Shown in pieces: positions 1-64,000 of a DNA stretch of 64,000 nt. The stretch lies in IMG/VR virus record IMGVR_UViG_3300033047_000037. One strand, written 5' to 3'. The position numbers were made by a program, and so were the translations under genes. The stretch comes from an uncultured virus (IMG/VR IMGVR_UViG_3300033047_000037). Lineage: Duplodnaviria; Heunggongvirae; Uroviricota; Caudoviricetes. The notes under the pieces are model-generated. The model did not search any database and had not been told where the DNA came from. It saw only the letters and a program-made list of their open reading frames with translations. Within the stretch, counting starts at the first letter, position 1; every line of letters starts with the position of its first letter.

Positions 1-452
1 CCTCACAGGGAGAAGAAGGATGGTGGAAATGTGGAAAGAGGCACAGAACTAATGGTCCTGCTATCATCGCTCCAAATGGAACAGAACAATGGTGGATTAA
101 CGGTAATAGGCACAGAACTAATGGACCTGCCATTACCGATTCAAATGGAGTAAAACAATGGTGGAAAAATGGAAAACTACATAGAGATGGTGGCCCCGCC
201 GTTACCAATGTAAAAGAGGAAGTAGAAGAATGGTTCCAACATGGAAAAAGGCATAGAGAAGATGGTCCTGCCACTATCTATTCAAATGGCAGAAAAGAAT
301 GGTACCAGAATGGTAAACTTCATAGAATAGATGGACCTGCTGTTACCTTCGTAGATGGAGTTCAAATATACTACTATCAAGATATGGTATCTACAGAAAA
401 TGATATCAAATGGCTTATTCTTATCAATGCTTTGTCGGGAAATATAACATGA
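1..452 (+). CDS. HRxDGPA (MORN-like) repeat protein, 5' truncated by window edge
   Basis: Manual translation of frame 3: repeated W-x-x-x-G-x-x-HRxDGPA units, tail TENDIKWLILINALSGNIT, TGA at 450-452. Confidence 0.85.
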   Translation, partial: SQGEEGWWKCGKRHRTNGPAIIAPNGTEQWWINGNRHRTNGPAITDSNGVKQWWKNGKLHRDGGPAVTNVKEEVEEWFQHGKRHREDGPATIYSNGRKEWYQNGKLHRIDGPAVTFVDGVQIYYYQDMVSTENDIKWLILINALSGNIT

Positions 453-1024
453 CCACAACCACTAAGCAAATTCCGCGCAAAACAGAAGGAACTTCCGGCA
501 TAAGTGGAAGCGGTGTAAAATCATGGAAGAACAAAAACTGTCAACTTCATAGAACAGATGGACCTGCCGTTATCTATCCAGATGGAATCAAGAAATGGTA
601 TATCAATGGAAAACTTCATAGAGAAGACGGACCTGCCGTTACTCATCCAGATGGAGAAAAATCATGGTATCAGAATGGAAGAGTACACAGAATAGATGGA
701 CCCGCTATCATTCATCTAGATGGACAAAAACAATGGTATCAGAATGGTAAGAGGCACAGAACAGACGGCCCTGCTATTATCAAGGCAAACGGAACAAGAT
801 ATTGGTATCAGAATGGTAAGAAACATAGAACAGATGGTCCTGCTGTTATATACTCTTGTGGAGAAAAAGTATGGTATCAGAATGGTAAAGTTCACAGAAC
901 AGATGGGCCTGCCATTATATACTCTTGTGGAACTCAAACATACTACTATGAAGGTATGAGATCTACAGAAAATGATATCAGATGGTTCATGGTTATCAAT
1001 GCCTTGTCGGGAAATATAACATGA
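449..1024 (+). CDS. HRxDGPA repeat protein
   Basis: ~22-aa repeats; ATGA overlap with upstream paralog places the start at 449. Confidence 0.85.
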   Translation: MTTTTKQIPRKTEGTSGISGSGVKSWKNKNCQLHRTDGPAVIYPDGIKKWYINGKLHREDGPAVTHPDGEKSWYQNGRVHRIDGPAIIHLDGQKQWYQNGKRHRTDGPAIIKANGTRYWYQNGKKHRTDGPAVIYSCGEKVWYQNGKVHRTDGPAIIYSCGTQTYYYEGMRSTENDIRWFMVINALSGNIT

Positions 1025-1701
1025 CCACAACCGCTAAACAAATTCCGATTAAGATAAAAACATGGAGAAACGATAAGGATGAATTCCATAGAGAAGATGG
1101 TCCTGCCGTTACTCATGCAGATGGAACAAAGGAATGGTATCAGCATGGAAAGAGACATAGAATAAATGGTCCTGCCATTATCTGGCCAGATGGCACTCAA
1201 AAATGGCTCCAGAATAATGAAAGACACAGAACAAATGGACCTGCCGTTATCGATGCAGATGGAACTCAAACATGGTACCAGAAAGGACAACTACACAGAT
1301 TAGATGGTCCTGCCGTTACCTATCCAGATGGGAAAAAAGAATGGTATCAACATGATGAGCTTCATAGAGATGATGCTCCTGCCGTTACTTATTCAGATGG
1401 AACAAAACATTGGTACCAGCATGGTATACTTCATAGAGATGATGGACCTGCTCTTACTAATACAAACGGAACAAAAGAATGGTGGAAGCATGGTAAACTA
1501 TACAGAACTGATGGTCCTGCTATCATCGCTCCAAATGGAACAGAACAATGGTATCTAAATAACAAATTTCATAGAACTGATGGACCTGCTGTTATCTATC
1601 CAGATGGAACTCATAGATATTACTATCAAGGTATAATAGCTACGGAAAACGATATAAAATGGCTTATGGTTATCAATGCTCTAACGGAAAATAAGATATG
1701 A
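1021..1701 (+). CDS. HRxDGPA repeat protein
   Basis: Same repeats and C-terminal tail; ATGA overlap. Confidence 0.85.
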   Translation: MTTTAKQIPIKIKTWRNDKDEFHREDGPAVTHADGTKEWYQHGKRHRINGPAIIWPDGTQKWLQNNERHRTNGPAVIDADGTQTWYQKGQLHRLDGPAVTYPDGKKEWYQHDELHRDDAPAVTYSDGTKHWYQHGILHRDDGPALTNTNGTKEWWKHGKLYRTDGPAIIAPNGTEQWYLNNKFHRTDGPAVIYPDGTHRYYYQGIIATENDIKWLMVINALTENKI

Positions 1702-1934
1702 GTAAAACATGCTACATAACGAATGAAGATGGAGAACTACATAACGTAGATGGTCCCGCTGTTATCTATACCAACGGAAACAAAGAGTGGCGGGTCAATG
1801 GGAAACTTCACAGAATATATGGACCCGCCGTTACTCTCGTAGATGGAAGAGAATTCTATGTCATCAATAATGTAGAAATGCCAAAACAAGAACATCAATG
1901 GTTGATGCTCAAGCGAATAAACGACAAGGTATAA
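1698..1934 (+). CDS. Short HRxDGPA repeat protein
   Basis: Two repeats (HNVDGPA, HRIYGPA); ATGA overlap. Confidence 0.8.
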   Translation: MSKTCYITNEDGELHNVDGPAVIYTNGNKEWRVNGKLHRIYGPAVTLVDGREFYVINNVEMPKQEHQWLMLKRINDKV

Positions 1935-1935
1935 A

Positions 1936-2322
1936 ATGTTCGACATAATCACCATTATCACTATCTCAGTATGCCTAGGCTTACTACTGCTAGTAAGAAT
2001 AATAGATTCCGTACTGAACCAACGTGCAATTGAACGACGGAAAAATATAACATTGCCCTCAGATGACTATGATGATGAACAACTAAAAGAATCCCTAGAG
2101 AAAGCCTTCCCAGAACCCACTTACAAACGACTTTCTAATGAGAATGAACAATGGCTCTATATCATCAATAATTTCGCGCACATCAAAGAACCAGACACAG
2201 GAATAAAAATAAACCCAGGAATAGAAGTATTTCCACCGCTTCCACCAGAACCACCAGCGCTAAGACAAAGACACAATCCAGCCTTCCTAGTCCGATTACC
2301 AACCAGAACAGTACGAGGATAG
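1936..2322 (+). CDS. Hypothetical membrane-anchored protein
   Basis: N-terminal hydrophobic helix; tight packing. Confidence 0.7.
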   Translation: MFDIITIITISVCLGLLLLVRIIDSVLNQRAIERRKNITLPSDDYDDEQLKESLEKAFPEPTYKRLSNENEQWLYIINNFAHIKEPDTGIKINPGIEVFPPLPPEPPALRQRHNPAFLVRLPTRTVRG

Positions 2323-2329
2323 TAAACCC

Positions 2330-2800
2330 ATGAGTAATGATGAACGACCCAGTAATGACACAACCAAGAATATCATGATGGTCATGATGGCATGCAATGG
2401 ATGGGATAACTGCTATACGACCTCTGTTGACCATAACGGAACAGAACTACTACGATTCCATAACGGAAACCCAGATGAAGAACAAATACCACAGCTTGAC
2501 CCCAGAGATGATACCGACTCAGCACTCAAACTGCTAGGTTGGCTGCTCTATAATCAGAAATGGGTTCTCAATAACCCCTCAGGCTTCCAATGGGAACTCA
2601 CAGACTATGAGACACAAGGACCAAGAGGCTCTATGCCTCTCGTAGGTCAAAGCTTCAGATATGCTATAACCAATATCGCAATTGAAACCATCGGAGAACG
2701 ATGTGCCTGCTGCGGAGAAACACTCAAACCAGGAGACCATGATGTCTATGGTGGACCAAAAGTACACGACTCCTGTATGAAAAGAGAACTAGAAAACTAA
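2330..2800 (+). CDS. Hypothetical protein with C-terminal Cys/His cluster
   Basis: CACC...HDSC; operon packing. Confidence 0.7.
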   Translation: MSNDERPSNDTTKNIMMVMMACNGWDNCYTTSVDHNGTELLRFHNGNPDEEQIPQLDPRDDTDSALKLLGWLLYNQKWVLNNPSGFQWELTDYETQGPRGSMPLVGQSFRYAITNIAIETIGERCACCGETLKPGDHDVYGGPKVHDSCMKRELEN

Positions 2801-2852
2801 TTTCGCGCACCAGAAATATCCAACCCAAAGAAACACCACCAGGACCACCAGA

Positions 2853-3065
2853 ATGACGATATCACCAGTATACCCCAGAGATGGAGAAACTCTCACAAAC
2901 ACTCACAAACATATACTATCTCTACCAGCCTATAAACAACAACACCTACAAGAGTATATACAAATGTCCTACAAACTAAGAGACCATAAAAGAAATCAAC
3001 TGCTGTCCCAAACATTAGAAAATAATCAAGAACAATGGAACGCCATACAACAGTATATTGGATAA
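2853..3065 (+). CDS. Hypothetical protein
   Basis: ORF track, co-oriented. Confidence 0.5.
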   Translation: MTISPVYPRDGETLTNTHKHILSLPAYKQQHLQEYIQMSYKLRDHKRNQLLSQTLENNQEQWNAIQQYIG

Positions 3066-3267
3066 TGATATGTTCTCGAATGACCCCATATTCCTGCTCA
3101 CCAAAGCTGTTCAAAAAGCAAACAATAGAAAACATGATGTAGAAAGAATTAAAACGTTTACCAATCTCTTTGTCACCGGAGCCCTCTCAAGTCATGAAGT
3201 CTACAAACTAATCTGTAAACAAGGACTCGAAAATCTACACCAAGAAATTATACGAGAAAATAAATGA
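3058..3267 (+). CDS. Hypothetical protein
   Basis: ORF track, overlaps neighbours. Confidence 0.55.
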   Translation: MDNDMFSNDPIFLLTKAVQKANNRKHDVERIKTFTNLFVTGALSSHEVYKLICKQGLENLHQEIIRENK

Positions 3268-3536
3268 TATCCCTCGACTCTCTCTTTCAGGTAGCAAAAC
3301 TTACAAAACAATCCATCGTTGAACAACAAGTAGTTGATGATATATCCAAAAGTATAGAAGAGGCTATCACCAATCTGGATGGAACCACTAAACCCTTTGA
3401 AGAAATCAAAGACCTAGACTTCAGAGAGATAACAGGACTAAGAAGCCCAACCCCAGATGAAATGGATGAACATATCCAAAACTATGAAAAATATGTAAAA
3501 AGAACAAGCCGATTCACTCAAGAGAATATCAAATGA
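3264..3536 (+). CDS. Hypothetical protein
   Basis: ATGA overlaps at both ends. Confidence 0.65.
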   Translation: MISLDSLFQVAKLTKQSIVEQQVVDDISKSIEEAITNLDGTTKPFEEIKDLDFREITGLRSPTPDEMDEHIQNYEKYVKRTSRFTQENIK

Positions 3537-3561
3537 TACCACTCGATGCTCTGTTCCAGAT

Positions 3562-3646
3562 AGCTCACACTCTTCGAGCGGAGAGAGAAGCTCACACTCT
3601 TCGAGCGGAGAGAGAAGCTCACACTCTTCGAGCGGAGAGAAGCTCA
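3562..3646 (+). repeat. 27-bp tandem repeat x3 (AGCTCACACTCTTCGAGCGGAGAGAGA; third copy lacks 2 nt)
   Basis: Units start at 3562, 3589, 3616. Confidence 0.95.
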
Positions 3647-3900
3647 AATCACCAAAGCTACTAAGCCCAAATCCATTGCTGATAGGTTTACCGAACCTTT
3701 GTCTACTGATTAACTAAAACGATTCACAGAGACCATCAAGAGGTCATCCTACTCTGTTGGAAAATTCAATACAGCAGTACAAAAGAATATACCTATCCCT
3801 AACACTGGATGGGACTGGGACTGATTAGAATATGTTCCCAAAGTATACTCATAGACGACTTTCAATGCAGGATCTAATCAACCCTTGCACTGATTATCCC

Positions 3901-4007
3901 TTACACTGTTCCACTACTTCATAGTAGAAAACGTTACACTGTTCCACTACTTCATAGTAGAAAACGTTACACTGTTCCACTACTTCATAGTAGAAAACGT
4001 TACACTG
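3901..4007 (+). repeat. 33-bp tandem repeat x3 plus partial (TTACACTGTTCCACTACTTCATAGTAGAAAACG)
   Basis: Units at 3901, 3934, 3967; internal inverted repeat CTACT-N4-AGTAG. Confidence 0.95.
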
Positions 4008-5263
4008 AATGACTATCAAATAACCCTTACACTGCTCACTCTACGAGAGAGACACGAACGAGTAGCGAATGGCTCTTACACTGAATGAGGAATAAGCTGG
4101 TATTATTCATTTGTTAGAAACCCTTACACTGAATGGGAATAAAAGGGTTACACTGAATGGAAAACCTACTTTACGGGTTGTCATGGTCGATTGTCCCACT
4201 ATGTCCCACTCTCTCCCACAGGAAACTTTAGATGTGCGTTTAGACTCAACAATAGGATGTCTTTATATTACAACTGCAATATTTTCTAATAAGTTTTATT
4301 AGTTTTCCTGTTATTAAGTTATTCACATGCCAGAAACCCGTATTACCTAATAGTTAACATACCGATATATAACTAGTACGTTACTTGTTTAGAATAGGAA
4401 ACTTTATAATGAAATTGCGTGGCATTCATATCAGGGGCAAATCCTCATTGAGAGACATTTCTTTGGACTTCATGACCGAAGACGGGGAAATGTTACCACA
4501 ATCAATCCTGAGGGGTAATTTGGGTACGGGAAAGACATTGATTCTACAGCTAGTAGCTGCTGCGTGGTCACGTTCGGTCTTGAGCCATCCAAACTTGGAG
4601 ATGGCATTGGATGCAGACATGGTACGAGTGGACTTCCAGGTTGGCGCTGAGATAGCTTCGGTACATATACGGAATGGCAGGATAGAGCCATCAGACGTAT
4701 TAGCAAGGGCTGCTGACGTTGAGGTTGGCGAGGGAGGACAGCGGGTACATCATGGTATTGTTTATTACTCGGTCGCCAGGGGCGGGTACGTCGAGTTCAC
4801 CAATCTAGAAAGATCGGTGCCTGATGGTATTCAGCGATGTTTACCAGTCATCTATGATTTACAGATGCGTGACATCAGGGATTCGGTTGTTCTTATCGAT
4901 GATTGGGACATGGGTTTAGATGATTCTGCGCGAAAATCTTTTTACAACCATATATCACGTCATGCTCATAATAGTGGGAATCAGTTGATTTTATCATCAG
5001 CGGCGAAAGCACCAGGGTTTTTTCCATCTCGCGGCATTCACGAACTTGAGGGTGGCTTAGATATTATAAGCGAATGTTTGAAACTTTTAGCAGAGGTAGG
5101 TGGGGGTACTTAATTAAACACGAAGTGTTTAATAAGTAACAAGTCCAGGAAACCTTACACTGAATGGGAAGTTCCTAGCATGTGAGTAGTTATTAAGTTT
5201 ACCGGCATAAAGATCTCTGACACTGAATGGGTTGCACTGAATGGGAAGGCTTGCACTGAATGG
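4000..5263 (+). repeat. Two clusters of CACTGAATG motifs (4000-4160 and 5155-5263) flanking the ATPase gene
   Basis: About four copies per cluster, read directly. Confidence 0.85.
4409..5113 (+). CDS. ABC/AAA-type P-loop ATPase
   Basis: Walker A GNLGTGKT; Walker B/D-loop-like VLIDDWDMGLD. Confidence 0.75.
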   Translation: MKLRGIHIRGKSSLRDISLDFMTEDGEMLPQSILRGNLGTGKTLILQLVAAAWSRSVLSHPNLEMALDADMVRVDFQVGAEIASVHIRNGRIEPSDVLARAADVEVGEGGQRVHHGIVYYSVARGGYVEFTNLERSVPDGIQRCLPVIYDLQMRDIRDSVVLIDDWDMGLDDSARKSFYNHISRHAHNSGNQLILSSAAKAPGFFPSRGIHELEGGLDIISECLKLLAEVGGGT

Positions 5264-5313
5264 GCCATTGGGCATGTGAATCAAAGATATTGGTAGGCCT
5301 TTTGGCATGTGAA

Positions 5314-6036
5314 TCAACGATCTTCGTATGTTTTCATGACATCTCGGAGTTCTTCAGCGTATTCATCTCTTTTGGATTCTACGGTAATTTTCCACGGCAT
5401 GCCCCAATGCAGTCTAAGGAGATTCTCAACAAGCCTAGCCATGGAGTTGTTCTGATCCTCAAAAGGCTTGATGGCAGCCAGCTTCAACGACATCTCATAA
5501 GCCTTGTCAACGAAGAGTTCGGCTGTATCATATGAGAGCGCAGTTCCTCTGATTTCGTGCATATGTTTGTTTTCGAACTCGTTAAGTTCATTAGCCCATT
5601 CCATAACAAGTTCTCTAATATGATATTGATTTGGCGCGGAAATAGTTCCGAAGGGTGATTCGGTTGTTTGTGCTGTTTGTCTAAATTCTCCTATTTGGCT
5701 GAGTTTGATAATTCCGGAGTCAAGAGCGAGGGCACCGAATTCGGCTAGCGACCTGGTTAGGTTTCTATGAAGTCTTTTGAGCCAGGGCAGGACGGTATCG
5801 AGTTCGAACACGTTATTAACTTTTGGCAGGAGATTTTCATCATCAGCGATCTGAAAGATCAGTGCAAGTGATTTTCCATGACCTGCGACATATGGGTCGG
5901 AGTCCGGACCAATAGATCGGTGCAAGGTTCTTTCGATGGTCTCACGGTTGGTTGGAACTCGGTCGAGTCTCAGCGAATGGTAGACGAAGGCGACGAGGAC
6001 ATCTTTTTCTGGCTCGGGGTAGTTGGGCATATCCAT
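5314..6036 (-). CDS. Fic/Doc-fold protein with degenerate motif
   Basis: IKPFEDQNNSMARL resembles HPFxDGNGRxxR; upstream GEFRQ. Confidence 0.65.
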   Translation of the reverse strand: MDMPNYPEPEKDVLVAFVYHSLRLDRVPTNRETIERTLHRSIGPDSDPYVAGHGKSLALIFQIADDENLLPKVNNVFELDTVLPWLKRLHRNLTRSLAEFGALALDSGIIKLSQIGEFRQTAQTTESPFGTISAPNQYHIRELVMEWANELNEFENKHMHEIRGTALSYDTAELFVDKAYEMSLKLAAIKPFEDQNNSMARLVENLLRLHWGMPWKITVESKRDEYAEELRDVMKTYEDR

Positions 6037-6327
6037 TCAATCGGCACTTTCGGCAAAATTGATCGGTGCTACGCCTCGTTTCTCTCGACATAGAAGAGAG
6101 AAAGAGAAAGATCGGTGCAAGTGGGGGCTCTTCGAGTTGACGCAATCAGGTGAAGACGCTATACTCTGTCGAGTGGTCTTCGGATATCCCACCACACAAA
6201 GTTGTGTCAAAACCTAAAAAGCGGAAAGTGAAGAACATGCTGGTGAATGAGGGTTAGGCAATACTAGTGAAAGCAAGGACGTTGAGATATTGCGTTCACG
6301 GATGACAGAAAATACGGAGAATACGTT

Positions 6328-7080
6328 ATGATCAAGCGAGGCGAGAACGTCAAGGCGGATACTTATTATGCTCATGCTGTGGAAGCGACTACGCCCACGT
6401 CGCAGCGCCCAGATTCAGTTACAAGACGTGATGGACGATCGCAGAAAGTCCGCCGGCATCATTTGACGGAAGATGTACTAGACCGCAAGATGGTTGAGAT
6501 GAAAGCTGCTGGACGCTGGATTGGTCCCTTCAATAGGTGGAAGACATATTGGGCGATTACGGAGGCGTTGTACCAGTTAGGCCCAAATGAGAGTCATCTT
6601 TTCGGCGCGGTTTTTGCGAAAGTAGAAGAGTTGATGTCTGATGAGTCGTCGAGAGATGCCAAGGAGATGACAGCTTGGGCACGATTTGCAGACAAGGACG
6701 CAAGGAACGAGAGCAGCGGCAAGGACGTACTAGGTCGCCTATGGGACTCGATAAGGGTTCTCCAGCGTCTTGGCGGAGCGAATCCTTATGGTCTCAAGCT
6801 GGCTCAGCTTGGGGCTTGCATCAACATCTACGGCGACTCTGATGAGCCGTACATCGAGTTGAAGATTGGAATTCTAGCGGGGCATGATGTATCTCCTATC
6901 AATGAAACTCGTTCTCGTCGCTATCCCAGGACCGTTGCTTCGGTCCCTTCAGGGTATAAGGCTGAAGGCGGACTGCATGTGATTAGTCTGGGAGAGATTG
7001 GAGATCCCAACGCATCATCTATACAGCCAATGACTATCGCTCAAGCTGTTGAAGAATTGGAACAAACAGCCCCCGAATAG
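6328..7080 (+). CDS. Hypothetical protein
   Basis: 250 aa ORF with GGAG RBS. Confidence 0.8.
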   Translation: MIKRGENVKADTYYAHAVEATTPTSQRPDSVTRRDGRSQKVRRHHLTEDVLDRKMVEMKAAGRWIGPFNRWKTYWAITEALYQLGPNESHLFGAVFAKVEELMSDESSRDAKEMTAWARFADKDARNESSGKDVLGRLWDSIRVLQRLGGANPYGLKLAQLGACINIYGDSDEPYIELKIGILAGHDVSPINETRSRRYPRTVASVPSGYKAEGGLHVISLGEIGDPNASSIQPMTIAQAVEELEQTAPE

Positions 7081-7158
7081 CTATTCACATGCTAGACCAT
7101 CGGTATCGTGGTTGATTGAGACGTTTTCAATATCAGCCCTTTACCCTTGGAGCAAATC

Positions 7159-8556
7159 ATGGCAAAGAAAACCCCCAAATCAGGCACCCGTCGAGGGCGC
7201 AAAGCCGATGCGATTCAATTCATCGCACCGACGATTCCGAACGACCACATCATTCGTGATGCGATTGCTATGGGTTTGTCCACTTCTGAGGATAGCGCAG
7301 CAATTCGTACCATTCTCCAGCGTCACCCCCAGAATGTCGATACCATTCTCGATTCCGATGAGCGTGCGGGTCGTCAAGCAACTCTCATTGCTGAGGGTCG
7401 GATGAACAATGTTCTTACTGACAAGGATAGAGTTGAGCGGGTCTTAGACTTCGTTCGCCAGTCATCGTCCGAAAAGGGCGAGCGCGAATGGCTTTCGCTT
7501 CTCTCTCCTGACCGCCAAACTCTGGTAGATATTGAGAGCTATCGTAAGCTCTTATTGAAGCGCCTGAATGAGCAGATTCGTGCGGTACGGCGCAAGGTTC
7601 GTGACCAGAGCAAGCGCGAGAAAAGTCGTATGGCTGAACATATGGCTGACAGCGATGGAGTTGCTCTTTCGATATCGTGGGTAGAAGCTGCTGAGGATAT
7701 CGAGGAAATTGAGCGCATCCCTACTGGCAATCAATTGATGGATATATTCTTTGGCTATGATGAAATTGAACAAGCCGATGGTTCTTTCATCAAGATTGGT
7801 GGCATAACTTCGGGTCATACTTACATTGTTGGCGCAGAGCGTGGCATGGGTAAGACTCGTTGGCTTGTTGACTTGTTTGGTCGCTTATGCGGCGCACCTA
7901 CAACTGATATGCACGGTCGTATGGTTGGCGGTATGACAGGTCTTTACATTCAAGGCGAGGAAACACCTGCTAGATTCGCTTCCATGTTTGCCGATGGAGT
8001 ATGGGATGAGAAGGTCCACGATGTTCACTTGTCAAGTAACGCCGTATTTATGACTCAGCATGAGTCCCTGATTCGTCAACTTCGACCTGATATCGTAGTC
8101 ATTGATTCCAAGGATATCATGGAGGATTGGCGTCATCCGGCGCAGGCAAAGCGCAATGCCAAGATTTACAATCGTTGGGCCGTTGAATACGGATTCGTTC
8201 TCTTTGTTATCTCTCATGTCAATGCTGAGGGCAAGATCAAGGGCGGTACAGACTTGCCCCATATGTTCCGAGCAGAGATTACTGGAGCTAAGAACGAGCA
8301 TGATCCTTCAATGTTCCACTTCCTTATGAACAAGAATCGTGGTTCGGCAAGCGGTGGAGTCCTCCACTACAAGCATGGACCTGATACTGTCCACATTGTT
8401 GACCCTTCATCGGGCGGCAATATCATCAAGACTGAAATGTCTCCAGATGCGAAGCTTCTCTCGGGCATGGTTCAAGCGGTTACAGATTCAGTTGGAACTT
8501 CAAGCGGCATGCTGTCGAGTATTCGTGAGGCTACGACTCGGGCAACTGGAGGATAA
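7159..8556 (+). CDS. RadA/Sms-like RecA-superfamily ATPase
   Basis: GAERGMGKT, LYIQGEE, VVIDS, SHVNAEGKIKGGTDLPHM (compare RadA GHVTKEG..GP..LEHM), NKNRG. Confidence 0.75.
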   Translation: MAKKTPKSGTRRGRKADAIQFIAPTIPNDHIIRDAIAMGLSTSEDSAAIRTILQRHPQNVDTILDSDERAGRQATLIAEGRMNNVLTDKDRVERVLDFVRQSSSEKGEREWLSLLSPDRQTLVDIESYRKLLLKRLNEQIRAVRRKVRDQSKREKSRMAEHMADSDGVALSISWVEAAEDIEEIERIPTGNQLMDIFFGYDEIEQADGSFIKIGGITSGHTYIVGAERGMGKTRWLVDLFGRLCGAPTTDMHGRMVGGMTGLYIQGEETPARFASMFADGVWDEKVHDVHLSSNAVFMTQHESLIRQLRPDIVVIDSKDIMEDWRHPAQAKRNAKIYNRWAVEYGFVLFVISHVNAEGKIKGGTDLPHMFRAEITGAKNEHDPSMFHFLMNKNRGSASGGVLHYKHGPDTVHIVDPSSGGNIIKTEMSPDAKLLSGMVQAVTDSVGTSSGMLSSIREATTRATGG

Positions 8557-8759
8557 GGGCCAGGCACTTTCGTCCAAGGGTGGAAACGTCTCAATTTTCC
8601 CTCGGAATAGGACCATCGTCTAACGGCGGTGGTTCTTTTTTCTTTCATAGCGGTTATTCACATGCGATAAGCTCGTTGGCGTGGTATACTGTTAGAGTAC
8701 CGAGCGATGGTTCGTTCGGTCAAGAGTCTAAGCATCCCCACTCTCGGAAGGAAAATGCA

Positions 8760-10115
8760 ATGACAGCAACAACGGCAGTAGCAGAATCAGTAGAATCTGG
8801 CACCATGCACGGAGGTCGATTGTCAATGGCCTCGGACGATCATGGGGTCGAACGTTTTGTGGGCGACAACCGCCCTCTTACATCATCCGATGCGATGGTT
8901 TCTCGAATGATGAATCCCACTGTGGCGCTGAACAAACTCGCCGATGAGGGTTCTGGTCGTTTTGACCTATTGGTCGATTCGGCGAAAGATATCAATTTCG
9001 TACATGATCCCTCGTCTGAGACTGGCGTATCCATTGCTCCCAATCTTGGCGACCTCGCTGACGAGAGTGAGAACGGTGGTCGGTTCAATGCGGCAATTTC
9101 AAGGCGTGGTTCTGTACCTGTTTCAACGGCGGCGATGAATCAGATTTGTACCTTGCTCGGAGTCAAGGGCGGGTGGAAACGCTACGAGAAAATGTCGGGG
9201 CCTGTTTCCAACTTCTTGCGAGACATGAATGCCATGTTTGGCACCAGCACGGGCGAAGCATCGTTCGTTGCTCGTACCAACAGCAAGGGCGACAGCTACG
9301 AAGTCGAAGCATTCTTCGCACCTGATACCGACCGTACCGACCCGACCGTTGTGGTGGGTGGTGCGATGAGAAGTATCATCGAACGGTTTGGCGATAACAT
9401 TCGTGGCGTTGAGTTGCTTCGACACAGCGCCGGCGGCGGCGACTCGTACCGTATTCTCTTTGGAGATCCGGTAATGCAGGAGGGAACAGCCGACCCTACC
9501 AAGCGTCTTTATACGATGCTTGATATTACGATGAGTCATTCTCGTCGCTTCAATCCTTCGGCTTCTCTCGGCCTCTGGCGTCTATGGTGCTTGAACGGCT
9601 GCACGACCAGAGATTGGGATTTGGCATCGTTCAAGGGCGATTCCACGACCACTGGCGACCAGTTGATTGGGGCTATTGAAGGTCTGGTCGATATTGCTTT
9701 CCCTCTCGCAAGCGCGATCGGTTCTCGTTTGCAGGCGCTTGAGACGACTCCGTTGGAAATGCGAGCCAAGGATGTTATCAGCGGCATCCACGGTCGGGGG
9801 CTCATTGGTAATGCTCTACGAGATTCGTTGGAGCGTTCGATGGAGTTTGGCGGCGGCGATGGTAAGTATGATACTGAATGGGATATGTTCAATCTGTTTA
9901 CTGACGTTGCCAAGGGCTCAGGCACTTTGCATAGTCGAGCAAGCAACGAGAACAAGGCTCTACAGTTTGGTATGGCTGACGGCTCATTCTCGGGCGTAGC
10001 TGCTCATGGCTTCAACCGTTCGCAATTCAAGGATTCGATGGACGAGTTGTACCGATCGAATGTTGGCGACCCCAAGACAACTGGCCTCAACGGTCATCGC
10101 GCATTGTCCGCTTGA
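8760..10115 (+). CDS. DUF932-like protein
   Basis: GLWRLWCLNG motif and TEWDMFNLFT. Confidence 0.6.
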   Translation: MTATTAVAESVESGTMHGGRLSMASDDHGVERFVGDNRPLTSSDAMVSRMMNPTVALNKLADEGSGRFDLLVDSAKDINFVHDPSSETGVSIAPNLGDLADESENGGRFNAAISRRGSVPVSTAAMNQICTLLGVKGGWKRYEKMSGPVSNFLRDMNAMFGTSTGEASFVARTNSKGDSYEVEAFFAPDTDRTDPTVVVGGAMRSIIERFGDNIRGVELLRHSAGGGDSYRILFGDPVMQEGTADPTKRLYTMLDITMSHSRRFNPSASLGLWRLWCLNGCTTRDWDLASFKGDSTTTGDQLIGAIEGLVDIAFPLASAIGSRLQALETTPLEMRAKDVISGIHGRGLIGNALRDSLERSMEFGGGDGKYDTEWDMFNLFTDVAKGSGTLHSRASNENKALQFGMADGSFSGVAAHGFNRSQFKDSMDELYRSNVGDPKTTGLNGHRALSA

Positions 10116-10142
10116 GTTAGCGGTCATAATACAAACTTCCAT

Positions 10143-10170
10143 AGTCCCCAGGTGGGGGCTTTTTTATTTG
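10143..10170 (+). terminator. Intrinsic terminator
   Basis: AGTCCCC...GGGGCT stem followed by T-run. Confidence 0.7.
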
Positions 10171-10311
10171 CCAGAATTATCTTGAACTAAGATGGACTAC
10201 TTCTATACTATTCACATGCGATAAGCAACAGGCATCAAGGTATGTCAACGCAACGTCCTGAGCAACGTAGTTTAGGACGAACAGAAACGGCTTACGAAGG
10301 AGGCAATCTTC

Positions 10312-10923
10312 ATGGCCAGCAAAAGTAATAGTGGTGGAAACACCGGAACCGTCAACGTGTCCCAACTCGTCTCAGCGGCGAACTCGGCACAGTCAACCGC
10401 CCAGCAGGATCTTCTTTCTGCCCGCGAAAACATCGTGGGTCAGTTAGAAGGTCTCTCGGGCGACCTTACAACCATTGACAGCACCCTCGGTACGATGGGC
10501 TTCGATGGCAGTCTCCCCGCTCCGAATCTCTCGGGTTCAGCAGTTTCAATTCCGAAGCGTCAAGGTCGGCCCCGTAAATCGTCGGCGGCTCCCGTTGCGG
10601 AAGGCGCTCGCGGCCCGAAGAACATGCCTCTCGAAGATTCCATTTGTCACGCTCTCGACCAGAGCGAAGCAGGCGGCGTCGGCGGCGAGGGTCTGAGTCT
10701 TGCACAGGTCGTTGTAGCTTGTCAGGCGGAGCCCGTTGGTTATGCGTTCTCTGGCTCGCCAGCGAACCACAAGGCCATTATCAGCCAGCGCATGGGTGGC
10801 GATGAGGGTCTGATTGGCACCGGGTATGTTGAGCAGATTCCGATGGAAGGTCGCTCCCGTGGGCTCCCCTACCGTCTGACTTCGTTCGGTCGTACATGGG
10901 TCAAGTCCAACGCCATTGGCTAA
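10312..10923 (+). CDS. Putative DNA-binding protein (coiled coil, AT-hook-like GRPRK, possible winged helix)
   Basis: AGGAGG RBS; KRQGRPRKS; C-terminal YRLT. Confidence 0.6.
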   Translation: MASKSNSGGNTGTVNVSQLVSAANSAQSTAQQDLLSARENIVGQLEGLSGDLTTIDSTLGTMGFDGSLPAPNLSGSAVSIPKRQGRPRKSSAAPVAEGARGPKNMPLEDSICHALDQSEAGGVGGEGLSLAQVVVACQAEPVGYAFSGSPANHKAIISQRMGGDEGLIGTGYVEQIPMEGRSRGLPYRLTSFGRTWVKSNAIG

Positions 10924-10958
10924 CGGGCACTTCCCTCTCTCGACAACATAATCGCAAG

Positions 10959-10993
10959 GATGCCCCTACCTGAAGGGGTGGGGGCATTTCTTT
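10959..10993 (+). terminator. Intrinsic terminator
   Basis: ATGCCCCTACC...GGTGGGGGCAT then TTCTTT. Confidence 0.65.
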
Positions 10994-11190
10994 AGACTCC
11001 TTCGGCCTGGCATGGGTCGGACGCGTTGGCGAGATCGGCTCCTTCGGGGGCCGTTCTTTTGTTTCCAAAATTTGGATACCCAAATCCTGCCCATAGATCG
11101 GTGCAAGCAGACATCTAGAATGTTGTCGCATTCACATGCGGCAATCAAGTGACATCAACAAAAGTCAACATGATCGCAAAGGAGCAGACG

Positions 11191-12789
11191 ATGGGCACAG
11201 TAAGCATTGGACATGAATTCTTCGTCAAGGAGAGAAAAAGCCTCTACTCGAACTGGCAGAGGGACTTCTTTCGGGAGTTCATCCAGAACTCGGTGGACGC
11301 CGGCTCACGCAATATCAGCATCTCAGTCGAGGAGAGCGTAGAGAATGGTATTCTCTGCGAGGTCTCCGTTACGGATGATGGCTGTGGTATGACCCGTCAG
11401 ATCCTTGAGAATGTTTACTTCGCGCTTGGAGAAACAACCAAGACAGGAGACGGCGTGGGTGGCTTCGGTCGGGCTCGTATCCTGACCTGCTTCTCTCATC
11501 CCGGCTACACCATTCATACCCAAGATGTATTTGTCAACGGCTCAGGCTCCACCTTTGAAATAGAAGAAGCTGGCATCATCAAGTCAGGTACCAAAGTTCA
11601 AGTCTACATTGGCGATGCAACAGCAGAGGATATGCTCTTCGCTCTTAGAGACTACCTTAGCTCCTGTCAGTTGAGCGGCGTCAACATTACCATCAACGGC
11701 GACATCTTCAACGATTGGTTGTACCGCCGCAACAAGGTTCGGGAGCTTTCCTTTGGAACCATCCATGTAAACAAGAGCGGTCGTTTGAATAAGGTATTCT
11801 TCCGTGTCCATGGACAGTTCATGTTCTCTCGCTATACCAACGCCAACGCACAGGTCGTTGTTGAGATTGATCCTTCTCGTAGCCGAGATGTTTTGGACTC
11901 TTCTCGTGGTGGGCTTATGGGCTCGTTCCAACAGGAGGTTGATAAATTCCTCACAGAGTTGAGTATTGATACTCGTAGCGCTCTTCGCCCTCGTGTAGAT
12001 AACAGCCGAATGATCATCAACGACGGCGGATGGATTCGTTCTGGAAAGCGGTCGGAAACGGTTCCTCGGGAAGAGCCCGCTGAGCAAAGCGTCATACAGA
12101 ATACTGGCGCAGCAGGCACTTTCGAGATTGTTCATAACGAGCATGAAGTAATCGGTACTGTACCTGGACAACAGTCTGTTGTTGCTGCTGGTATTACCAT
12201 CAACGCAGAAGTGCCTGACTCTTCTTTCGATGAACAATGCACCGGCGGAGAAGGAGAGATTCCTCTTCTGGTAGACTTGTTCAACATCTACCTGTTAGAT
12301 GAGACTGGCCGACAGTCGTTCAAACGAGTCATTGACCAGTATGATCCTCGGAGTTGGGTACACAAGCGTCAATGGATCAAAGACCACGGGTATCGTCGTT
12401 ACCGCAAGGGCGTGGAGCATCTCAAGCTGGCATTGGCTTGGAAGATTTGCTGCGAGGCTGCTGTGGATGCTTTGCTTGACCAGCGTGGCGGCGAGATTGC
12501 TTGGACTGTTGGCTGGGTATTTTCTGATTACATTGAGGGTGCGCATCGTGTCGTGGACGGCGGTCATATCTACATGATGCGACCTGTTGACATGGCGAAT
12601 GGCAAGAGCGCATGGCGATTAACAAAAGATATGGTAGTCAAGATGATTGCTTTGGCAAATCATGAGGTTGCGCATACAACATGTTCTGCGCATGATGAAG
12701 ATTACGCTGGAACATTGACTGAGATATCAGGAGTCGTTGACCAGGCTAAGATTTGGCGGCGCATCAGGGAGGAGGTCAAGGGCTTGTAG
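11191..12789 (+). CDS. GHKL (Hsp90/MORC-like) ATPase with C-terminal HExxH
   Basis: REFIQNSVDAG, DDGCGM, GGFGRA, GT boxes; NHEVAH...H...F/Y; AAGGAG RBS. Confidence 0.8.
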   Translation: MGTVSIGHEFFVKERKSLYSNWQRDFFREFIQNSVDAGSRNISISVEESVENGILCEVSVTDDGCGMTRQILENVYFALGETTKTGDGVGGFGRARILTCFSHPGYTIHTQDVFVNGSGSTFEIEEAGIIKSGTKVQVYIGDATAEDMLFALRDYLSSCQLSGVNITINGDIFNDWLYRRNKVRELSFGTIHVNKSGRLNKVFFRVHGQFMFSRYTNANAQVVVEIDPSRSRDVLDSSRGGLMGSFQQEVDKFLTELSIDTRSALRPRVDNSRMIINDGGWIRSGKRSETVPREEPAEQSVIQNTGAAGTFEIVHNEHEVIGTVPGQQSVVAAGITINAEVPDSSFDEQCTGGEGEIPLLVDLFNIYLLDETGRQSFKRVIDQYDPRSWVHKRQWIKDHGYRRYRKGVEHLKLALAWKICCEAAVDALLDQRGGEIAWTVGWVFSDYIEGAHRVVDGGHIYMMRPVDMANGKSAWRLTKDMVVKMIALANHEVAHTTCSAHDEDYAGTLTEISGVVDQAKIWRRIREEVKGL

Positions 12790-12903
12790 TTCCGGCTAAA
12801 TGCAAAAAACTTTGGGATTTTGTCAAGGCATCCCCTTGCGAAGACCGAGAATACTTGCTACGCTGCTTCTTCCTTTTCTCAACATATTTCGCGAGGGCAA
12901 ATT

Positions 12904-13500
12904 ATGGGCGCACGGACGCACGGACGAGAAGAAAAACTTGTCAAGATTGACAGCCAAGAGTTCGAGGACAAAATTGCGGAAGTAGATGCAACGCTACTCC
13001 CTAGAAAGGAAGAGTTTACGGACTGGGTGGAAACATGTATTACTGCTACCCAGCTTGATCATCTCGTTGATGAACCAAAGAAGCACAAGTATACTCTGGC
13101 CTTCCTGATTCGAGTTGAACTGACTCATAGCCTGACTGACTGGGTTGCTCGTTGGCGGCGAACGATGTCAGAACTTAAGCGCCCATCAATGGAGCGGATT
13201 GCTGAGCTTCAAGAAAAGTATGCTGGCATCGCTAAAGCTGAAGGCTGGGCAGATGAAGTCGAAGAGACCTGCGCAACGCCTGATCTGCACGACATTATTC
13301 AACGTGGCTTCCGAGCCCAGAATGAATGTGTGGATGAAGAAATTGTCTTAGACGAACTTCGTGCTTTCATCAACAGCGGCGGAGATCTTGAGATGCGAGA
13401 CAATAGCCATATGACAGGATTGCAGCGATGCAAGATGCTAGGCTGGTTGGCTGGCCGTATTGTCCTTGAAGACACTCTTGGGGAATCTGAGGCAGCCTAA
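12904..13500 (+). CDS. Hypothetical protein
   Basis: Long ORF; GAGG RBS before ATG 12904. Confidence 0.7.
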   Translation: MGARTHGREEKLVKIDSQEFEDKIAEVDATLLPRKEEFTDWVETCITATQLDHLVDEPKKHKYTLAFLIRVELTHSLTDWVARWRRTMSELKRPSMERIAELQEKYAGIAKAEGWADEVEETCATPDLHDIIQRGFRAQNECVDEEIVLDELRAFINSGGDLEMRDNSHMTGLQRCKMLGWLAGRIVLEDTLGESEAA

Positions 13501-13537
13501 GCTATTCACATGCTCTTCAACTTGGGTGTCAATGAGT

Positions 13538-13981
13538 ATGAATGAAGCAAAATTTATCACAACTTTGGATTTGGGCATGGAATACTATCCAGAGTTAGAA
13601 AGTACCGAGATCGCAATTTATCATGACCCAGAAACAAATTCAGTTTTTGGTATTGATGCAAGCTTCCTTTCGCAAGAAGTTACTGGTGTAGTGCTGAATC
13701 CTCTTCAGCACAAGTTCCCCCAATACATCTTGCTGTCGGAAGGAGATGTAGATTCAGAATCTCTAGAACAATTTGCTACAGAGATGTCTGAGTTTCCTCT
13801 TGTACAAATGCTCAGAGTCATGACGGCTATCCACAAGATGAATTCGAAGCCTGACGGAGATGGTGGATGGATAGGCACAGGGCTTCAGCGAGAATGCGAA
13901 CGTCTCGGGGTTACAGAAGATCAGTTCCGCAGCGCAACGGCGATGGCCTCGGTTTTTCTGTCTGAACTGGAGGAAGCGTAA
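13538..13981 (+). CDS. Hypothetical protein (leaderless)
   Basis: ATG 33 nt after TTCACATGC start. Confidence 0.75.
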   Translation: MNEAKFITTLDLGMEYYPELESTEIAIYHDPETNSVFGIDASFLSQEVTGVVLNPLQHKFPQYILLSEGDVDSESLEQFATEMSEFPLVQMLRVMTAIHKMNSKPDGDGGWIGTGLQRECERLGVTEDQFRSATAMASVFLSELEEA

Positions 13982-13982
13982 A

Positions 13983-14414
13983 ATGCTTGATGAAACTGGA
14001 AAGATAACTGGCATCGACATTAGTATGGATACTGCTGCAATGCGAAAGCAGGGCGATGCGATGACTATGGATGAATTCTCAGAAGAACGATTTGATCGTG
14101 TCTTTGAATTGATGAGAGTCAAGAGCAATGCTGAGAATATCAGAAATACGCTTAGCCAGCTTTATCACAAAAACGAGTCGTTGGATGGTGAACTGACAAT
14201 GATCGTTACCGTTGAAGGTATCAGTTTTGAAGGGGTTGAGAATTGGCTTTCTCAAATCTACGCCAAGATAATTCCGGATAGGGCTAAAGAAGCCCGAGAA
14301 GCTGCCATCACTCATCTTGCAAATACTGACAAGCTGGCTGAAATTATGACTTTCGTAAAATCAATGTTCTGGCGCAACACATTCCGAACCTTTATTGAAG
14401 AAGCGGAGTCATGA
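13983..14414 (+). CDS. Hypothetical protein
   Basis: GGAGG RBS. Confidence 0.75.
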   Translation: MLDETGKITGIDISMDTAAMRKQGDAMTMDEFSEERFDRVFELMRVKSNAENIRNTLSQLYHKNESLDGELTMIVTVEGISFEGVENWLSQIYAKIIPDRAKEAREAAITHLANTDKLAEIMTFVKSMFWRNTFRTFIEEAES

Positions 14415-14611
14415 TGTTTGTCTATCCTTACCAAGGCATCAATATGCTGTGGGAGATTCTCAAGAAAACCAAGGAAGGCACTCTCTGTAAGTCCGTCGAT
14501 GGCATTCGAGGAGGCCTACGATATTTTGGTTGTGAGGCTGAGATCTTGATGCCGAATAGCCAGGTGGAGCGTTTGACTGAAGGTGAAATGCTGAGGAGTT
14601 CCTCGGCCTAG
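14411..14611 (+). CDS. Hypothetical protein
   Basis: ATGA overlap, GGAG. Confidence 0.55.
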   Translation: MMFVYPYQGINMLWEILKKTKEGTLCKSVDGIRGGLRYFGCEAEILMPNSQVERLTEGEMLRSSSA

Positions 14612-14630
14612 ATGACGATAAGATCGGTGC

Positions 14631-15278
14631 ATGAAGATACTCGGCGATATTCACGGGAAAATGATCAAGCTTTCGCAGGTCATGAAAACGACTGAAGACG
14701 AGGTTCTTTGTGTCGGGGATATCGGTATAGGCTTCAGGGGAGTGGGACAAGATCCTTCTCTTTCGGAGCGGTTTCATTTTATCCGCGGAAATCATGATTG
14801 GCCCTATTGGTGTAAGAAGCACGCTCAATTCACCCTGGACTACGGGATGTGGAGAGACATGTTTCTATTTGGTGGCGCTCGCTCTGTTGACAAAGAATGG
14901 CGAACCGAATTCAAGAATTGGTGGCGTGACGAAGAGTTGAGCTATGCAGAGTGTCAACGGGCTATCGAGGCATATGCTGAGGCAAAGCCACGGATCGTTA
15001 TCTCTCATGAGGCTCCCTTCTTACTCCAGCCCGATTTGAAGATTGATGTTGTATCCCGCAATCCTGACTTGGCTGTTTTTGGAGATCCTCAGCCTTATAC
15101 CACTTCAGTTGCAATGGATGAAATGTTGGCTATCCACAAGCCAGACCTCTGGATCTTCGGGCACTGGCATACATCGTTCTCCAAACAAATTGGACCGACT
15201 CGTTTTCGTTGCGCCGACATCTTCGAGCTATTAGATGTAGATGAGCAACTTGCTCTTTCACATGCTGAAGTTGAATAA
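14631..15278 (+). CDS. Calcineurin-like metallophosphoesterase
   Basis: GDIHG, VGDIG, RGNHD, SH, GHWH motifs. Confidence 0.9.
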   Translation: MKILGDIHGKMIKLSQVMKTTEDEVLCVGDIGIGFRGVGQDPSLSERFHFIRGNHDWPYWCKKHAQFTLDYGMWRDMFLFGGARSVDKEWRTEFKNWWRDEELSYAECQRAIEAYAEAKPRIVISHEAPFLLQPDLKIDVVSRNPDLAVFGDPQPYTTSVAMDEMLAIHKPDLWIFGHWHTSFSKQIGPTRFRCADIFELLDVDEQLALSHAEVE

Positions 15279-15289
15279 GGACAATAAGT

Positions 15290-15805
15290 ATGGACATCAA
15301 GTTGACTTTTGAGCAAGTGAAAGCTCGTTACCCTGAGTTGCTGCCTGAGATTGAAGCTCAACGAGCAACAAGCCAGGCGAAGACGAGAGGCACTCCGTTC
15401 GAGGAATGCGATTGGATCATCTCTTGGGGAACCGTTCATCGGGGCGAAAGGGCTCATGATCTTATCAATTCTCTTAGGTCTGCTCTTGCTCATGAAGCTA
15501 TAGAGCCTAAGCGACTAACTCTTGATGAAATGATTGCAAGAGATATTGGTCAGGTTCATGTTGGGACTTTGTGTTGCAAAAAGGGTAGAGGCCGTTGGTA
15601 CGCTGATTTCCCTGTCGATCGTTATGGTATACCTGATGAGATCGATCAGTACATCCGCAAGTCTTGCGCTGAGCAAAAGACTGAACACGATCGAATTGAT
15701 GCGATGAGTCCTCAAGAGCAAGATGCTGAAGCTATGGCTGTTTTGAATGAGTTGACTGGTCAGGCTGGCTTTTCTCAGATTCAATTCCGCATTAGGCAAG
15801 AATGA
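15290..15805 (+). CDS. Hypothetical protein (leaderless)
   Basis: ATG at +33 from promoter motif. Confidence 0.75.
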   Translation: MDIKLTFEQVKARYPELLPEIEAQRATSQAKTRGTPFEECDWIISWGTVHRGERAHDLINSLRSALAHEAIEPKRLTLDEMIARDIGQVHVGTLCCKKGRGRWYADFPVDRYGIPDEIDQYIRKSCAEQKTEHDRIDAMSPQEQDAEAMAVLNELTGQAGFSQIQFRIRQE

Positions 15806-15852
15806 TTGTTTGGAACTTTTTCGCCAAAAAGCGTGAAAGAAGGAGGAAGGCC

Positions 15853-15880
15853 TTGACGTAGAGCCGAAAGGAGTTATACT
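15853..15880 (+). promoter_or_regulatory. Sigma70-type promoter upstream of Leu tRNA cluster
   Basis: TTGACG-N16-TATACT. Confidence 0.65.
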
Positions 15881-16021
15881 ATGGTTATGGACACTCAGAT
15901 CCAACTCGACTTGTTACTGCTTGCGTGAGAGGTAAGACCTCACTAACGCTTGCGCTGTAATTTGAGTCAGCCAAGACCTCACCTGAAATTGAATGACGAT
16001 GCTCTGTAAAATGAGCGATAT

Positions 16022-16103
16022 GGCTCTATGGCGGAATTGGCAGACGCGGTAGATTCAAAATCTATTGGGGAAACCCATCCCGGTTCGAGTCCGGGTAGAG
16101 CTA
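16022..16103 (+). tRNA. tRNA-Leu(CAA)
   Basis: Cloverleaf; anticodon arm GTAGA-TTCAAAA-TCTAT; long variable arm. Confidence 0.93.
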
Positions 16104-16121
16104 TTGACGTAGGAGACTTGT

Positions 16122-16337
16122 ATGAATACTAAACAGTTTATTAATACTGTGCGAGAGTTTCTTGAAACAAGCATGGAAACCGATACCCGTATAGTAGATG
16201 CGAGCATTGAAGATGATAAGATCATCGTTGAAACGAATGATGGTATGATGACTCAAGTATGGGAGATTTCTTGCTCAAAAACATCGAACACTGATAATGA
16301 AGTCCATATGGCGAAATTGGCAGACGCGCAACCTTGA
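16122..16337 (+). CDS. Hypothetical protein (3' end overlaps tRNA)
   Basis: AGGAG RBS. Confidence 0.6.
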   Translation: MNTKQFINTVREFLETSMETDTRIVDASIEDDKIIVETNDGMMTQVWEISCSKTSNTDNEVHMAKLADAQP

Positions 16338-16385
16338 GGTGGTTGTTCCAGAAATGGAGTGCAGGTTCGACTCCTGCTATGGACA
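16302..16385 (+). tRNA. tRNA-Leu(GAG)
   Basis: Anticodon arm CAACC-TTGAGGT-GGTTG. Confidence 0.93.
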
Positions 16386-16394
16386 TTTAGTTTT

Positions 16395-16476
16395 GGCCCC
16401 GTGGCGGAATTGGCAGACGCGCTAGACTTAGGATCTAGTTCTTAACGGAGTGCAGGTTCGAGACCTGTCGGGGCTA
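16395..16476 (+). tRNA. tRNA-Leu(TAG)
   Basis: Anticodon arm CTAGA-CTTAGGA-TCTAG. Confidence 0.93.
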
Positions 16477-16478
16477 TT

Positions 16479-16742
16479 ATGCGAGAATGGAAAATCATCG
16501 AAATCTTTGACGAATGCATCGAACAGTATGTATGGGCACTTGAAGAACGAGAAGATCGTTCCTGTAATACCACTCGTCTTTGTCCTGTCAAGTATGAAGA
16601 TTCATGGTATCAGGCTGTAGAGATGGCTTGCATCTATATGGAACTCTGCGTTGAGTGGAGAAAAAACCGAGACCTATACTTCAGTCCCTTTGAAATTCGA
16701 GACAAAGCTTATGCCTTAGCGGGCTTACCTCTTGCCGCATAA
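16479..16742 (+). CDS. Hypothetical protein between tRNAs
   Basis: ORF fills the inter-tRNA gap. Confidence 0.6.
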   Translation: MREWKIIEIFDECIEQYVWALEEREDRSCNTTRLCPVKYEDSWYQAVEMACIYMELCVEWRKNRDLYFSPFEIRDKAYALAGLPLAA

Positions 16743-16753
16743 AGATAGTATCA

Positions 16754-16835
16754 GGGCTTGTGGCGGAACTGGCATACGCGACGGATTTAAAATCCGTTCT
16801 CGAAAGGGATGAGGGTTCGAGCCCCTCCAAGCTCA
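16754..16835 (+). tRNA. tRNA-Leu(TAA)
   Basis: Anticodon arm ACGGA-TTTAAAA-TCCGT. Confidence 0.93.
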
Positions 16836-16940
16836 TTTTTCATCACCCACTTCAATCGGGTGAAAATAAGTCTGCTATACTCCTAGCGTAGACGGTCCAA
16901 ACGGGGTCGTCTAAAACTCAACGCCTTTGGAGAAATTGCA

Positions 16941-17591
16941 ATGCAGATTGAAGCGAAAGCAACCGAAAACACCGTCACCGACGCACAGGCTTCCGAGCTT
17001 GATTACGTCGTTGCTATTGATACATCCGGCTCTATGGGTGGTACAGACCAAAGCGATGCCCAAAAGCGAACTCTCTTCGCTGTAGCTGAAGAATTCACCA
17101 CCGGCCTCGCACGCTGGGCTGAGACCGTTGATGATGACGGCATTACTGTTATGACCTTCGGCGGCGCTGCTGTTGTTGTGGAAGACAACGTTACAGCATC
17201 GAGTGTTGAGACAATCTTCGCCAAGAACAAGCCATTCTCTTCGACTCCTACGCACCTCGCTGTTCAACGCATCATCGACATGAAGCGAAGCGGTCAGCTT
17301 ACCAAGAATGTCGTGGCCTTCATCATCACCGATGGTCGCCCGAATGATCCTGAAGCAGTTGCCAAAGCGATTGCTGGCTGGACCAAGGACGCTTCGGCGA
17401 CCGAGAAAAGCATCAGTTTCTCATTCATTCAGATCGGCAGCGATGCCGGCGCAAGCAGCTTCCTCAAGATGCTCGATGACGACCTCGAATCCAAGTACGG
17501 CGCGAAGTTCGATTGCGTTGATACCCGCAGCCTACATGAAACAGACAGCATGACTCCTGGTCAGCTTGTTTGGGGCGCTCAGAACGACTAA
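16941..17591 (+). CDS. von Willebrand factor A domain protein
   Basis: MIDAS DTSGSM, STPT, ITDGRP; FIQIG. Confidence 0.9.
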   Translation: MQIEAKATENTVTDAQASELDYVVAIDTSGSMGGTDQSDAQKRTLFAVAEEFTTGLARWAETVDDDGITVMTFGGAAVVVEDNVTASSVETIFAKNKPFSSTPTHLAVQRIIDMKRSGQLTKNVVAFIITDGRPNDPEAVAKAIAGWTKDASATEKSISFSFIQIGSDAGASSFLKMLDDDLESKYGAKFDCVDTRSLHETDSMTPGQLVWGAQND

Positions 17592-17723
17592 CCACGAGCA
17601 GGCAGGCACACCGCCTGTCTGTTTTTTCGCATCTTTTAGCTGCCGACGTAGGTAGTTGAGACCGAAACCGTAAGCTCTGTGGAAGAGTTTATAAACTGTC
17701 CATTGGACAAAAGGAACTGAAAA

Positions 17724-18317
17724 ATGTTGACTATTACCCCCAAGGGTGGGACCGTTGGTCTTACCATCGCTGCAAAGGCAACTCCTGAAGCATCGACTGC
17801 ACCTGGCCATTTCAACTTCGGCGCAGGTTGGGATACCGACCAAGGCGAAGCTGACCTCGACCTTTGCCTCTTGGTACACCGTGGCCGTGGTACTCCCGTC
17901 GTTGATGGCGACCTCATCTACTACGCCAATCTCACCGCTCCTGGTATTGTCCACACCGGCGACAACCAGACGGGCGAAGGCGAAGGCGACGACGAGAACG
18001 TTCGTATGACTCTCGCTGACCTGTCTTCTGATATCACTGCTGTTTCTGTTGGTATCGTGGCATACTCGGCGACTGACTTCTCCAGCGTCTCCAACATCCA
18101 TCTCGAAGGTCGCGCTGGCGATGACGAGTCTGGTACCAGCCTCTTCGGAGCCGACTTCGGCGAGACAGGTAGTAACACCTGCCTCGTGGCTGCTCGCCTT
18201 GAGCGCCAGCCTGACGGCGAATGGAACGTGACCAACATCGCTGAATTCTCGAACCCCGGCAACGGCGCTGCTGCTATCCAGGGCTTCGCTGATTCTGCTT
18301 CTGCTCAGTACAAGTAA
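17724..18317 (+). CDS. terD: TerD-family stress protein
   Basis: GWD...DLDL, HTGDNQTGEGEGDDE. Confidence 0.9.
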   Translation: MLTITPKGGTVGLTIAAKATPEASTAPGHFNFGAGWDTDQGEADLDLCLLVHRGRGTPVVDGDLIYYANLTAPGIVHTGDNQTGEGEGDDENVRMTLADLSSDITAVSVGIVAYSATDFSSVSNIHLEGRAGDDESGTSLFGADFGETGSNTCLVAARLERQPDGEWNVTNIAEFSNPGNGAAAIQGFADSASAQYK

Positions 18318-18421
18318 ACCTTGCAAGGGCGGCAAGGGTTCAAGCTCTTGTCGTCTTTTTTCATTCACACTTGCCTGCGTTGAGATCGAGTCGCGCTGGC
18401 TAAAACCTTAAGGAGCCAGCT

Positions 18422-18880
18422 ATGCTGAGCAAATTTATGAGCGTTCTCCAAAATATCGGAGATGACATCGCAGGCGGAGCAAAGAAATTTGCCAACAAGG
18501 GCACTCGTGACCGTGCCGCTGCTATTGCAGCAATGGTCGCTTACATCCCAGACAAGGATGCGGACAAGGACGAAATCAACAAGGGCGTGAAGGTTATTCA
18601 CCGCATGACGAATGGCGCGTTCGAGATCGACGACATGATCCAAGCCGTCAATGATGCTGTCTCAACTCTTGAATTCGACATCGACATGGGTCGTGCGGAA
18701 CTCATGAATAAGGTACTCAAGGCCAACGACGACGAAAAGCGTCTGTTGGTCAACGTTGGCATTGCTGTCGGCAAGTCTTCTGGCGAAGAAGGCGAAGATC
18801 CATTCTCGCCGGAAGAGAAAGAGTGCGTCAGGCGCATTATCACCGATCTCGGTCTCAGCGCTGGCGATTTCGGCCTCTAA
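18422..18880 (+). CDS. terB: TerB-family protein
   Basis: Helical TerB-like pattern (AMVA..D..D.DE; F SPEEK...RRI...LGL); next to TerD. Confidence 0.75.
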   Translation: MLSKFMSVLQNIGDDIAGGAKKFANKGTRDRAAAIAAMVAYIPDKDADKDEINKGVKVIHRMTNGAFEIDDMIQAVNDAVSTLEFDIDMGRAELMNKVLKANDDEKRLLVNVGIAVGKSSGEEGEDPFSPEEKECVRRIITDLGLSAGDFGL

Positions 18881-18979
18881 GCCATTTCGCTTGTTGGCTG
18901 ACTTCCACTTTGGGAGCCGGGGACAAACCTCGTCCTCGGCTCTTTTTCTGCCTAGAGATTACTAAACAGAGGCACTCGC

Positions 18980-20098
18980 ATGCAATTCACCCATGATCTA
19001 GCTAACACGATGGCTACATGGCATTGGGCCATCAACCTTTCCCTTGTCATCCTTGTCACGTTGATTTTGTCGAAGATCATTGCTTGGGCGTGTGACCACT
19101 TCGAGCCTGCTGCTGGACATCTTGGTCGCAACTGGCCTCAAGGCATCAAGGGTCGCACCATCAATGCAGCCGGCTCGTCGATGCCAGAACTTTGTACGAC
19201 GATTGCTCTTTTGTTCTTTGTGGGTGGAGGCGTTGCGGGCGCTGCCTACATAGGAGCGGGGATCTCAGTTACAGCAGGGTCCGCTGTGTTCAATGGGGTC
19301 ATTATTCCTGCTGCTGTTATTTTCGCAGTTCTTGCTCCTTTCTGGATCCGGCTGATGACTTTTGGCATTGCCAAGGCCATGAACAAGCAAGCGGAGAGCT
19401 TCACGATCGACAAGAAGACGGTGGCAACGGACATGTTGTTCGTCTTCATCGCTGAACTTGCTCTCATCTTCTTCTTGCATAAGGGCGTATTTGAACTGTG
19501 GATGTGCTTGTCTCTCTTCAGTATTTACCTCTTCTACACGGCTGTTTCTTTCTTCGCGGTAAGAAATCACGAGGGAGAGGAAGTGGAGGCTGAAGAAGGG
19601 TGGACGAATAGACGGGCACTCTTGACTCTCTTCTGGTCAACGCTTGCCCTCATCCTAACCTGCTACGTCCTTGGCGAGGTAATCATCATCTCTGCTACGG
19701 CTCTCGGGGTACACCCAATCATCACGGCTGTCTTCTTTGGCGCTGCTGCAAGCTCGGTCCCTGATACCATACTCTCTGTACGGGATGCTCGTAACGGCGA
19801 CTACGAAGACGCCCTTGCCAACGCCTTTGGTTCCAACACGTTCGATATCTGTGTGGCGCTAGCTGGACCAATGGGCGTATACATTGCCTTGAATGGTCCA
19901 ATCACGGTCCCTGACCACCAAGCCATTGAAATACTACGAGTGGGCCTACTCGTGACAACCGTTATGGTTGGAGCGATGTTGCTGTGGGCAAAGAACGTCA
20001 AGAAGTGGATGGGGATCACGCTCTTGGCAACGTACCTCGTTTGGACGTTCTTCGTCCTTGATACGGAATTTGGGTTACTGTTCTTTGAAGCTCACTGA
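18980..20098 (+). CDS. Sodium/calcium exchanger (CaCA family)
   Basis: Alpha repeats GSSMPE...GSAVFN and ASSVPD...GSNTFD; many TM segments. Confidence 0.88.
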   Translation: MQFTHDLANTMATWHWAINLSLVILVTLILSKIIAWACDHFEPAAGHLGRNWPQGIKGRTINAAGSSMPELCTTIALLFFVGGGVAGAAYIGAGISVTAGSAVFNGVIIPAAVIFAVLAPFWIRLMTFGIAKAMNKQAESFTIDKKTVATDMLFVFIAELALIFFLHKGVFELWMCLSLFSIYLFYTAVSFFAVRNHEGEEVEAEEGWTNRRALLTLFWSTLALILTCYVLGEVIIISATALGVHPIITAVFFGAAASSVPDTILSVRDARNGDYEDALANAFGSNTFDICVALAGPMGVYIALNGPITVPDHQAIEILRVGLLVTTVMVGAMLLWAKNVKKWMGITLLATYLVWTFFVLDTEFGLLFFEAH

Positions 20099-20146
20099 TT
20101 CACATGCGAAAGTGCATTTACAGTCAAAGCATAGGAGATAACTGTC

Positions 20147-20500
20147 ATGGAAATGGAAAAATCTACAGTTAAAGAGCTTTTGATTCGCTTTGCGCCTACT
20201 CGCTGGCCAATTGTCGGCCCCCTTTTCGAATATTTTGTTTACAAACCTGCTGAGAGTCTTTGTCTTTCTTATCTTCTACTTGTCACGATTGTAATGTATG
20301 GAGTTTTTGCATCTATCATTACAGAAACCTGGAATAAAACAAGTATTATAATAGTAGTTTTTGGTCTATTGTTGACATTTGCTTTTTTCATTACAGGAAT
20401 TTCTGTTCTTTATATTCGAGAAAAAGCAAGAGCAGAACGATTAGAAACCCGAAGAGAAGAAGAAGAAAAAGAAAAAATTAAGCATATAGTCAGGTTGTAA
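20147..20500 (+). CDS. Hypothetical membrane protein
   Basis: Two TM helices; AGGAG RBS. Confidence 0.7.
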   Translation: MEMEKSTVKELLIRFAPTRWPIVGPLFEYFVYKPAESLCLSYLLLVTIVMYGVFASIITETWNKTSIIIVVFGLLLTFAFFITGISVLYIREKARAERLETRREEEEKEKIKHIVRL

Positions 20501-20502
20501 TT

Positions 20503-20895
20503 ATGAGTCTTCATTCATACAAAATATTGGGATTCCTCAATCCAGACTCGTTCACAACTGCGTCAGAACAATGCCAACGATTCGTTAGGCGTCAAAACAA
20601 GGTAGAGGTCAGAGGATGGGACGGCGCAGGCGAGCCAGTCTTCTCAGACACTCTCATCAGCTTGAATGGCGCTCTAGATGAATCTCATCAGACGTTCCAG
20701 ATTAGACTTGACGGAGAAGGCACTACGTCCTGCAACACGGACTATAAGACGTATGACCTGATAGTCAGAGCATGTCTTCTTATCCTCAAATCGAATTTGG
20801 GTGACGATATTGAAATCGAGATCAACGATGAATATCCTTCTGCAACGGAGCTAGCTCGTGCCCTTGTTGAGTCTTACATAGGAACTTCGGTCTGA
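20503..20895 (+). CDS. Hypothetical protein
   Basis: ORF track; packing. Confidence 0.7.
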   Translation: MSLHSYKILGFLNPDSFTTASEQCQRFVRRQNKVEVRGWDGAGEPVFSDTLISLNGALDESHQTFQIRLDGEGTTSCNTDYKTYDLIVRACLLILKSNLGDDIEIEINDEYPSATELARALVESYIGTSV

Positions 20896-20947
20896 GTGAA
20901 ATCTGCTTTGGTACAATGTTGACTACTATTTTCTTTAGGAGCAACAG

Positions 20948-21217
20948 ATGCCAGAACAAGATTTCACTCCCAAGCAGCCTGCCTTTCATATCGTAGAACC
21001 CAACCAAATGCACGGTAACAAGGTCACGATGACACTGAACCCTCTTATGGCTCGAAAACTCTGCGAAGGATTAGAAAGCATTGAGGGAATCGAGGGCGAT
21101 AAACACATGTATGCGCTCCTCAAGGGCATACGTCGCCACTACCACAAGATCAAAAAGCAGCGAGCGGAGCGTGGAGAAGAGATGCCCACGACGGTTGACG
21201 GCTCAGCAAACATGTGA
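20948..21217 (+). CDS. Hypothetical protein (possible paralog of 32363-32620)
   Basis: AGGAG RBS; P.F.I...NP.MA pattern shared. Confidence 0.65.
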   Translation: MPEQDFTPKQPAFHIVEPNQMHGNKVTMTLNPLMARKLCEGLESIEGIEGDKHMYALLKGIRRHYHKIKKQRAERGEEMPTTVDGSANM

Positions 21218-21269
21218 AAGAATAAAGGAATCCATGCGAAGAAGTCGAAAAAGATTGAACCGCAACAGC

Positions 21270-21343
21270 GGGCGATTAGCTCAGTTGGCTAGAGCGTCTG
21301 GTTTACATCCAGGATGTCGGGGGTTCGAGTCCCTCATCGCTCA
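21270..21343 (+). tRNA. tRNA-Val(TAC)
   Basis: Anticodon arm TCTGG-TTTACAT-CCAGG. Confidence 0.92.
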
Positions 21344-21385
21344 TTCCATTCACCGAACGGGAAAGTCCTTACACTGAATGGAGTT

Positions 21386-21459
21386 GGACCCTTAGCGCAG
21401 TTGGCTAGCGCGTCTCGTTGACATCGAGGAGGTCACTGGTTCGAGCCCAGTAGGGTCTA
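21386..21459 (+). tRNA. tRNA-Val(GAC)
   Basis: Anticodon arm TCTCG-TTGACAT-CGAGG. Confidence 0.92.
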
Positions 21460-21489
21460 CTTTTGGCAAGTGAATATCGAAACACCTTT

Positions 21490-21562
21490 GGGGCCGTAGC
21501 TCAGCGGTAAGAGCAGGGAACTCATAATTCCTTGGTCGTCAGTTCGAATCTGACCGGCCCTA
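21490..21562 (+). tRNA. tRNA with CAT anticodon, Ile2-like
   Basis: GGGAA-CTCATAA-TTCCT; body resembles bacterial tRNA-Ile2. Confidence 0.85.
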
Positions 21563-21591
21563 TTTCGTCTGCATAGGCAGGCACTTTAGTT

Positions 21592-21666
21592 GGTGATTGT
21601 AGCTCAGTTGGTTAGAGCATCGGGTTGTGATCCCGAAGGCCGCGGGTTCGAATCCCGTCATTCACC
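21592..21666 (+). tRNA. tRNA-His(GTG) with encoded G-1
   Basis: TCGGG-TTGTGAT-CCCGA; G-1:C73. Confidence 0.92.
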
Positions 21667-21711
21667 CTTCAGGTAAAACTGCAAAAAGAGTAAGTTTTTT
21701 CGTTCAAGCAG

Positions 21712-21740
21712 TTGCCTTTTGACTTGGTGGGGTCTATACT
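21712..21740 (+). promoter_or_regulatory. Sigma70-type promoter
   Basis: TTGCCT-N17-TATACT. Confidence 0.55.
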
Positions 21741-21925
21741 CCTCTCACAAGCCACGGGGCATTGAAAAGTAAAGAAGTAAGAAACACTCATGAGGGCAAC
21801 CTCATGTTTGGGGTCGAAAACCGAATGGTAAAAAACTTCGATTTAGTTTAGGAACAACCGTGAAAGCTAAAAGTTCCGAAGACGGATATGTCGAAGTTTG
21901 AAGAAGCAAAGCAAGTAAGCCCATC

Positions 21926-22062
21926 GGGACGGTAGCTCAGAGAAAGAGCGTCGTCCAACTTGGATTCGTCTTAGATGAACGCAAGTACCTGCAAGGGTAA
22001 CTACGGACACTTGAGCAATCCAAGTTGGATGAAGGTCGGAGGTTTAATTCCTCCCCGTCCCA
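21926..22062 (+). ncRNA. tRNA-like RNA with greatly enlarged anticodon arm
   Basis: Acceptor GGGACGG/CCGTCCC-A, D arm GCTC/GAGC, T arm GGAGG/CCTCC; 16-bp stem 21951-21966/22017-22032 encloses 50 nt. Confidence 0.8.
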
Positions 22063-22065
22063 TTT

Positions 22066-22140
22066 TGCGGGGTAGAGCAGTCTGGTCAGCTCATCTGGCT
22101 CATAACCAGAAAGTCGGCGGTTCAAATCCGCCCCCCGCTA
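22066..22140 (+). tRNA. tRNA-Met(CAT), initiator-like
   Basis: 1:72 mismatch, GCGGGG/CCCCGC acceptor, TCTGG-CTCATAA-CCAGA, T loop TTCAAAT. Confidence 0.88.
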
Positions 22141-22197
22141 TTGTAAAAGGTTTGAAATCATAGAAGGATTTTGAACCGAAAGATTGAAGTATGGTGT

Positions 22198-22557
22198 ATG
22201 CCATACACAGATCCAGATAAAAAGAAAGCGTATGCTAAACAGCACTACGAGAAAAATAAAGCCGAGTATAAAGCCCGAGCAAGGGAATTTACTAACAAGA
22301 ATCGTGAAGTCCTAAGAGATTGGCTTTGGGATTACTGGAAGAAAAATCCTTGCGTGGACTGCGGAGAAACTGATCCGATCGTACTTGAATTCGATCATCA
22401 GAGAGACAAAGAGTTCAATATCGCAACAATGACCAGTAAGAGTGTGTCGTTAACGAGATTGAAGAAAGAAGTGGCAAAATGCGATGTAAGATGCGCTAAC
22501 TGTCACTTGAGAAAAACCGCTGATCAATTCGGTTGGTGGACAAAACAAAGAGCGTAG
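22198..22557 (+). CDS. HNH-type endonuclease
   Basis: CVDCG...LEFDH...KC.VRCANCH. Confidence 0.85.
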   Translation: MPYTDPDKKKAYAKQHYEKNKAEYKARAREFTNKNREVLRDWLWDYWKKNPCVDCGETDPIVLEFDHQRDKEFNIATMTSKSVSLTRLKKEVAKCDVRCANCHLRKTADQFGWWTKQRA

Positions 22558-22584
22558 TCACAGGTTCAAATCCTGTCCCCGCTA
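22557..22584 (+). pseudogene. Orphan 3' fragment of tRNA-Met (T arm plus acceptor 3' strand)
   Basis: GTC-ACAGG-TTCAAAT-CCTGT-CCCCGC-TA, parallel to 22113-22140. Confidence 0.85.
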
Positions 22585-22617
22585 TTCACATGCGATGATG
22601 GCATCGCAATAAGAGAC

Positions 22618-23857
22618 AGTTCGAGTTTGGTAGTTTGTCCTCGATTAGAACATCGAAAAACTGCCCTCTGACTGGTCCCGGTTATCCAAGGGGATTGGAC
22701 ATGTTGTCAAGCCACGGTTTCTGATAAGCTTGCTGTTTCGTTCTCGCTCTATAAGCAGACCTCTCACGAAGTTTGTTCACAGGGTTAAAAAGATTCAATC
22801 ATGGATGGTTGAACAGAAGCGTAATGGCGGCTCACTCATCAGACTGAAAAGGACAACAGTCTCGGATACGTTGAGAAGCGTACTGAGGCTTTAGAGAAGC
22901 CAAGCTGCGAGGCCCATACTTCTTGACATACGCAGAGACCCGACCTCACCTGGTTGAAAGGGTCAAAGCTCTAAAATTCGACCTGACTGGATGGAGACAT
23001 CCCGAAAGGAAAGAATAAGACGGAAATGTATCTCTTGAGATGCAGTTTGGTTTGACGAGGAAGCGAAAGCAAAACTCGTTTAGAGCAGAAGGACTTGAAA
23101 CAGTCCCAAGCAGATGACCAGACCCACGCCCTATACAGCGATGTATAGAGAAATGGATGGTAACTTCTCAGTCAGTTCACGCTGTCTGAGTGGTTTAGAA
23201 TGGCCCAACTGCAAAGGGGAAGCCATTCGACATAAGCAGATTCCCAGCACTGGCTTGCCAGAAAGGGAAGAAGTATTGGATTGCAAATCTGCTCGTATGG
23301 GAACATGCGACTCAGAAATGCGAAAGCAGGTATATTAGGTCTTGACCTGATATCTCGGCTTCCGAGGAACCGAAAGGGAGACTCGGCTAATGCACACTGG
23401 CTTGAAACAGTCAGAGAGCATGTAGCCGTTGTCGGGCAATGAATGGTGACATTCACTGTAACGGACGACAATCATTTGGCCTGTTCACGCAGTCCAGATG
23501 GTTTTATCAAACGTTGAGTTGACCCGATGATAAGGGTGGTTCGGCGCTCTGGCTGCTCACGGCTAAACTAAAAGTGAGAGGGAGTTCATCCCTTCATTCG
23601 TAGGATGACTACACATGAGAGTGCTTGTAACTTCTCTGATAGATAGTCCGATCATGCAACGAAAGCAAAAATGAGCTAGAGAGGCTAAGGTGCAAAACCT
23701 TGGTCTACTCTTTATGTCCAGACCCCCGCAAGGGATAGCTGACGAGCGAACATAGGGAAACCTAAGGGCTGGGCACCCTAAAATCTGCGAGGGGTGGCGA
23801 GAACGTCCTACGCAAGTTTCTTTTTATAAAGCCCTCGAATAATCGGGGGCTTTTTCT
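22618..23857 (+). ncRNA. Large structured non-coding RNA (GOLLD/ROOL-like class; family not established)
   Basis: Promoter motif at 22585, terminator at 23828-23857, no credible ORF, many hairpins with GNRA loops, adjacent to tRNA cluster. Confidence 0.72.
23828..23857 (+). terminator. Intrinsic terminator
   Basis: AAAGCCCTCGA-ATAA-TCGGGGGCTTT then T-run. Confidence 0.8.
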
Positions 23858-23998
23858 ATGCGCTTATTTATTGTCTTTGTTTCAGGGTTTTGCTGTTGAC
23901 TCCCTGCTATTCACATGCAATACTTGACCTGCAACAACTATTGTTCAGTTCGTTTTCCTCATCAAACGTCCCACAGGGACAGAAGCTTGGAGCAACAC

Positions 23999-24625
23999 AT
24001 GGCCGCAAAGACCAAATCGAAATCCCCCGCTAAGAAGCCCGCTGCGAAAGCCAAGGCCAAGACCGTTCGTCGGAAGAGAGTTGTCTCTACCACTCGGTCG
24101 GCCCTCCGCCCTGTCGATGACTCAAACCGTTCGTTGAGCAACAAGAACGCAACCAAGGCCCAGCCCGTCCCCGGCGATGCTTCGTCCATTACCGCTCACG
24201 TTGAAGAATTCTTCGGCGTCACGGCCAAGAAGTTCGCTGCCAACGCTGGATATGGTCGCCAGCACATCAATTCCAACGGCGCGGTCCATCCCGATGCCGT
24301 CTTGACCAAGAGCAATATTGCTGTTGCCAAGCTAGCAGCCCAATGCCTTGAGGTACTCGCTCAACGAGGTTCTCTCGCTGGCCAAGCTGGCGCTGTGGAA
24401 GCTCTCGGCGACGGCGGATCTCCTGCTGATGCGAAGAAGCTCATCGCCGATATCAGTAAGTTCGCTAACGGTCGTGTCAAGGCGATTCAAGCTGACACGA
24501 GCAAGGCCATTCTCGACGATGTTGCTGCTGACCTCGGCATTGATGCTACGGATCTCATTCCTGCTCAGAAGAGCAAGTCCGCCAAGCCTGCTGCCAAAGC
24601 TACCGCTACCGCCAAGGCCAGCTAA
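23999..24625 (+). CDS. Lys/Ala-rich protein with histone H1-like tails
   Basis: AAKTKSKSPAKKPAAKAKAK N-terminus, similar C-terminus; GGAG RBS. Confidence 0.75.
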   Translation: MAAKTKSKSPAKKPAAKAKAKTVRRKRVVSTTRSALRPVDDSNRSLSNKNATKAQPVPGDASSITAHVEEFFGVTAKKFAANAGYGRQHINSNGAVHPDAVLTKSNIAVAKLAAQCLEVLAQRGSLAGQAGAVEALGDGGSPADAKKLIADISKFANGRVKAIQADTSKAILDDVAADLGIDATDLIPAQKSKSAKPAAKATATAKAS

Positions 24626-24650
24626 GTCAGGCACTCAATAATCAACGCGA

Positions 24651-24680
24651 GCGCCGTCCTCTTCGGAGGCGGCGTTTTTT
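24651..24680 (+). terminator. Intrinsic terminator
   Basis: GCGCCGTC...GGCGGCGT then T-run. Confidence 0.75.
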
Positions 24681-24717
24681 ATTGATTCACATGCAGTCAA
24701 CTGGCCGATATGCTAGT

Positions 24718-25029
24718 ATGAACGCAGACGACATTCGTAGATCGTGCGACACGGCCTGGCCAATAGAAGCCCGCTTCGTCGCAGAACAAGCAGCCACAGA
24801 GTTAGAGACAATGGTCTCCAAGCTCTCCATCCAAACATCCAGTCTTGAGGCTTTCTTTAGGCTTCCGTGGTGGTCACGTTTTTTCCATCGGGGGGATCTG
24901 AAGATAATCCTCGAAGGAACACGAGCCATCCTTACAGAATATCAAAGCCATGAAGAAGTACAAGAAGCCCAACAAGATGAAGGTGATCAGGAAGATCGCC
25001 AGAGAGAAACGACTCCAGCAGGAGTCTGA
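24718..25029 (+). CDS. Hypothetical protein (leaderless)
   Basis: ATG 32 nt after motif start. Confidence 0.65.
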   Translation: MNADDIRRSCDTAWPIEARFVAEQAATELETMVSKLSIQTSSLEAFFRLPWWSRFFHRGDLKIILEGTRAILTEYQSHEEVQEAQQDEGDQEDRQRETTPAGV

Positions 25030-25106
25030 AGTGGGCAGGGTGCGCTCAAAGTCTTGGGGTGGCAAAGACTCTCCACAAAAAGCGCGGAAGAAGTGGAAAT
25101 CAACCG

Positions 25107-25550
25107 ATGCAGAACAGTGAACCACATAGTGATCGCATTATCTGGCTGAAGAACGAGGCTAATGACGAGACCGACGCAAGCCAACTCCTTGACCTTGCTG
25201 CCAGCCGGATCCTGACACTCCTGGAGGCGATGGAGCTTCTGTCTTGGTCTGAAGAGGTGGAGAAAAGTTCATGGACCCTGCCACACTTACCGAGCCATCG
25301 AGCTACTTCTGAGTACAGAGAGACAGAGGCGATTCGCTTCGGGCACTCTTATTTATACCGTACAGAGTTTGGACATATGAACGTGTGGGCGTTTGCAACC
25401 GTCATACCACCCAATAATAACTTGGTGCAGATCAGCCGAGATACCGAATTCCTACCGCTGGTTGGTCTTTGTTTGCAATCTCTTTTGCAGTATTTCACCG
25501 AAAAAGTCTTGCAGGTTGACAGGGTATCAGCTATTGTCAAAAAGTCTTAA
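25107..25550 (+). CDS. Hypothetical protein
   Basis: ORF track; start uncertain. Confidence 0.6.
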   Translation: MQNSEPHSDRIIWLKNEANDETDASQLLDLAASRILTLLEAMELLSWSEEVEKSSWTLPHLPSHRATSEYRETEAIRFGHSYLYRTEFGHMNVWAFATVIPPNNNLVQISRDTEFLPLVGLCLQSLLQYFTEKVLQVDRVSAIVKKS

Positions 25551-25731
25551 CGGTATACCGTTGAGAAAAAGGAACCCCATGTCATCCCTAAAAGGTAGCG
25601 TTGGTTTTTCATATACCTTACACTGAATCAGGTGAACTCTCTTTGGGTACAATATCGTTTCACATGCGATAAGCATGAGCCATCATTGAGCATCGGAACA
25701 TCTTTTTCTTGAACCCCATTTGGAGACTCAC

Positions 25732-26277
25732 ATGAGTGACGCAGACAAAAACGCAGCCGCCGCAACCGCATCCCCAGCCGAAGCAACCGTCGAAATCCCT
25801 TTACTGGATTCCGTCCAGGCTATTCAGACTTTGATTACTGAAATCGAGCAGTCTGAGCCTTCTGATCTCAACCCATCAAGTCGAGGCTACACCATCAAGT
25901 ACGGTTTCCGGGCCATTACTCCACTTCGCAATCTTCCCATCCAAACCCTCATCGGTATGGCTGGCTGCATCAATGATGCCATTGCCAGCGGCGTTGCTGT
26001 CAACGAAGAGGGCGCAGAAGATGGGTTGAACCTCGTCATCAAGCACGCTCAGAACGCTGTCACAGTTCAGCGCAACGAATCGCAGTTCATGAAGTTCCTC
26101 GCAATGGCATGCCAGCTTGGCTACGGCGAAGACAACGGCGTACCCAACGGTTCCGACCTCGGTTCCTTTGACCTCCCCGCTCGTGACGTTTGCGAAACCA
26201 TCGTGGACTCCTTCATGAAGTCGCAGACGAAGGTCAAGCAGAATTCCTGGGGCGAATGGGTCAAGGCAAACGCCTAA
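25732..26277 (+). CDS. Hypothetical protein
   Basis: GGAG RBS; promoter motif at 25659. Confidence 0.8.
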   Translation: MSDADKNAAAATASPAEATVEIPLLDSVQAIQTLITEIEQSEPSDLNPSSRGYTIKYGFRAITPLRNLPIQTLIGMAGCINDAIASGVAVNEEGAEDGLNLVIKHAQNAVTVQRNESQFMKFLAMACQLGYGEDNGVPNGSDLGSFDLPARDVCETIVDSFMKSQTKVKQNSWGEWVKANA

Positions 26278-26396
26278 GACTCTTCCTGTAGAAAATCTTG
26301 CTCTCTCCTCCTCAGAGACCGCGCTTGTTATGGCGGTCTTTGTTTATGCGCAGGCACTCTCTATTCACATGCTCTTCTTCGAGCGCGGAAATAGAT

Positions 26397-26738
26397 ATGA
26401 CTACAAGCAATAAGCCCGTAGAACACGAAATGAGCGATAATCTTCAAGTAATTGCTCGCGTCGTTCATAAGGAGGGCTTCGTTGACTGCGCCCTAGATAT
26501 ACAAGCAGCCATCCGAGAACTCGACGCCTATGCAACACTACTCAAGAATAATCAGGAATCAATACCTGTAAAAGAGTTAGCTGATATTGTTTACAAAATT
26601 GTTTGCGATTGGGCGACAAAGGAATTCGTTGGTAAAGACCTGCGAGAGAGCGGTCCTTGGGCTACTCCAGCTTACGTTCATACAAGCATACTATCAGCGA
26701 TGACAGAACACATTTCAGGTAAGGAACAAAAATCATGA
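26397..26738 (+). CDS. Hypothetical protein (leaderless)
   Basis: ATG at +33. Confidence 0.7.
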   Translation: MTTSNKPVEHEMSDNLQVIARVVHKEGFVDCALDIQAAIRELDAYATLLKNNQESIPVKELADIVYKIVCDWATKEFVGKDLRESGPWATPAYVHTSILSAMTEHISGKEQKS

Positions 26739-27121
26739 ACCAAGTAGACTTTATTCAAGTTGTCCGTGAACTTCTAGAGACAGAAGACAATGAAGGTTGT
26801 TCAGATGATCTGACGGTTGTCAGCGCCGAACCCATCGCCAAGCTGCGAGAGCTACTCAAAGATTACGACAGATATGCCAAGCGAGACGACAAGGGCCTCT
26901 ATGAGGATCATCGTCAAGAGACTACAGGCTTGAGGCCCGGCAAATTCTTCGTCATCGGCTGGTCATGTCGATTCGAGACACGAATCAGTATTGATGACGG
27001 CATTGCGGACAGCAAGCAATTCGTTCGTGACATGGCCCACGAGATTGATGTTCCCGAAGGAACAGCACGCTATGTAGATGACACTTTTGACATCGAATAC
27101 ATCAACCCGGAGGAAAAATAA
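26735..27121 (+). CDS. Hypothetical protein
   Basis: AAGGA RBS; ATGA overlap. Confidence 0.7.
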   Translation: MNQVDFIQVVRELLETEDNEGCSDDLTVVSAEPIAKLRELLKDYDRYAKRDDKGLYEDHRQETTGLRPGKFFVIGWSCRFETRISIDDGIADSKQFVRDMAHEIDVPEGTARYVDDTFDIEYINPEEK

Positions 27122-27582
27122 TGAGCGACGAAAAAGAAACCCCACGAGAAACCATTGACCTCAGTTGTACATTCTCTTTAGCTCCCAAGGACGCGCTGTG
27201 TTTACGCACGCATCTTGGAGATGCGAAAGGGAAGGATGAACACGAGGGCCGAGACTTTATGATCTCCATGAGCGGCGGCGCTATCGTTATTGAAGAACCT
27301 GGCAATCGGTACGTCACTATTTCTCTTGCCGATATACTAAAGCAAGGCGTTCAGGCCATCGACTGCCTCTCCACCGTGGAGCGTCTCTTTGAAGATCATG
27401 GAGACAAACTCAAGGGGCAAGAAGCGGATATGGATGAACTAATCCACGACCATACAAACCAAGAAGGATCAAATGTCAACAACGATGGCATTAGGGCTCA
27501 GATTACTTTTCTCGCGGAACAGGTTGGCGCTGTCGAAGCTGAAAGACTTGTTCGAGAGACGTTCGAGTTGGAGGTAGTATGA
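27121..27582 (+). CDS. Hypothetical protein
   Basis: GGAGG RBS. Confidence 0.75.
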   Translation: MSDEKETPRETIDLSCTFSLAPKDALCLRTHLGDAKGKDEHEGRDFMISMSGGAIVIEEPGNRYVTISLADILKQGVQAIDCLSTVERLFEDHGDKLKGQEADMDELIHDHTNQEGSNVNNDGIRAQITFLAEQVGAVEAERLVRETFELEVV

Positions 27583-27758
27583 TACAAAGAGTTGCACCGT
27601 ATATCATTGGAATTCTCGGTTTTCTAATGATGTCTTCTTTAGCCCTAACTCTCTCAGGCAAATTGGAATCAAAGTATTTCATATTGGCTGGATCAGTATG
27701 GTTACTGTCATTGGTGGTGGTTTTCATTATCTTTGGACGCAAGACAGCAGGCACTTGA
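27579..27758 (+). CDS. Small two-TM membrane protein (59 aa, absent from track)
   Basis: GGAGG RBS; manual translation MIQRVAPYIIGILGFL... Confidence 0.65.
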   Translation: MIQRVAPYIIGILGFLMMSSLALTLSGKLESKYFILAGSVWLLSLVVVFIIFGRKTAGT

Positions 27759-27791
27759 TTCACATGCAGTATTGTGGCGGCATCAAGAGAT

Positions 27792-28046
27792 ATGAACAAG
27801 AAAACAGAACGTTGGAACCTGCAAATAATTTACAACGGTGGCCTCGACTCCGACCTCGATGAACGAGTTGACAAGGCCGTAGGCTTCGCTGGTAGCAGCG
27901 GCTACGACTTGGGCTCAGGAGAACGTGACCTCAATTATTCCTTTGTTGAGAAGTCAAATGCAAAAGCTGCGCAAGTTCGCGTTCGCAAGATGAATGAGAC
28001 TACCAAGCTCGACATCTCCGAAATCCGTGATATGAGCGATTGGTAA
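27792..28046 (+). CDS. Hypothetical protein (leaderless)
   Basis: ATG at +33. Confidence 0.7.
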   Translation: MNKKTERWNLQIIYNGGLDSDLDERVDKAVGFAGSSGYDLGSGERDLNYSFVEKSNAKAAQVRVRKMNETTKLDISEIRDMSDW

Positions 28047-28047
28047 T

Positions 28048-28824
28048 ATGAAGACCGTCCTAAGCATTGATTGGGACTACTGGTTCCGTGACCACCCTGA
28101 ACAGGATTGGGGTCATCGTGAAACAGGTATCTTCATCAGCTTCATCTGGCCCATCCGTGCTGGAGAGATCCTGGGAAGAGGAATGAAGCTCGAAGACTTC
28201 GCCCTCGAAGGAGAAGGATGGAAGGACTTGCCGTCCTCCCTCGAAGACCAAGGCTGGACTTTTGATGAAGAGCTAGAGTTCCATCTAGCTGAATCTCACG
28301 GCTCCGCCTACCAAGCCATCAAGGATATGAACACAGATGACGGGCTTGTGGAACTCATCAACATTGATGCTCACCATGATGTCATGTACGAGCTAGACCC
28401 GGATACGGAGATCCAGTGCGACAATTGGATCATGGCGCTGGCTCGTGAGGGCCGGCTGAGCAGGGTCGTCCAAGTCTACCCCGAGTGGCGGAAAGAAGAT
28501 CCCGACGCTGACATGCTCCGTACAGATGTCCGTATGGAGCTTGAGGAGCTTGGGGTTGAGTATGTGGAGGTCTTTGGCTTCGAGGAGCTTGAGAGTTACC
28601 ACGTCCATATGGCCTTCTTCTGTCGCTCTGGAGCCTGGGTCCCACCCTGGCTGGATGAGGAATTCATGGAAGCAGCGCAATCTTGGCTTGGGATATCAGG
28701 CACAGCAAGCGTATGGAACTACGACTCTATAGAGGCGTTCCATAGAGAGTTCGATGAGGAACAAGCCAAAAAGCATGCAGAGGTAGTTTCACATGCCATA
28801 GCCTCGTTCGGTAAGAAGACATGA
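28048..28824 (+). CDS. Arginase/deacetylase-fold-like metallohydrolase (UPF0489-like)
   Basis: SIDWDYW, ESH, NIDAHHD, CDNW, RSGAWVP. Confidence 0.6.
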   Translation: MKTVLSIDWDYWFRDHPEQDWGHRETGIFISFIWPIRAGEILGRGMKLEDFALEGEGWKDLPSSLEDQGWTFDEELEFHLAESHGSAYQAIKDMNTDDGLVELINIDAHHDVMYELDPDTEIQCDNWIMALAREGRLSRVVQVYPEWRKEDPDADMLRTDVRMELEELGVEYVEVFGFEELESYHVHMAFFCRSGAWVPPWLDEEFMEAAQSWLGISGTASVWNYDSIEAFHREFDEEQAKKHAEVVSHAIASFGKKT

Positions 28825-29321
28825 GTACAAAAGAATCCATACACCGAACCGCAGATTTTACCGTTGAGCAGGCTGCCTACTGGAATTGGGCTCTTCAGCA
28901 CAAGGGTCGCATCGACGATCAGCCTGAAGTCATTGAGAAGGTGACTGTCAATTTTCATGACGAGAGTTATGAAGTGGACATCAAGCTCTGCAACTCGGAC
29001 GATCCCGACACGACTCCGTACATCGACTGCGTTCTGTTTATTGACGGCTGTGAGAATGACACTTGCGAGCCGAGTTACGAGACTATCCATGATGCGGAGT
29101 TCTTCTTCGCTGATGCGATGGGCGATGATCGGGCTTTCGAGATTTCCGTCCATGTCACAGACCTCGCCGACACGATCGCTGAGATCGAAGCGACCGTGGC
29201 GCAGCCTGAGACTGATGACTTCACTTGGTTGAGAGACACCATCCTGCCTAAGCTCGAACAGTTGGCATGGGCTCAAGGACAGACACCCACAAGTAAGCAG
29301 AAGCCAAGCCGAAGCCGATAA
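28821..29321 (+). CDS. Acidic hypothetical protein
   Basis: ATG at +33; ATGA overlap. Confidence 0.75.
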   Translation: MSTKESIHRTADFTVEQAAYWNWALQHKGRIDDQPEVIEKVTVNFHDESYEVDIKLCNSDDPDTTPYIDCVLFIDGCENDTCEPSYETIHDAEFFFADAMGDDRAFEISVHVTDLADTIAEIEATVAQPETDDFTWLRDTILPKLEQLAWAQGQTPTSKQKPSRSR

Positions 29322-29327
29322 CGGGGT

Positions 29328-29606
29328 ATGACCCTATCAGAAGAAATCCGCGCTCTAGGAGAAACGATCGAAGACCTCGACCTGTCAGACACTCATGACA
29401 AGGTTGACCTCTTAGAAAAGATCGGTGCATCTCCAATGGAGCTACTAATGACGTTCATAGTGGCTTTGGAAAGCTATCGAGCCCAGAAACCTACTGAATA
29501 CGACCTCTTACGCCCCCAAATAGGAGAGTTTTCCTCGCATCTTGAGGGTAGACAGCAATTCGTGTGGAAAAAGATATTCACATGCCATAAACCGTCTAAC
29601 GGCTAG
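29328..29606 (+). CDS. Hypothetical protein
   Basis: ORF track. Confidence 0.65.
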   Translation: MTLSEEIRALGETIEDLDLSDTHDKVDLLEKIGASPMELLMTFIVALESYRAQKPTEYDLLRPQIGEFSSHLEGRQQFVWKKIFTCHKPSNG

Positions 29607-29610
29607 TAGT

Positions 29611-29835
29611 ATGACTGATACCAAACCAACGGACCTTGTAGGCAGAACAATCTCTGCTGTTCGCCCAATGACTCAAAAAGAGCAAGACTTAGAAGGTTGG
29701 TTCACGCCGGCTATGGTTCTTGTCCTTGATGATGGGACTCTTCTATATCCCTCACGAGATATGGAGGGCAACGGTTCTGGCGTTCTCTTCGGTCAAGATA
29801 CTGATGGCAACTCGTTCGGCATTGGGCTTTCATAA
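29611..29835 (+). CDS. Hypothetical phage protein (SRDMEGNG)
   Basis: ATG at +34. Confidence 0.7.
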   Translation: MTDTKPTDLVGRTISAVRPMTQKEQDLEGWFTPAMVLVLDDGTLLYPSRDMEGNGSGVLFGQDTDGNSFGIGLS

Positions 29836-29888
29836 AAGAAATTGGGTGAATAAAACCCAGAGTAGAATATGGCCCAAGGAGTTCTCTT

Positions 29889-30164
29889 ATGGGTTGTCTG
29901 CCTATCGCTATCGCATTTTTCATGCCTCGGTTGATATTGTTCGTCGGTTGGATAATCGGTTTCTTCGTTGAAGCTGCGCCGTGGGAAACTAGAATGTGGC
30001 CCATCCTCGGCTTCTTCTTTATGCCTGCGACGACGCTCTGCTTTGGTGCGGCGCATGTCTATGACAAGGAAAGCTTCGAGGGTATATGGCTCATTTGTAT
30101 GATCATCGCTGTTATCTATGATATAGCTACAGGCACCTCGGTAAACAAAAAGAGCAGTACCTAA
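29889..30164 (+). CDS. Small membrane protein
   Basis: AAGGAG RBS; three hydrophobic segments. Confidence 0.75.
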   Translation: MGCLPIAIAFFMPRLILFVGWIIGFFVEAAPWETRMWPILGFFFMPATTLCFGAAHVYDKESFEGIWLICMIIAVIYDIATGTSVNKKSST

Positions 30165-30202
30165 CTTTATTCACATGCCTTACACCGAATGGGTTAGGTA
30201 GT

Positions 30203-30382
30203 ATGAGTGATATACCCAAAGGTAAGAACCATCCTTTCCATGCTCTTCCTATGTGGAGGAAAAGGCTTAACGGCTTTTATATCTACATCTTGTTTGGCAT
30301 TATGAGTCTTTTTCTTCCGGTAAAAGTGGACCGAGCAATATACAAGGCACTCAAAGACCAATACGAAGGATATGATGGCTGA
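30203..30382 (+). CDS. Small protein (59 aa, leaderless, absent from track)
   Basis: ATG at +33; manual translation MSDIPKGKNHPF... Confidence 0.6.
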   Translation: MSDIPKGKNHPFHALPMWRKRLNGFYIYILFGIMSLFLPVKVDRAIYKALKDQYEGYDG

Positions 30383-30425
30383 TGTTCCATCATTCACATG
30401 CCTTACACCGAATGGGTTAGGCAGT

Positions 30426-30659
30426 ATGAAGAGAAAGACTTGGACATACCGTGGCTGCGAGATAGCCCCTCGAACAGGACCGAGCAGATATTTCGGTCAT
30501 CGCAATTTTACGCCTAACTGTGGACTTCCTCTTCATCGGACTCAATGGTGGATAGTAGAATTCCCCGACGATTCCTGGGTTCTTTGTGGAACCAAGCAAG
30601 ATTGTCGTGAATATATCAATGAGCCCCGCAATAATCATCGAGGCTTGGAGGCGGCATAA
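30426..30659 (+). CDS. Hypothetical protein (leaderless)
   Basis: ATG at +33. Confidence 0.7.
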   Translation: MKRKTWTYRGCEIAPRTGPSRYFGHRNFTPNCGLPLHRTQWWIVEFPDDSWVLCGTKQDCREYINEPRNNHRGLEAA

Positions 30660-30816
30660 TGGACTGGGACGGCGTAAAGACGGCTTTGATGAAGGAAATT
30701 GTTTTCTTTGTCTTGTTGATTATATCAGTGATATTTGTTGTGAAGCTCTTTGCGAGCGATACTTCCTGTAAGTGTATATCTGTTGGTCAAGAACAAATTA
30801 TTGATTCGGAGACACC

Positions 30817-31305
30817 ATGAACGACAAAATTTCCATGACAAAAGAACAGCTTACTTCCACGATTGAGATTCTTCTCTCGTGCGCAGTATCGAAGCTGACG
30901 GACCACTTCCCTGATGCTTTCAGCATAACTGAACGTCAAAGCATGACGGGCGGCTATTGTACAGACATGAGCATGTATGAGCGAGGGATCGTTCAACAAT
31001 CCATCTGGTCCATCGCTTGTCTCACGGCGCAGACCATTGATGACGGCGTGGGAGAAGGCGATACGGCTACCATGCTCGGTGGGTTTATGGATAAATGCGA
31101 ATTATTCATTAGCTCGAATTGGAGAGGATACGGGCACCACTTTCTCGAACGATTGAAAGAAGCGAAAGAGAAAACTGGCGGAGTAAGCTACAAGATGCCC
31201 TATCTTTTTTATCCAGACACAAAAACGATGGCAAAGAATTATATCGCCTATTTTGAGGATAGTTGCTTTTCACATGCGGTAGGATCAGGGCCTCAATCAG
31301 CATGA
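30817..31305 (+). CDS. Hypothetical protein
   Basis: GGAG RBS. Confidence 0.7.
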   Translation: MNDKISMTKEQLTSTIEILLSCAVSKLTDHFPDAFSITERQSMTGGYCTDMSMYERGIVQQSIWSIACLTAQTIDDGVGEGDTATMLGGFMDKCELFISSNWRGYGHHFLERLKEAKEKTGGVSYKMPYLFYPDTKTMAKNYIAYFEDSCFSHAVGSGPQSA

Positions 31306-31586
31306 GCAACCTGACTCGCAGAAAACCGACAGCCGCACCCGTCAAGCACGGAGAGCGATATATCTTTGGGTTTAATGTGGCCAGCGCAAGCGGTCGTCGC
31401 AATTATAGGATTAGCTTCGATACAGCCCGCTTGTGTTGGATTTGCTCTTGTCCCGGATGCCTGTCGCATCAGAAAACTTGCAAGCATCTCCGAGCCTGTA
31501 ATGTTATCGGTCCCGAGAAGTTGGGACAGTCGTTGCCAACAAGAAACCAGGGCGACCGTGCCAAGATGATTGGAGGAGGATCATGA
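31302..31586 (+). CDS. SWIM zinc-finger protein
   Basis: CSCP...CKH; ATG at +33. Confidence 0.75.
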   Translation: MSNLTRRKPTAAPVKHGERYIFGFNVASASGRRNYRISFDTARLCWICSCPGCLSHQKTCKHLRACNVIGPEKLGQSLPTRNQGDRAKMIGGGS

Positions 31587-31798
31587 TTCTTTCTGATGCG
31601 AAAAAACTTCCTTGGGGCACTTATGGTCTTAGCGAGGATGGCGACATACGGAAGCCAGGACCCGGCCCCTTGCGGTGGATAACGCTTGGCGCATGCACCA
31701 CTGACCATCTTGGGGCAATTCTACAAACACAATATCACATCACGAATGGCTATCGTTTTGCTATTCTCTTGATATTGAAAGCTAGAGGCGTAGCATGA
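31583..31798 (+). CDS. Hypothetical protein
   Basis: GGAGG RBS; ATGA overlap. Confidence 0.65.
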   Translation: MILSDAKKLPWGTYGLSEDGDIRKPGPGPLRWITLGACTTDHLGAILQTQYHITNGYRFAILLILKARGVA

Positions 31799-32013
31799 AG
31801 AGCTGGATACTGGAACTTGTTACACTGATTCTGGTTATCTTGTATGCAGCCGGAACAGTTCTTACACTGTTAGACACCTTTAGTCTTTACCACCATCGCT
31901 ACATTACCCCTTGGGGTCAGGTTTTCTTTTCTCTTGGTATTTTCATCATTCTCTACCCGCAAATGCGTAAGTTTTTTATCACATGCAGTTCATGGGTTTG
32001 GGCAATATTGTAA
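31795..32013 (+). CDS. Small membrane protein
   Basis: Hydrophobic; ATGA overlap. Confidence 0.6.
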   Translation: MKSWILELVTLILVILYAAGTVLTLLDTFSLYHHRYITPWGQVFFSLGIFIILYPQMRKFFITCSSWVWAIL

Positions 32014-32348
32014 TGAGAAAGAGTATTTTCGACAAAGATGTTGACCACAACGCCATACGCTACGGAGTCCCCGTTGCGCCTGGCAGTCCAGAAACATGGA
32101 AAATGGCCTACGAAGAGGTCATGGGTCAAGATGAATATGAGGCCGTTTTAGGCTTTGGCGAGTCTGCTTTGGGCAAGGCACTAAGAATTCTTGGCTTTTC
32201 GAGTGAAAAGGGCTTGACTTCCCAACAGGTGAAGCAATCATATAGGAAACTTGTATTCAAGGTTCACCCCGACCACGGCGGAACCCAAGATGCTTTTGAA
32301 AAGGTTCACGCCGCATACTCTCTTCTTTCGGACATGATACAAAATTAA
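32013..32348 (+). CDS. DnaJ (J-domain) protein
   Basis: YRKL...HPDHGG...F..V..AY. Confidence 0.85.
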   Translation: MRKSIFDKDVDHNAIRYGVPVAPGSPETWKMAYEEVMGQDEYEAVLGFGESALGKALRILGFSSEKGLTSQQVKQSYRKLVFKVHPDHGGTQDAFEKVHAAYSLLSDMIQN

Positions 32349-32362
32349 CCGGAGACAATAAA

Positions 32363-32620
32363 ATGTCAGATAATGGCGACCACCAAATTTCCTCGCCTCG
32401 CAGAGAATCTGCCCCATACTTCGAGATCGCAAATCACAGCAATCTCCACCTACAGATGAATCCAACAATGGCTGGGCATGTTTCGTGCCTTATCCTCGAA
32501 GCCTTTGAGGATGGAGACCCGCCAGCGATCTTTGCTTTTGCGAAGAAGCTCGAAGCCTACGCCGGCGGCTCAGGGAAACTCGATTCACATGCAGACGAAC
32601 CTATCGCTCATGCTGTATGA
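32363..32620 (+). CDS. Hypothetical protein
   Basis: GGAG RBS. Confidence 0.65.
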   Translation: MSDNGDHQISSPRRESAPYFEIANHSNLHLQMNPTMAGHVSCLILEAFEDGDPPAIFAFAKKLEAYAGGSGKLDSHADEPIAHAV

Positions 32621-32988
32621 ATGAACTCATCAAACAACTTCGTGCCCAAGGCATTGATGTAACAATCGACGGCGACCACAAGTCCTCGGAGATTTCCTTT
32701 CAGATCGGTGGCGAGACCGTTTTCGTCAAGGGAGAAGTTACCCTCAAGCGAGAGGCAGGCTTCTACCTTGGTATCATGTGGGGAGGTACTGACCCAAGTA
32801 TCACCGAACGCTTCGACACCGATGAACTGCGTGATGCAGAACTGAAGCGGATGCTGGATACCAAGCACGAGAATTCAATCGGAGGTGAGGACGCTTTCTT
32901 CGCAGTTGACATTGACGAAGACGGGCACCCCCAACTCTTTGCTTACAGCGGTTCTCAAGTTGATGAAATGAAATCAAGTGAAGGGTAA
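32617..32988 (+). CDS. Hypothetical protein
   Basis: ATG at +33. Confidence 0.7.
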   Translation: MNELIKQLRAQGIDVTIDGDHKSSEISFQIGGETVFVKGEVTLKREAGFYLGIMWGGTDPSITERFDTDELRDAELKRMLDTKHENSIGGEDAFFAVDIDEDGHPQLFAYSGSQVDEMKSSEG

Positions 32989-33006
32989 TCCCATACACTG
33001 AATGAC

Positions 33007-33669
33007 ATGGATACAAATATGGATATTGATCAACTTCTTATGGACTCGCTTTTCCAATTCAAGGGAGAAGCAATCAAATCTGTTGCAGACCTCAAGGCGA
33101 AAGCAGAAGGTCTTTTCATAGAGTCCAAGGCAATAATCGACAGCAACAAAAGGCTGCCGATCACCTTTTACATCTACACGAACAGCGGCGAAACGATGCG
33201 GTTTGTACCGAACCTCCCCAAGCCACTGATCGCTCCTGTCTTGGAACAAGTCTGCAAATCTGCGCCTGAGGCCACGGCTCTTATTGCTGTCACTGAAGCA
33301 TGGGGGCTCGTTGCTGACGACAACGACGACTCTGTTGAACTCGGCTCAGATGAGATGAGGGAATGGATAAGATCGGGAAAGCAAGTTCGAGATCATCCAG
33401 AAGCTCGTGACATCCTTGTCATTACCTCTCTCTGTAATATCGGAGGGCATGGCAAGTGGTCATCTATGGGGACAGCGCCCGTAATTGAGAGCGGCTCCAA
33501 TCGAAGCTGTGGAGAAATACTATGGAGTCATGGGCTGGCAGATGCAAAGGGCACTCTGCTTCCACCGATTGAGGACATCTTGATGGTCATCGAAGACCCT
33601 AACTTCTTGCGAGAGAAGCTAGAACAACCTCAACCTGGCAAGTTCAACAAAGCATCGAGCGGTTGGTAG
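33007..33669 (+). CDS. Hypothetical protein
   Basis: 220 aa ORF. Confidence 0.75.
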   Translation: MDTNMDIDQLLMDSLFQFKGEAIKSVADLKAKAEGLFIESKAIIDSNKRLPITFYIYTNSGETMRFVPNLPKPLIAPVLEQVCKSAPEATALIAVTEAWGLVADDNDDSVELGSDEMREWIRSGKQVRDHPEARDILVITSLCNIGGHGKWSSMGTAPVIESGSNRSCGEILWSHGLADAKGTLLPPIEDILMVIEDPNFLREKLEQPQPGKFNKASSGW

Positions 33670-33708
33670 TTCTCTTTCACATGCCATACACTGAATGAGC
33701 CAAGCAAT

Positions 33709-34005
33709 ATGAATGAACTCCCTCGTATTGATCTTGTTGTTGCAGTCATTGGTGATGAACGGGTATGCGTCAAAGGAAAACGCCCGTATATCCTGATTCA
33801 TCTTGATGGAAGAGTCTATAGAGCGGCGATGAACGAAGCGCTGACACCGTATGAGAATGGCGAAGTCGTCAGTTTCCATACGGAGGGCAACGACGAGCCT
33901 TATGCGCCGACTCTTCGGTACTTCGATGCCATAGATTTCGTAGGAGAAGCTGAGGGAACTGATATCGAACCGCTGTGGAAGCAAATCGTCGCCCGTGCTG
34001 GCTGA
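33709..34005 (+). CDS. Hypothetical protein (leaderless)
   Basis: ATG at +33. Confidence 0.7.
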   Translation: MNELPRIDLVVAVIGDERVCVKGKRPYILIHLDGRVYRAAMNEALTPYENGEVVSFHTEGNDEPYAPTLRYFDAIDFVGEAEGTDIEPLWKQIVARAG

Positions 34006-34040
34006 CTTTCACATGCTGTAATCATTTGGGGACAACAAGT

Positions 34041-34451
34041 ATGAGATGGAAACCCTGGAAGAAAACGGAGCAGCCGATGGATTATCTTACCCCTCCTGTC
34101 GTGAGATTCATTGAGATCCCTCTTTGTATCCAAGACAACCGCAACCAAGAACTTGTAGATGAGGCCATCCTCTTTTGCAAAACCTTGAACGACTTTCTTT
34201 GGGATCTTGATAATGGGGAACCGATATTGTCTGGCGTCCATGTTGGAACTGCCTCGACTGATTCGATTTACCTTCCTCGATACGGTCCTTACATGAATAC
34301 TGCTATTTTCACAGCAATTACCAGCGTAAAGAGCGCACGACTCCTCTCTGCGATTTTGCTAGGTATCAGCAAGGCAGGCACGCCTTTCGATTACATGGCA
34401 GTTCTTGAAGATGCTCTTTCTGCTCATATGCCGACGACAACAACCAAATAG
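34041..34451 (+). CDS. Hypothetical protein (leaderless)
   Basis: ATG at +33. Confidence 0.7.
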   Translation: MRWKPWKKTEQPMDYLTPPVVRFIEIPLCIQDNRNQELVDEAILFCKTLNDFLWDLDNGEPILSGVHVGTASTDSIYLPRYGPYMNTAIFTAITSVKSARLLSAILLGISKAGTPFDYMAVLEDALSAHMPTTTTK

Positions 34452-34597
34452 GAACAAAAAAGACTCCCATTCGGCTCTATTAGAGTCGAGCGGGACTTTT
34501 TCGCGCTGAGAAAGATCGGTGCATACCCATGAGGGTTGCAAGTCCTATTCACATGCTGTAAACTCCAATCGTCAAGAGATAAGCAAAGGAGCCCACA

Positions 34598-35317
34598 ATG
34601 GACAATGTTCAACTGCAAATTCTTCTCTCTCGTTTGGTTGGAGCCAAGTTTCTCTCTCTGACCACCGCCACCAGCACGAAAATGAACAAGACGAACGGCG
34701 AGCGAAAAGCTGTCGAAAAGCGTCTGAATCCGTTTCATGGTCGTCTTGTATCGGTTCGCACAAGTACCTATCAGCCGAACTACGACTACGGCGGCGCAGT
34801 CAATCGGGCGCAAGCCAAGACGGGCGTAGGCGATGGTGCATCGTTTGAGACTGGCGAAACATGGTACGAGCGCGTCCGAGACGACCAAGACCGTATGACC
34901 GCTTTCGGTCGTCATAAGGGCAACGGTACGCTCTACTTTGTTGGGCGAGAACTCAACAAGGGCGCGACGACCTACATTGCCAGCCATGATATCATGGAAT
35001 TGGAAAATGCCGAGGGCAGCGAACCCACCGGCGTAGTCCTCTACCACGCTGGCGATGCTGTCCCCTACGATGCGTTCCGCCAGTATGTCCCCGCTTACAA
35101 GCCGAGCGCGAAGCAAGGTTTGGGCGATGACGAAATCAAGGCTCGCACGCTGAAACTTGAATCAATTTGGGGCATCAAGGTCAACGGTAGCCGAGAGATT
35201 ATCGACCCCAACCCCAACCGTGTCGATGCTACCGAAGTCATCCGAGGTATCAACAATCTCGTAGCGCAGATGCCCGATATCAATCTTGACAGTATCCCCA
35301 CCGGAATCCCCGCCTGA
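34598..35317 (+). CDS. Hypothetical phage protein
   Basis: AAGGAG RBS, promoter, downstream terminator. Confidence 0.8.
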   Translation: MDNVQLQILLSRLVGAKFLSLTTATSTKMNKTNGERKAVEKRLNPFHGRLVSVRTSTYQPNYDYGGAVNRAQAKTGVGDGASFETGETWYERVRDDQDRMTAFGRHKGNGTLYFVGRELNKGATTYIASHDIMELENAEGSEPTGVVLYHAGDAVPYDAFRQYVPAYKPSAKQGLGDDEIKARTLKLESIWGIKVNGSREIIDPNPNRVDATEVIRGINNLVAQMPDINLDSIPTGIPA

Positions 35318-35329
35318 ATCCTTTGCTAA

Positions 35330-35362
35330 GGGTCGCTATCTTCGGATAGCGGCCTTTTTTTA
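35330..35362 (+). terminator. Intrinsic terminator
   Basis: GGTCGCTATC-TTCG-GATAGCGGCC then T-run. Confidence 0.85.
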
Positions 35363-35429
35363 TCTCCAGGTGATAAAGATCGGTGCATACTATGGTTTCA
35401 CATGCAATCTCACGGAAAGGACAATAAGC

Positions 35430-36146
35430 ATGAGAGACGACGGACCCACGCTAACTCTTTCGCCAGACGATTCTCGCAAACTCTTTCAGATGCTCTCGGA
35501 TGGCGCAGCCCCCGCTGACCTCTTCGAGACTTTTGACACGAGCGATGCCCACTACTATCTCAAGGCGGGTATGGTCTGCGAGGATGTCAAAGACCCCAAC
35601 CATCTCGTTATAAGAGTCATCAAAATTCTTGGCGGCGATATACCCGAATTCGACATCAATGCGCTGCCTCATGGGATGGAGCCAGACAGCCTTGAAGCCA
35701 AGCTCATGCTGGCATCAACGCCGCAAGCGATTGCGATCATCAATATCGGGCGACAAGGCGAGAAGCGCGGTTTTGGATTTGGGAGCGAGGGCAGGGCTGT
35801 AGAATTCGGTAGGTCTCATTCAACGACGACAGCCCCTTGGGACGACATGATCGGTCCCGTTGGCGGCTTGCTGGGCGTTGACGACAGCGGCAACCTTGTT
35901 GAACCCAACGGAAGCCATGTTCTCCCAAACATTCCTGCGCCAATCAAAGAGATGCTGTCATCGATCATCAAAGACAAGATCATGGGTGGGCCTGGCAGTA
36001 CCGCAGCAATTCGCGTCGCAAAAATTTCCATCCAAGGCGACAAAGGCGAGGGCCTCAATATCGAGATTGAAGGCTTAGAGATGGATGATGCAGAGATGGC
36101 TGAAACTCTCATCAACAGCATCAAGGGCGTAACCAAGAACGATTAG
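35430..36146 (+). CDS. Hypothetical protein
   Basis: ATG at +33. Confidence 0.75.
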   Translation: MRDDGPTLTLSPDDSRKLFQMLSDGAAPADLFETFDTSDAHYYLKAGMVCEDVKDPNHLVIRVIKILGGDIPEFDINALPHGMEPDSLEAKLMLASTPQAIAIINIGRQGEKRGFGFGSEGRAVEFGRSHSTTTAPWDDMIGPVGGLLGVDDSGNLVEPNGSHVLPNIPAPIKEMLSSIIKDKIMGGPGSTAAIRVAKISIQGDKGEGLNIEIEGLEMDDAEMAETLINSIKGVTKND

Positions 36147-36261
36147 CGGAAATCCTCATTTCCGTGAGGGCGGGTAGGATGCTCTCGGGCACCTGCCCGC
36201 TTTTCACATGCGGTAACAGGCTATAGTCAATAGATATGAAGAACCTCGTCCATTTGATCCC

Positions 36262-36540
36262 ATGAAGAATCGACCTATACAAACCGGGGATCTCGTACAG
36301 TGGACCAACCAAGGGGCGGCGCAGTTTGCTACGCCTCGAATAGTTAGGGCGATACACGATCTACCCGATGGAACCTTCGCCTTGGTTGAGGGCTCGAATA
36401 CGGGCATACCTCTTGAAGAACTCTCTCTTGTCAAAAACAGCAAAAGAGATGTTGTCCTTTCACATGCTGTAAAACTTCTGCGTTATCTAGCAGAAGGGAC
36501 ACGACATGCTCAACGCAAAAACAAACATCCTCGTCCATGA
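36262..36540 (+). CDS. Hypothetical protein (possible SH3/KOW-like)
   Basis: IQTGDLVQW. Confidence 0.55.
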   Translation: MKNRPIQTGDLVQWTNQGAAQFATPRIVRAIHDLPDGTFALVEGSNTGIPLEELSLVKNSKRDVVLSHAVKLLRYLAEGTRHAQRKNKHPRP

Positions 36541-36961
36541 ACCCGAGTTGGTAGAAGTCCACAACGGAACCTATACGGTTAGCAACCGTGCTGGCGGTCA
36601 TCGGACACTCAAGATCGAGACAATCCTACCAGACAGCAAGAAACCACCACACCACTTTCGTAATCAGAACAGCGGTCGGCGCGTTATTAAGCTGATGATT
36701 GGACCTGACAACGAGACGAACTACACGATGGTAGCTTGGCTCAACAACGATGGACCTCGCATGGTTCAACGGTACGCAAACGATTATGGTATTGTGTGGA
36801 CTGTCAATACCTTGCTCGACCTCGCTCTCAATCGTGAGGAAAGCAGGTGGCATGAAAGATACGAATTGATGCTTGAAGGGCGTTGTTTGATTTGCAATAA
36901 AAAATTAACTCATCCTGAATCAATTAAAAAAGGAATTGGACCTATTTGCGCTGGTCGTTAG
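36506..36961 (+). CDS. DUF6011-like zinc-ribbon protein
   Basis: GRCLICNKKLTHPESIKKGIGPICAGR. Confidence 0.75.
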   Translation: MLNAKTNILVHEPELVEVHNGTYTVSNRAGGHRTLKIETILPDSKKPPHHFRNQNSGRRVIKLMIGPDNETNYTMVAWLNNDGPRMVQRYANDYGIVWTVNTLLDLALNREESRWHERYELMLEGRCLICNKKLTHPESIKKGIGPICAGR

Positions 36962-37008
36962 TTTTTACATGTTATAGATAAAAGCTAACAATAAAAAGGA
37001 ACGCAACG

Positions 37009-37194
37009 ATGAGCCGAGAAGTAAAAGAAAATATATTGAAAAAATTGCGCAACGGAGAAGAAGTAAATGGGGATATTATGCTATATTTTGATTTACAGCC
37101 TTATTTGGTTTCAGGAGAAGAAGTCAAATATGTTGTCAATTTAAAATGGGAAACAGGGCCTAATACTTGGACTTATTATTTGGCGCAAAATTAA
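37009..37194 (+). CDS. Hypothetical AT-rich small protein
   Basis: AAGGA RBS. Confidence 0.6.
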   Translation: MSREVKENILKKLRNGEEVNGDIMLYFDLQPYLVSGEEVKYVVNLKWETGPNTWTYYLAQN

Positions 37195-37283
37195 TAACAA
37201 TGTTTTACATAGTATAGCGCTGCTTATAACTTGGTTTTGTTCGATGACTATTCACATGCAGTAAACGGAGACTATCAAGAACC

Positions 37284-37613
37284 ATGACTATTGGAACCAC
37301 CCTCAGAAACCATCGTGGCGATCGAACTCTCGCCAATCTTTCAGAAGCAACAGGGATTTCTCTCGCCATGCTCAGTATGATTGAGCAAGATAAGCGTAAT
37401 CCATCTGAGACAACTCTATTAGCTCTTGCAGACGCTTTTGATACTACGCTCTTTGATTTGCGATTCGAGTTTGAGTGGGGCGTTTCATGGAGTACATTCG
37501 GCGCATCAATCGTCGGCACGGCTCGAAAAACTGGCTCGAATACTGCCAAAAACCAAATCCAGCGAGTATGGAAAAACCCCTCTCTCGCCGCCGGCCTCGC
37601 CGACTCACTCTGA
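37284..37613 (+). CDS. XRE-family HTH regulator
   Basis: TLANLSEATGISLAMLSMIEQDKRNPS; ATG at +33. Confidence 0.85.
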   Translation: MTIGTTLRNHRGDRTLANLSEATGISLAMLSMIEQDKRNPSETTLLALADAFDTTLFDLRFEFEWGVSWSTFGASIVGTARKTGSNTAKNQIQRVWKNPSLAAGLADSL

Positions 37614-37666
37614 TTCACCTGATTCGATTCAGTTGAGCGTGGTACAATCACCCAAAAGGAGCAATC

Positions 37667-38107
37667 ATGCTGAAAATCTTACGCAAGCCAATGCTGGCCA
37701 TTCCCCTCGTCATTATCGTTGCCATTCTTGGCGTGTTCATCTATGGCAAGCTGTTTGGTCTGTATACCTACAGCGATGGGCAGCGCAGCGGAACCATCAT
37801 CAAATACGCAGACAAGGGATTCATTGTCAAGCGTGGAGAAGGCGAACTCTTACTCAACGAGTTTGGAGTCCGAAGCATCAACGCCAAGCCCAGTAGCACA
37901 TCGACTGGCAGCGGCAATACTTTCATCTTCAATGTTCGAGACAAGGAATTGAAGAAACAATTGAAGGCAGCGACGGGTAGGCATTGTCAGATTGAGTATC
38001 GAGAACTACTCATTGCGCCGTGGTACTTCAATGGACACTATGAAGGAACAGGCATCCGATTCGGAGAGGCGAACGCTCCTGAGCCACCCTCTGCTGACGG
38101 ACCTTGA
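37667..38107 (+). CDS. Membrane-anchored hypothetical protein
   Basis: N-terminal TM; YSDGQRSG; AAGGAG RBS. Confidence 0.75.
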   Translation: MLKILRKPMLAIPLVIIVAILGVFIYGKLFGLYTYSDGQRSGTIIKYADKGFIVKRGEGELLLNEFGVRSINAKPSSTSTGSGNTFIFNVRDKELKKQLKAATGRHCQIEYRELLIAPWYFNGHYEGTGIRFGEANAPEPPSADGP

Positions 38108-38259
38108 CACCGAATGACATTGAATGACACCACAAGCCCTTCGGTCTGGTTTAGCAGGCCGTTGGGTTTTTTCTTGCGCCAAGAAAGATCAGTGCAGATT
38201 ATCAGGTGAACAGCCGCCGAGTATAATACACTCATAACCTCACGGAAAGGAATATAGAC

Positions 38260-38739
38260 ATGTGCAATGAAGCAGGAGCAGGGACATATACCTACAAGAC
38301 TGACACCATCATTGAGATTCTTGATACAGGAAGCGGATACAATCATCGAATCTTTCAAGCTGGCAAACTTATGTCCCAGAAGCAACTCGACTCCCGAGAT
38401 AGCAGCCCTTGTCATGCGGCCATGTGGGTAGAAATCGGATGCCCAACACCAAAACAAATGGGGTTTGGTGCGTATTGCGAATCTGGTGCTGTCAAAGAAC
38501 AATTTATGAAATTGTATCCTGGCGTGGATATCAATCAATTCGTCAATGACAAGATTTCTTATCATGGCAACAAAGACTGGATAAACTGTAGTGGCGAAGG
38601 CTCGAATGAAGTCTGCCCAGGTGATGGGTGCAACCTCCAAGACTTTGTTGAGTCCGCAAAAAAGAGAGGCGTGACCATCAAACAGGTTTTTCGAGACGAA
38701 GATTGCCGATGCTCAAAGTGTCGTCGGCTTGGGTTCTGA
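38260..38739 (+). CDS. Cys-rich hypothetical protein
   Basis: AAGGA RBS; CRCSKC. Confidence 0.7.
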   Translation: MCNEAGAGTYTYKTDTIIEILDTGSGYNHRIFQAGKLMSQKQLDSRDSSPCHAAMWVEIGCPTPKQMGFGAYCESGAVKEQFMKLYPGVDINQFVNDKISYHGNKDWINCSGEGSNEVCPGDGCNLQDFVESAKKRGVTIKQVFRDEDCRCSKCRRLGF

Positions 38740-38850
38740 TAGATCGGTGCAAGTTCTCCTATCAGGCTTCGGCCTGAACCCACAGACTCCGTTGCCTCGC
38801 GCTTGGTAGCGGAGTCTTTCACATGCTGTAAACTTTCAGGAGCAACAGAT

Positions 38851-39135
38851 ATGAGCCAAACATTTATCAGCGAAGTATCCAAATTCCCCGAGGGCGAGAG
38901 TTTTATTATCCTCCGCCCCAAGTCCATACATATTCCTGGAGACCAGCGAAGTCGAGAAGCTCCGGGTCATGGCTATCCTGCCTCGTCAGAAGATTGCTGG
39001 GATCTCATTCTTTTCGATTCTCGCGAAGAATGGGAAGATGAGATTAAAAAGCTAACAAACCAAAGCCAGCAGTTTGTACCCCTTGCAGGCACTCGCCCCG
39101 TAATTACCACCACAACTAGCGTCTTTATTACCTGA
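38851..39135 (+). CDS. Cassette gene, hypothetical
   Basis: ATG at +33. Confidence 0.7.
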   Translation: MSQTFISEVSKFPEGESFIILRPKSIHIPGDQRSREAPGHGYPASSEDCWDLILFDSREEWEDEIKKLTNQSQQFVPLAGTRPVITTTTSVFIT

Positions 39136-39186
39136 TTCACATGCCGTAAAGCTCTCCCGTCAAGGAATAGCAAAGGAGCTACAGCT

Positions 39187-39552
39187 ATGACCCCCAGCGA
39201 AATCGAAACTGACATTCTCAAACTGCAACCAGGCACAATATTTAAGACGATGCTTTGCGTATCCCTATTGACTCCAGCCCAAATCACGCTCCAAGAGAAA
39301 ATCATTCACAAAATTCTCCATTTATATGTTCCTTATATGGGAATGAATAAATTTAGAACCAACAGAGAACGACAAGACTCTCTTATCTCTCATGTGATTG
39401 ACAAAATCAATGAGTACAGCGATCTGATAGCCTGCCTTGGGAAAAAGCAACCCTATTGCGCTCAATTATTGCTCGAAAACACAATCATGGTACTCGATAA
39501 GGAATACAGCGCACCAGCATATGTCTTGAACAAACTCCAAGAATCTGTCTGA
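39187..39552 (+). CDS. Cassette gene, hypothetical
   Basis: Promoter plus AAGGAG. Confidence 0.75.
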   Translation: MTPSEIETDILKLQPGTIFKTMLCVSLLTPAQITLQEKIIHKILHLYVPYMGMNKFRTNRERQDSLISHVIDKINEYSDLIACLGKKQPYCAQLLLENTIMVLDKEYSAPAYVLNKLQESV

Positions 39553-39603
39553 TTCACATGCAGTAAAACTTTCGCATCAAGAGATAACAAAGGAGCTACG
39601 ACC

Positions 39604-39981
39604 ATGAAGCTGATCACAAAGGCAATCGAGAACGGACTGGAAAAGCAGGGAGATACGAGCGAGATGGAGATGAAGGATATCATCGTCATCGCCAAATTCT
39701 TCGGAGGCCCCGGAACTTGGTACCTGTATGACTGGGACCGAGACACCCGAAATGCGGAGTTTGAGGGACACCCCAAGCGTACCGATGGACTGCCTGAACG
39801 GTTGTGGGTCTTTGCTAACCTCGGCGACATTGCTTGTGCGGAGTGTGGTACGGTTCTTCTCAGCGAATTAGAATCAATCAAGATCCCGCCGTTTGGTATG
39901 AGAATCGAGCGAGATACGAGTTGGACCCCTCGCCCCTTGAGCGAAGTCATCGAAACCATCAAGAACGGCGGACACCTCTAA
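39604..39981 (+). CDS. DUF2958-like protein
   Basis: KFF...GTWY...E.G.V.LSELES...IERD. Confidence 0.7.
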   Translation: MKLITKAIENGLEKQGDTSEMEMKDIIVIAKFFGGPGTWYLYDWDRDTRNAEFEGHPKRTDGLPERLWVFANLGDIACAECGTVLLSELESIKIPPFGMRIERDTSWTPRPLSEVIETIKNGGHL

Positions 39982-40156
39982 GATAGAGAGCGGTGGGCGT
40001 GTTGAAGCAGGGAAACTAATCCACCCCTGGCAAAACCCGAATAAGGTAAGGATAACAGAACAAACCTCGGGCACCACCGCCCGTTACGGCCTCATATAGA
40101 TCGGTGCATGACACGGATTCCTTTTCACATGCCGTAAATAGCGAGCGACAAGAAGT

Positions 40157-40483
40157 ATGAGATACACAGCAGGTACATACTCAATCGTTACGGAACCAGG
40201 AAAGGCCACCGCTTATCGTTGGCTCGCTGATACAGATTTCAATATCCTCGGCGTTGAATTTGTTGACTTCTCCTGCGAACATGACTTTGTTGAGGATGGG
40301 GAAGTCGAAGAAATCCCCGAAGCCGATTGGCGCAATGCCGATTCTTATGAATCTCGAACAGATGAATGTTACTCGCAAGTAAGAGAGTACATCAAGACGA
40401 CAGATCAACCCCTCGCTACCTATGGTTGCGATATGAACAAGCTACCCCATTGGGGGAGGCACCTACTTCTACTGAGCCACTAG
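40157..40483 (+). CDS. Cassette gene, hypothetical (leaderless)
   Basis: ATG at +33. Confidence 0.7.
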   Translation: MRYTAGTYSIVTEPGKATAYRWLADTDFNILGVEFVDFSCEHDFVEDGEVEEIPEADWRNADSYESRTDECYSQVREYIKTTDQPLATYGCDMNKLPHWGRHLLLLSH

Positions 40484-40519
40484 ACTTTCACATGCAGTAA
40501 ATCTGGAGTATCAGTAGAT

Positions 40520-41173
40520 ATGAGTAAGACAGCAATCGCAACCTCGTTCGTCATCCGCAATGCAAACTCTGTAGATGACGATGGACCCCTTTATTGGAAC
40601 AATGACTCTGGCTGGGGTTGCTACGCCACAGCGCAGAAGTATGAGAACACATACGGAACGCTACCCATCGACGGAGTATGGCAACACGCTTACGATGGTG
40701 TCAATATGCTCAACGGCGATGAGGCTTGGTTCGGTCGGTTACAAGAGAAGAAATTTACGCAAGACACTCTCTTTGCGGCAAATAGCAATCAGCCTGGCGT
40801 CGAGACTCTGAAACAGAAGCTCATTGCTCACGCTGGCGCAGCCGCCGTTATGCCTGTCTTTGAGGCTGACTTGGAGAATCTTCTCAGCCGACGATGTATA
40901 TTCATCAATGGGGGCAATCACCGAATGGGAGAAGGCGAGGCTTGCAAATGTCACGGCAACGCCGCCGCCCTTTGGGACCAAGACGCGGAACGGTACGATA
41001 TTTATACCGGATATGGTATGAGCGATGATGGAGTTTGGCGACAACATTCGTGGGCCTATGACAATACTGACAAGCTCATTGTTGAGACTACTGAGCCTCG
41101 TATAGCCTACTACGGCTTTGCTCTGACCTTGGATGAATCCGCCGAATTCTTTGAAGCAAACTACTACCATTGA
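40520..41173 (+). CDS. Cassette gene, possible transglutaminase/papain-like fold
   Basis: CHGNA...WRQHSW...ETT; ATG at +33; fold is a guess. Confidence 0.6.
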   Translation: MSKTAIATSFVIRNANSVDDDGPLYWNNDSGWGCYATAQKYENTYGTLPIDGVWQHAYDGVNMLNGDEAWFGRLQEKKFTQDTLFAANSNQPGVETLKQKLIAHAGAAAVMPVFEADLENLLSRRCIFINGGNHRMGEGEACKCHGNAAALWDQDAERYDIYTGYGMSDDGVWRQHSWAYDNTDKLIVETTEPRIAYYGFALTLDESAEFFEANYYH

Positions 41174-41206
41174 TTCACATGCTGTAAAGATTCCGCGCCA
41201 AGGTAT

Positions 41207-41416
41207 ATGAATGGAACATGCGATAGATGCGGAATAAAAGGACGACCCATGACGATGAGCCGTTTCAACACGGACGAGATTTGTTGTGGGGATAAGAGTT
41301 GCGTTACGAAAGAATGCAACCACCCGAAATATGTAGAAGCGGCTAACGCCGAACTCGATGCCGTCAAGAGTGGAGATATGAATTTCCCCGGAATCGGCAA
41401 GCCCGCAGACCTTTAG
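41207..41416 (+). CDS. Small Cys-containing phage protein
   Basis: CDRC..MSRFNTDEIC...NFPGIG; ATG at +33. Confidence 0.75.
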   Translation: MNGTCDRCGIKGRPMTMSRFNTDEICCGDKSCVTKECNHPKYVEAANAELDAVKSGDMNFPGIGKPADL

Positions 41417-41425
41417 GAGAAACGA

Positions 41426-41668
41426 ATGAGTGAAGCAACCGAAGCAGTCGTACCAGTCGCACCACCTGCAAACGACATTACACTGCATGGCGCAAAGAAT
41501 TGGGTCTATGCAACCGTTGACGGTCGAGATTTCAAGATACATGAAGATGACGACGGGGATTTCGATATTCGAGAGCGAACGGCTGATGATACTTGGGTTA
41601 GCCGATACGGTCCCGATTACGAAACGCTGACCGATGCGATTTATATTCTCTACATCCAAACTGACTGA
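41426..41668 (+). CDS. Small acidic protein
   Basis: AGGAG RBS. Confidence 0.7.
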   Translation: MSEATEAVVPVAPPANDITLHGAKNWVYATVDGRDFKIHEDDDGDFDIRERTADDTWVSRYGPDYETLTDAIYILYIQTD

Positions 41669-41827
41669 TTCACATGCTGTAAAGTCTGACTGCCAAGGAA
41701 CAGAAAGACAGAAACGAGCGCACGCAACAACCCTCAACGGAGCCTGAGACATGCGAGATATTATCTAAGGGGTTGGCCCCCAACTGTAAGCGAAAGGCAA
41801 AATGATCTTTCGTGCGAAAACTCAAGA

Positions 41828-41861
41828 AGCGGCCCCAGTGTTTGGGGGCCGTTTTCTTTTT
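41828..41861 (+). terminator. Intrinsic terminator
   Basis: GCGGCCCC...GGGGCCGT then T-rich tail. Confidence 0.75.
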
Positions 41862-41956
41862 GCTCCGATTTTTTCAGCCATACCAAAAGATCGGTGCAAG
41901 GGCTTTCACATGCTGTAAACTTCTGGCGGCAAGGGATAACAAAAGGAACGCAAACC

Positions 41957-42304
41957 ATGAAATGTTTAACTTGTGGCTCGGTCTTAGTAGGACTGGAAGA
42001 TAGATTTCTTGAACTCGTGGCTGACCTCATCAAATCAGATGAGAATCGAGAAGATACGAGCTTCATCGCCCGTAAACTTCGTGAGATGCTCATGGGCGAA
42101 CTCGGGCGGCCTGACCCGTTGGGGTCGATGACCAACCCGAAAATCCAAGAGCGTTTAGAATATCTGAGGGGCGAAGTAAAGGCTGAGCGAATCAGTTATG
42201 AGGAACTTGGCGAACTCCAGCAACTTGCGCCGCATATCGATCCATCTGATGTAGACCTACTGGAAGCCGCTGGCGTTCCTGAGTTTCCCGATGATGAGGA
42301 TTGA
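41957..42304 (+). CDS. Cassette gene, hypothetical
   Basis: Promoter plus AAGGA; ELQQLAPHID..DV.LLEAAGVPE. Confidence 0.75.
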   Translation: MKCLTCGSVLVGLEDRFLELVADLIKSDENREDTSFIARKLREMLMGELGRPDPLGSMTNPKIQERLEYLRGEVKAERISYEELGELQQLAPHIDPSDVDLLEAAGVPEFPDDED

Positions 42305-42356
42305 CCTTTTCACATGCTGTAAACTCTGACCATCAAGCATTGAAGGGAACACAACA

Positions 42357-42776
42357 ATGAAAAATACAGGCTTTGACGGTTTCTTGCTAGGATACATGGT
42401 AGCGGCTCTCTGGTCATCAACCTTTGACCCGACCGGCGAAAATAGCGGGTCGAATGAGGAGGAAATTGACAGTAACCACGGCATCGACGATATCGACGAT
42501 GATCTTCGGGCACATATGACCGATGATTGTAAGGTATTTTGGCGGCGCAACGGCTGCTATATTGATGCCTGTTCGGAACGCCACACCAGCGGCGAGTACA
42601 CCATTGAGGAACAGGCGGGCCACGATTTTTGGCTGACCCGCAACGGTCACGGCGCAGGATTTTGGGACCGCAAGGAATTGTGGGGCGAATACTACATGGA
42701 ACGATTCACGAAGGATTCCAAATGGTTCGGAACCCACGATATCACCGTTCATAAGGGCAAAGTCACAAATATGTAA
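42357..42776 (+). CDS. Cassette gene, phage hypothetical (GHDFWLTRNGHGAGFWDR)
   Basis: Promoter plus RBS. Confidence 0.8.
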   Translation: MKNTGFDGFLLGYMVAALWSSTFDPTGENSGSNEEEIDSNHGIDDIDDDLRAHMTDDCKVFWRRNGCYIDACSERHTSGEYTIEEQAGHDFWLTRNGHGAGFWDRKELWGEYYMERFTKDSKWFGTHDITVHKGKVTNM

Positions 42777-42898
42777 GTCACTCTTTTCTCCCTCCCCGTC
42801 GCAAGATGGGTTCGAGGGGTGTCCCACCGTTAGATCAGTGCATGTTACTTTCACATGCTGTAAACTCTTCGCGCCAAAGGATAGAACAGGAGACAAGC

Positions 42899-43204
42899 AT
42901 GAGCATACTCGCAAGATACAAAGATCACTTGATTTCTATCTCATCCGAGCAAGATGATGATGGTACAACAAAATTATACCATGATGTTACCTTTCCGGAT
43001 GGAAACAAGCGTACCGCACCATTCAGTCCCTACCACGGACGCTTCGCAAGCGATGTTGCGGCATGGATTGAAGTTGGTGCGCCGACTCGTTCAGAACTCC
43101 ACGCTCTCGGCGTTCGCGGCAATTTGTTTGACGATGATATGAAACGGCTTTGGAATGAGAAAATTGGCGAGGGTACGCCCTACCCATCCACCGAGCCCGC
43201 CTAG
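42899..43204 (+). CDS. Cassette gene, hypothetical
   Basis: Promoter plus AGGAG. Confidence 0.75.
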   Translation: MSILARYKDHLISISSEQDDDGTTKLYHDVTFPDGNKRTAPFSPYHGRFASDVAAWIEVGAPTRSELHALGVRGNLFDDDMKRLWNEKIGEGTPYPSTEPA

Positions 43205-43349
43205 AAAATCCCCCAGCCCATAATCTAGCTCTTCCGTGATGACCCGGGATGTCACGGCAGAGGGGTTGGGGTGACTCCTAATAAGATCGGTGCAAGATAG
43301 TTTCACATGCTGTAAATCTTTCGTGGCAAGAGATGAAGGGAAACAAACC

Positions 43350-43751
43350 ATGCCAGTAACAATTAACCCACTCAGAGACAACTACGAGAACATTGACGAA
43401 TTCGTAGACTATTCAGACATATACGGACTCGCAGAGCGTCTCGGATACGAAACAGCGCAGGAAGCATGGGACGCAAATCCCATTATCCAGTATGGCGTCA
43501 ACCCCAAAGACTTTGCCAAAGTAAGAGACAGAGGCATATGGGATGATCTTACCGCCGCCGGATGCGAACTTGACAACCACGAATCGGATCTCTATGTCAA
43601 AGACACTCCGACCGCCCGGGAAGTCATCAAGCGATTCACCGTCAACTGCAAGCCCCAGCGATTCCGAAGCCGAGTAGACAACGCCATATGGATTGATCTG
43701 CCATTCATGTTCCAGCCGTTCTGGGATGCCAAGGCCAAAATCACCGCCTAA
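43350..43751 (+). CDS. Cassette gene, hypothetical (DNHESDLYVK)
   Basis: Promoter plus RBS. Confidence 0.75.
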   Translation: MPVTINPLRDNYENIDEFVDYSDIYGLAERLGYETAQEAWDANPIIQYGVNPKDFAKVRDRGIWDDLTAAGCELDNHESDLYVKDTPTAREVIKRFTVNCKPQRFRSRVDNAIWIDLPFMFQPFWDAKAKITA

Positions 43752-43904
43752 CCCTTTCAGCCGCCAGACCTACCCGCAAGGGTGGGCGGCGGTTCTTGCC
43801 TACTGCAATAGATCGGTGCATACCCCTCACTGCGCCGCTATCACTGAATCGCTTTCACATGCCGTAAACTCTTCTCGGTAAGGTATAACCAAAGGAGCCC
43901 ACAC

Positions 43905-44264
43905 ATGGCACGCAGACCTCGGACCCCACAACCTCATCACGCCCCAACGACCCCAGAAACGATCCAGGCGTTCGTCGTATGGATCAATGAGATGCGGGCG
44001 GCTTACTTTACCAAGACCGGCTCTTCGCTAACTCCCGACCTCATCGAAGCGCAAGATCCGGGTCGAGTCAATACCAAACTTGTCGAAATGAGAGACGGGC
44101 GACCCGCTAGCGTGTTCTGCTTCATTGAAAATGCAACGGGCGCGGTTATGAAAGCCGCCAGCTTCGCCAGCCCCGAGCCCAAACGATACGAGCGTGGAAA
44201 CATTCACAAGGCGGATGAGTGGAGCAAGTGGATTGAGTGGACGGGACCAGCTTATGTCAACTAA
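43905..44264 (+). CDS. Cassette gene, phage hypothetical (KAAS..SP...RGNI)
   Basis: Promoter plus AAGGAG. Confidence 0.78.
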   Translation: MARRPRTPQPHHAPTTPETIQAFVVWINEMRAAYFTKTGSSLTPDLIEAQDPGRVNTKLVEMRDGRPASVFCFIENATGAVMKAASFASPEPKRYERGNIHKADEWSKWIEWTGPAYVN

Positions 44265-44475
44265 AGCGAGACAACTTGCCTGGCTGTACTATAACGGCCA
44301 CCCCATCCAGTCCGTACTCGTTACCGATGATATGATGACGAATGATGATATACGGCGAAAAATGCTGGCAGACCTTGATTCTGTTCCCGGCGTTGTATGC
44401 AACTATCCCGACGAAAACCCATCTGAGAGAAGGCTCAAAATCCACCACGGCGAGATCAGATATTTCCGACCCTAA
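44254..44475 (+). CDS. Hypothetical protein
   Basis: Overlaps upstream stop. Confidence 0.6.
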   Translation: MSTKARQLAWLYYNGHPIQSVLVTDDMMTNDDIRRKMLADLDSVPGVVCNYPDENPSERRLKIHHGEIRYFRP

Positions 44476-44590
44476 CCCTCAACGCCCGAAGGGGCAGTCA
44501 CCTGCAATAGATCGGTGCAAGCGAGTACGCTACTCTCGTAGTTTCACATGCAGTCAAACCTCCGCATCAAGCGTTGAAGGGAGCAAAATC

Positions 44591-44989
44591 ATGCTCAACA
44601 CTTGGGAGATTTTCGTCCAACTCTGCAACGCCGCTGTCGAGAGCAAGTGTGGACTCCACCGCAACGATTTGCCCGATTCCATCGCAATCGACGATTTTTG
44701 GAACGAATCCGATTCTGAGGCTGAGGCCAAGGCGCAAGCCAACGACTTCGCCGACGAACTCCTGGCTGACAACGGCTTTCCCGCCACCGTCAGCCATCCC
44801 GCCCCAACCGCCGACGACGATGCCGCCGCCGATGCCGATGCCGTTGAGGACGATGAGGACGGCGAGGACCGCCACGAATTCGACGACGAAGGCCCGCAAA
44901 TGACGGACATTGAGGCCGACGCGGACACTCTGGGATCTGCTGGCATGGGAACCGATGAATACTATGATGGAGGATGCGAACGGATGTAA
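44591..44989 (+). CDS. Very acidic protein
   Basis: D/E-rich; GGGAG RBS; tail DADTLGSAGMGTDEYY. Confidence 0.78.
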   Translation: MLNTWEIFVQLCNAAVESKCGLHRNDLPDSIAIDDFWNESDSEAEAKAQANDFADELLADNGFPATVSHPAPTADDDAAADADAVEDDEDGEDRHEFDDEGPQMTDIEADADTLGSAGMGTDEYYDGGCERM

Positions 44990-45089
44990 CCCCTAACCCC
45001 CACAAGGGGGTAGGCACTCATGATAGATCGGTGCAACCAATTCACATGCTGTAAAGTTCTGGCGGCAAGGGTTGAAGGGATACGAAACC

Positions 45090-45338
45090 ATGAGCGATGA
45101 AACAAAGACCGAAACCGATACCGAGACTTTAGTTGTCCGAGACCTGATTAATATGCTCAGATGCTTCGATCCGGATACCGAAATCTTTGGCTTGACCCGT
45201 TTGGGAGCCGAGGCGATCCCCATTCTCTCAGTCCGCAATGGCGAAGTCGATGGCGGCATATGGGTAGATACGGCCTGCGATGGCGTCTATACCGGCAAAG
45301 AACGGAAGGTTGCTCAACTCATCATCAGAATTGAATAG
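45090..45338 (+). CDS. Cassette gene, hypothetical
   Basis: Promoter plus RBS. Confidence 0.72.
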   Translation: MSDETKTETDTETLVVRDLINMLRCFDPDTEIFGLTRLGAEAIPILSVRNGEVDGGIWVDTACDGVYTGKERKVAQLIIRIE

Positions 45339-45388
45339 CCATACTTTCACATGCTGCAAACTTCTCTCATCAAGCCTTGAAGGGGTAC

Positions 45389-45760
45389 ATGATGGACGAA
45401 ACACAAATCGAATTCAGCAAGTCTACAACCGGCGGCGCTATCGTATCGTTCAATGACAATGCCGTTATCATTCGGCGCAATGTCAACCATCCGGAACAAA
45501 TGACAACTATCCGCTTTGTCCAAGGGGACGGGCCGACCCTGATAGAGGCGGATTGGAGCCCCTTGGCGTTCCCATTCATGGAATGCGATATGCAAGATCC
45601 CGAAACCGGATTCGGTTGGGGCACATCCGTTTATCTTTGGCTGTGTTTCGGAACAGAGGCACCTCCTAGCATCCCCGAACCGGCCTGGCCTGAGATTCGA
45701 CGGTTCGCCTCATTCCTTGCGGCTTGTCTCGATGAACATAGCGAAGTCCTTGACGGTTGA
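45389..45760 (+). CDS. Cassette gene, hypothetical
   Basis: Promoter plus RBS. Confidence 0.72.
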   Translation: MMDETQIEFSKSTTGGAIVSFNDNAVIIRRNVNHPEQMTTIRFVQGDGPTLIEADWSPLAFPFMECDMQDPETGFGWGTSVYLWLCFGTEAPPSIPEPAWPEIRRFASFLAACLDEHSEVLDG

Positions 45761-45878
45761 TCCTTATCCTCCCGCGCAAGCGGAGAGGAACAAGGACGCA
45801 GATAGATCGGTGCTATCACTGAATGGCTTTCACATGCTGTAAACTTTCCGCGCCAAGAGATAACAAGGAGACAAGAAC

Positions 45879-46250
45879 ATGCTATTACACGAAGTAAACG
45901 CAGTTGCAGATGAAATCATGAGCATCCTCGAAGGAGCGAAAGCCGAGGGTAAACTCCAAGGGTTCGACCTAACCAAAGGGGCCGGCAGATACGATGACAG
46001 CGGCTTTAGAATGAAGCTGAATGTCACGCCCCAGCGTTCCGATGCCGACCGCCAAAATATCGCAGAATCCACCGATGACGAAATGGTCCGCAATGGGTTC
46101 GCCCCTCCAGGCACGCCCGTTATGTGTGGGGATCAGCGAGGCGAAATCATCAAGCGCAGGCGCACCCGCTACCTCGTCAAGGGTATCGGAGGCAAGTGGA
46201 ACGGACAAGAGTTTACCACGAGGTTCGGCGGCGCAAGGCTGCTCGCCTGA
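45879..46250 (+). CDS. Cassette gene, hypothetical
   Basis: Promoter plus AAGGAG. Confidence 0.75.
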   Translation: MLLHEVNAVADEIMSILEGAKAEGKLQGFDLTKGAGRYDDSGFRMKLNVTPQRSDADRQNIAESTDDEMVRNGFAPPGTPVMCGDQRGEIIKRRRTRYLVKGIGGKWNGQEFTTRFGGARLLA

Positions 46251-46316
46251 GTCCACGGCCCCGCCTGAGTTTCACATGCAGTCAACCTCTACCATCAAGC
46301 GATGAAGGGGCAACAA

Positions 46317-46433
46317 ATGACAGAACGACCACACGACGACTTCGAGACTCAAATCCAAATTGAGGAGACTCATGATGATGCCGTAGATAGAGAACCGCCA
46401 CCACCGCTACCCACCGACGATGACACCGAATGA
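46317..46433 (+). CDS. 38-aa acidic peptide (absent from track)
   Basis: Promoter 46271 plus RBS; MTERPHDDFETQIQIEE... Confidence 0.6.
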   Translation: MTERPHDDFETQIQIEETHDDAVDREPPPPLPTDDDTE

Positions 46434-46521
46434 AGGAGCCCCCGCCGAAAGGTTGGGGGACATGAGGTCATATAGATCGGTGCATAGTTTCACATGCCGA
46501 AAAGATTTCCCGTCAATTATT

Positions 46522-46635
46522 ATGATGCTTCTTTTTCTTACTATCTTTACGATTATCTGGTGGGCGATTGTTCATTGGTATATAACCATCCCCGTCCTCA
46601 TCGTTATCCTCATCATTGGCAGTATGCTCGAATAG
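46522..46635 (+). CDS. 37-aa hydrophobic peptide (leaderless)
   Basis: ATG at +33. Confidence 0.6.
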   Translation: MMLLFLTIFTIIWWAIVHWYITIPVLIVILIIGSMLE

Positions 46636-46693
46636 ATTTAAGTTTCACATGCCGTCAAGTTTCTGCGCCAAGAGGTAACAAGGAGACAAGACA

Positions 46694-47053
46694 ATGCACA
46701 AATCACGCCGTATCAGTTTCGACCTCAAGACCGACAAACCTGATACCGTTATCGAGGTTTCAATCCGATACTCGAAAAGCGATTATGTTGGAGGCGAAAA
46801 CCAAGGCTATTGGATCGGTATAACGCCCGTCAAGATCGATGGAGTGTTCCGTATCCAAACCGCTTACTCCGGTGTCAAGGGGTTCCTTGAAGGCGCAACC
46901 CGATTCGGACAGAAGAAGCTCGACAATCTCGCCTCGTCGATTGAGCATGAAGTATTGACGGGCCACATGGAAGATCGCTGGCCCAAACAGGCACGCATGG
47001 TCGCCGAGTCGAACGGAGTACGAATCACCACCTGGGACCCAAAGAACGAATAA
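46694..47053 (+). CDS. Cassette gene, hypothetical
   Basis: Promoter plus AAGGAG. Confidence 0.75.
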   Translation: MHKSRRISFDLKTDKPDTVIEVSIRYSKSDYVGGENQGYWIGITPVKIDGVFRIQTAYSGVKGFLEGATRFGQKKLDNLASSIEHEVLTGHMEDRWPKQARMVAESNGVRITTWDPKNE

Positions 47054-47172
47054 CCATCCCCGCCCCGAAAGGGGTAGCCCCTCCACTTAGATCGGTGCAA
47101 CGAATACCTATCACTGAATGGGTTTCACATGCAGTCAAGTCCTAGGGTCAAGGGGTGGAAGGGAACATAACC

Positions 47173-47427
47173 ATGAAAATCGGAGACACAATCAAGAAGA
47201 CTCAGCACGGAGTCAGAGGAACCGATATCCCGTTCGGCGCAACCGTGGACTATACTACAGGCGTGGACAAGAAGACAATCAACTGGACAGTCGTCAATAC
47301 GCATTGTGGCAAGATGCTCTGCCTGGGAGATATGCCCGACACGAGCGGCCCCACATGCTGCTCACCGAGCAATTGCATCCACGGACAGAATGGACCGATG
47401 ACAATCACGAGCCTGCCAGCCGCATAA
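47173..47427 (+). CDS. Cassette gene, hypothetical
   Basis: Promoter plus RBS. Confidence 0.7.
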   Translation: MKIGDTIKKTQHGVRGTDIPFGATVDYTTGVDKKTINWTVVNTHCGKMLCLGDMPDTSGPTCCSPSNCIHGQNGPMTITSLPAA

Positions 47428-47530
47428 CCCCCACAAGGGGAACCACCTGCAATAGATCGGCGCAAGAGATATCAACTAAGTTTCACATGCCGTAAACTTC
47501 TGGCGGCAAGGGTTGAAGGGATACGAAACC

Positions 47531-47863
47531 ATGAATCACCCCACATTCAAGATCGGAAACATGAGGAAAGCGGTCGATTGGACTGTCTACCCTCAAGCGT
47601 TCAATGCCTCAAAGAGCGAAACCGCCGACGACCCTACTCTGTTTGTTCAATCAGACAAGCGGGCACTCAGTATCAACCTGAGAACAAAGAAAGGTATGCT
47701 CAGCAATGGCAAGGGACACCCCGGATTTGCTACCACCATGAAATTCCTGGGAGCGGTCGAGGTCGATGTATCCGATGAGATCATCGCACTTTGTACGGAC
47801 TCGGAACCAAAGAGCGGCGACATTATTGGGTCGTCAACCGTCGCCGTGTGTCGTATCGCATGA
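47531..47863 (+). CDS. Cassette gene, hypothetical
   Basis: Promoter plus RBS. Confidence 0.75.
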   Translation: MNHPTFKIGNMRKAVDWTVYPQAFNASKSETADDPTLFVQSDKRALSINLRTKKGMLSNGKGHPGFATTMKFLGAVEVDVSDEIIALCTDSEPKSGDIIGSSTVAVCRIA

Positions 47864-48115
47864 CCCCAGCCCCATAAGGGGCAAGGACGCATAAAGATCA
47901 GTGCAAGGAACGCCGATAGGCTGGTATGACATATGCCGAAAAAGCCGAAGCCCTAAGAGAGAGAAGATTCACTTGCCCCAAGCCGAAGCTGTTGGTGGCC
48001 TGCGCCTGGACCGAAGGCGAGTGGATTAGATACATTGACAATAAAGGCAAGTGGATACGCAAGATTTAAGTTTCACATGCCGTAAAGTTTCCGCGCCAAG
48101 AGACAGGAGACACCC

Positions 48116-48415
48116 ATGAAAATCACAATCGACACAAATCAAAGGTTTGCACCCGGCTGCTTCCTGCTCTGTCAAGTTGACGAGAAGGGCGAGTGGAACA
48201 TCTACGACGAAGCCACGACCAAGCTCATCCAGGGGGACTGGGACTTGCCACGCCTTGCCGTTGAGTTTGGCATCGGCAAGAAGCATCCCGATATGGAAGA
48301 GTCTGTTGACTTCCTCCACGATACAGCTTGCGGAACTGTCATCGAAGATCCAGGCTACTTCTCTGACCATAAGCGAGAACCCGACAATGGCCCACCTCAA
48401 GGGCACTTTGTCTGA
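48116..48415 (+). CDS. Cassette gene, hypothetical
   Basis: Promoter plus AGGAG. Confidence 0.75.
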   Translation: MKITIDTNQRFAPGCFLLCQVDEKGEWNIYDEATTKLIQGDWDLPRLAVEFGIGKKHPDMEESVDFLHDTACGTVIEDPGYFSDHKREPDNGPPQGHFV

Positions 48416-48525
48416 ATATCTAAATCCTTGCAACCCCGAAAGGGGATGGCTCTACAATAGATCGGTGCATGATGCTTTCACATGCTGTAAAGTTTCCGCG
48501 GCAAGGGATAGAAGGAAACACAACA

Positions 48526-48915
48526 ATGAAAATCTTATTTAGAATCGAAGTCCAAGGCCCCCGAGGTGACAAGTGGTGGGAGGACCAAGAGAAAGAGATC
48601 GGCGAAGGTAAGAACATCCGAGGGCGAGGCCGCCAGCCCGACTTTACGGGCGACATTGAGAAGTATGGCCGAGATATCATTGAATACTTCAACTCAACCG
48701 AGCCAGCCGACAGCCACCGTACTTTCCTCAGAGCAGAATACAAGCGACCTCCCCCGATCGCCCATGACGAAACTCTCAACGATGTTATGATGATATTCGT
48801 CCGAGAGAACGGGCAATCTCTCCTATGGGAACCATCAAGGTGCAAGAATGACGGTTGCCCCATCGACGAAGAGACCGGCGACGACCTAGAATATGTTGGA
48901 CTCTGCCGCGTCTAA
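48526..48915 (+). CDS. Cassette gene, hypothetical
   Basis: Promoter plus AAGGA. Confidence 0.72.
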   Translation: MKILFRIEVQGPRGDKWWEDQEKEIGEGKNIRGRGRQPDFTGDIEKYGRDIIEYFNSTEPADSHRTFLRAEYKRPPPIAHDETLNDVMMIFVRENGQSLLWEPSRCKNDGCPIDEETGDDLEYVGLCRV

Positions 48916-48964
48916 GTTTCACATGCAGTCAAGCCCTACCATCAAACCTTGAAGGGAGCCAACT

Positions 48965-49342
48965 ATGGCTAGACTAATCGGATTTCTCAAGGTCATCGGT
49001 ACTGAAGATTCCGGAACCTTTATGGTTCGCATCGGAACCTCCTGGTATGAGATGAGCCGAGATGCAAATATGCCCAACGGCGTATGTATCTACTTTGGCG
49101 AATCTACGAACGCAGCAAACGAGTGGGTCATGGATCGGCCAGAATACACCGGCGACTTGCCTCAAGGTATGGTGAAACAAATCATGGCCCTCATACAAAT
49201 GGCCCACGACCCTCTCATCCAGGCATCGGTGGCTACCGTCAAGGCATTCAATGATGACGATGACCGAGAGCGAGACGGAGCAATCGAACGGATGAGTGAG
49301 GCACTCACAGAGATTGGCCTCGAAGTACCCCAGACAACCTGA
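48965..49342 (+). CDS. Cassette gene, hypothetical
   Basis: Promoter plus GGGAG. Confidence 0.75.
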   Translation: MARLIGFLKVIGTEDSGTFMVRIGTSWYEMSRDANMPNGVCIYFGESTNAANEWVMDRPEYTGDLPQGMVKQIMALIQMAHDPLIQASVATVKAFNDDDDRERDGAIERMSEALTEIGLEVPQTT

Positions 49343-49849
49343 CCACGGAGCCCCGAAAGGGGAGCCGTCTGCAATAGATCGGTGCAAGAGATACCTGCAA
49401 GTTTCACATGCCGTAAAGTTTCCGCGCCAAGAGGTGAGCAAAGGAGACTGCAATGGTACGCTACTTCAAGGCAGATTCAATCATCATCAGAGCCTACAGC
49501 CTACTGGTTGTTCTTACTCTCTACCCAACAGCCCAACCCATCAGCAGAGAACAAGCCGCAGCGCATGACGCAAAGGGTGGAGCAATTACCTGGGTTCTAG
49601 GATGAGAACAGACCGATATTGTAAACGATGCGGACTCAAGGAAAGTCGCATATCCTTCGCCCGTGGTGGCCTAGTCTTCCTGACCTGGAAGAGAGTAAGA
49701 CAACTACTCTGCCCCTATTGTAGACAAGACTGTTTCGGCAAGTTTCCACATGCAACAACCCCCTAAAAAGGGGCAGCCGCCTGCAATAGATCGGTGCATA
49801 GGGTTTAACATGCTGTAAACTTCTCGCATCAAGGAATAGGAGAACAGTC

Positions 49850-50095
49850 ATGCTCGAAGCAAAGAACCTCAACGATACCCAACGACTTGCTCAAGAACTG
49901 CTCCGGGAAACCGGCTACAATGCTTCAATCCTCAAGGGTCAAGGAGAGCAAGGAGAAGCGTACAGCCGCGCAATGGGTCTCTGGAAGACCGCTTGCAAAC
50001 TCGTGGAATTGGCATTCTCCGAAGATGAGGCAGCGCGCATGATAGCGAAATCCTGGAACCCAACGAATGTAGAGTTCATCAAATTATCAGCCTAG
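49850..50095 (+). CDS. Cassette gene, hypothetical
   Basis: Variant promoter TTAACATGC plus AGGAG. Confidence 0.72.
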   Translation: MLEAKNLNDTQRLAQELLRETGYNASILKGQGEQGEAYSRAMGLWKTACKLVELAFSEDEAARMIAKSWNPTNVEFIKLSA

Positions 50096-50147
50096 GCTTT
50101 CACATGCTGTAAACTTTCCGCGCCAAAGGATAGAACAGGAGACAAGC

Positions 50148-50480
50148 ATGAATCTGATCGAAACAGCCATCAAGAACATGGAAACAAATATCAAGGAGAG
50201 ACTCGCAAGCGGGAAGACCACGCAAGAACAATGCGATAAGATGCACAAGGATCTCGATATGCCTCTAGAAGACTTCTGCCTGTTTCAGGAAATGAAGTCC
50301 GTCGCATCAATGGATGGAACTCTCTCCCTCGATGCAGCGCAAACAGTCTACGCCCTTCTCGGAGAAGTCCCAGACACTTTCAACAATCGGTCCCTCGCCG
50401 AGAAGTATGTTCTAACCCAACTGCTAGGAGAATTGGCAAACAAACGAATCAAAGCCAAGCAAGCCGCACGATCAGCATAA
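50148..50480 (+). CDS. Cassette gene, hypothetical
   Basis: Promoter plus AGGAG. Confidence 0.75.
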   Translation: MNLIETAIKNMETNIKERLASGKTTQEQCDKMHKDLDMPLEDFCLFQEMKSVASMDGTLSLDAAQTVYALLGEVPDTFNNRSLAEKYVLTQLLGELANKRIKAKQAARSA

Positions 50481-50572
50481 CCAAGGATATCCCCACCTTG
50501 GGGGTATATGATACCTGTTAGATCGGTGCATATAATCAATTCACATGCCGTCAGTTCTGACAGTCATAGAGT

Positions 50573-50761
50573 ATGGATATGAGACCCCCCACGCATAACG
50601 GATTCGTACTGAGATACGACGGCGACATTTTTGCCGCTCGAACCAGCAATGAAATCACTTACGAATACTTCTGTTTGCTGGGTGGACTTTCTAACGACCG
50701 ATGCAGCAAGGTTACGCACAAGGGAGGGCGCATCTCATACCATCGCATTGACCGAGGTTGA
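50573..50761 (+). CDS. Cassette gene, hypothetical (leaderless)
   Basis: ATG at +33. Confidence 0.65.
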   Translation: MDMRPPTHNGFVLRYDGDIFAARTSNEITYEYFCLLGGLSNDRCSKVTHKGGRISYHRIDRG

Positions 50762-50813
50762 AACTTTCACATGCAGTAAAGCCCAAGCGCCAAGGTATAA
50801 CAAGGAGACAACT

Positions 50814-51107
50814 ATGGGATGCTCAGATGTAAGTTTCGATGTCGGCGACGAAACCATGACCCTCATGGAAGCTCGCAACAAAGTCGTCGAACTCATTGCT
50901 GAGTCAGCCCAGCTTGACGGAACTCGATACAGCGGAAACATCGGCTCTCTGTCCATCTCAGATTTCAACATCAGAGATACAGTCATGGAAGCTAAAGACT
51001 TCTGGGCCAAGAGCGAAGACATTGAGAAGTATACCGGCATCGTCCGCAAGGTCAAGACCGCAGAGCATGGCATCAAATGGATTGGCGCAGCCGCCTGTCC
51101 CTGTTGA
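50814..51107 (+). CDS. Cassette gene, hypothetical
   Basis: Promoter plus AAGGAG. Confidence 0.75.
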   Translation: MGCSDVSFDVGDETMTLMEARNKVVELIAESAQLDGTRYSGNIGSLSISDFNIRDTVMEAKDFWAKSEDIEKYTGIVRKVKTAEHGIKWIGAAACPC

Positions 51108-51155
51108 TTCACATGCAGTCAAGTTGCAGCGTCAAGTTATGAAAGGAGCAAGACA

Positions 51156-51308
51156 ATGAACAAACTTGCTGCAACCCTCGCATTCGTGACCATCATGACA
51201 GCCTCCCACGGTTGGGACCACAACCGAGCCGTGGAGGAAGGGAGCAACCTCATCGTGGACATGGACTGTACCCTGTCCGAAGCCATCCTCCTCTCCACTA
51301 TGGTATAG
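51156..51308 (+). CDS. 50-aa last cassette gene (absent from track)
   Basis: Promoter 51108 plus AAGGAG; MNKLAATLAF... Confidence 0.6.
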   Translation: MNKLAATLAFVTIMTASHGWDHNRAVEEGSNLIVDMDCTLSEAILLSTMV

Positions 51309-51739
51309 GGAGAGCCACCAGACACTTACTCCTGTAGAGGCCCCTGCCCTAGCGGTGGGGGTTTCTTATATTAATATATTTATATTACTTGTCAGATAGA
51401 TCGGTGCAAGCTATTGCTGCTGGGAAAATTGTTTTAGCATACCGCCCACCATACCCCCTTAATAACTTATAGGGACTCCTAGCCCTCCAGACGGGTACCC
51501 TAGAGGTAACTCCCCGCCTCTATAGGGGAGAAGCCCATTCGTTATTCTACAAACTATAGTTCTGGTACCCCCTACCCCCAAAGACCCCATACCCCCAAAA
51601 GTATTTAGGGACTATGCCGAAACAAAAGGGTCTAGGCCCACAAAAATTCCTGGGGAAAATTTCGAGCAACAACAAATCGTTATTTTGAGGTTATTGAATC
51701 AAACAAAGGATAACTGGCAAAAATCGCAAAAAGTATCTT

Positions 51740-52399
51740 ATGAATTGGTATAGAAAAATAACAGCAGGTGTAGTGGGGATCGACAGGTTCTATGAGTCTA
51801 TGCGTGGAACCTTGCAGAACATGATTCCTAACATAGGCAACATGTCATCAGACTACATATTCAAAAACCAAGAAGTTGACGATCCTATACGAACGCATCT
51901 GCGATGCATAGCTCCGTTTTCCAGTTCTTCATATCCTATCATGTATGCCCTAGAGGTCGATGGTTCATATGAGGAGAGCGAAAAGGAGAAGAATAGGTCT
52001 GGTACTCAAGAATTTGACACAGATGGTCCTACTGAGGGCGTGTCCTATGAAGTAATGCTTGGCGTCAATCTAGACTTCACAAAGAGGCTATTCAATGAAA
52101 GACCGGAAAGAAAAGCCAAGATCATGAGCCTCATTAATGAAATGAAATTGGGTTCAAGAGGATGGATGACCGTTCTCTATATGGAAGAAGCCTATTCGAT
52201 AATCGATGCATCGAAGAAGATTATGGATTTCGTAAACCGTTTCGAGAGTCTCATAGACAATGATAACGACTATGATGACAAGGAAGCGGAGCCTTGGTTC
52301 CCTGGCGACCCATCTGCTGAGTGGGATTTCGAGCAAGAGGAAGAGCGCCAGCTAGTAAGACCTCCAATACAGACTAACCTAAACCAGCAAAGTTACTAA
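51740..52399 (+). CDS. Hypothetical protein beginning MNWYR
   Basis: 219 aa ORF. Confidence 0.75.
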   Translation: MNWYRKITAGVVGIDRFYESMRGTLQNMIPNIGNMSSDYIFKNQEVDDPIRTHLRCIAPFSSSSYPIMYALEVDGSYEESEKEKNRSGTQEFDTDGPTEGVSYEVMLGVNLDFTKRLFNERPERKAKIMSLINEMKLGSRGWMTVLYMEEAYSIIDASKKIMDFVNRFESLIDNDNDYDDKEAEPWFPGDPSAEWDFEQEEERQLVRPPIQTNLNQQSY

Positions 52400-52607
52400 A
52401 GGCCCTAGTTATTTTGAGACTTTTGATTTGATAAAGAGCGTTGCCTCCTGTTTGGACAGGAAGTTCCTCAATTCTTGCTTGACTCCCATTTGCTTGAGAA
52501 CCTTCATCTGCTTACTGGTTGGTTTGGTAAGTTTCTGATACTTGGTGCCTGCTCTGGCTTTGGGCTTTGGTTTTTTCATGAGCAATGATGCCTTTATAAA
52601 AGAAGCC

Positions 52608-53177
52608 CTAGATAGCAGCCAAATCTCGCTGCTTCTCAAATCTCTCAATCACTATATTGGTAAGATTCGGATCCCAGGGACCACCGATGCTTCTATTCAT
52701 TTCACTTTCATACTCTTCAATAAGAATGTCTGTAAACATTTTTGCTCTGCTATCAGCAGGCGTGGTCTCTTTATAGAACTCTCGTGCTGTCATCTTGTAG
52801 TCGTTCGACCACTTCATAGGGATGTCTACGATAATTTGCGGAACAGAATATAGATTACCGTTCCACTCTATATCGAAATACCAACCTTTGTAGGTATGTT
52901 CCAAATCAGCAGATGTTACAATATTGTCGATTAGAAACTGAGAAGCGATTAGACAGCCTTTATTGGTAATGTTTCCATCTACCAGTCCTACTTCTTCGAT
53001 AAGCGGTGGAGAGGATGTATCGAACGGCATAGCAGCAAGAGGTACTCTTCGAAACCATTTCGGGTCATCAGTTGGTACTACTTGTCGAAATGCTACAAAC
53101 TGCAAATCTTCCAGGAAGCGGATACATTTGCCGTATGGTTTGGACATCTCTGCTTCTGATTTGATACGGAACAGCAT
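52608..53177 (-). CDS. Hypothetical protein
   Basis: 189 aa ORF; GAGG RBS. Confidence 0.7.
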   Translation of the reverse strand: MLFRIKSEAEMSKPYGKCIRFLEDLQFVAFRQVVPTDDPKWFRRVPLAAMPFDTSSPPLIEEVGLVDGNITNKGCLIASQFLIDNIVTSADLEHTYKGWYFDIEWNGNLYSVPQIIVDIPMKWSNDYKMTAREFYKETTPADSRAKMFTDILIEEYESEMNRSIGGPWDPNLTNIVIERFEKQRDLAAI

Positions 53178-53243
53178 GATACAACCTCTATAAAAGAAGC
53201 CCCAGGAAGGGCCTCTCGTGGAAAAGGATTTTCGCGGGTAGGG

Positions 53244-54233
53244 TTAGATAACAATCTTGCCATGGTTAGCGGCTTCTTCGGGCAGAGGGAACAATTCGAC
53301 TGGGTTCCCACGGCGCACGTTCTTGGAGGGGACTTCATCAAGGAATCGCCTCAGGCACCAGGCTGCATTTCTCTTTGTTTTCTTGCGGTCGGGTCCGGTG
53401 CTTCTCTTACGGTTAGAAGTCAGCAGGTACTCCTTGAAGATCATGGCTGCTGTATCTTCCTCGCCTGCTGGATAGTCAGTACCCTGGTAGATATTGATGA
53501 ACTTCTCAAGCCGCTCCAGCTTAGCAGGACTATCCTTGCAGTGGTAGTACGCACGAATAACGGCTGCAAGAACCACGTTACTGTTGTACGGAGCCTTCTT
53601 GAGTCTGTCGCAGACCCAATTCGCTGCATCCAAGTGGGTGTCGATGAAGATGCTCTGCTTCTCTCTTGGAGTGACACGCTTGATATCTGAAAACTCCAAC
53701 AGATAAGAAATCGCAGAAAGAACAGAATGACGAATATCCAACCCTCGAATAGCTGCCACATCTCTCGTGGAACGGCTAGCGCCTTCATCAAGAGAGAGCA
53801 GTTCTTCCTCGGTCGTGCCAAAGCGGATATAGAAATCAATGGTCTCGCCTGACTTCATGCAAGCGTGCATGCGATGTTGGCCGTCTCTCATGAAGCCGTC
53901 TTCATCGAAGTGGAGAGGGTTGACTAATTGCCAGTATCCCTCAGCCATAGACGCTGTGTACTTTCTGACATCCGTAGGACGCAAACGGCGGTTCGGCTTC
54001 GAGTGATGCTCAAGAATAGACTGAGCCATCTCTGGCGTAATGGTGCGTACAACGATATCGTCTGTACGAGGAGCGTCATACCAACTGCCTCCATTGTCAA
54101 AAACACGAATCCTATCATCTGGCCTTGAAGCCGTAGGACGGACAGATAAGGGAATGGCGGTCGTACTCGACAGCCCACTGAGGATTCGTGAGGCGTTGCT
54201 TGGCCCTTGGCGTTTTCTTCGTTTGGATGACAT
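53244..54233 (-). CDS. ParB/Srx-like N-terminal domain protein
   Basis: ITPEMA..IL...NRRL...DGQHRMHA; AGGAG RBS. Confidence 0.75.
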   Translation of the reverse strand: MSSKRRKRQGPSNASRILSGLSSTTAIPLSVRPTASRPDDRIRVFDNGGSWYDAPRTDDIVVRTITPEMAQSILEHHSKPNRRLRPTDVRKYTASMAEGYWQLVNPLHFDEDGFMRDGQHRMHACMKSGETIDFYIRFGTTEEELLSLDEGASRSTRDVAAIRGLDIRHSVLSAISYLLEFSDIKRVTPREKQSIFIDTHLDAANWVCDRLKKAPYNSNVVLAAVIRAYYHCKDSPAKLERLEKFINIYQGTDYPAGEEDTAAMIFKEYLLTSNRKRSTGPDRKKTKRNAAWCLRRFLDEVPSKNVRRGNPVELFPLPEEAANHGKIVI

Positions 54234-54371
54234 TGGCGGCTCCTATTGTGGAAAAGGTGTATGCCCCTATTATAGCAACCATTCTTTCACCCGATAGCAA
54301 CAGGGAAGACAAAAACAGTCCTAGACTGTGAATATCGCGCAAAGAGACTGAAATGGGTCGAAATTTTATGG

Positions 54372-54983
54372 ATGAAGAGATATCAGCACGCGCTCGACAA
54401 AGACAGCAAAGACAGCAATCTAGGCTACGCCTCCCAACAACTGGTTCTCGACTTCTTTAGAGACAACGGACTGCAATCAAATTTTTTAGAAGATGAAGAC
54501 CACGCCCGTAAGTTCGGCTCCCAGTTACTCGTGGATGACTCAAAGACTATGGTACTAAGCAGGTACCTAAGACACAGCCATGGCAAAAAGGGTCTGGGCT
54601 TCACAGTAGACAGGCACATATGGTTCAGGACTGGTAAAGGTATGAGATGCATAGATAGTCCACTCTGGAACACTGATGCAGAGATTATCGTCATGCCTCT
54701 TTGGACAATGGACGCTTGCGGTAAGAGAACGGTTGAGGGATTATTCTTTGAGAAGGAACAACTCTTTGAGGCGATGCTTCCCTGGGAGGAAACAAAGCTC
54801 CGATTCAGACCTGAAGACTATGGTTATACAAATCCATCCCAAGCTGCAATCGAGATGGAGGCTTACGTTTACAAGAACAGCATAATCAAGAATACAGCGA
54901 ATCGAGGGGTCGTCCCGCTCTACTATAAAGACATCCGCAAGTATGCTGCTCATACCCATGACCTATCAGGTTACATAGAATAA
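54372..54983 (+). CDS. Hypothetical protein
   Basis: 203 aa ORF. Confidence 0.7.
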   Translation: MKRYQHALDKDSKDSNLGYASQQLVLDFFRDNGLQSNFLEDEDHARKFGSQLLVDDSKTMVLSRYLRHSHGKKGLGFTVDRHIWFRTGKGMRCIDSPLWNTDAEIIVMPLWTMDACGKRTVEGLFFEKEQLFEAMLPWEETKLRFRPEDYGYTNPSQAAIEMEAYVYKNSIIKNTANRGVVPLYYKDIRKYAAHTHDLSGYIE

Positions 54984-55513
54984 AAAACGCGCACAAGTGA
55001 AGCTGAATCTTTCTTCTCTTTCACTGGTCCACAGTGGCCCCAAAAGCCGCATACGAGCCCAGGAAAGCGTAATCCACCTATGAGGTATAAAGATAGTACA
55101 TATATACTTGTTCTCTCTAGGATACTGGTATGACCTATATGGATACTTGTTTGTTCTGGAGACTGGAAAGAATTAGAAGACTGTTTATTCTTATGGCTTG
55201 AATAGGTATTATACGCACCCTGCGTAACTTTGCCCTTATGAACGTAAGAAGAGACGGAACGAGTAGGTTTTTTATTCTGTTGCGCGAAAAACGGCTGTTT
55301 TGGCATATGGGTATATTGGGGTAATGAGTATGTATGTTATGATTTCCTAATGAGGGGGTATGTACATTGAGTGAAAGACAGTAGTATACCCTTCTCCGAA
55401 AAAAATTAGTCGGCGATGATTAGCGATTTGAGCAATGCTCTACTTGGGATTGGGTAGTATTCGGGTAAGAGACGATATAAGCGATAGGAAAATAAAACAA
55501 AAAGGAGCAGGTT

Positions 55514-55723
55514 ATGAGAAATGAATTTGAAGTCGGAGACACCGTTTATCTCAAAAGCGGCGGGCCAATGTGGGTAATAGAGAGCATATCGGAAGCATCA
55601 ACACCAAAAGGAGCAACAACAGCCAAACTGGTCATGTTTAGTTTTGAGATTGGTGGCATTTATGACGTTAAAGTAGATACTCGTTGCATCGCATCAGAGA
55701 AACCTTCGGAGACATCAAGATGA
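55514..55723 (+). CDS. YodC/DUF2158-like small protein
   Basis: FEVGDTVYLKSGGP; AAGGAG RBS. Confidence 0.8.
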   Translation: MRNEFEVGDTVYLKSGGPMWVIESISEASTPKGATTAKLVMFSFEIGGIYDVKVDTRCIASEKPSETSR

Positions 55724-55980
55724 GAGCTTTTAGAATAAGATTAGATTACAGCGTCATCAACGAAACAGGCAACGGCGAGTGTGGCAGCGACTTGTTTTGT
55801 GTTATAGCAGAAACGTCCGAGCATGCTCGGGAGTATATTCTTCTCGACGAAGAGTTTAGAAAGAGGCTCAATCCCGGTAATGGCGAGCTAAGTATAGAGA
55901 TTCAGCAAATCGAAGATGTCGGCGAGGCGTTTAACGTAAACAGTCATGACTTCGGCAAAAATGAAGAAAATCTAACTTAG
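55720..55980 (+). CDS. Hypothetical protein
   Basis: ATGA overlap, GGAG. Confidence 0.65.
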   Translation: MRAFRIRLDYSVINETGNGECGSDLFCVIAETSEHAREYILLDEEFRKRLNPGNGELSIEIQQIEDVGEAFNVNSHDFGKNEENLT

Positions 55981-56300
55981 TGTTTGCTTTTATCTTGCAG
56001 CGATTTTTGTATTCTTTGAATTTTGATAGCTTGAACGTCGCCTTCGGTTTCTTTTTCCGTTTTGGCTTTTTCGTACAAGATTCTAATTCTTGAAGTGTTC
56101 ATTCCTACATTTTTCATAACATCGATGATTTGGTCTATTTTGTCCATATCTGTCAAAAGGACAGAAGGCTCATAGTCAAGTAATTTGCGTAGGTCTCCGA
56201 TTCGGAAATTGTCAGCATACATCTCATCGATATTATCTAACATTTTCTGTATAGCATCTTTGAACTTTTGTCTATGTTCTAAATTTTGGAAAACTTCCAT
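55977..56300 (-). CDS. Hypothetical protein
   Basis: ORF fills gap. Confidence 0.6.
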   Translation of the reverse strand: MEVFQNLEHRQKFKDAIQKMLDNIDEMYADNFRIGDLRKLLDYEPSVLLTDMDKIDQIIDVMKNVGMNTSRIRILYEKAKTEKETEGDVQAIKIQRIQKSLQDKSKH

Positions 56301-56349
56301 TGCCGATCTCTCTAAGAGGAGTTTGACCTAAAATGTCGAAAATCTTGGT

Positions 56350-56730
56350 ATGAACTGGTATCGTCTAACAAAGCTTCAGCAAAGTATCGATCTCCAGGAT
56401 GAGTATACCAACTATGGTCACAAGCTTACTGATGATTATTCCAACAAACTTCCAGAAGAATCTTTTGATGAAATGTGGATCTGGTCTGGAGGAAACTTCC
56501 AGAGACAAAGAGTGACTCGTGCCTTATCTAGGCATGACATAGCGTGGCCTGAGATAGACGAAGGTCGAGCTAACGAGAACATTCGTTTCTGGAAGGGCCG
56601 CTTTGATTCGAAGAGAAAGATAGTTACGGTTTTGGGTCCGATGGAACAAGGGATGAGAGATATCCCTTCCATAATAAGAAGAACCCTCGAACAATCTTAT
56701 CCTGGCGCTGAGATAAAACGATTCCAATAA
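56350..56730 (+). CDS. Hypothetical protein beginning MNWYR
   Basis: ORF track. Confidence 0.72.
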   Translation: MNWYRLTKLQQSIDLQDEYTNYGHKLTDDYSNKLPEESFDEMWIWSGGNFQRQRVTRALSRHDIAWPEIDEGRANENIRFWKGRFDSKRKIVTVLGPMEQGMRDIPSIIRRTLEQSYPGAEIKRFQ

Positions 56731-56764
56731 ATAATACAATCTTTTCGTATAAAAGGAAGCAAGA

Positions 56765-59401
56765 ATGAGCGTACCACAAAATGCAGACCTCTCTATAGTC
56801 TCACAGGCAGAAGCCGACCGTCACAAGATGGTCACAGACAACAATGACGCTCAAGGTGTGAAGGCATTTGTAACCAATCCTGATTCAAACTATGCCTTTT
56901 CTCATCCGAAGGTTCTTCAGCTTTCAGCGGACACGGCAAATAATGACGCTGTTCTCGCATACCGACTTCTAGTAGTAGAATCAGGCGGAAAAGCAAAGAC
57001 TCCAGATTTTGATTGGCATTCTGGTGTATTTTCTACTGGATCTAATCTTCGAGTAACTCATGATGGCTCATATTACTACCAATTTCGAACAATGTGGGAT
57101 GTCGGGTCATCAGGTTCTCTACCAGAAGGCACGACTATTATTGAGCTTCTTGAGATGTATTCTACTGCTGAATCCGCCATTGCAGCAGTGCAGAAGATTG
57201 CATTCTATATTCAAAAAAGCTCTGGCGTAAACCATTTAGTTTGCAAACTTGCTGAACCTAACTTTGGATACGAAAAACCAGATGAGCTATTGCAAAATGG
57301 TGTCTGGTATGATATCAGAATGAAGTACAAGCCAGAAACAGGAAGCTCAGCAAATGGAATATTGTTCGTTCAACAAAAGCTTGCATCGGCGGATACCTGG
57401 GTTACTCTAATAGACGTAACAAATCATACTCAGAATGCTGATATAATGTGGGTCGAATATCAGCACCTAGCCTCAAGCGGATCATCGGCAGGAGGCACTT
57501 CTTCTAAGACATGGATTGCCTCTAGCTATCAGAGGCTAGATGGCTTTGAGGCTGATGATTATGAATACAACAGATTTAGAACATCAACATGCATGGATGT
57601 CTCTTCATCTGTAGCGAAAATCAGAGTTCATTGTGATGACGAAACAATTGATACATCTTCTGGAGGGTTTATTGTTCAATACGGGACAAATGCAACTCTA
57701 TCATCAGGCGTTAGCGACTCATCTTATACAGCTTTTAGCGCTAGAACTCATGACTGCGCTACTGTATCTCTAACCTCATTATCTGCTGACACAAGATATT
57801 ATTACAGGGTAAAGTTTCAGGATGACGAAAGTTCTCCTACTAATACCTATACATCCCCAGAAATACGGTCATTCAAAACCCTGGCAACTGCTACTGGCGG
57901 AACTCGTAAAATACTAATTGGAGGATGCAGGGGGCATGCAGGGTGGAGAGGCGGCAACGCCGCTTTCGATCACTTAATAGCTATTGAAGGCACTCCTGAC
58001 ATGATGTTATTCAATGGAGACATGATATACGATACAGACCTAACGGAATTAGGATCAGGAAATAGCGACTATGAACTATGGGGCTTAACTGAGACCAATT
58101 ATTCATCGGCTTACAGGCTTTCATTTGGGGAATATGACTTCGCAAAAATACTTTCTGGTTGTGCTTTCTTTGGAATGTGCGAAGATCATGAGTTCTTTAA
58201 CTCATCCGATGGTAACATGCGAGGGCAAGCGGTCAATATGGGATTAGCAGTTGATAATGCCGGAGTCGCTTATCCTACCTCTCATATGAATACAACATAT
58301 TTAAACGGAGGAGGTTCTCCAGTTACAGCAGATGATGTATTTACTCTAGCTACAGATGTTATGGCGTCCTGGTGGGGAAATGGAACAATAGGCGCAGCCG
58401 ACTCTGGCTCAGGTCGAGATTATTATCGTTCGTTTGAACATGGAAATGTATTAGTTCTTATGCTAGATACCAGAACGAGAAGCACTGCAACTAAACTGAT
58501 TACATCAACACAAGAGACATGGATTCAAACAACCATAGCAGCTTCGTCTGCCAAGTATATTATTATTAGTAGTCCTGCTTCATGGGGAGACTATCTTATC
58601 AATATAAGCCCAGCCGAAGCGTGGGGAAGTAATGCCAGTCTCAGAGCGCAACGAACCAGTATATTTAACTGGATCAAAAATAATGCTTCTGATAGAGTTG
58701 TTTATCTTATAGGTGGGGACAGGCATGCTCCTTATGTTGCGTATCCTAGCGATCTAACCGGACCAGACGGTCCTTTGAAATTGATTGCAATGGCATCGCC
58801 GTTTAGCCAGATGAACCATTACAACACAAGCGATATTACCGCAATGGCATCTGACCCATCAGTTGTATCTGTTATAGATACCGATGATTATGATGGCTTA
58901 TCAATGGTTAGAACTTCTGGCCTATTAGTCTGTATTGACGAAGCAACGGACACCGTTCGCTTAGTTATGTATGATGATAATGGGAATATGCTAATAGATG
59001 AAAGCGACTCTTATGTAGAATCTATTGATTCAGGCGAAACATTTAGGGCCATATCAGCGACTACCGCTCCCTCGCATATCCCTTCTCCTACTTTTACTTT
59101 AGGAGGAGATAGCTATGCGACGAGATTTATTGATCCCAATATAGAATCTATGATAGAACGGCCTAGTTTCAATTCTCCTGTTACCATTTCCTTTGAAGAA
59201 GTAGCTAGCGATTATGAAATTAGATATACAACAAGCAATAGAAACCCGACGAGCGGCAGTAGGCTATATAGCGAACCAATTGTGTTAACAAGAAATCGCA
59301 CCGGCAGCGATAACACTGTTATCAAAGCCAGAATATTTCACAAAAACAATCCAAATATCCGTAGTCGCATAACAAGGTTGGACTTCAACGTAATTATGTA
59401 A
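56765..59401 (+). CDS. PhoD-type phosphatase with FN3-like domain and C-terminal FN3-associated/CHB_HEX_C-like module
   Basis: LSADTRYYYRV, NGDMIYD, EDHEF, LDTR, GDRH; tail IRYTT....P...S.LY..PI. Confidence 0.8.
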   Translation: MSVPQNADLSIVSQAEADRHKMVTDNNDAQGVKAFVTNPDSNYAFSHPKVLQLSADTANNDAVLAYRLLVVESGGKAKTPDFDWHSGVFSTGSNLRVTHDGSYYYQFRTMWDVGSSGSLPEGTTIIELLEMYSTAESAIAAVQKIAFYIQKSSGVNHLVCKLAEPNFGYEKPDELLQNGVWYDIRMKYKPETGSSANGILFVQQKLASADTWVTLIDVTNHTQNADIMWVEYQHLASSGSSAGGTSSKTWIASSYQRLDGFEADDYEYNRFRTSTCMDVSSSVAKIRVHCDDETIDTSSGGFIVQYGTNATLSSGVSDSSYTAFSARTHDCATVSLTSLSADTRYYYRVKFQDDESSPTNTYTSPEIRSFKTLATATGGTRKILIGGCRGHAGWRGGNAAFDHLIAIEGTPDMMLFNGDMIYDTDLTELGSGNSDYELWGLTETNYSSAYRLSFGEYDFAKILSGCAFFGMCEDHEFFNSSDGNMRGQAVNMGLAVDNAGVAYPTSHMNTTYLNGGGSPVTADDVFTLATDVMASWWGNGTIGAADSGSGRDYYRSFEHGNVLVLMLDTRTRSTATKLITSTQETWIQTTIAASSAKYIIISSPASWGDYLINISPAEAWGSNASLRAQRTSIFNWIKNNASDRVVYLIGGDRHAPYVAYPSDLTGPDGPLKLIAMASPFSQMNHYNTSDITAMASDPSVVSVIDTDDYDGLSMVRTSGLLVCIDEATDTVRLVMYDDNGNMLIDESDSYVESIDSGETFRAISATTAPSHIPSPTFTLGGDSYATRFIDPNIESMIERPSFNSPVTISFEEVASDYEIRYTTSNRNPTSGSRLYSEPIVLTRNRTGSDNTVIKARIFHKNNPNIRSRITRLDFNVIM

Positions 59402-60415
59402 TCACGAGCAGCCAGCATTGTAGTTATTTATCCATGCGGTAAAGTCGGCAGGTGTGACATATCCGTCTCTGTTTTGGTCAGCTATAGAATACTCGCTATT
59501 GAAGGCGCTAATCCATGCGGTAAAGTCAGATGGAGTAATGTTCCCATCTCTATTCGCATCTCCGAGGCAGGGATTGACCCCTGTGCGAGAGTCTTGTGAA
59601 ACAATATCCCAGATGGTATTCTCGATGTCAACAAAGGTTTGACGATCATAGCCGCCGTCGCCGAATTGTTCAATCCATACTTCGTGAAGACCGAATGGCG
59701 GGATGTCTAACAAAACAACAATCGTCGTAACGCTTGCCGCAAATCGACCCAAATCATACGACATATGTATCGAGTCACGATAAAGATCCTGTATCGAAGA
59801 AACGCCAAAGAGATTTCCTTCCGTAATTCTTGTATTCAATGCGTCGATTACCTGACCAACAGGAATAATCCGAATAGGTCTAACATGGCTTGACGTAAGC
59901 CTATTGTATAGGTGTACAAAATATTCGTCAGAAGCCGTAGTAGGCGTCATATCGCTATCTAAGACATCATTGTACCAGTCACCGTTGCTCATGAACCAAT
60001 CGGCTCCCCACGCCTGGTAGAGATATATGGTTGTGTCTGTGTTATTTGGATTCTGGTCTAATAGAACCGCAAAGTCTGAGAACACTTGTTCGTCTGAGCC
60101 CAGTGTCGAAGATTTCGACCAGAATGGTTGGGCAGTGACATAATCGAGATCTACCGTCAAGGCATCTAAATAGTAACCAAAGCCAGCTATCGGATCAATA
60201 CAGGTTTGTTCTGGGTTATTCCAGATGTCAATCAGCGATCGGTTGCAATTTATGTGGTGTCCTAGTGTAAGGGATATCCCTTGGCTTGATGCTATATTAT
60301 CGAGGAAAGTTGGGCTCGAATCCCATGTAAGGCTATTGCCTATGTGGTATCCAGTGGTTTGTGCTGAGCATATTGAGTTTATGGTCATAAGAAACAGGGG
60401 CAATAATCTCTTCAT
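59402..60415 (-). CDS. Secreted SGNH-like protein with planctomycete GC-type dockerin-like tail
   Basis: Signal peptide; IGNSLT, YRDSIH; GDANRDG.ITPSDFTAWI...DQNRDG.VTPADFTAWINNYNAGC. Confidence 0.75.
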   Translation of the reverse strand: MKRLLPLFLMTINSICSAQTTGYHIGNSLTWDSSPTFLDNIASSQGISLTLGHHINCNRSLIDIWNNPEQTCIDPIAGFGYYLDALTVDLDYVTAQPFWSKSSTLGSDEQVFSDFAVLLDQNPNNTDTTIYLYQAWGADWFMSNGDWYNDVLDSDMTPTTASDEYFVHLYNRLTSSHVRPIRIIPVGQVIDALNTRITEGNLFGVSSIQDLYRDSIHMSYDLGRFAASVTTIVVLLDIPPFGLHEVWIEQFGDGGYDRQTFVDIENTIWDIVSQDSRTGVNPCLGDANRDGNITPSDFTAWISAFNSEYSIADQNRDGYVTPADFTAWINNYNAGCS

Positions 60416-60598
60416 TGAAAAGTCCTTATTCTTTAGGATGAGAGTATCCTATCTTTACAGTTTTCAAGTTATGGTCATAATACCTTTTGTCCTTTCACCT
60501 GAAACTATCAAAGGTTTTACCTGATAAAAATAGAAAATACCCTAGTGTAGACTGAACTGGGACAATTAGGTCTCAAGATTTAGACAAGGAGCATAAAT

Positions 60599-63475
60599 TT
60601 GACTATTTCTCTTGCTGGTATGAGTACAAATGGCGGAATTTTAATACCGACAGCGCCTCCGCTTAATGGCAATAATGCTACAACCTTTTTATATGTATTC
60701 AGGTTCAACGATGCTCTTGATAAGTCATCTAGCACTATTCCTGGTGGTACTAATAGGATTATTTGTAATTATGCAAACACCGATGATTCGGCTCTCGTGT
60801 TGCTTGATCTGCATAACTCAGGCGGAACTGCTGTCAACCTAAGACTGTCAATGAATTACGGAGGTTTTGTATCTGCGACATTTTCTCGCGCTGAGGCAGG
60901 TATTGATGAATGGAATGATCTTAATGACAAATTCATAGTTGCAGCTATCCAATACAGAGGCGGAGCAACGGTACCTGTGGGATTTTTAGGTTTCCACGAT
61001 GGTTCTAGCACTACAAAAATATCAGAGAATTTTTCGGCAAATACTGGAAACCTAGGAGCAAGAGGCCCTTCTACTCAGGTTATATTTGGAACAACCGTCG
61101 ATGATACAGATAATCCATATACTGACTTTACCTTATGTTATATTTTTCATGGAGAGACCTGGGACACGGACGATTTTTCAGCAGTCTATGATACTTTGAT
61201 TGATAGCAGCGGTAATTTACTAAGCCTTGATGGGCCAGTCTATCTTAATAGCGGTAACAGGACGGGAGCGGGAGCTTGCGAATTTATTGGGCCTGTTCTA
61301 AAGCCCTCGTCATCTAGCTTCAATGTAACTCTTTACGGCGAAAATATAGTAACCGGCGATAATATCTTCTTTATAGATGATGACTCAGCTAGCATACAGG
61401 CAGGCGATTGTGTTGTGGTCGGTACTTCTGGTAATCCCGTATTGGTTGACCCCATTGCAGAAGGCTGGAATCGTGCGCCTGCATTAACGGGACCAACCCC
61501 TTCGGCGGGTGGCGAGCTTTATCCAAATACAAATGAGATTGTATCTTCTACTTATACTGGGGCAGTTCGAGCGATGGTTACGAGCAACTCTCGTGAGGCA
61601 AGATTGCATGGCTCATTCTCTAACTCAACCGCAGGCATTGCCCTCAACGTTCCTACGGACGCAAGTTATGATTCAACTCTGTATCCTAATGCGAAAAAAG
61701 CAGTTGGATCTAGCTTCTCTTGCGGTTTTGCTCTTGAGAAAATAGACGACATCATCGGCGAATATACTCTCTTTCCGCAAAAGGGACATGTAGATGGAAG
61801 CACTCAGCGACGAGCCTCAATAACTGTTGACGTAACGAACACTGCCGGTTCTCACAAAACTGGTACAATTATTGACGGGTCAGATACATCGTCTCCTCCC
61901 TTTGACGAAAATGCCAGCAAACTTGGGCTCTGGTCAGATTTTGGTCCTGGAACTTTCGAGGTTATAGGTTCAGGACAGCCAATACGTCTAGAGCCAGGAC
62001 AAGAGGCTGTATACTGGTATCACCCGGTTGGCGCTATGGATTTTAATCTTGATACAAACGATATTATACTGTCTGCCTTTGTTGCAACAATGCCTGGCGC
62101 TCCCACTCTTGAAATAAGTCATGTTGGAGACGGAGAAACGAACGCCACATATCCAGGCGCAACCTGGGACTTCGAAGCGACAGCAACTACCTTTAGTAGT
62201 TATGCAACAATTCAACGAGGAAGCAATAGTAATCCAACAGTAGACTTAGATGGAACGGCTGTTGTATTGCCTCCCGTAAGCACGATCGGAACTCAGCCAC
62301 AAGTCGGCGATATAATAATATTCGGATCAAGCGATTTCCCAGGTGCCATTGGTGGCAATATGGCGCTAAGTATTGTGGATACCGCAGCCGATGGTTCTGG
62401 AAACCTAACCGTAGAACATGAGCCAAGCATAAATAATGGAGCAACCGATCCTACGAGTCCAACCGCAAAATGGGGACCATATGGGGTTGTTAAACTTCAG
62501 GTAACTGCGTCAACAGGAGACGACGACCCTCGACCGTTTGTTGGCATAAGAATAAAGAACAAAAGCGACCAAACGCAAGACGCATTTATTCTTGGCGCTG
62601 GCATCGAAATGGTAGGCATCAATGGTCTTGTCCTTATCGGTACAGGTCAAGGCGGCGCAGGATATGTAAACATGGAGACATTTCGTTTCTCTACTCAGAA
62701 TTCAGATGGAGTCAGTCCTCATGGTCATCTTATAGGAGCCCTCAATCCTAGCGTAGCCTTTACTTTTCCTGCACAACAAGATAGCGTTCCAGCCGATACG
62801 CAAATCCATCTTAGTCTTATTGAAGAAACAATACCAGATATTGAACATGTATTGTGCCAGTCTATACGATGGCCTTCCCCTATTATAGGTAACTCAGGAA
62901 CAACCGATATATGGGGAGATTATTTCGCAGCATATGGCGGAAATAGCGTTTATGCAACTGAGCATGGAGCCCAGTCTAATCTCCTTACAGCTATACACGG
63001 ACAAGCTGCCGACCCTGATCACTTTGGACCTCCTGGCGTTGAACTCAATGCTGAATTACTGTTTGCTGGACTATTGACGTTACCCGTTTTCATTGTAGTT
63101 GTAGAAGAAGACGAGGCAAGAGAGATAACAGCAACCTTGGCTCCTACCCACACTCCTTCTCCTACTTTTACTTTAGGAGGCGGTAATTATGCGACGAGAT
63201 TCACTGATCCCAACATAGAATCTATGATAGAAAAGCCAAGTCTAAATGCTCCTGTTACCATTTCCTTTGAGTCCGTATCTGGCGATACAGAAATCCGCTA
63301 TACAGTAAACAACCGCAATCCAACAAGCAAGAGCTTGCTATATAGCGGCCCTTTCATTGTAAGTCGAAACTTAACAGGTGCCGATAATACGGTTATCAAG
63401 GCAAGGTTATATAACAAAAACAACCCCAATATACATAGCCGAATATCTAAGTTGGATTTCAACGTAGTTATGTAA
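60599..63475 (+). CDS. Large beta-rich, possibly virion-associated protein sharing its C-terminal module with 56765-59401
   Basis: 958 aa, G/S/T-rich; last 116 codons colinear with the PhoD protein tail. Confidence 0.75.
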   Translation: MTISLAGMSTNGGILIPTAPPLNGNNATTFLYVFRFNDALDKSSSTIPGGTNRIICNYANTDDSALVLLDLHNSGGTAVNLRLSMNYGGFVSATFSRAEAGIDEWNDLNDKFIVAAIQYRGGATVPVGFLGFHDGSSTTKISENFSANTGNLGARGPSTQVIFGTTVDDTDNPYTDFTLCYIFHGETWDTDDFSAVYDTLIDSSGNLLSLDGPVYLNSGNRTGAGACEFIGPVLKPSSSSFNVTLYGENIVTGDNIFFIDDDSASIQAGDCVVVGTSGNPVLVDPIAEGWNRAPALTGPTPSAGGELYPNTNEIVSSTYTGAVRAMVTSNSREARLHGSFSNSTAGIALNVPTDASYDSTLYPNAKKAVGSSFSCGFALEKIDDIIGEYTLFPQKGHVDGSTQRRASITVDVTNTAGSHKTGTIIDGSDTSSPPFDENASKLGLWSDFGPGTFEVIGSGQPIRLEPGQEAVYWYHPVGAMDFNLDTNDIILSAFVATMPGAPTLEISHVGDGETNATYPGATWDFEATATTFSSYATIQRGSNSNPTVDLDGTAVVLPPVSTIGTQPQVGDIIIFGSSDFPGAIGGNMALSIVDTAADGSGNLTVEHEPSINNGATDPTSPTAKWGPYGVVKLQVTASTGDDDPRPFVGIRIKNKSDQTQDAFILGAGIEMVGINGLVLIGTGQGGAGYVNMETFRFSTQNSDGVSPHGHLIGALNPSVAFTFPAQQDSVPADTQIHLSLIEETIPDIEHVLCQSIRWPSPIIGNSGTTDIWGDYFAAYGGNSVYATEHGAQSNLLTAIHGQAADPDHFGPPGVELNAELLFAGLLTLPVFIVVVEEDEAREITATLAPTHTPSPTFTLGGGNYATRFTDPNIESMIEKPSLNAPVTISFESVSGDTEIRYTVNNRNPTSKSLLYSGPFIVSRNLTGADNTVIKARLYNKNNPNIHSRISKLDFNVVM

Positions 63476-63494
63476 ATTATGATAGGATAATAAT

Positions 63495-63686
63495 ATGGAA
63501 TTAAGCCCTCCACCAGAGCAGATGCAGGAGCATATGCAAGAACCAGCGATTATCGTAGAAACCAATTGGTATGAACACCCCTCGGTAATCGGACCAATTC
63601 TGGCTGCGATAATCGCTGCGATTATTGGCCCCCTCATTGTTCTTCGAGTCAAGAACAAGGCTAATAAGCAATCTCCAAAAAACTAA
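63495..63686 (+). CDS. Small single-TM protein
   Basis: AGGA RBS; hydrophobic helix then basic tail. Confidence 0.65.
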   Translation: MELSPPPEQMQEHMQEPAIIVETNWYEHPSVIGPILAAIIAAIIGPLIVLRVKNKANKQSPKN

Positions 63687-63848
63687 CAAAAAACCAACAA
63701 AAAAGTAAACAACTTGAGCAGCATCGATAATACCGCCATCAAAGCAAGGATATTTAACAAAAACAAGCCTAATATACATAGCAAGCTATCGAAAATGGGC
63801 TTCAGTGTATCGTAGGCATGAAGAGTGAATACATTAGATTGGATTTAG

Positions 63849-64000
63849 ATGCTATTTAGACTTACTCAGGAAAAGGTCGTTTATATTATGCGGGGCATAT
63901 CTGGCTCCGGTAAATCGACTCTCTCTCAGCAATTGGGAGAGGGCGGTGCTATCTTTTCCACTGATGATTTCTTCATGGTCAACGGAGAATACCAATTCGA
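63849..64000 (+). CDS. P-loop kinase (AAA_33/polynucleotide-kinase-like), 3' truncated
   Basis: Manual translation MLFRLTQEKVVYIMRGISGSGKSTL...STDDFF. Confidence 0.8.
   Translation, partial: MLFRLTQEKVVYIMRGISGSGKSTLSQQLGEGGAIFSTDDFFMVNGEYQF

Follow-up and report, generated by a model that had tools for sequence, protein, structure and literature searches.

The window analysed here, a stretch of 64,000 nucleotides from an uncultured virus of the Caudoviricetes (IMG/VR record IMGVR_UViG_3300033047_000037), comes from a 120-kb contig, and its two complete relatives, G001 and G002, measure 488 and 498 kb. The part of interest holds the following features, all of them on the + strand:

21270-22141 (+): tRNA cluster with Val, Val, Met, His, an uncalled tRNA-like RNA and Met (ARAGORN, Rfam)
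21927-22053 (+): long-armed tRNA-like RNA, from a fold of 21925-22056
22198-22557 (+): HNH endonuclease ORF, with the ATG at 22198 chosen as its start (PHROGs phrog_2255, E 6.6e-28)
22557-22585 (+): remnant of a tRNA 3' half (T arm and acceptor strand), read from the sequence and overlapping the promoter-like motif
22582-22593 (+): promoter-like motif CTATTCACATGC, a repeated 12-mer
22594-22884 (+): module 0, the 5' module, which opens with the hairpin GCGATG-ATGG-CATCGC and is kept in G002
22885-23195 (+): unit A, from nhmmer matches to relatives, covariation and folding z score
23196-23517 (+): unit B, a diverged tandem copy abutting unit A, found by nhmmer from unit A
23518-23831 (+): module C, the 3' module, partly kept in G002 (52 nt at 92%, blastn)
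23832-23858 (+): intrinsic-terminator-like hairpin, AAAGCCCTCG-AATAA-TCGGGGGCTTT into a T-run, from the sequence and the MFE fold
23907-23918 (+): next copy of the promoter-like motif, which precedes the downstream gene and bounds the RNA gene
23999-24625 (+): P0001, a protein of 208 aa with Lys/Ala-rich ends and of no known family, used as bait for related loci

The sequence analysis shows, or very nearly shows, that the stretch from about 22594 to 23858 (+) is the gene for a modular, highly folded non-coding RNA, with a predicted transcript of about 1.25 kb. The initial annotation had remarked, at coordinates close to these, on the lack of a credible ORF, and this was borne out: all six frames of 22600-23860 contain 12-21 stops of all three kinds, the longest standard ORFs of the region reach 74 aa (+) and 99 aa (-), and a credible reading frame is absent between the stop of the HNH ORF (22557) and the next promoter motif (23907). 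A recoded protein gene was considered and is ruled out by the presence of all three stop kinds in every frame; with any single stop read as sense, the longest opening in 22600-23860 is 198 codons. The stretch 22558-23914 is among the three longest of the window without an ORF of at least 100 aa on either strand. Positions 2801-4384, which are AT-rich with a negative GC skew, and 29322-30816 are also free of ORFs of 100 aa on either strand and have no Rfam match at gathering scores.

A promoter had been reported ahead of the RNA, and a repeated motif is indeed present there at 22582-22593, as one of 21 copies of the 12-mer CTATTCACATGC that the window contains at up to one mismatch, against 0.37 expected. 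The + strand has 57 copies of its core 8-mer, TCACATGC, most of them 25-45 nt upstream of ORF starts, a placement that leads us to ascribe a promoter role to it. The motif, TCACATGC in the window and TCCACATACGA in the relatives, is probably a phage-specific promoter; that CTATTCACATGC itself acts as a promoter, and that the RNA starts at its +33 as first annotated, is what we infer. The TCACATGC copies span positions 4300-51200 (+) and precede nearly every small ORF, often followed by nGTAAA and then by CAAG about 22 nt on, and it is at the equivalent places that the relatives carry TCCACATACGA.

The terminator at the other end proved to be an 11-bp hairpin at 23832-23857 running into TTTTTCT. 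A consensus terminator scan omitted this hairpin, presumably since the T-run is taken up by the A-U extension of its stem, and the totals of that scan (8, versus 4.1 ± 2.1 in shuffles) are not above those of the shuffled sequences. A search of sequencing runs placed the stretch in a single run, which is a DNA run from a seawater metagenome and possibly the source of the sequence; there was no RNA run among the matches.

The HNH ORF sits between the tRNA-Met gene and the RNA gene. The remnant that follows it (22557-22585) repeats the end of tRNA-Met (22065-22141; the repeated part is 22115-22143), with a T stem altered on both sides. Together, the HNH ORF and this tRNA end look like a homing-endonuclease cassette that would have been inserted at a tRNA gene, bringing a foreign tRNA end with it. 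Within the cluster, the RNA at 21927-22053 is one of three tRNA-shaped RNAs, the others lying at about 987-1160 and 1167-1322 of L110, a locus of G002. They have normal acceptor, D and T arms and an anticodon arm that has become a long irregular helix of about 45 nt per strand; z scores of the folds are -4.9 and -5.3. Neither ARAGORN nor the Rfam tRNA model calls the window RNA or the first L110 copy, the latter having a weak tmRNA match (13 bits), and the second L110 copy lies directly against the RNA unit.

As to the type of virus, the helicase and a 511-aa protein gave weak matches or none against phage records. Pfam models for the NCLDV capsid and for Terminase_6N/6C had no match in G001 or G002, so the term 'phage' rests here on bacterial-type promoters and terminators, the HNH gene, a DnaB-like gene and membership of IMG/VR.

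Related loci were reached through the neighbouring protein P0001, which has no Pfam or PHROGs family and no usable Atlas match, and for which a single-sequence search of viral contigs returned no match. It has four relatives at 55-67% identity, and an alignment of P0001 relatives (A1) led to 10 loci, nine from metagenomes and one from IMG/VR. In nine of the ten, nhmmer found a match of about 320 nt to window 22891-23211, with E values of 1e-38 to 1e-42 and 73-85% identity; the tenth locus (L093) stops short of the expected position of the RNA. There the P0001 homologue lies upstream of the match, at a distance of about 1.4 kb, whereas the window RNA is upstream of P0001. The surrounding gene order is otherwise kept (w20503, w20948, P0001, w24682, w25059, w25720), and the RNA gene therefore lies three genes further along in those relatives.

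The IMG/VR locus is part of the complete genome G001, which has terminal repeats and holds the unit twice. The second complete genome, G002, was found with a degenerate pattern of one unit hairpin and carries one unit, a more distant copy, which begins directly after a tRNA-like gene. In the relatives, the ORF-free DNA of the RNA measures about 0.93-1.08 kb, starts at a promoter or a tRNA and ends with a terminator, and it contains one or two units and other accessory modules. In the G001-type loci there are two units, with a spacer between them that measures about 125-285 nt in the different variants, and the last hairpin of their second unit is the terminator; in the three that reach far enough upstream (L098, L099 and L100) the RNA stands behind a TTGACG-17-TATACT pair in which the hexamers are kept and the spacer is variable. 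The spacer between the units contains, in L100, two copies of a module made of a hairpin and GTAGGnTTTAGACCAA (8322-8358 and 8478-8515), and L091, L092 and L098 lack the intervening stretch of roughly 155 nt, which looks like a deletion by recombination between the two copies.

Model R1, trained without the sequences concerned, scores the G002 unit at 184.8 bits and the second units of the relatives at 46-50 bits, all over their full length. Model R2, made from second units only, recovers unit A (38.5 bits, E 1e-13) and unit B (24.3 bits, E 9e-9) of the window, and the G002 unit as well. By blastn, the region had no match among 50,697 phage records. The unit hairpin pattern gave 8 loci in viral contigs, the real ones being in G001 and G002 only, and 36 loci in genome contigs at which R1 found nothing beyond the hairpin; taking both collections together, R1 matched the hairpin alone or nothing at the 41 other pattern loci. 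Four further patterns (module C, module 0, a unit loop and a gapped unit signature) were found, in viral contigs, in G001 and/or G002 only, and four extra matches to the module 0 pattern were discarded since nhmmer detected no likeness. A scan of viral contigs for the promoter motif gave 90 stretches, 80 of which were listed; these matches, at least 80 stretches, were judged to be chance because, among the matches listed, each was single on its own contig. The known set is small in independent sequences, with three phage lineages plus paralogues, and as pattern scans need exact matches, divergent members can be missed and the family may be wider.

A new class had been one of the two readings first offered for this RNA of about 1.24 kb; that reading is supported, and instead of a single fold we find four parts that include a duplicated unit of about 310-330 nt. 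When unit A is compared with the window by nhmmer, unit B is matched with an E value of 1.6e-12. The helices of unit B are those of unit A, many of them altered on both sides, and unit B is nearest to the single unit of G002 (71-81% to L110 by blastn). Among the relatives found, modules 0 and C are kept in G002 only. For module 0, window 22625-22893 corresponds to 1668-1955 of L150, also from G002 (nhmmer E 2.4e-11; 82% across 61 nt by blastn), and for module C, window 23545-23714 corresponds to L150 1995-2161 (nhmmer E 2.6e-12). In G002, module 0 lies 3' of the unit. The parts are thus ordered 0-A-B-C in the window versus B'-0'-C' in G002 (nhmmer E 2.4e-11, 8.9e-23 and 2.6e-12) and leader-u1-spacer-u2 in the G001-type loci, and in sequence comparisons the unit is the sole part common to all relatives. 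We also considered modules 0 and C as degenerate units and found no support for this, R1 and R2 reaching at most 5 bits there with filters off.

A consensus structure of the unit was obtained with RNAalifold from a MAFFT alignment of 8 units (7 distinct rows) from the three phage lineages and their paralogues. It has 73 pairs in 14 helices (12 for unit A by another grouping): five to six hairpins form a junction that is closed off by a long-range helix, and after it come a long arm with a GCGA cap, a GNRA tetraloop, and then a 14-bp terminal hairpin. In unit A these elements lie as follows:

22927-22933/23110-23116 (+): long-range helix, which closes the multi-hairpin junction
23117-23161 (+): long arm capped by GCGA, from the helix map
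23162-23195 (+): terminal 14-bp hairpin, then UAGA, from the helix map

Standard pairs fill 96.2% of the 505 cells of the 8-unit alignment. In the covariation check, 40 of the 73 pairs are altered on both sides, as compared with 19.2 ± 2.6 in column shuffles (0 of 500 as high) and 4-8 with slid partners; the column shuffles ignore relatedness, and the structure was drawn from the same alignment on which it was tested and is for this reason favoured over its slid versions. Independent support for the unit structure comes from the full-length scores that R1 and R2 give to sequences outside their training sets. A model-fitted alignment that includes the second units has 52 of 80 pairs altered on both sides, in an alignment that leans to the model. 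Recurrent G-U pairs, for instance the UG that all 7 rows have at columns 160/174, are numerous and so identify the + strand as the RNA strand. The whole region folds with an MFE of -446 kcal/mol on the + strand versus -382 on the - strand, making the former more stable by 64 kcal/mol.

Against 100 dinucleotide shuffles of the + strand, the z scores for folding are -4.5 for unit A, -5.0 for unit B and -3.1 for module C (23518-23860), compared with -2.5 to +0.7 for six coding controls; module 0 reaches only -0.9 and folds no better than its shuffles. Two-sequence alifold alignments show changes on both sides in 11 of 55 pairs for module 0 and in 21 of 72 for module C, and with two sequences each they point only weakly to a structure for these modules. 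Every hairpin named in the initial annotation is real and lies inside the covarying helices of unit A or B. The two stems with a TGAAAC loop are likewise real, and turn out to be not separate elements but one helix seen in both copies of the unit. A pseudoknot in which the UUGAAACA loop would pair with the GGUUU tail was weighed by eye and dropped because the bases of the tail are already paired in the terminal helix. Homologues and covariation together support the proposal that a large, highly structured non-coding RNA is encoded next to the tRNA cluster of a phage, and we are highly confident that the region belongs to a real structured RNA family.

We compared this RNA with known families. 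Excerpts of a recent report describe GOLLD and ROOL as large RNAs of phages and prophages, of unassigned function and often near tRNA islands, which form RNA-only cages: GOLLD exceeds 800 nt and is ornate, with a conserved and a variable part, a marine example lies downstream of tRNA-Met and tRNAs sometimes lie inside GOLLD, and ROOL has about 580 nt, a complex fold and no known protein partner (10.1101/2024.12.08.627333). Much of the GOLLD setting recurs here, namely a phage, an adjoining tRNA cluster and more than 800 nt (about 1.25 kb for the window RNA, about 0.93-1.08 kb for those of the relatives). Membership of either family, raised at the outset, was not supported, as neither model matches window 22100-24100 in Rfam searches with lax filters at E ≤ 10. 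At E ≤ 1, the GOLLD model (RF02032, conserved 3' domain, gathering score 150 bits) has no match in either complete genome, out of 25 candidates scored for G001 and 6 for G002, nor does the ROOL model have one (RF03087, gathering score 99.1 bits), whose blank is weak alone, control genomes being likewise blank.

More generally, none of the 4227 families of Rfam 15 matches over the RNA in the window (E ≤ 10) or at the loci L110 and L103 of the relatives (E ≤ 1), including the models for OLE, HEARO, raiA, RNase P, tmRNA, group I/II introns and rRNA, none of which matches over the RNA. The four weak matches in 22100-24100 at E ≤ 10 fall on the terminator hairpin (three) and on the truncated tRNA-Met 3' end (one), and at gathering scores the whole window yields nine tRNAs and nothing more. 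ARAGORN found no tmRNA in the window or in those loci of the relatives that were checked. Full-text literature searches brought up, among the matches listed, no earlier account of such an RNA.

Given the failed match to the GOLLD and ROOL models, we take the RNA to form a class of its own, new among large phage RNAs, broadly akin to these two and likewise beside tRNA clusters. Like GOLLD (RF02032) as those excerpts present it, it would be a large phage RNA next to tRNAs that combines a conserved and a variable portion, here a unit and modules. Unlike in GOLLD, the conserved element is a unit of about 310-330 nt that occurs up to twice per RNA and at either end or in the middle. With ROOL (RF03087), as far as the excerpts describe it, it shares a phage origin, a complex fold and a tRNA neighbourhood, and differs in size, in architecture and in having no match to the model. 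Tandem glycine riboswitches also have two homologous folded domains per transcript; their aptamers, however, are ligand sensors of about 100 nt in 5' UTRs, and here we find a free-standing gene with units of about 310 nt and extra modules.

As for function, the RNA would be read from the phage-specific promoter-like motif through the intrinsic terminator and presumably produced in quantity during infection, with or beside the phage tRNAs. It could then serve as a stable scaffold, RNA-only or RNA-protein, as is thought for GOLLD and ROOL, in which the covalently linked units A and B would offer two equivalent surfaces, that is, a built-in dimer. This mechanism is put forward by analogy alone, because size, ornate fold, phage origin and tRNA neighbourhood match the descriptions of GOLLD and ROOL in the excerpts of that report. 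We regard the scaffold role with two linked units as a built-in dimer as possible and rather doubtful. Taken whole, an RNA gene with a modular build and a scaffold role is our best explanation of the locus, a tentative one that falls somewhat short of being probable.

A more specific and less likely version, which we advance as speculation, is that an ornate domain of about 310 nt, duplicated within one transcript, forms a covalent pseudo-dimer, and that this RNA, when tRNA-rich marine phages of about 500 kb infect their hosts, would build up a defined quaternary body, the lineages representing a one-unit (G002), a split two-unit (G001) and an adjacent two-unit (window) stage. If true, it would be the RNA counterpart of a protein turned from a homo-oligomer into a tandem-repeat fusion.

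Because module order and number vary among lineages, independent domains, or cutting into pieces, may fit the observations at least as well as one integrated scaffold. The main rival to the scaffold is a polycistronic precursor, a long transcript that would be cut into separate RNAs of about 300 nt in the manner of the neighbouring tRNA precursors, each unit or module closing with a hairpin of its own and a UUAGA-type linker, with the unit as the functional molecule; we think it improbable, and a decoy, a tail of the tRNA operon, a divergent GOLLD or ROOL and a non-RNA element rank lower. At the close of each unit stands a terminator-like hairpin of 14 bp, after which come U(U)UAGA and the next unit, the last hairpin of the second unit is a true terminator in the relatives, the G002 unit abuts the tRNA-like gene through the same UUUAGA linker, and unit number and module order differ among lineages, all of which speaks for processing. 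However, the first helix of unit B uses bases immediately past the hairpin of unit A, so that a cut between A and B would have to be precise.

We give a smaller chance to the RNA acting as a decoy or sponge that soaks up a host factor able to bind RNA, or else a nuclease or sensor of anti-phage defence, such as one that targets tRNAs, with repeats that multiply the sites. The location in or by tRNA clusters in very tRNA-rich phages (68 and 77 tRNA matches in G001 and G002) and the conserved unpaired stretches and loops, whose invariant columns could be protein sites, are in keeping with such a role; on the other hand, the neighbouring P0001 is without a recognisable RNA-binding domain (Pfam, PHROGs, Atlas), and a fold of 14 helices goes far beyond what any sponge known to us needs.

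That the RNA is a cis-acting tail of a tRNA operon, a structured 3' extension guarding or timing tRNA processing with no function of its own, appears very unlikely. The direct fusion to a tRNA-like gene in G002 and the tRNA 3'-half remnant immediately upstream of the window RNA would suit it, but the G001-type RNA stands three genes from the tRNAs behind a sigma-70-like promoter of its own, the window RNA has its own promoter motif, and the sequence-specific junctions kept across lineages and paralogues exceed what a protective tail would need. A very divergent GOLLD or ROOL, for which the Rfam models would be too narrow, has little to recommend it beyond the same genomic habitat (phage, near tRNAs, even tRNA-Met) and a similar overall size: the searches were blank over 2 kb at E ≤ 10 with lax filters and at E ≤ 1 in G001 and G002, and the excerpted parts of 10.1101/2024.12.08.627333 describe a tandem-unit design for neither RNA.

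Finally, that the region is no RNA gene at all is scarcely credible, whether as a DNA-level repeat (origins also carry tandem repeats and hairpins; packaging sites or protein-binding arrays are other candidates) or as a protein gene, decayed or antisense (in L091, L092, L098 and L099 the unit is overlapped by ORFs of 92-102 aa on the minus strand, and unit B by one of 99 aa), for the changes on both sides preserve pairs, many of them G-U pairs that would be A-C on the opposite strand, and such strand-specific compensation is not explained by a DNA-level repeat, while the minus-strand ORF is broken in unit A, where it measures 33-51 aa, and shortened to 63 aa in L100, indels between copies are not multiples of three, and in all lineages the region runs, on the + strand, from a promoter to a terminator.

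To our knowledge, only a handful of bacterial or phage RNAs are this large and elaborate, and we know of none with an established function. The RNA described here adds a class of giant RNA from a barely charted group of marine phages, and in its repeated ornate unit, whose copy number and position vary by lineage, we have a natural experiment on the construction of giant RNAs through duplication and shuffling of domains. On a practical level, the unit is compact, at about 310 nt, and so lends itself to structure determination. That tRNA clusters recur beside this RNA, as they do beside GOLLD and ROOL, adds weight to the view that such RNAs have a role in phage translation or tRNA biology. Elsewhere in the window, a second tRNA cluster (16021-16835) consists of four tRNA-Leu genes with four different anticodons, and positions 16941-20098 carry genes of the VWA-domain, TerD-domain and Na/Ca-exchanger families side by side.
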